Assembly: GCA_043803685.1 (NCBI GenBank)
Contig: JAZDJU010000104.1
Location: 1-16,559, forward strand
Reading direction: 5' to 3'
Length of the DNA: 16,559 nt
Source: Candidatus Omnitrophota bacterium
GTDB lineage: Bacteria; Omnitrophota; Omnitrophia; Omnitrophales; Aquincolibacteriaceae
Below, one piece after another: positions 1 through 16,559 of this stretch. The stretch's first letter is position 1. The number at the start of each line of letters is the position of its first letter. The notes under the pieces were generated by a model. The model did not search any database, was not told the DNA's origin, and was given only the letters and a program-made list of their open reading frames with translations. The position numbers were made by a program, and so were the translations under genes.

Positions 1-187
1 CCTGGAAGGCTTTTATTCCCGCTTAAAATCCAACTACCAGAGGCATCGCGGCTTATCGAAACAACACAGATTGAGCTACCTTAATTGGTATTGTTACTTC
101 CAAAATAGCAACACTTTTTGACTATTACACCCGCAATGACAAGCTATTTTTTCTGTCATTACGCGTTGCACGCAGCACGTTGTGCGG

Positions 188-1774
188 TTAAAGCTTGACG
201 ACTTTGACGTCCAGCACAAGCTTGTTCTTCTTGATGAGCGACACGACCTTCGCGGGCACTTCGCTGTCTGTATTGATCGCGGTCATGGCGTAAGCTTTCT
301 TGCCTTTGCCGACGCGGCCAAGCGACATTTCCGCGATGTTGACGCCGTTCTTGCCAAGCACAGTCCCGATGGTCCCGACCACGCCAGGAAGATCGTCGTT
401 CTTCACGAAAAGCACCCAACCTTCCGGCACCACATCGATCATGAACTCATTCAGGCGCACGATGCGCGGCTCGTTACTGAAAAGCGTCCCCATGATCCGG
501 TGCGTTTCCTTGCCCTGAGCCACTTCCACATCGATAAAACTCACGAAACCTTCGTTCTCGTCGCTACGGCTTTCGGTGATCGAGATCCCGCGCTCCTTGG
601 CGACCGCCAGGGCATTGATGAAATTCACGGAATCCCCGCAGATCGGCTTGAGCAATCCCTTCACGACCGCCATCGTAAGAGGCGCGACGTTAAAACGTGT
701 CGGATCCCCGCCGTAACGGATCTCCACTTTCTTGAAACTGCCGCTGAAAACCTGCGCGTAAAGCATCCCGATCTTTTCCGCGAGCACGAGCCAGGGCTTG
801 AGACCCTTCAGCGTGTCGGGATCGAGGTTCGGAAGGTTCACGGCATTGCGGATCGCGCGATCGTTCAAGGCGTCGATCACCTGCAGAGCCACATCCACCG
901 CGACATTTTCCTGCGCTTCCTGCGTGACCGCGCCGAGGTGCGGCGTGCAAATGAACTGAGGCAACTTCAGCAACGGATGGTCCGCCGCCGGAGGTTCGGT
1001 GACGAATACGTCGAACGCGGCGCCTGCCACCTGGCCGCTCTGAATGGCTTCCACGAGCGCTAGCTCGTCGACGATGCCGCCCCGGGCACAATTGACGATC
1101 CGAACGCCCTTTTTGCAAAGCTTGAACGTTTCCTTATTGAGAAGATTCTGGGTTTCCTTCGTGAGCGGCGTGTGGAACGTGAGGAAATCGGCGTTCTTGA
1201 GAAGTCCCGGTACATCCACGAATTCCACCGGATATTGTTTTACGCTTTCTTTCGAGATGAAAGGATCGAACACCATGACCTTCATATTGAAGGCGCTCGC
1301 GCGCTTGGCAACCTCGCGACCAATGCGGCCAAACCCGACGATCCCGAGCGTCTTGCCGTTCAACTCCGTCCCCTGGAACTTGTTACGCTTCCATTCGCCC
1401 TTTTTCACGTGAGCGTCGGCCTGCGGGATGTTACGCGCCACAGCCATGAGCATCGAAAAACTTAGTTCCGCCGTCGAGATCGTGTTCCCTTCGGGAGTAT
1501 TCATGACAATGATGCCGCGCTTGGTGGCCGCGTCAAGATCCACATTGTCCACGCCGACGCCGGCGCGACCGATCACGCGGAGCTTCTTGCCCGCCTCGAT
1601 GATATCGGCCGTTAGCTTTGTGGCGCTGCGAATGAGGATCGCGTCATATTCCCCGATGATCTTCTTGAGCTCTTCAGGCTTGAGCCCGACCTTCTCATCG
1701 ACCTGGAGGTTCTTCTCTTTGCGGAGGATGTCCATTCCTCCCTGGCCCAACGAATCCGAAACTAGAATCTTCAT
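188..1774 (-). CDS. serA: D-3-phosphoglycerate dehydrogenase, long form with C-terminal regulatory (ASB/ACT) domains
   Basis: Motifs RAGVGVDNVD, NTPEGN, Rossmann GIVGFGRIG, NCARGGIVDE, TPHLGA, and ACT-like NDDLPGVVGTIGTVLGKNGVNIAEM. Start moved to the second Met (MKILVSD), which follows GGAGA. Confidence 0.95.
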   Translation of the reverse strand: MKILVSDSLGQGGMDILRKEKNLQVDEKVGLKPEELKKIIGEYDAILIRSATKLTADIIEAGKKLRVIGRAGVGVDNVDLDAATKRGIIVMNTPEGNTISTAELSFSMLMAVARNIPQADAHVKKGEWKRNKFQGTELNGKTLGIVGFGRIGREVAKRASAFNMKVMVFDPFISKESVKQYPVEFVDVPGLLKNADFLTFHTPLTKETQNLLNKETFKLCKKGVRIVNCARGGIVDELALVEAIQSGQVAGAAFDVFVTEPPAADHPLLKLPQFICTPHLGAVTQEAQENVAVDVALQVIDALNDRAIRNAVNLPNLDPDTLKGLKPWLVLAEKIGMLYAQVFSGSFKKVEIRYGGDPTRFNVAPLTMAVVKGLLKPICGDSVNFINALAVAKERGISITESRSDENEGFVSFIDVEVAQGKETHRIMGTLFSNEPRIVRLNEFMIDVVPEGWVLFVKNDDLPGVVGTIGTVLGKNGVNIAEMSLGRVGKGKKAYAMTAINTDSEVPAKVVSLIKKNKLVLDVKVVKL

Positions 1775-1824
1775 TTTCAAATCTCCCATTTATAAATGCG
1801 TGTCCGATCGTCCGCGTACCCTTG

Positions 1825-2943
1825 TTACTTGCAACAGCAACAGGAGGAACCGGAAGAGGACTTCATCTCCTTGAGAGTTTCGCCGAGCACTTTGAGTCCG
1901 GCTTCAATATCCTGTTTCGTGATCGCACCCATGTGGCAAATACGAACGACCTTCCCCTTCATCTGGTCGCCCTGCCCGCCCGCGATCGCGATCCCTTTTT
2001 CGTCGCGCATCACTTCGCAAAGCTTCTCGCCATCGACTCCTTCAGGTAAACACGCGGCCGTGACGGTCGAAGAAGGCGCCTTCGAGAAAAGCGGCAGGCC
2101 CATCTTCTTCAAAGATTCACGCGTAAAAGTAGCGTTCGCGGCACAACGCTTGAAAACGTTGTCGATCCCTTCCTGTTCGATCAGGTCGAGCGACTTCTGC
2201 AACCCGATCACAAGCGTAAGCGCCGGCGTCCAGGGTGTATCGCTGTCCTTCAGGGATTTTTCATAATATTTCAGATCATAATAGAAGCGCGGCAGTTTGG
2301 CCGTCGCCATGCGGCTCCTCGCCTTTTCGCTCACGCTCAGGAACGCCAGTCCCGGAGGCAGCATCAGCGCCTTCTGGGAACCGCTGACCACAAGGTCCAC
2401 GTGCCAGTTGTCCGTCTCCAGACGATCAGCGCCGAGTCCCGAGATCGCGTCCACAATGAGAAGCGCGTTCGTCTTCGCGACGATCTCGCCGATCGCTTTG
2501 ATGTCACTCAGGACTGCCGTCGAAGTTTCGCAAAGCTGAACGCAAACCGCCTTGATGTCCGGGTCCTTCTGGAGCGCGGCTTCGATCTGTTTCGGGTCCG
2601 GGGCTTCGCCATACGGAACCTTCATGGCGATCGCATTGAGACCAAAGGCCTTCGCGATGAGCGTGAAACGCTCGGCGAATTTTCCGTTCTCCACCACGAG
2701 GACCTTGTCCCCCGCCGAATGAAAATTGACCAGAGCGGCTTCCATGGCCAAACTTCCGGAACCGGCAAAGGTGTAAACGGGGTTCTTCGTGAGGAACACC
2801 TTTTTCAGGCGCTCGGAAACGTCCCCGAAGATCTTGCGGTACCGCGGCGTGCGATGGTGGAAAATGGGCTCCGCCATCAGCTTGCGGGTCACTTCAGGAA
2901 CAGGGGTCGGGCCGGGGGTCAAAAGGATCGTGGGCTTCGTCAT
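1825..2943 (-). CDS. Class V PLP-dependent aminotransferase (alanine-glyoxylate/serine-pyruvate family); probably the phosphoserine aminotransferase step given adjacency to serA
   Basis: [30 protein letters not shown] lysine in [19 protein letters not shown]. The start overlaps the clpP stop (ATGA). Confidence 0.9.
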
Positions 2944-3542
2944 GATTTTGGGGTCTCCATGCGGTTTGTGACGACTGCGTCGACGATGCCGTAATTTTTG
3001 GCTTCTTCGGCAGACATAAAATAATCGCGGTCCGTATCTTTTTCGATGCGTTCAAGCGTTTGGCCGGTATGATGCGCCAGGATCCCGTTCAGCTGGTCCT
3101 TGAGCTTCAGGATCTCTTTAGCCTGGATATGAATGTCCGAAGCCGTTCCCTGGGTTCCGCCCCACGGCTGATGGATCATCACGCGGGAGTTCGGCAGCGA
3201 GTAACGTTTGCCCTTAGTGCCGGCCGCGAGAAGGAACGAGCCCATGCTGGCAGCCTGTCCGAGGCAATAGGTCGCGACATCGCACTTCACAAAACGCATC
3301 GTGTCATAGATCGCGAGACCCGCGGTCACGGAGCCTCCCGGGGAGTTGATATAGATATTGATGTCCTTGCCTGGGTCTTCCATATTAAGGAAAAGGATCT
3401 GGGCAATGATCAGGTTCGCGATCACGTCATCGATCGGCGTTCCGATAAAAACGATACGATCTTTCAGAAGGCGGGAGTAAATGTCGTAGGCCCGCTCCCC
3501 TTTGCCGGTTGTCTCAATGACCATCGGGACGAGATAGCTCAT
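2940..3542 (-). CDS. clpP: ATP-dependent Clp protease proteolytic subunit
   Basis: [30 protein letters not shown] (catalytic Ser), [16 protein letters not shown]. Start set at MSYLVP behind a GGAGGT Shine-Dalgarno. Confidence 0.97.
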
Positions 3543-3552
3543 AAGTACCTCC

Positions 3553-3639
3553 CAGACTGGAGACCTCAGACTAGAGACCACAGTCGTAAAGACTTTTGTT
3601 GCTTGAGTCCTCAGTCTGCAGTCTTCGGTCTGAAGTCTG
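3553..3639. repeat. Degenerate heptamer tandem repeats in two opposed arms
   Basis: cagactg gagacct cagacta gagacca cagtcgt ... gagtcct cagtctg cagtctt cggtctg aagtctg; fills the tig-clpP spacer. Confidence 0.75.
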
Positions 3640-4986
3640 TTATTTACTCTTCGCGTTCTGTTTTAAAAATTCAATGACCTTCTCGTTCCGGACCTGGTCC
3701 AGAAGAGTTTCCCTGGCGTCTTTGTGTTCCTTGTAATACTTTTCGATCGTTTCCTTGGGCTGGCGGTACTGCGTGCTCAGGGCCTCGTATTTCGACCCGA
3801 GGTCTGACTCTTCCGCCTTGATCGCCTGCGTTTCCGCGATCTCGTCTAAAAGGAACGCGATGTGGATCTGACGGCGCGCTTCGTCATCGAATTCTTTCTG
3901 CATCTTCTCTTTTTCTTTTTCGAAGATCTCGTCGGTCCCGCCCTGCTGGATGAAACGCTGACGTGCCTGATCCATCAGATATTCCGCCCGGCGCTGCAAA
4001 AGTCCGCCCGGCATATCGATCTTGTTGTGCTTCACGAGCTCGTTCAGGAGCTCCCGCTCGAATGCGGCTTCTTTTTCGGCAGCGACCCGTTTTTCAAGAT
4101 CGTCGGTGAGCTTTTTCTTGAAATCTTCCAGGTCCTTATAGTCCCCGGCCTGCTTGGCGAGATCGTCATTGAGCTCGGGAAGGATCTTCTCTTTGATCTC
4201 CTTGACCTTCATCTTGAAAACGGCGGTCTTCCCGGCGGCCCGTTTGTCGGCCATGTCCTTGGGAAAAGTGATTTGAACGTCCTTTTCGTCTCCGACGTTG
4301 ACGCCCACGAGCTGAACGGAAAACCCTTTCAGGTATTCTTCCTCTTTGAGCTCGATCCAGTCGTCATTACGCTTTTCCATTTCCTTGCCGTCGACCGTGC
4401 AGACATAATCGGAAATAACAAAATCCCCGAGCTTTGCCGTGCGTCCTTCGACGGCCTTGTACTGGGCGTGCATTTCCTGGGTCTGCTTGAGCGCCTTTTG
4501 AATTTCTTCAGGCTTCACTCCGGCAGCTTCCTTCTTGGCGCTCAGTCCCGTCACGCGCGACAATTTGACCTTGGGACGGACTTCAATATGCGCCTTATAA
4601 ACAAGCTTTTCCTTGGCGAACTGGATATCCTTGATCTCGGGGGTCGTGAGCGGGCTCAGGTCTTTTTCGCGTAGCGCCCTGGGCAGAGTCTCCGAAAGCA
4701 GCGTTTCCAGCACCGAGTCATTGGCGTTCTTCTCGTAATGCATGACGAGCACATCCCGGGGAACCTTGCCGGGACGGAATCCGGGAACTTTGGCGCGCGG
4801 GCCGATCGAGGTATAAAAAGCCTCGTACTCCTCGCTGATACGTTCTCCCGGGACTTCAATGGTCAGGATCTTTTCGCAGGTCTTGCCGTCCTGCAGCTTG
4901 ATCTTGAGCGAAGGCCCCTGAGCTTGAGCGGTGGAGGTCTGGGAAAGGTCTTCCGATTCTTCTTCGTTCTTATTTTTCGATGACAC
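3640..4986 (-). CDS. tig: Trigger factor
   Basis: Ribosome-binding signature [14 protein letters not shown]-like middle domain, C-terminal chaperone domain, and position upstream of clpP. Start inferred at GTG 4986 behind AAGGCGG, because the longer ORF runs through tRNA-Gly. Confidence 0.93.
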
Positions 4987-5025
4987 AAAAACCGCCTTAT
5001 CTATTGAGAATGCATGAACATAAAA

Positions 5026-5099
5026 TGGAGCGAGTGGAGGGAATCGAACCCTCGTAGCTGCCTTGGCAAGGCAGAGCATTACCACTATGCTACACTCGC
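5026..5099 (-). tRNA. tRNA-Gly (GCC), CCA encoded
   Basis: GCGAGTG acceptor pairs with CACTCGC-T-CCA; anticodon arm CTGCC-TTGCCAA-GGCAG; T arm GAGGG-TTCGATT-CCCTC. Confidence 0.96.
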
Positions 5100-5105
5100 T
5101 TGTCA

Positions 5106-5126
5106 CCCGCCTACCGGCAGGCAGGG
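5106..5126. repeat. Short REP-like imperfect palindrome in the tRNA-Gly leader
   Basis: cccgcctaccggcaggcaggg. Confidence 0.45.
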
Positions 5127-5155
5127 ATGAGACCTTACGACCTTGGGAAGGCCGT

Positions 5156-5184
5156 ATTCTAGGAGCGCGTCTTATCTTTGTCAA
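5156..5184 (-). promoter_or_regulatory. Sigma70-type promoter for tRNA-Gly/tig/clpP
   Basis: Minus strand TTGACA - 17 nt - TAGAAT, followed by GC-rich ACGGCC. Confidence 0.8.
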
Positions 5185-5233
5185 TAAAACTACCGCCGGC
5201 CACGCCCTCTGTCCGACGATTTCGTGAACTCGA

Positions 5234-5339
5234 TGCGGCCGGAGGGACTTGGCGCCTCCGTTACACTTCGGTCGGCCACCCGCACTTGTGAAACTGACCT
5301 TTGTCAGTTTCACGAACAAGTGCTCCCTTCAAGCCCTCC
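5234..5339 (-). repeat. tRNA-linked structured element, tRNA-Leu copy
   Basis: Ends in an exact copy of the last 18 nt of tRNA-Leu (5234-5251 = 5413-5430). Central hairpin GTGAAACTGAC-AAAG-GTCAGTTTCAC. Alignable with 13253-13358 and 15959-16066. Confidence 0.85.
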
Positions 5340-5412
5340 TACGATCAAGTGCGGTCACCGTACGCGGTACACTCAGAACCGCGACGGTGCCGTACTTTTG
5401 CATAGGCAAAAG

Positions 5413-5494
5413 TGCGGCCGGAGGGACTTGAACCCCCATCCCTTTCGGGACAAGATCCTAAGTCTTGCGCGTCTGCCAGTTTCGCCACGGCCGC
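5413..5494 (-). tRNA. tRNA-Leu (TAG)
   Basis: GCGGCCG/CGGCCGC-A acceptor, anticodon arm CAAGA-CTTAGGA-TCTTG, long variable arm TCCCGAAAGGGA, T loop TTCAAGT. No encoded CCA. Confidence 0.96.
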
Positions 5495-5514
5495 AAACTT
5501 AGTAACAAAAAAAG

Positions 5515-5587
5515 TGCGCCCTGAAGGAGTTGAACCTTCGACCCAGTGATTAAGAGTCACTTGCTCTACCAACTGAGCTAAGGGCGC
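5515..5587 (-). tRNA. tRNA-Lys (CTT)
   Basis: GCGCCCT/AGGGCGC-A acceptor, anticodon arm AGTGA-CTCTTAA-TCACT, T arm GAAGG-TTCAACT-CCTTC. No encoded CCA. Confidence 0.96.
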
Positions 5588-5825
5588 ATGAAATCCGTTT
5601 TAGGCAAGAACGTCCGTGTCCTGATTTCAAAAACTTTTCACGTCGTTGTGCCGACTTTTTGTCTTCGAACGGCTCGTTATGAATCAATTCCAAAGGTCCA
5701 TTTTGCCGTGACCATTGAGATGAGCCGCTATGATGCTGCCGCAAACGCTCTTCAGGAGCTTTGCTTGTTAAACCAACATAATGCTTGCCGTTTTTTAGAC
5801 TCCTTAACACATAAACATAAAACAT
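5550..5825 (-). CDS. Small stand-alone GIY-YIG nuclease family protein (91 aa); 3' end overlaps tRNA-Lys
   Basis: MFYVYVLRS...HYVGLT...ERLRQH...AQRREKFLKSGHGR matches the GIY-YIG Y-Y-G, Arg, His and Glu pattern. AGAGGT precedes the ATG at 5825. Confidence 0.85.
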   Translation of the reverse strand: MFYVYVLRSLKNGKHYVGLTSKAPEERLRQHHSGSSQWSRQNGPLELIHNEPFEDKKSAQRREKFLKSGHGRSCLKRISCALSSVGRASDS

Positions 5826-5831
5826 ATCGAC

Positions 5832-5904
5832 CTCTACCCCCGCCAAAATGCTTGGCGGGTCCGCCACGTTTTATGGCGGAAACTGAGCTAAGGGCGCATG
5901 AAAT
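5832..5904 (-). repeat. Duplicated 5' end of tRNA-Lys interrupted by two 21-nt hairpins
   Basis: 5881-5904 is identical to 5571-5594 (24 bp). The tRNA D-loop continuation GGTAGAG resumes at 5832-5838 after tccgccataaaacgtggcgga and cccgccaagcattttggcggg (minus strand). Confidence 0.85.
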
Positions 5905-6016
5905 GCTTAATTCTATATAAATACAAGACTTACATAATCACAGAGTCGAACGCTCAAGCCCCTTCAGGGAGTTCGGTGTCTAAACGGTGACAGGAATCCA
6001 TCTCAAAGAGAGGCGT

Positions 6017-6044
6017 ATTATACGTATTTAAGAAGGAAATGCAA
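6017..6044 (-). promoter_or_regulatory. Sigma70-type promoter reading toward GIY-YIG/tRNA-Lys/tRNA-Leu
   Basis: Minus strand TTGCAT - 16 nt - TATAAT, followed by ACGCC. Confidence 0.65.
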
Positions 6045-6168
6045 AAAATAAACTGATTAAAATGATTGGGGTAGACGGAGGGTAGTTTTCTGCTTTATTT
6101 GAGGCTTAGAACGGCTTATTTGAGAAAGTGGAGCATAACGAAAACAATGGGAAAACCAGAGAGAGGCA

Positions 6169-6621
6169 TTATCTCATTTTCGCTTCTTCATCTTTTGCTG
6201 GTTTAATTTTAAGTGGCCGCAAGCCTATTTCCTTCCAATAAGCCGCCACTTTTTCTTCGAAATAATCCCCATCTTCAGCAACAACTAACCCGTCCGCTCT
6301 TAACGCTGTAGCAACATAGCATCTATCATCAGGATCAAAGCCAAGAATATCCAACCTGTCTTCTACTGCATTTTCAATATTAGAAGAACGATACTCAACA
6401 TGCCCTGCGTTGTGTATTATTTTAGTGTACCAAGCTTGCAGTAGTGGGCTAGCATTAAACACAGGTCTATATTTTCCTAAGAGTTTTTCTTCGAAATCAA
6501 AAACGATTTGATGATAATCATAAATTAAATCAATTAGCACCAAGGCTTGATGGCATAAATCCCCTTGGCGCAAATCACATGCCGTCTTAAATACATTTTC
6601 ATCAAGAACCCATTTCGCCAT
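6169..6621 (-). CDS. PIN-domain-like protein (putative ribonuclease)
   Basis: N-terminal WVLDENV, central DPDDRCYVATA and VVAEDGDY give the acidic residue pattern of PIN folds. Starts immediately after the ATPase stop codon. Confidence 0.7.
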   Translation of the reverse strand: MAKWVLDENVFKTACDLRQGDLCHQALVLIDLIYDYHQIVFDFEEKLLGKYRPVFNASPLLQAWYTKIIHNAGHVEYRSSNIENAVEDRLDILGFDPDDRCYVATALRADGLVVAEDGDYFEEKVAAYWKEIGLRPLKIKPAKDEEAKMR

Positions 6622-7974
6622 TTAAGCCCGTTCTTTTTGTTTTAATTTTTCGGCTATTAATCGACTATGGACCAATGCTTCCAGATAATCTTCTTGGAAA
6701 AAACCTTCCGGCCAATTTTCAAATTGCCCAAGCTCATTAATATAAATTCTTTTGGGTAATGTGTTTTCAGCTTCGGGGGAAAAGTAATAGATAGCCAAAT
6801 CATCTTTTGTGAAAGTCTTACCTTCAACGACTCGTCGAGCTAATCTTGAAAGTAAATGTTCGCTGTGCGTTTCAACGATAATGCGTCTACCTTGTCCCGC
6901 CAATTCGATAAATAAATCCCCTAAATCCGCTTGCACTTTTGGATGAAGGTGAATTTCCGGTTGTTCTATAAAAAGAGATGAATCTGGCCGAGAATAAAAT
7001 CCCTCTACGATAAGCGGTAAAACCTGAGAAACGCCAAAACCAACATCATTGATAGTTGCATCAATGGCCGTTTTAAGATTTCGAATGATTAATTGAAAAA
7101 AACCTGTCTGCCGCTGCCTACCTAGCGGCTTGAGCTTAATAGAAGAACCGAGCCCGAATTGTTGAATCCAATGATTCACTCTCTTTAAGAGCAGCTTATC
7201 TTTTCTTGACCCTTGGCTTTGAGCCCATAGCACATCTGTCGCATACTCGCCTTTAAGGCCAACATCCTTTCGCAACTCTCCTCCGCTCACATATAAGGTT
7301 TTAGGGTTTTCTCGAAGAGGGCCTATGTAATTGATATTATTAATAAATTCTTCCACGAGCTGTTGAATTACAAAAGCTACTTTTTGCGCTTCCCAAGGGA
7401 TCCTTCGAGCTCTTCCAATCATCGATGGGCTTATGCCGTAAAACTTAAAAGGCGCGACCCTCAAAACATGTTTTAAAAATTCCCCGGATAAACTTTTTCG
7501 TTCATTTCGATACGAGATAGTTGCCTGATATTTTACGCCTCGCTTTAATTTGACGCGCTCTAGATAAATAGATTCATCTAAAAAGCTAATTTCAGCCGAA
7601 TTAAGCTCTGTTCTTTTTTGAAACTTATTGTAAACAAATTGTGTTTTAACTTTACAGTCTCCTTCTTTTAGATCTTTCAAACCCCCAACGAATGGATTTT
7701 TCCCAAAAAATGTAAAATCAACACCAAGCAGTTTCGTCAGATCATGTTTGTAGATAAAGCTCTCGTAGGTAGAGAGCTTAACGTAGGACCCATTCACCAC
7801 TAAAGGGCTGGTAACATCCCGGCTATCCACCGTTTGCTTTAACATTAAGAAGGGCTGCAGCAAACTACTCTTTCCAGAGGAATTTGGCCCTATGAGAATA
7901 GTGATAGGCTTAATCTCTAATTCTTGGGTATCACTAAAACTTTTGAAATTGGTCAATTTAATTTGTTTTAACAT
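6622..7974 (-). CDS. AAA_15/AAA_21-type (ABC-like) ATPase with DUF3696-like C-terminus
   Basis: LTNFKSF, Walker A GPNSSGKS, signature VGFGVSQVLP, Walker B/D-loop FIEQPEIHLHP, ETHSEH, C-terminal GQFENWPEGFF. Confidence 0.85.
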   Translation of the reverse strand: MLKQIKLTNFKSFSDTQELEIKPITILIGPNSSGKSSLLQPFLMLKQTVDSRDVTSPLVVNGSYVKLSTYESFIYKHDLTKLLGVDFTFFGKNPFVGGLKDLKEGDCKVKTQFVYNKFQKRTELNSAEISFLDESIYLERVKLKRGVKYQATISYRNERKSLSGEFLKHVLRVAPFKFYGISPSMIGRARRIPWEAQKVAFVIQQLVEEFINNINYIGPLRENPKTLYVSGGELRKDVGLKGEYATDVLWAQSQGSRKDKLLLKRVNHWIQQFGLGSSIKLKPLGRQRQTGFFQLIIRNLKTAIDATINDVGFGVSQVLPLIVEGFYSRPDSSLFIEQPEIHLHPKVQADLGDLFIELAGQGRRIIVETHSEHLLSRLARRVVEGKTFTKDDLAIYYFSPEAENTLPKRIYINELGQFENWPEGFFQEDYLEALVHSRLIAEKLKQKERA

Positions 7975-8031
7975 AATGAATTAATGCCTCTTGATTATTG
8001 CATGTATTCTTTAGCTGCAAGTTAGACGCAT

Positions 8032-8061
8032 AAAAAAACGGTTCCCCCTTTAAGAGAACCG
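8032..8061 (-). terminator. Intrinsic terminator downstream of the HEPN-like gene
   Basis: Minus strand CGGTTCTCTTAAAGGGGGAACCG followed by 7 T. Confidence 0.7.
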
Positions 8062-8174
8062 CCTTCAATAATTCAAAATTCAAGACGCCCTTCAGGGCTT
8101 TTATTGCTGGGTAGTATAGACCTCCGTTTTATTTGAAGCCAGCTAGAAAGCAAGGCAAGGGAATAAAGACAAAA

Positions 8175-9242
8175 CTAGACTGACGCCCTGCTCTCTTTCA
8201 TTCTCTCAACCTGCTCTTCAATGGCCGCATCGAGTGCACCAGTTGCCTCGCCGATTAACTCCTCGAGAGGTTCGAATTCTTTTTCCAATTGTGCAAAAAA
8301 GGCAAATAATTTCAGCTTGTCCTTTTTCTTCTCTATCGTTTGCGCTCTTTTTTCCAAACTGCTCAAAAAAGAGGCCCTGTAAAGTGGTTTGTATTCCATA
8401 AGTTGCTTCTTAAAATCTTTTATGGGCTTCTTGCCAACAACATCTTGGAAAAACTGGACTCTCTTCAAAGCTTCATCGGGAGAACACTCCTCAGCGCCAC
8501 CCCGACTCAAGTATTCAAGCTGTTCCACTGAATTACTAATTCGTTCAAGCAGATGTTCTTTAAGCCCAACGGCTAAATCTTTTATCCCTATCTCAATGCC
8601 ATTTTTCAGAAAAACACTTACCTGCGAATATTCTCTTTCTCTTTCATTGAGAAAGTAAAAGTTGTTCTTCTTCAATCCCAGCCTTTTCCTAAATTCCTTT
8701 ATTCTGTCAGCCTCACCGCTACTCATTGAGAGCCCCCCCGAGTTAGTCGATAGGGCTACAAATAAATCGCAGATAATTTCATAAAGAATCAGAGTTGAAT
8801 ACTTAAGAGTTTCTTTCCGCACATAGTCACGATGATAAATTTCGTTTCGATAAAGATGAATCGCATTAAGAACAGCGGCAACCTCTTCGGGTATTATTTT
8901 TTCTTTCGCTGAAAGCTCCCTTATTTTTTCTCCGGAAAGAAAGTTCACTTTTTCGTGAAAATAGCTATTTATTCGTTTCTTTTCGCCAGAGCTAATAACC
9001 TTTTCCTTTAAACTAGAATAAAATCTTCGACTTTGCTCATCCCTAAATTCTACGGGAGAAACTTTGAGCATTCTCTCGTACATATCAGCATGACGCATTG
9101 CCGACTTAATAGTCCTGAACATCATAATTTCAACAGCGTTGTCTAACAAAAGCAAAGCCATTCGCAGGTCGGATTCCGCCCCTCTCAGAATCAGGCTTTT
9201 TGAATGCTCTATCTGTTCAACGATTTGAATAATGCGTTTCAT
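8175..9242 (-). CDS. Hypothetical protein with HEPN-like N-terminal domain
   Basis: 355-aa mostly helical ORF with ALLLLDNAVE and an R-x4-H motif (YRNEIYH). Confidence 0.6.
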   Translation of the reverse strand: MKRIIQIVEQIEHSKSLILRGAESDLRMALLLLDNAVEIMMFRTIKSAMRHADMYERMLKVSPVEFRDEQSRRFYSSLKEKVISSGEKKRINSYFHEKVNFLSGEKIRELSAKEKIIPEEVAAVLNAIHLYRNEIYHRDYVRKETLKYSTLILYEIICDLFVALSTNSGGLSMSSGEADRIKEFRKRLGLKKNNFYFLNEREREYSQVSVFLKNGIEIGIKDLAVGLKEHLLERISNSVEQLEYLSRGGAEECSPDEALKRVQFFQDVVGKKPIKDFKKQLMEYKPLYRASFLSSLEKRAQTIEKKKDKLKLFAFFAQLEKEFEPLEELIGEATGALDAAIEEQVERMKESRASV

Positions 9243-9613
9243 AATTGTCTAGAATAATACACCTCTAAGGGCTAAAAAGGTACTCTGAGTCACAGACTCC
9301 TCTAATCGATAGATTCCCACAGTCGATAGGTCGTAGCTCGAAATAAGCAATTTTGCTAATAAAGACCCCCCTACCCTGTAAAAATGAACGTTCTGACAGT
9401 TGTAATCATCGAGAAAAGACGGAGCATCTGACAGACAATCACTTGCTCTCTTTAAAGAAGGCATGAATGGATCGTTCTAAGCTACTGCGGATACAACGGT
9501 TAGAGCGGTGGTGTTTTCTGCGGATAACTGCGGAAGTACTTGCGGTGTCAGATGGGTGTCAAATTTCTCATTAAGTCGCTGAACAGCGTCCGGTTTCCGG
9601 TTTTACCCGCAAG

Positions 9614-9688
9614 AAAGGTGCCGCGCGGCACCTTTTCAAAAAAGGCTCGAGCCCCCTGAACGCAATTTCCTCCATCTGGAGGAAATTG
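9614..9688. other. Two strong palindromes (possible terminators or protein-binding sites)
   Basis: Perfect 22-bp palindrome aaaggtgccgcgcggcaccttt (9614-9635) and caatttcctcca-tc-tggaggaaattg (9663-9688), downstream of the antitoxin gene. Confidence 0.55.
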
Positions 9689-9779
9689 ATAAACAGCCGC
9701 TGGCGAATATTCTGGGTGGTCCTGGTAGAAGTCAACGAAGCGCGTCCGGTTTACGTTGGGGCCGCGCAGCCGGTTCGTG

Positions 9780-10079
9780 TTACTTCTTCGAAACGGCCTT
9801 GAACTGGATCCCGGCGAGATGAAGAAGCAGCAGGATATTCCCGAACCCTGGATTTCCGTTCCCGGAAAGCATTTTATAGAGACTCACCCGGTTGATCTTG
9901 CTTGTCTTCGACATCCGGGTCATGCCTCCGCGCGCCTCGATCACATTCCGGAGCGCCATCAGGAACGCCTTCTTGTCCCCCGCCTCAAGCGCCGCGTTCA
10001 AATACCCCGATGCCGCTTCAGGATCCTTCAGATATTTCATTAAAAATTCATGATGACTTACCGACGGCGGAACTTTCAT
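9780..10079 (-). CDS. Addiction module antidote protein (HigA-like HTH antitoxin, HI1420-like)
   Basis: YLKDPEAASGYLNAALE...FLMALRNVIEARGGMT...NRVSLYKMLSGNGNP; directly downstream of the toxin. Confidence 0.9.
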   Translation of the reverse strand: MKVPPSVSHHEFLMKYLKDPEAASGYLNAALEAGDKKAFLMALRNVIEARGGMTRMSKTSKINRVSLYKMLSGNGNPGFGNILLLLHLAGIQFKAVSKK

Positions 10080-10089
10080 AGTTTGCTCC

Positions 10090-10413
10090 CTATTTTCTCC
10101 TTAAATAATCCATCCAATATGCACGAGCTCTGCGAATGTCACCCTCTTGCGTCGACTTATCGCCGCCGCATAACAGGATCACGAGCGTACGACCGTCTAG
10201 ACCGAAATAAACACGGTAACCAGGACCAAAATGGAACCGGAGTTCCCAGATCCCTGTATCGACAAGCTTTGTATCCCCAAAATTGCCTGTCAACAACCGG
10301 TCACAACGCGTCAGGATCCTTGATTGGATCCGTCTATCGCTTAGAGCAAGCAGCCATTCCTCGAAAGGCTGCTTCCCTTCCGATGAACAGTAATAACGGA
10401 CCTCGCGGATCAC
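10090..10413 (-). CDS. Addiction module killer protein (RelE/ParE/HigB-type toxin, HI1419-like)
   Basis: PFEEWL, GNFGDTK, GIWELRFHFGPGYRVYF, LLCGGDKSTQ. Start inferred at GTG 10413 behind GGGGA. Confidence 0.9.
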   Translation of the reverse strand: MIREVRYYCSSEGKQPFEEWLLALSDRRIQSRILTRCDRLLTGNFGDTKLVDTGIWELRFHFGPGYRVYFGLDGRTLVILLCGGDKSTQEGDIRRARAYWMDYLRRK

Positions 10414-10454
10414 CGGAAGATCCCCGCGTACGGTCGACCGGACCTTCGTTGAAG

Positions 10455-10495
10455 AAAATAGCGCATCATCCCTCACCTGTCAACTATAGTTTACA
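10455..10495 (-). promoter_or_regulatory. Toxin-antitoxin promoter with overlapping palindromic operator
   Basis: Minus strand TTGACA - 17 nt - TATTTT. The near-perfect palindrome tgtcaactatagtttaca (10478-10495) overlaps the -35. Confidence 0.6.
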
Positions 10496-10702
10496 CTGAT
10501 GTTATTATATATTATGAATATAATAATTTATTATTAAGCAATGTCAAGAAAAGACCCTCTTACGCAGAAATAGCTGGCATGGAAAGGTACGCGGAGATGC
10601 TGGGCGGTGAACTGCAACCATGATAACGATAACGGGACGCCGGGAATGACTCGAGGATTGATTTTTGGCGGCGAGGTCGCATAATACGCGTGAGGATCAC
10701 CC

Positions 10703-11554
10703 ATGAAACCTGTAAAGAAGAGCGCCCTTTTCGTCCTGATCACTGTGCTAGTGCTGCTGGGAGCCGCGCTCTGGCTCCTCCCCCGTCTTCCCGGGTTGGA
10801 GCGAGATCTTCTGGAACGGCTGGCGAACCAGGCCACGCGCGAATTTTTCTCCGATTCCGTGCGGATCGAAAAAGTATCCCTCGATCGTCATCTCAAGATC
10901 CATTTCGAGAAGATCACGGGGAAAATGAAAACGCGCCAGAACCCGGTCCCGCTGGAAATAGGATCGCTAAGGTCCGAGGACTCTCTCATTTCTCTCATCA
11001 CCCAAAAACCCGTCCGTTTCACCTTCACAGGAATGCGTCCCCAAGGATCGCCGCGCCCGGGAGTCTCGGGAACTTTTCTGGTGCAGACCGGGACTGTCTG
11101 GCGATTTGAATGTTCCGCCGACTTTGGAAAGACCGACCTGGAGGACTGGCAGTGGCTGGACCCCGGCAATCTTTCCGGAGCCTCGGGCGCCATGAAAGGC
11201 AATCTCGTATTTCGCCAGACCTTCGGGAAGGAACCCGAATTCGAAATAGACCTTGAGGCCCCCCAACCCGGCGGCAACATCCAGGCCAAGTTCTTTGACC
11301 TTTTCCTGCCTTATCTTCCGACCGCTGTCCAAAAGGAAAAGGTCGAAAAAGTTGTCGCGGGCCCACGCTCGGTCCGGTATGACCGGGCTTCTTTAAAGGT
11401 CAGTCTGCCCCAAAGCGACAAGATGAAAATCCTACTCGAGATCTATATTCCGGCTTATAATCTCATACTGAAACTGAACGCGAATCTGAGGACCGACCAA
11501 AAAGGCGGGTTCTCGCAGATCGCACAGATCATGGGACTTATAGAGGTGAAATAA
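10703..11554 (+). CDS. Membrane-anchored beta-rich hypothetical protein, possibly a short YdbH/AsmA-like protein
   Basis: N-terminal hydrophobic helix, alternating beta-strand patterns, and first position in an operon with YnbE-like and YdbL-like genes. The family call rests on context. Confidence 0.6.
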   Translation: MKPVKKSALFVLITVLVLLGAALWLLPRLPGLERDLLERLANQATREFFSDSVRIEKVSLDRHLKIHFEKITGKMKTRQNPVPLEIGSLRSEDSLISLITQKPVRFTFTGMRPQGSPRPGVSGTFLVQTGTVWRFECSADFGKTDLEDWQWLDPGNLSGASGAMKGNLVFRQTFGKEPEFEIDLEAPQPGGNIQAKFFDLFLPYLPTAVQKEKVEKVVAGPRSVRYDRASLKVSLPQSDKMKILLEIYIPAYNLILKLNANLRTDQKGGFSQIAQIMGLIEVK

Positions 11555-11555
11555 G

Positions 11556-11744
11556 ATGAAACTTCTCTCAAGAATGCTCGTACTGCTCCTTCCGGTAATA
11601 GCGATCACCGGTTGCACGGTCAAGGCCGTGGGAGATCCCAACCGTCCCATCACGATCAACGCGAACGTCGTCGTGGACATCCGGGGTCTTAAACAAACCG
11701 CCACGAATATTGAAGATATGGTCGCCCAGGGAGCCACAAAATGA
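11556..11744 (+). CDS. YnbE-like small lipoprotein
   Basis: Lipobox ITGC followed by PITINANVVVDIR; lies upstream of the DUF1318 gene. Confidence 0.7.
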   Translation: MKLLSRMLVLLLPVIAITGCTVKAVGDPNRPITINANVVVDIRGLKQTATNIEDMVAQGATK

Positions 11745-11782
11745 ACCATTCTGTCATGACTTCTATTAAGGAGGGACTCGTT

Positions 11783-12196
11783 ATGAAGCGAATCTACGTT
11801 TTAGGGCTGGCCGTGAGCCTGCTCGTACTGACCTCTGCTTCTTCTTGCTTTGCGACGGACTATGATTACAAAACCCTGACGCCGGAGATCAAGAAAGCCC
11901 TCGCGAACCGGCAATCACGCTATCAGCAACTCCGGCAACTCAAACAGGAAGGCGAGATCGGAGAGAACAATAAGGGCTATGTGGCCAGCCTTAAAGACAA
12001 CGCTTCCGCCACGACATTGACCGACGCCGAGAACCGGGACCGCCGGGTGCTCTACGAAGCTCTTGCGGAACAGAACAAACTTGGAGGCTCGGGACTCCTG
12101 GAAGTACAAAAGGCCTTCGCCGAAGTTCAGAGCGACAAAGCCACAGCGGGAGAGATGGTCCAATCTTCGTCGGGTAGTTGGGAAAAGAAATCCTAG
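11783..12196 (+). CDS. YdbL family (DUF1318) exported protein
   Basis: Signal peptide, KQEGEIGENNKGYV, ENRDRRVLY, C-terminal GSWEKK. Start at MKRIY behind AGGAGG. Confidence 0.85.
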   Translation: MKRIYVLGLAVSLLVLTSASSCFATDYDYKTLTPEIKKALANRQSRYQQLRQLKQEGEIGENNKGYVASLKDNASATTLTDAENRDRRVLYEALAEQNKLGGSGLLEVQKAFAEVQSDKATAGEMVQSSSGSWEKKS

Positions 12197-12267
12197 CAGA
12201 CTCTAGCTCATAGCTTATAGCCCAAAGCTTTTAAAGCTAGAGTCTATGAGCTAAAGGCAAAAGCTTT
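12197..12267. repeat. Degenerate heptamer repeats in opposed arms between convergent genes
   Basis: cagactc tagctca tagctta tagccca aagcttt ... aaagcta gagtcta tgagcta aaggcaa aagcttt. Confidence 0.65.
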
Positions 12268-12281
12268 TTGAAGGCTAATCC

Positions 12282-13136
12282 TCATCTCCCCATTCTATGC
12301 ATCTCGCGGACGCCCCGGGTCATCGTTTGATATTCCACCGCATCCGTGATGAGAGACTTTCCGCCAAGCGTCAGCTTCTGGAATTCCTTTTCGATGGCTT
12401 TGATGCGTTCTTCGGTGATCGGGCGGGATTGATAATAATCATAAAAATAGGGCGTCATCTTGTCTTCGGCATGAAGAAAGCGCTTTTGCACGTCCATCAA
12501 GGCCTGCGGATCATATCCGGCATTCAGGAGATATTTCATCGCCCAGGCGTCACTTAACAAAAGTCTTTCTGCGGGCGTTTTGAAAGAACTCTCGTTATAA
12601 GCCTGCAAAAGCACCAGACCCAGACTCGCCAGCGACCCAAGAGGACCAAACATCGGCCCGACCGCTGAACCGACTTGCACCGCAGTACTGAGCACATCGT
12701 CCCGTTTCGTAAAACGCCGGTCCACGGTCTGCTGCTCCCCGATCTCATGCGCGAGCACCGCCGCGAGTTCCGCTTCATTCTCAAGAAAATTCAGCATCCC
12801 GGTCGTAATATAGACATACCCCCCCGGCGCCGAGGTCGCGTAGATCTTTTCGCTGTAGAGGATCGTGAAACGGTATTGGAGATCATGGCGCTGGGCCTGA
12901 GCGGCAAGAGATTGCCCCAGATCATTAACATATTTCACGACTTTGGGATCGGTGTAGGGATAGAAGGACGCGAGAATCTCGCTGTGGATCGCATCCCCCG
13001 TCCTTTGCTCTTCGGTCAGATGCGAATTTCCGGAGAGCGCCGTGGGACGATCAAATTCCGCTTTCGTCGCGCAGCCGCTCGCCAGAAAAAAACACAACAG
13101 TACAGGAAGGGTCTTCTGCATGAGAGATTTTCTCAT
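12282..13136 (-). CDS. Peptidase M48 family lipoprotein with degenerate active site
   Basis: Lipobox LASGC; APGGYVYITTGML, EAELAAVLAHEIG, AGYDPQA, RP...ERI. HExxH appears as HEIGE. Confidence 0.8.
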   Translation of the reverse strand: MRKSLMQKTLPVLLCFFLASGCATKAEFDRPTALSGNSHLTEEQRTGDAIHSEILASFYPYTDPKVVKYVNDLGQSLAAQAQRHDLQYRFTILYSEKIYATSAPGGYVYITTGMLNFLENEAELAAVLAHEIGEQQTVDRRFTKRDDVLSTAVQVGSAVGPMFGPLGSLASLGLVLLQAYNESSFKTPAERLLLSDAWAMKYLLNAGYDPQALMDVQKRFLHAEDKMTPYFYDYYQSRPITEERIKAIEKEFQKLTLGGKSLITDAVEYQTMTRGVREMHRMGR

Positions 13137-13154
13137 AATGATTCACGATAAAAA

Positions 13155-13244
13155 ACGCCAGGCATGACTTGAACACGCAACCCTCAGCTCCTTCGCCAAA
13201 GGCGAATCGGTCCATCGACGGATTCGCCTCATGAGGAGAAGGCT
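13155..13244 (-). pseudogene. tRNA-Arg-like 3' half with a hairpin insertion at the anticodon loop
   Basis: Minus strand AGCCTTC[46-nt insert]GGAGCTGAGGGTTGC matches tRNA-Arg, then a pairable T arm GCGTG-TTCAAGT-CATGC. Confidence 0.6.
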
Positions 13245-13252
13245 TTAAAAAT

Positions 13253-13358
13253 TGCGCCCGGCAGGAGTCGCCGCCTTCCACTTCGTTTCAGGTCGGGCAC
13301 CCGCCCTAAAAACATGACATACGTCATGTTTTAATTCAGGGCTCCCTTCGACCCCGGC
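13253..13358 (-). repeat. tRNA-linked structured element, tRNA-Arg copy
   Basis: Ends in a 16/18 match to the tRNA-Arg 3' end. Hairpin AAAACATGAC-GTAT-GTCATGTTTT. Shares GAAGGGAGC and GCGGGTG.CCGACC with the Leu copy. Confidence 0.85.
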
Positions 13359-13371
13359 GCAAAAAAAATAG

Positions 13372-13445
13372 TGCGCCCAGCAGGGGTCGAACCTGCAACC
13401 CTCAGCTCCGAAGGCTGATGCTCTATCCAGTTGAGCTATGGGCGC
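13372..13445 (-). tRNA. tRNA-Arg (TCG)
   Basis: GCGCCCA/TGGGCGC-A acceptor, anticodon arm TCAGC-CTTCGGA-GCTGA, T arm GCAGG-TTCGACC-CCTGC. No encoded CCA. Confidence 0.96.
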
Positions 13446-13550
13446 AAAAGCATTTTCATTATTTCAACGACGGCCAGCTGAGATCTATTTAAAAAGCATG
13501 CCCTACACTTTCCGGCTTCGCCTTCAAGTGCGGCTCACTTCGTTCGCTCG

Positions 13551-13624
13551 TCCAGTTGTCCGTCTTGCCTCAGGGCAAGGACGGATCCGTCCCCGCCCAA
13601 AGCGGGGCGGAAGCTACGGGCGCA
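13551..13624 (-). repeat. Duplicated 5' end of tRNA-Arg interrupted by two TCCG...CGGA hairpins
   Basis: Minus strand GCGCCCGTAGCT[53-nt insert, 13559-13611]CAACTGGA versus tRNA GCGCCCATAGCTCAACTGGA. Confidence 0.8.
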
Positions 13625-13694
13625 TAAGATCAAAAAAACGAGAAAGGAGCATATCAGAATTTGCCAACCCAGAATGCTTCGTGAACGCAAACGG

Positions 13695-14741
13695 TCACTT
13701 TTTCAACTTTCCGGTCATGGCATCCACCTCGCCCTGAGGTGAAAAAATGCGCGCGGTCAACTGCACAGGGGGAGTCCCCTTTTCCATCACGGCCAGCGCA
13801 CTCTGGACGAACAACCAGACGTTTTGAAAAACGCTTTCGGGCCCCATCGAACGCAAGCGATCATTCAACGTAAAGATCGCGATATTCGTGATCTTGCCCG
13901 AACCCTCGAACGTCACATACCATTCAGGATCGGACTCGCGAAGAAAAAATTCGTCAAATTGTCCCTCGTCAGGAAAACATTTTTCCGCAATGCTGGGCCC
14001 CGCCACGCCTCCGCCCGCGTTCCTGTTTAAAAACTCTTCACAAGCTCCCTGGTTTTTCATCGGCCAGAGATATTTGATCTTATCAGCTCCCGGCCAGGCA
14101 AATTCCTGCACAAAATAGAAAGGCCCCTCACGGAAAAGGGCCTCCTCCTTTTGGGAGGAAGCGCCTCCCGAAAGCAGCTGCTTGCCTTGCCGAACAAGGG
14201 TTCTGAGTGAAGAATTTCGCCACCACTTTTTTATCGTGCGATTCGGAATAAAACAATACCCCCCCGCGGTCGCCAAAAACAATAAGATCAAAATCCCCGC
14301 AACCACCCGGTGTTTTGTGAAATAGGTCCAGATATCTCTCAGAGGCAAAACAAGCAGCAAGCAAGCCGCAGTAAGCACGAGAAAACCGACCGGTCCGGAA
14401 ATGAAGAACGCCCCGATCACCACGGCCAGAAAAGCGATCAGTCCGAAAACATGCGCCGGCCGGACCTGAGGAACGCGGCCACCACTTTCCTGGATCTTTT
14501 TTCTTCCGAGTTCCACCCGGATAAGGGCCTGGATGATCGAAGAGGGTGGTTTTTCTTTTAGTGGTTCGTGCCGGAAGGCATATTTATCATGGGGATGAAC
14601 ATCTTCCTCAGCATGGACCTTGGGCTCGGGGCGTGTCCGGCCGGACCGATCGAGGGCTGTATCGCACATGACACAAAATTCGCGAAAATAAAAATTGGGT
14701 GCATTACATTTCGGACAAGCCTTCCGAAAAGTATCCTTCAC
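13695..14741 (-). CDS. Hypothetical membrane protein with N-terminal zinc ribbon
   Basis: CPKC-x10-CVMC, about three hydrophobic helices, soluble C-terminal domain. Confidence 0.7.
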   Translation of the reverse strand: MKDTFRKACPKCNAPNFYFREFCVMCDTALDRSGRTRPEPKVHAEEDVHPHDKYAFRHEPLKEKPPSSIIQALIRVELGRKKIQESGGRVPQVRPAHVFGLIAFLAVVIGAFFISGPVGFLVLTAACLLLVLPLRDIWTYFTKHRVVAGILILLFLATAGGYCFIPNRTIKKWWRNSSLRTLVRQGKQLLSGGASSQKEEALFREGPFYFVQEFAWPGADKIKYLWPMKNQGACEEFLNRNAGGGVAGPSIAEKCFPDEGQFDEFFLRESDPEWYVTFEGSGKITNIAIFTLNDRLRSMGPESVFQNVWLFVQSALAVMEKGTPPVQLTARIFSPQGEVDAMTGKLKK

Positions 14742-14791
14742 AGCGCACTTTTCCCTGAAATAGATCCCGATCTCTTGGTCATGGTCTTATA

Positions 14792-15751
14792 TTAACGGCG
14801 ACATAGCACCAAAGCTAAGGCCCCGAGATCTCCCACCGCCCCCCGCAATCGGGACCGAACGATCCGGGTCGTCGAATAGGCCTCGGGCCACGCGTGCCCT
14901 TTCGCGCTCCGGACCATGCTCTGCCAAAAAATTTTATGTGCGGAATTCAAAACGCCACCGCCAATGACGACCTTGGCGGGGTTCAGAATGTTCAGGAGGT
15001 TCGCGATCCCGAGCCCAAGGTAGTAACCCGCTTTCTGATAACTTGCGATCGCAAGCTTGTCTCCTTCGCGCGCGGCCATGCCGACCTGCCGGGCGCTCAC
15101 TGTGCGGCTCTTATCCATAAATTTCCAGAGGCAGGTATTCCCCCGCGTCATCCGTTCGCGCATATCGTTTGCGATCGCGGTCCCGGAAGCGTACGCTTCA
15201 AGACAGCCTTTTTTGCCGCAATTGCATTTACGCCCTTCGGGAACAATGCTCATGTGACCGATCTCGCCGGCCACAAAACCGGAACCCGCGTAAGGCTTTC
15301 CGTGAATCACGATCCCGCCGCCGATCCCCGTGCTGACCGTGATATAAACAAAATTCGCGATCCCTTTCCCCGCGCCAAAAACAAGTTCTGCCAACGCTGC
15401 GGCATTCGCGTCATTAGCCAGGAATACGGGAAGCCCGGTCGCTTTCCCGAGAATATGCTTCAATGGAAGACCCGCCCATCCAGGAAGATTCGGTGAACGT
15501 GGAAGAACACCCTTCCTGTCGTTTACGGCGCCAGGGCACCCTACACCGATTCCCAGAATCTTCCGCGCAGGCATGCGAGCGTCTTGAATGAGAGACTTGA
15601 GATTGGCGGTAAGCTCTTGCAGGCAAGCTTTCGTCTTCGCGCGGGTCCCTGTCGCGATCTCGCGCCGCGCGAGGATCTTCCCTTTTTCAGTTCCGAGCAC
15701 CAGGGAGATCTTGGTGCCACCGATATCGATCCCGATCGCGTATTTCTTCAT
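14792..15751 (-). CDS. ROK family sugar kinase (glucokinase-like)
   Basis: GIDIGGTK, NDANAAALAE, STGIGGG, AGEIGH, CNCGKKGCLE; no N-terminal HTH. Confidence 0.93.
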   Translation of the reverse strand: MKKYAIGIDIGGTKISLVLGTEKGKILARREIATGTRAKTKACLQELTANLKSLIQDARMPARKILGIGVGCPGAVNDRKGVLPRSPNLPGWAGLPLKHILGKATGLPVFLANDANAAALAELVFGAGKGIANFVYITVSTGIGGGIVIHGKPYAGSGFVAGEIGHMSIVPEGRKCNCGKKGCLEAYASGTAIANDMRERMTRGNTCLWKFMDKSRTVSARQVGMAAREGDKLAIASYQKAGYYLGLGIANLLNILNPAKVVIGGGVLNSAHKIFWQSMVRSAKGHAWPEAYSTTRIVRSRLRGAVGDLGALALVLCRR

Positions 15752-15778
15752 GGCGGTAATCTATCAGCTCATAGAAGC

Positions 15779-15806
15779 TTGTGCAATTGAGATAAACTGT
15801 TATAAT
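15779..15806 (+). promoter_or_regulatory. Promoter of tRNA-Phe
   Basis: TTGTGC - 16 nt - TATAAT with extended -10 TG and GC-rich discriminator GACGCCC. Confidence 0.7.
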
Positions 15807-15833
15807 GACGCCCTTCTTGGAATCCTTCTTCGT

Positions 15834-15906
15834 GGGCAGGTAGCTCAGTCGGTAGAGCAAGGGACTGAAAATCCCTGTGTCGGGGGTTCAATTCCCTCCC
15901 TGCCCA
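15834..15906 (+). tRNA. tRNA-Phe (GAA)
   Basis: GGGCAGG/CCTGCCC-A acceptor, anticodon arm AGGGA-CTGAAAA-TCCCT, T arm GGGGG-TTCAATT-CCCTC. No encoded CCA. Confidence 0.96.
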
Positions 15907-16227
15907 ACTTTCTATTCAAAGATTTATAAGAAAGTTGGACTACCCTCTTAATCCCTAAGGAGGGAATTGAAAAGAGCTCTTGTTTGCAAATATGACTTAC
16001 GTCATATTTGTGAGAGCGAGTGGCCGACCGTAGCGTGAGCGAAGGCGCCAATTCCCTCCCTGCCCAACTTTCTATTCAAAGATTTATAAGAAAGTTGGAC
16101 TACCCTCTTAATCCCTAAGGAGGGAATTGAAGAGAGCTCTTGTTTGCAAATATGACTTACGTCATATTTGTGAGAGCGAGTGGCCGACCGTAGCGTGAGC
16201 GAAGGCGCCAATTCCCTCCCTGCCCAA
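15889..16227 (+). repeat. 160-bp tandem repeat (2 units + 19 bp) anchored on the tRNA-Phe 3' end; each unit holds one structured element (15959-16066, 16119-16226)
   Basis: caattccctccctgcccaa at 15889, 16049 and 16209. The units differ at one position that I could see (15972 A vs 16132 G). Confidence 0.95.
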
Positions 16228-16363
16228 GTTTTCCTCTTCTTTTCCTTAATGGTTAACTTGAACTGCACTGATTTCTTCATCAGTTTTCTTCATAATGAGA
16301 GATCAGGTGCTGCCCGATCTTTTTCAAAAAACTCCCAAGAAGAACTGTTGTCTTCTGAAAAAT

Positions 16364-16396
16364 AAAAAAAGGGCGGGATGAATGTTCATCCCGCCC
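16364..16396 (-). terminator. Intrinsic terminator
   Basis: gggcgggatgaa-tg-ttcatcccgccc hairpin, followed on the minus strand by 7 T. Confidence 0.8.
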
Positions 16397-16420
16397 CTTC
16401 GCTAAGTCTGGATCCCGATC

Positions 16421-16559
16421 TTACCGCGTTACCTCAGCCAAAACCTTGCTAAGTAGCACGCTTCCCTTCTCAGAACCCGAAGATACGCTCGCTTTACTTC
16501 CCTGGCTGTTGACCGCCTTCAAACCCGTCGAAACTTGCTTCGTGGAACTCTCCGCACCA
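16421..16559 (-). CDS. Probable 3' end of a gene entering from the right edge (partial)
   Basis: Open minus frame ...KASVSSGSEKGSVLLSKVLAEVTR* ends just before the terminator. Confidence 0.5.
   Translation of the reverse strand, partial: GAESSTKQVSTGLKAVNSQGSKASVSSGSEKGSVLLSKVLAEVTR

Follow-up and report, generated by a model that had tools for sequence, protein, structure and literature searches.

Small structured elements behind tRNA genes of Omnitrophota, a family in the class of E. coli tRNA-linked repeats

The tRNA-linked repeats of E. coli (TLRs; RtT/rttR, RF00391; RrA/B/F) lie directly behind tRNA or rRNA genes, are non-coding, occur in tandem arrays and finish with a duplicate of the final 18-19 bp of the gene ahead of them, with an antisense copy of the T-stem region ahead of a cluster of hairpins with GNA triloops. 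In the available parts of one account, TLR function is described as unexplained since 1978, rtT and RrA/B/F are discrete processed transcripts, RrB binds CsrA and Hfq, and the repeat has been proposed as an RNase E site (PMC8144298). The Omnitrophota elements described here share each of these traits of position and layout and, judged by sequence, are a new family inside this known class. They differ in that the E. coli copy runs from 58/59 (58/59-76) and theirs from C56, and in having an arm that includes the anti-TTC GAA, about 40 tRNA types and a different core. The first-pass annotation had named no related family and, for E. coli, only the repeat at tyrT; the order of antisense arm, hairpins and sense copy is nevertheless common to both, and counterparts also exist at lys, arg, proK and rrnB.

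At the gathering score, RF00391 matched neither the window (the whole 16,559-nt stretch of DNA analysed) nor nine element loci, and as a positive control it matched six E. coli TLRs (lys and proK at 47-101 bits). Our element model R1 gave no match at E. coli tyrT. No Rfam family covers the elements, in line with the annotation, and ribozyme cores (hammerhead, HDV-like), retron msr-msd and group II domains V/VI gave no match by eye or in Rfam. We found no description of the Omnitrophota family or of the TLR antisense arm in the literature, though older TLR papers or supplements could contain one.

Predicted single-stranded DNA (ssDNA) hairpins are a likeness to IS200/IS605 elements (IS608), their gene-less derivatives, PATE and REP/RAYT. 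For IS608, the accessible text of the source describes target pairing by a guide that lies 5' of the structure, cleavage at one position immediately before a C, and a circular junction model (PMC5934647). The Omnitrophota units appear similar in having a guide-like arm 5' of the structure and a single junction before C56; unlike IS608, the putative guide is ~10 nt long, matches its target in nature and lies for the most part 3' of the junction, and unlike IS200/IS605 the units carry a copy of the target's tail and have no linked Y1 transposase. To our knowledge, an IS608-type insertion normally brings no target copy along. The restored tRNA, displaced 3' fragment, terminator-like spacer and tandem arrays of tRNA-targeting islands (Islander) are also found here, but the units contain no integrase, measure 110-250 bp (up to 363 bp in one count) as against > 2 kb and, unlike islands, combine an antisense arm with a core common to many tRNAs. 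Small non-coding ssDNA hairpin repeats are likewise part of the Ssn GIY-YIG systems (NTS/SRM), and related small GIY-YIG genes adjoin tRNA genes in element-bearing genomes. However, SRMs are 20-50-nt palindromes flanking the nuclease gene, whereas the Omnitrophota element neither flanks nor co-occurs with GIY-YIG; the word 'tRNA' is absent from the available part of the Ssn/SRM paper (PMC11893778).

Unit layout in the window and in the family

The Omnitrophota family consists of small structured, protein-less elements behind tRNA genes, and the four copies in the window are members of it. Their positions (Leu 5234-5339, Arg 13253-13358, Phe 15959-16066 and 16119-16226, all in tRNA sense) and the stems listed in the first-pass annotation were all confirmed in the sequence. 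The duplicated tRNA piece, said to start at the C of the T-loop TTC, does so at C56 in every copy (Leu 5251, Arg 13270, Phe 16049 and 16209). All four copies are present, but only three are independent because the two Phe copies are a single tandem duplication (159/160 identical). The inserts, described as non-coding and 119-179 bp long, indeed measure 179 (Leu), 119 (Arg) and 160 bp (Phe), with no ORF in the units read, and whether folded as RNA or as DNA their sense strands give z-scores of -3.1 to -6.4 relative to 200 shuffles.

5413..5494, minus strand: tRNA-Leu(TAG) gene, host of copy 1, C56 at 5430
5340..5412, minus strand: spacer of the Leu unit, twin-hairpin type
5328..5339, minus strand: Leu antisense arm, pairing with the tRNA-Leu T-loop/T-stem (54-66, one base deleted from the arm), GAA end
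5252..5327, minus strand: Leu conserved core, with purine junction, long hairpin P2 (5282-5323), junction, P3 and terminal GGCGC
5234..5251, minus strand: Leu sense copy, tRNA-Leu positions 56-73, 18/18
13372..13445, minus strand: tRNA-Arg(TCG) gene, host of copy 2, C56 at 13389
13347..13361, minus strand: Arg antisense arm, a truncated fold-back of the tRNA's 3' end that follows a short T-rich spacer
13271..13346, minus strand: core of the Arg unit (P2 13303-13342)
13253..13270, minus strand: Arg sense copy, tRNA-Arg 56-73, identical at 16/18 bases
15834..15906, plus strand: tRNA-Phe(GAA) gene, host of copies 3 and 4, C56 at 15889
15889..16048, plus strand: first 160-bp Phe unit (tRNA 56-73, spacer 15907-15958, antisense arm 15959-15971, core 15972-16048)
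16049..16208, plus strand: second 160-bp Phe unit, with one difference from the first (sense copy 16049-16066, spacer, antisense arm 16119-16131, core 16132-16208)
16209..16226, plus strand: terminal sense copy of tRNA-Phe 56-73, followed by native flank

The twin-hairpin spacer type of the Leu unit recurs in relatives behind Lys, Gly, Ser and other tRNAs. P3 of the Leu core has a bulged C and A and a GTA triloop; that of the Arg core is a variant (GCCCGACC/GGCGG) with an inverted pair and a GAA triloop.

Across the family a unit comprises, in order, the tRNA, a spacer, an antisense T-loop copy (54-63), a three-way-junction core and a sense copy of the tRNA tail. Identity of the sense copy begins exactly at C56 in 108 of the 116 duplicates found by tRNA positions 60-72 alone and, in a second count, in 142/152; positions 56-73 match at 18/18 in 135 of 165 copies. 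The usual endpoint of the duplicate is the mature tRNA 3' end or a position close to it, and 37/116 extend into the spacer. The antisense arm agrees with its cognate tRNA at 95-99% per position over 57-62, with all four bases occurring at 59; its match over 57-65 averages 7.9/9, against 5.5 (maximum 5.8) in 5000 shuffles, and decays past position 63. Where copies differ from the gene, the arm sides with the gene at 27 of 33 sites. The arm helix gave no clear compensatory change departing from the tRNA, and it covaries because both arms are tRNA copies. Arm and fixed junction together form a pattern compatible with guide pairing at a putative single-nucleotide cut site.

The defining core reads GAA-NN-GAG ... 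GRRTGGCC(G/T)ACC ... GG(C/A)GC|C. TGAC-N4-GTCA, proposed as a shared feature, is the usual hairpin tip in the window's genus only, and other lineages have GCGAC..GAGC tips. The listed stems hold, but the fold as first drawn overlooked one further helix, P3, in which a C and an A are bulged and one pair covaries (93 G-C, 18 T-A and one inverted among 116). The core stems covary, as expected of a structured family with pairing-preserving stems, and do so independently of tRNA sequence. Folds of whole units as RNA misfold the tRNA and are therefore uninformative.

Gene and copy disagree over an encoded CCA in both directions among 153: eight copies have it where the present gene does not, and 10 cases are reversed, which is expected if incoming units bring their own 3' end. 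The eight, and the identity of the duplicate as a tRNA 3' end, would also fit a retro-copied element, in which reverse transcription of the unit RNA, primed or templated by the tRNA 3' end, precedes reinsertion, and the source genome has one reverse transcriptase. We nonetheless regard this as very improbable given the 10 opposite cases and an arm that spans 54-63 rather than the 3' terminus required of a primer site; the reverse transcriptase, presumably of the diversity-generating type, is unlinked to the units.

Distribution and signs of mobility

The source genome holds nine copies and, phylum-wide, 56 of 121 Omnitrophota genomes have matches; > 160 aligned copies were gathered, with about 40 tRNA/tmRNA types as hosts. 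A reversed-pattern control gave no match across 61/61 and 20/20 genomes. The linkage to tRNA genes first noted in the window holds in tabulation, 38 of 42 model hits lying within 320 nt of a called tRNA/tmRNA and three of the remaining four within 120 nt of a locus end. In a metagenome scan covering 2/64 parts of the collection, 17 of the 121 matches in the loci returned were real; a tRNA end lies within 273 nt in 16 of these and a contig end in one, and none has a gene inside. Viral contigs gave no match to the strict pattern, and 0/41 matches to a looser one were the real element.

Empty sites in relatives, for which the annotation had advised a search, were found. Within one genus the Phe site is filled in 5/14 (plus one stump), Arg-TCG in 3/14, Leu-TAG in 8/17, Lys-CTT in 7/17 and Gly-GCC in 6/16. 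In one comparison of a filled with an empty genome (G007 and G004) the flanks are 89% identical, and in filled alleles the native flank resumes after the sense copy. Units also occur as tandem arrays. Empty alleles could be losses via recombination between the 18-bp repeats.

For 63 of 88 copies the closest core belongs to a different tRNA in a different genome, the most similar such pair being 98% alike (Met vs Pro); gene conversion could be the source of cores common to several tRNAs. Cores do not cluster by genome (0.679 within the same genome vs 0.676), so there is no sign of recent within-genome bursts, and same-tRNA cores are somewhat more similar (0.722), indicating much vertical descent.

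Units are also found at island ends and behind the displaced 3'-half tRNA fragments of islands. Kilobase-sized stretches of 'cargo' flanked by two copies turned out not to be cassettes; they are ordinary islands with a 3'-half tRNA fragment at their end. Recombination by tyrosine integrases, which are site-specific, requires a 7-bp overlap shared between sites. The units might be miniature satellites of such enzymes, each a minimal attP circle with a T-loop/junction site on which resident island integrases act. The source genome has ~9 tyrosine recombinase genes and, in the portion of the source available, islands are marked by a 3' tRNA fragment with a terminator, and for about half of those in Islander the site used is the T-stem region (PMC4383910). 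Identity that stops at C56 leaves no shared T-loop overlap, however, and units of this size without an integrase, a single core for about 40 tRNA types and an antisense arm left unexplained make this reading improbable.

Hairpin loops and candidate enzymes

P3 ends in a GNA triloop in 64 of 128 cases and in GNRA in 8/128. Core triloops include 160 of the GNA type, against 85 when shuffled, and spacers have no triloop enrichment (33 GNA, 35 TNC). Each of the 14 E. coli TLR loops read has the form CCC-GNA-GGG, with no constraint on N. DNA-type GNA triloops in the terminal hairpins of both Omnitrophota elements and E. coli TLRs are a new observation. Melting temperatures in the accessible part of one source are 76.5 C for d(GCGAAGC) and d(GCGAAAGC) and 39 C for r(GCGAAAGC) (PMC13037366). 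The stems have no clear excess of G-T over A-C (27 vs 24; 17 vs 10) and, together with the triloops, this points to a predicted ssDNA fold of the core.

The main rival is a co-transcribed RNA module like RtT/RrB, freed when an RNase E-type activity cleaves the pre-tRNA at the module's tRNA-like 3' end, and serving as processing aid, decoy or protein sponge, with arm pairing that toggles between tRNA and copy and slow spread by local duplication and gene conversion. Units always lie in tRNA sense close behind the gene, the sense strand is the better folder in 151/165 (as RNA), the duplicate mostly ends at or near the mature 3' end, and the available account of the E. coli repeats supplies discrete transcripts and a proposed RNase E site (PMC8144298). 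Against this, the loops are GNA rather than GNRA or UNCG, the stems have no clear G-U excess, and units are patchy at orthologous tRNAs and kept behind promoter-less tRNA fragments. By a crude test, 15/104 longer spacers are terminator-like and lie upstream of the core, and an RNA role alone leaves arms re-made for about 40 tRNAs unexplained. We consider it unlikely, if still a serious competitor.

No mobilising enzyme was found among Y1 transposases, GIY-YIG nucleases and the reverse transcriptase and integrases of the source genome. Y1 (HUH) transposases occur in 46/56 genomes with the element and 53/65 without (two Y1-negative genomes being inferred from family tallies), and GIY-YIG nucleases in 38/56 and 36/65, neither a clear enrichment. 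Several element-rich genomes, whose sequences are incomplete, give no match for one or other of these two enzymes. The three Y1 genes of the source genome are not near element copies, its reverse transcriptase and integrases have no tie to units except at one island end, and among the loci read there is no gene-bearing version.

GIY-YIG genes are strongly tRNA-linked in the phylum (a called tRNA lies within 400 nt at 19 of the 30 best loci, and the genes are often embedded in duplicated tRNA fragments), and Ssn nucleases cut ssDNA near hairpins, according to the part of the source available (PMC11893778). The units could then be by-products of nick and repair, in which an Ssn-like GIY-YIG or host nuclease cuts folded tRNA-gene DNA and repair switches template to a neighbouring core and the opposite strand, leaving arms without a guide role. 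The duplicates that extend into the spacer would fit, as would one core that lies at the anticodon arm of a duplicated tRNA-Pro 5' half and has a local fold-back and no antisense T arm. The missing co-occurrence of GIY-YIG genes with the element counts against this reading, as do the near-invariant C56 and an arm that keeps ~95% agreement over 57-62 and decays past 63, which suggest selection on the arm; we judge it quite unlikely.

Proposed mechanism and significance

The fixed C56 register, cognate-matched arms, filled and empty alleles, shared cores and GNA loops argue for a DNA insertion unit. We give a probability of about one half to a non-autonomous, guide-paired unit that inserts at tRNA/tmRNA T-loops and likely moves as folded ssDNA with an outside enzyme. 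Of the two options offered by the first-pass annotation, a non-autonomous DNA element and a trailer RNA, the former fits better, and neither is proven.

Under the DNA insertion reading, when the sense strand is single-stranded during replication or transcription, the core would adopt a three-way-junction fold with GNA mini-hairpins as its caps. Its antisense arm would have two alternative pairing partners, the downstream copy, where the junction is GGCGC|C56, and the T-loop of the tRNA gene itself, at GTT|C56, with GAA also reading TTC. A single-strand nick and exchange between two |C56 sites, resembling the use of DNA guides by IS608, could yield excision, reinsertion or tandem amplification while keeping the tRNA intact. 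At a new tRNA target the arms would be re-copied from it by template switching or conversion, perhaps aided by the TTCRANYCC motif common to all T-loops, and units are probably ferried between genomes by tRNA-integrating islands. A broader version, which we put forward tentatively as the less probable one, is that these are guide-programmed, protein-less ssDNA elements in which a 10-nt arm retargets the core to any tRNA for insertion at T55|C56, sparing the tRNA, by a putative nicking enzyme, and that E. coli TLRs are DNA elements of the same kind and not small RNAs.

The origin and function of TLRs have been lacking for > 45 years, and the Omnitrophota family adds its many aligned copies and tRNA types to that question, together with a fixed junction, target-matched arms and filled and empty alleles. 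It raises a testable hypothesis for E. coli K-12, that TLRs fold and act as ssDNA. If the arm is a true guide, the family would be a compact natural case of base-pair-programmed DNA insertion at safe sites.

Copies in the window and element anatomy

Among the five tRNA genes of the window, those for Leu(TAG), Arg(TCG) and Phe(GAA) are followed by four copies of the element, a folded insert encoding no protein, with the stems described in a first-pass annotation:

5234-5339, minus strand, copy behind tRNA-Leu(TAG)
13253-13358, minus strand, copy behind tRNA-Arg(TCG)
15959-16066 and 16119-16226, plus strand, two copies behind tRNA-Phe(GAA)

Each copy opens with the T-loop region in antisense, its last bases GAA, and closes with a copy of tRNA positions 56-73 (identical at 18/18 positions for Leu and Phe, 16/18 for Arg). 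Measured from C56 of the gene (the C of the T-loop TTC) to C56 of the copy, the repeating unit spans 179 (Leu), 119 (Arg) or 160 bp (Phe), the Phe units forming a tandem pair identical at 159/160 bases. Sense strands of the window copies fold with z values of -3.1 to -6.4, and Rfam returns no match over them.

A wider sample of 163 motif rows (loci L001-L180) included 131 with a called tRNA within 320 nt. For 116 of these, tRNA positions 60-72 by themselves sufficed to locate the duplicate, whose identity starts exactly at C56 in 108/116; the remaining 15 were degraded, cut off or interrupted. A second count, on 372 tRNA contexts in which element loci are enriched, gave 142/152, bearing out the earlier claim that the tail copy starts at this base. 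Agreement of the antisense arm with its cognate tRNA is 95-99% at each of positions 57-62 and at background level by 67, positions 54-56 matching by construction; the arm's score over 57-65 is 7.9/9 versus 5.5 with shuffled tRNA labels.

The core folds as a three-way junction of helices P1 (arm and copy), P2 (a long hairpin) and P3, in which GC-C-G-A-CC pairs with GG-C-GC, leaving a C and an A bulged. Across 75 aligned copies, chosen by their P1 and junction motif and hence biased to structure, 87% of cells pair, both sides change in 24/32 pairs and the covariation score is 0.43 (0.17 shuffled, at most 0.12 slid). In 42 copies fitted to the model, with a like bias, both sides change in 28/32 pairs, so that the stems do keep pairing as their sequences change, as first proposed. 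Covariation in P1 reflects copying from the tRNA, the arm following the gene at 27/33 sites where gene and copy differ; in P2 and P3 it is independent of the tRNA.

In three loci (L288 and L303 in genome G012, L300 in G007) a double hairpin of roughly 75 nt interrupts P3 at its bulged C; the Phe and Arg copies of G012 share one such insert, and a hairpin at window 16256-16320 is similar. One core (L315:3345-3510, genome G010) interrupts the anticodon arm of a duplicated 5' half of tRNA-Pro; it lacks an antisense T arm, and a fold-back of tRNA sequence comes next. The twin-hairpin spacer at window 5340-5412 recurs in many related loci, where it follows various tRNA types and may or may not be joined by a core. 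Short GC-rich palindromes split the anticodon and D loops of tRNA-Arg pseudo-fragments at 13156-13240 and about 13486-13625 (minus strand), downstream and upstream of the gene; another, at 5103-5126 upstream of tRNA-Gly, is of a type recurring in tRNA fragments of related loci.

Distribution and the tRNA-linked repeat class

A profile built from the four window copies and the element covariance model R1 recover the identical nine copies in this genome: seven behind ARAGORN-called tRNA genes (six genes), one behind a tRNA-Pro gene overlooked by ARAGORN and one behind a displaced 3' half of tRNA-Pro. The core pattern is present in 19/20 genomes of the genus, the reversed pattern giving 0 matches in the same genomes, and R1 matches 56/121 genomes drawn from the phylum, with a maximum of 15 per genome. 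The tRNA linkage expected by the first-pass annotation holds, since 38 of 42 R1 hits chosen across families follow a called tRNA or tmRNA at a distance of no more than 320 nt; 40-41 tRNA/tmRNA types are used. Omnitrophota predominate among named records of a GTDB scan, and real copies also occur in records labelled Ratteibacteria, Auribacterota, Planctomycetia, Elusimicrobia, Lacunisphaera and Vermiphilus; a handful of GC-rich matches are chance.

tRNA-linked repeats (TLRs), which have no known function, are defined in PMC8144298 as lying behind a tRNA or rRNA gene and repeating 18-19 bp of that gene's 3' end. We compared E. coli K-12 TLRs at tyrT, the lys and arg clusters, proK and rrnB; at glyVXY there is no duplicate behind glyY. 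Like the element, they carry the T-stem region in antisense ahead of hairpins, and GNA loops (CCC-GNA-GGG in all 14 pattern-matched, N being A, T, G or C), but their tail copy begins at 58 or 59 rather than C56. Because the position and copy layout fit, whereas Rfam RF00391 matches six E. coli TLRs and none of the new elements and R1 misses the tyrT TLR, the element is a TLR by class definition that lies outside RF00391. The earlier failure to name an existing family thus stands for Rfam, but not for the class. Cores of other types fill this slot behind tRNA-Leu(TAG) (L555 and L562, in G008 and G009) and tRNA-Glu(TTC) (G000:C49), with tail copies beginning at 56 or 57, and therefore several families share the layout. 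Raised coverage at tyrT/rttR in a mobilome study, read there as RNA-DNA hybrids and not circles (bioRxiv 10.1101/2024.07.17.603846), does not support circles.

Descent and mobility

Empty sites in relatives, which the annotation had suggested seeking, are common: orthologous tRNA sites are patchily filled within the genus, at 5/14 for Phe (plus one stump), 3/14 for Arg-TCG and, within about 260 nt, 8/17 for Leu-TAG, 7/17 for Lys-CTT and 6/16 for Gly-GCC. In filled Gly alleles, the sequence that follows the duplicate resembles the one that follows the tRNA of empty alleles. The closest other core to each of 88 genome-tRNA cores shares its tRNA in 22 cases, its genome in three and neither in 63. 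Pairs at the same tRNA are modestly more alike than expected by chance (0.722 versus 0.677; 0/500 permutations), and pairs in the same genome are not (143/500); copies are therefore partly vertical in descent, cores have also passed from one tRNA or lineage to another, and this set shows no recent burst inside a genome. Recombination loss between repeats, or conversion between cores, is an alternative source of the filled/empty and core-sharing patterns. Of 153 gene-copy comparisons, 10 have an encoded CCA in the gene alone and 8 in the copy alone. Islands can carry units, some of which stand behind the tRNA 3'-half fragments where islands end.

Candidate enzymes and the nature of the fold

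Genes noted in the window or elsewhere in the genome were:

5550-5904, minus strand, small GIY-YIG nuclease gene, 91-105 aa (PF01541)
within 6169-10476, AAA ATPase (DUF3696/AbiEii-like) with a small partner
within 6169-10476, orphan 355-aa ORF
within 6169-10476, Gp49/HI1420 toxin-antitoxin-like pair
G000:C24:1745-2422 (L382), 398-aa reverse transcriptase preceded by a small ORF, presumably akin to a diversity-generating retroelement

The interval 6169-10476 is an AT-rich island adjoining the Lys-Leu-Gly tRNA cluster. Flanking the GIY-YIG gene are tRNA-Lys(CTT) and, upstream, a duplicate of this tRNA's 5' part, whose D-loop holds palindromic inserts, an arrangement that is the 5' mirror image of the element; a second such unit is at tRNA-Gln (G000:C40). 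Beside GIY-YIG genes at five loci (L326, L328, L332, L334, L336) are tRNA-Asn(GTT)-like genes, mostly overlooked by ARAGORN and apparently interrupted in the anticodon loop by what we take to be intron-like sequence. Ssn-family GIY-YIG proteins cleave ssDNA beside hairpins (PMC11893778), and of the 30 best relatives of the window gene 19 have a called tRNA no further than 400 nt away, yet GIY-YIG presence does not track the element (38/56 genomes with it, 36/65 without). Neither does Y1 transposase (46/56 versus 53/65), and none of the loci read contains a gene-bearing unit. IS608, with its DNA guides, single cut and circular junction (PMC5934647), is a working analogy for guide, cut and junction, and Islander islands (PMC4383910; PMC8371274 adds little) for the att site; judged by Y1 association, integrase content and length (over 2 kb for islands), the element belongs to neither.

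An excess of G-T-type mismatches is usual in RNA stems; P1 and outer P2 have no clear excess of G-T over A-C mismatches. The 128 distinct P3 inner segments comprise 64 GNA triloops, 32 other triloops, eight GNRA loops and 24 other or unresolved loops, and whole cores hold 160 GNA triloops versus 85 in shuffles, although related copies are not independent, so that loop and mismatch counts overstate certainty. Spacers have no GNA bias. GNA and GNNA mini-hairpins are exceptionally stable as DNA (76.5 C), r(GCGAAAGC) being far less so as RNA (39 C; PMC13037366). Between the mobile element and the pre-tRNA trailer RNA first offered, a non-autonomous DNA insertion unit fits better, though neither is proven.

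Literature searches, which covered open-access main texts, listed no description of the family. The element family is real, widespread and structurally constrained, and is new within the TLR class. Its best-supported mechanism, to which we give a probability of roughly one half, is that of a non-autonomous insertion unit folding as ssDNA with a target-matched arm, which may act as guide while a supplied enzyme would nick the DNA.

Follow-up and report, generated by a model that had tools for sequence, protein, structure and literature searches.

What is a segment of DNA antisense to the T-arm of a tRNA doing directly behind the gene for that very tRNA? The question arises at one end of the 16,559-nt stretch of Omnitrophota DNA analysed here (the window), which carries five tRNA genes, and in which the gene for tRNA-Phe is followed by two tandem repeats, each containing such a segment. 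The original prediction for this locus offered two readings, one of a target-programmed guide or recombination end, the other of a folding switch that gates tRNA maturation.

The Repeats of the Window

The target gene, tRNA-Phe(GAA), occupies positions 15834..15906 of the plus strand, with T54 at 15887 and the junction T55|C56 at 15888|15889, and its positions T54 to C66 (15887-15899) read TTCAATTCCCTCC. The first repeat unit, 160 nt in length (15889..16048, plus strand), is composed of tRNA positions 56-73, a locus-specific spacer of 52 nt with hairpins (15907..15958), the antisense arm (15959..15971), and a conserved core of 77 nt, made of a long hairpin, P2, and a short hairpin, P3 (15972..16048). 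A direct duplicate of tRNA-Phe 56-73 follows (16049..16066), opening the second unit (16049..16208; arm at 16119-16131 and core at 16132-16208), and the array closes with a final duplicate of the same tRNA positions (16209..16226), all of these on the plus strand. The two units are direct repeats, 99% alike, with a single difference at 15972. The arm, GGAGGGAATTGAA in each unit, is the exact reverse complement of tRNA-Phe 54-66, as had been predicted, and within the window reverse-complement matches to TTCAATTCCCTCC are found only at the two arms. The alternative pairing proposed for the arm, of 11 bp with the downstream duplicate, is also there, at 16049-16059. Two more copies lie on the minus strand, one (5234..5339; arm 5339-5328, core 5327-5252, duplicate 5251-5234) behind its target tRNA-Leu(TAG) (5413..5494, minus), and one (13253..13358; arm 13358-13347, core 13346-13271, duplicate 13270-13253) behind its target tRNA-Arg(TCG) (13372..13445, minus), and their arms match as claimed, with a one-base gap for Leu and at 11 of 12 positions for Arg. 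What did not stand is the placement of the arm at the 5' end of the element: the repeating unit (15889-16048) begins with the tRNA 3' piece, and the arm is internal. An Rfam scan of the window returned nothing but tRNAs above the gathering score.

The tRNA genes of the window have other neighbors. A small GIY-YIG gene (PF01541, UPF0213-like; 5553-5904, minus) is located between tRNA-Lys and an upstream copy of the 5' part of this tRNA, the D-loop of which is interrupted by a double hairpin. A similar GIY-YIG cassette precedes tRNA-Gln on contig C40, and another GIY-YIG gene follows tRNA-Gln on C129; at one further locus (L286, G036 C74:1-1800) a tRNA-Leu element is flanked on either side by GIY-YIG genes, which come after pairs of hairpins located behind tRNA 3' ends, and at another (L288) three GIY-YIG genes stand in tandem before tRNA-Gln. 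The flanks of tRNA-Arg (13156-13236 and about 13450-13620, minus) hold more hairpin modules in partial tRNA copies, one running from the anticodon arm to the 3' end downstream and one of the 5' end upstream. A second family of two-hairpin modules is found in spacers at 5347-5410 (minus) and behind Ser, Leu, and Gly tRNAs, as well as behind tRNAs without the core. Finally, a low-GC stretch (6169-10476, minus), encoding an AAA_15/AAA_21 ATPase, two proteins without a Pfam match, and a Gp49-like/HI1420 toxin-antitoxin-like pair, resembles a defence island adjoining the tRNA-Lys cluster.

Extent of the Family

With a profile built from five copies, nine copies are recognized in this genome, two behind tRNA-Phe, one each behind tRNAs for Leu, Arg, Val, Ser, and Ala, one behind a Pro(CGG)-like gene missed by ARAGORN, and one behind a 3' half of tRNA-Pro(TGG); the element is present at six of the 45 ARAGORN calls. 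A covariance model produced 198 matches in 33 of 41 relatives, and in the phylum matches were found in 52 of 121 genomes. The units are gene-less and approximately 100-200 nt long, and their targets comprise 31 tRNA types plus tmRNA, the copy behind the tmRNA gene (L158/L283) also possessing a cognate arm; some copies sit behind tRNA halves rather than whole genes. A pattern scan of GTDB genomes yielded 118 stretches, and the taxa named among the first 80 of these were mostly Omnitrophota, with a few Ratteibacteria, Vermiphilus, and Elusimicrobia and one planctomycete. A tRNA or tmRNA gene lies at most 300 nt upstream in 106 of 134 pattern matches. Two pattern hits (L209 and L214) lack the element anatomy and were treated as chance. 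For part of the 198 matches 80 regions were taken, giving, together with the earlier loci, 141 distinct hits, of which 116 have a tRNA within 600 nt; 110 were usable for the arm test, after 25 without a tRNA within 300 nt and six without an arm anchor were dropped. Viral contigs contained zero pattern matches, and the phages and plasmids searched gave no match either, so that these searches point to no vehicle of transfer.

The Antisense Arm is Cognate

In the 110 usable copies, representing 31 tRNA types, agreement between the arm and its own tRNA amounts to 7.8 of the nine positions 57-65 (positions 54-56 serve as the arm anchor and are excluded from the score), versus 5.51 ± 0.11 of nine for shuffled arm-tRNA pairs (5,000 shuffles; maximum 5.88). 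These counts overstate independence, because kin share arms, a problem lessened when only one copy per isoacceptor is considered (31 copies), in which case the match is 7.71 versus 5.36, with none of 20,000 shuffles as high. Such a comparison across many copies was what the original prediction called for, along with the proviso that generic T-arm similarity would undo it. Non-cognate pairs do match at 5.5 of nine positions, because T-arms share TTCRANYC, and the near-identity of the two Phe units, which differ at only 1 nt, might be taken for an artefact of assembly. However, none of the shuffles in either test reaches the observed match, which refutes generic similarity as its source, and tandem arrays are present at eight loci, that of Phe and seven others, with cores that covary; we give explanations of this kind hardly any credence.

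The match is nevertheless imperfect in a third of the copies, as the cognate word is the best or tied-best among 44 distinct words in only 76 of the 110. When scored against the 44 T-arms of this genome, the Phe and Arg arms have their top score with their own tRNA alone, and the Leu arm, scored ungapped, ties with nine other T-arms and is exceeded by one. Identity of the reverse-complemented arm to the tRNA amounts to 92-98% at positions 57-62, then 76, 71, and 65% at positions 63, 64, and 65, 52% at position 66, and background from position 68, the match declining beyond position 65-66; in 131 of 173 copies, perfect pairing counted from position 54 extends over 9-14 nt. Arm identities at positions 57 and 59, which are variable, are 95 and 93% to the own tRNA versus 45 and 24% to other tRNAs. 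Even within one tRNA type the arm tracks minority tRNA alleles, in 32 of 46 cases, and where tRNA and duplicate are discordant (21 copies), the arm agrees with the tRNA at 33 sites, with the duplicate at five, and with neither at four.

Ends, Duplicates, and Distribution

When the core is placed by motifs of its own, 158 of the 169 anchored copies have an arm that extends 2 nt past the first base of the duplicate, and the arm thus covers the target on both sides of T55|C56; the 11 copies without this offset include seven misplaced anchors and four odd or false copies. Seven of the 158, forming one lineage at Lys(TTT), have both ends moved by one tRNA-matching base, the arm gaining the complement of G53 and the duplicate starting at T55, with the offset preserved. 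At the other end, tRNA and duplicate are 95-100% identical up to and including position 73, with a fall to 60% at position 74, as measured in the 80 of 90 copies preselected for a match of at least 13 of 16 at positions 57-72; in 18 of the 90 copies the duplicate differs from the tRNA at positions 57-66. A comparison between genomes at one locus shows a likeness of 0.72 for the 20 nt after the tRNA, 0.51 for those after the duplicate, and 0.44 for the background. In 84 copies from 18 genomes, the grouping of units follows tRNA type rather than genome (spacer 0.67 vs 0.42, core P2 0.735 vs 0.70), and the Phe spacer of the window resembles those found behind tRNA-Phe elsewhere in the genus. Homogenisation of cores within a genome is ruled out, same-genome pairs being no closer than background. 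Among 14 orthologous Phe loci in the genus, five possess the full element, and one possesses an arm-only remnant, as read by eye. Taken together, these ends and this distribution suggest a minimal kind of integrative element, one that arrives with its own tRNA end and spacer.

Some individual loci deserve mention. Behind a tRNA-Ser (TGA) gene of this genome (L005, G000 C100) the arm is cognate at 13 of 13 positions, and the downstream piece departs from the tRNA after position 62. An exact antisense match of 5-6 nt to the acceptor end, visible by eye in the spacers of some loci, occurs in 11 of 94 copies, the shuffled maximum also being 11, and is not supported as a general feature.

The Core Fold

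The core, of about 77 nt, folds into two hairpins, and the helix formed by the arm completes a three-way junction. The alignment of 127 distinct copies, itself fitted to the model, has 92.5% paired cells, and 26 of its 31 pairs change on both sides, exceeding all 500 shuffles and every slid control. On the tRNA-sense strand P2 is strand-polar, with 259 G-T versus 27 A-C, and the arm helix is without wobble bias (39 G-T vs 48 A-C). The loops of P3, as parsed in 114 copies by a finder that favoured short loops, include 78 triloops (65 of them GNA), 12 tetraloops, 19 longer loops, and five unclassified, C(GAA)G being present in 44 of the 114. Sequences of the GCGNAGC and GCGNNAGC types are described as very stable DNA mini-hairpins, the RNA version tested being much weaker (PMC13037366, as far as its accessible text goes). 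Because of these GNA mini-hairpin loops, we infer that the core fold may act in single-stranded DNA. The Phe copies of the window have a GTGA tetraloop, compatible with both RNA and DNA, and sequence is said in the accessible part of PMC5737381 to hardly separate DNA from RNA motifs on its own.

A New Family of a Known Class

Gene-less units behind tRNA genes have a long history in E. coli. There the tRNA-linked repeats (TLRs), known since 1978, number one to five per locus, and each terminates in 18-19 bp that repeat the 3' end of the RNA gene upstream; up to 2021 no function had been assigned to them, according to the accessible text of PMC8144298 (in which Egan and Landy, 1978 and Rudd, 1999 are the earlier works cited). 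They include the 178-bp repeats of tyrT-tyrV, or RtT RNA (Rfam RF00391). The Omnitrophota units are likewise located directly behind tRNA genes, one to several per locus, and their 18-nt duplicate (positions 56-73), 95-100% identical at positions 57-73 in 80 of 90 copies, falls within the 18-19 bp of the E. coli class. Of the four E. coli regions compared, those of Tyr, Lys, and Pro hold units with an arm and valW is without a unit. The E. coli arms are also cognate and antisense (Tyr 59-68, 10 of 10; Lys 59-66, seven of eight; Pro, six of eight), those of Tyr and Pro having GAA in register with positions 54-56, and hairpins with GNA loops are present in the E. coli units; in the Rfam consensus structure of RtT, the arm is paired with the duplicate. 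The antisense arm is therefore already present in E. coli TLRs, a fact that the original prediction had overlooked.

The two groups differ in the start of the duplicate (C56 in Omnitrophota versus 58-59 in E. coli), in the core (two hairpins versus the larger multibranch fold of RtT), and in their targets, the 31 tRNA types and tmRNA seen here not extending to 5S rRNA, as they do in E. coli. With membership set at a score of at least 45 bits, RtT is rejected, its best match in the genome having an E value of 7.5 and the family model scoring 7.5 bits at most on RtT units. C4 antisense RNA has a three-stem junction of a size similar to that of the Omnitrophota element. It is rejected under the same threshold of at least 45 bits, as RF01695 has no match in the genome at E≤10 and none in the window. 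As the core matches neither RtT nor C4, the Omnitrophota repeats form, within the TLR class, a new family distinct from RtT; the class itself is not new. As a side observation, four other loci (L006, G000 C49, behind tRNA-Glu; L024; L038; L197) display unrelated cores in the same layout of antisense arm plus duplicate behind tRNA genes, and thus several families of the class coexist. A search of the literature, covering main texts and few subscription papers, returned nothing on this family, on a cognate antisense arm, or on a mechanism of TLR mobility, and the accessible text of PMC3733652 has nothing on such repeats; the supplements of PMC8144298, PMC5737381, and 10.1101/2024.07.17.603846 could bear on novelty.

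Parallels with mobile elements are also apparent. In genomic islands at tRNA and tmRNA genes the target is likewise split and restored by an element-borne fragment, with the displaced fragment marking the far end, as in the Omnitrophota units (Islander; PMC4383910, accessible text). Unlike the islands, these units measure only about 100-200 nt, have no integrase, carry an inverted copy of the target inside, and form tandem arrays. Another parallel is IS608, which is not known to make a target duplication and encodes TnpA; the Omnitrophota units, in contrast, are without a linked Y1 transposase, all three Y1_Tnp genes of this genome (Y1 HUH) being on contigs without a copy of the element, and in this they differ from IS200/IS605 derivatives and REP/RAYT. 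The single-strand transposons of the IS200-IS605 group, IS608 among them, rely on hairpin DNA and on target choice by base pairing, as the units may do, natural IS608 reading 4 nt and engineered IS608 reading 12-17 nt, the length of the arm (accessible text of PMC5934647). A third parallel is SegB of phage T4, which reads a tRNA T-loop motif, leaves 2-nt 3' overhangs, and drives tandem amplification of tRNA loci, but cuts near CCA (PMC2330249 and PMC13096335, in their accessible parts); the local GIY-YIG proteins are UPF0213-like, of about 80-90 aa, and encoded outside the units.

A Gene-Less Integrative Element?

The reading to which we lean, with a little more confidence than doubt, is that the tRNA-linked repeat is a gene-less integrative element acting on single-stranded DNA, the arm being its recombination end or guide. 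In the mechanism we propose, the unit would leave its locus as a small circle, its arm base-paired to the tRNA piece carried along. The terminal GAA of the arm would then pair with TTC (54-56) of the target, the remainder exchanging onto positions 57-65, with cleavage and joining at T55|C56 by a putative trans-acting enzyme. The tRNA would be restored by the carried piece, and the old 3' end of the host, displaced, would become the duplicate; for this reason each lineage would keep to a single tRNA type. Only rarely would a new arm appear, copied from the other strand of a new target. The guide or recombination end of the original prediction gains support from sequence comparisons, in that the arm is cognate, tracks tRNA substitutions, and would span the point of insertion, and the duplicate ends in an att-like manner; an arm that follows its tRNA is, however, also expected from plain decay of the duplicate.

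As to the enzyme, its gene is not present inside any unit examined. The small GIY-YIG nucleases encoded near these tRNAs are weak candidates: such genes are frequent beside the tRNAs in question, but GIY-YIG hits occur at eight of 139 loci, outside the unit in the loci inspected, and across 20 genomes the number of elements is not significantly related to the count of GIY-YIG genes (rho 0.34, p 0.14) or of Y1 transposases (rho 0.16, p 0.50). As to circles, raised coverage of E. coli tyrT/rttR is reported in a mobilome preprint, the accessible text of which attributes raised coverage of RNA genes to RNA/DNA hybrids and not to circles (10.1101/2024.07.17.603846). In the sequencing runs considered here, none of which contains this organism, the best share of words was 0.07, and four runs gave almost only tRNAs of other organisms, with no read across a circle or junction.

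An explanation at the level of RNA, close to the maturation switch of the original prediction, would have the arm capture the real T-arm in the precursor while the duplicate pairs with the 5' half of the tRNA, resulting in a fold that resembles a tRNA and extrudes the unit from the T-loop, and either tuning maturation or releasing an RtT-like small RNA. Equilibrium folding is favorable to it: arm:tRNA pairing exceeds 0.5 in 64 of 90 modelled precursors, the probability of the native T-stem falls from 0.65 to 0.08, the swapped fold has the lower predicted energy in 80 of 86, and in 74 of 86 the 5' half is paired with the duplicate, which completes the acceptor stem; selection on this latter pairing would also account for an identity that stops at position 73. 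TLRs of E. coli located behind 5S rRNA are, moreover, transcribed and processed (PMC8144298, accessible text), and one relative's contig in an RNA library, on which a tRNA-Phe is joined to an arm and part of a core, may derive from a transcript. The energy model, however, omits tertiary contacts of the tRNA, modifications, and folding order, and DNA parameters give the same swap, in 67 of 90, which would then represent an intermediate of strand exchange. Further points against such a role are the DNA-type GNA triloops at P3, the arm helix without wobble bias, the patchy presence of the element (five of 14 orthologous Phe loci in the genus), its occurrence at only six of 45 ARAGORN calls in this genome, duplicates differing from the tRNA at positions 57-66 in 18 of 90 copies, and the persistence of copies behind tRNA halves. 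We consider this explanation unlikely. The interpretation offered by the original prediction is partly supported, its observation having been confirmed.

It is also conceivable, if improbable in our judgment, that the arm is a scar rather than a guide. In that case a staggered break in the T-loop, with a 2-nt 3' overhang, would once have been capped by the core, and the arm would be the complementary strand captured on that occasion, with no role beyond closing the stem of the junction; units would be gained and lost in place through host recombination between the 18-bp repeats. The fixed 2-nt offset, preserved in the shifted Lys(TTT) lineage, is as expected from such a cap, and SegB, a GIY-YIG enzyme, offers a precedent in its 2-nt 3' overhangs and its recognition of a T-loop motif, although its cut is placed after CCA and not in the loop (PMC2330249, accessible text). 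One arm (L303) is perfect over 18 nt, and arm mismatches are without a wobble preference (A-C at 35 of 391 C sites, G-U at 24 of 270 U sites). On the other hand, perfect pairing peaks at 9-14 nt (131 of 173) with no fall with spacer length (rho 0.00), arms follow later substitutions in the tRNA (32 of 46), and the sharp drop in identity at 73|74 is not predicted by duplication in place. The two processes are compatible, and capture of a strand may be what gives rise to new arms within the integrative element that we prefer.

Implications

A broader proposal, tentative and one that we hold with more doubt than confidence, is that TLRs in general may be cross-phylum, gene-less, DNA-guided elements of about 100-200 nt, the 10-14-nt arm of which reads a tRNA gene across a cut site in the T-loop and is rewritten from the target strand when a new tRNA is captured, making them a long-guide, reprogrammable counterpart of IS608, run by a host or GIY-YIG enzyme. 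What the Omnitrophota family contributes is more than 100 copies on 31 tRNA types plus tmRNA, enough for rules to be read from sequence: the arm is cognate, it overhangs T55|C56 by a constant 2 nt, identity ends at position 73 in att-like fashion, and the loops are of the DNA type. These rules are testable in E. coli, whose repeats possess the arm too, and if the arm is a guide, this would imply a base-pair-programmed DNA insertion reaction of a new kind.
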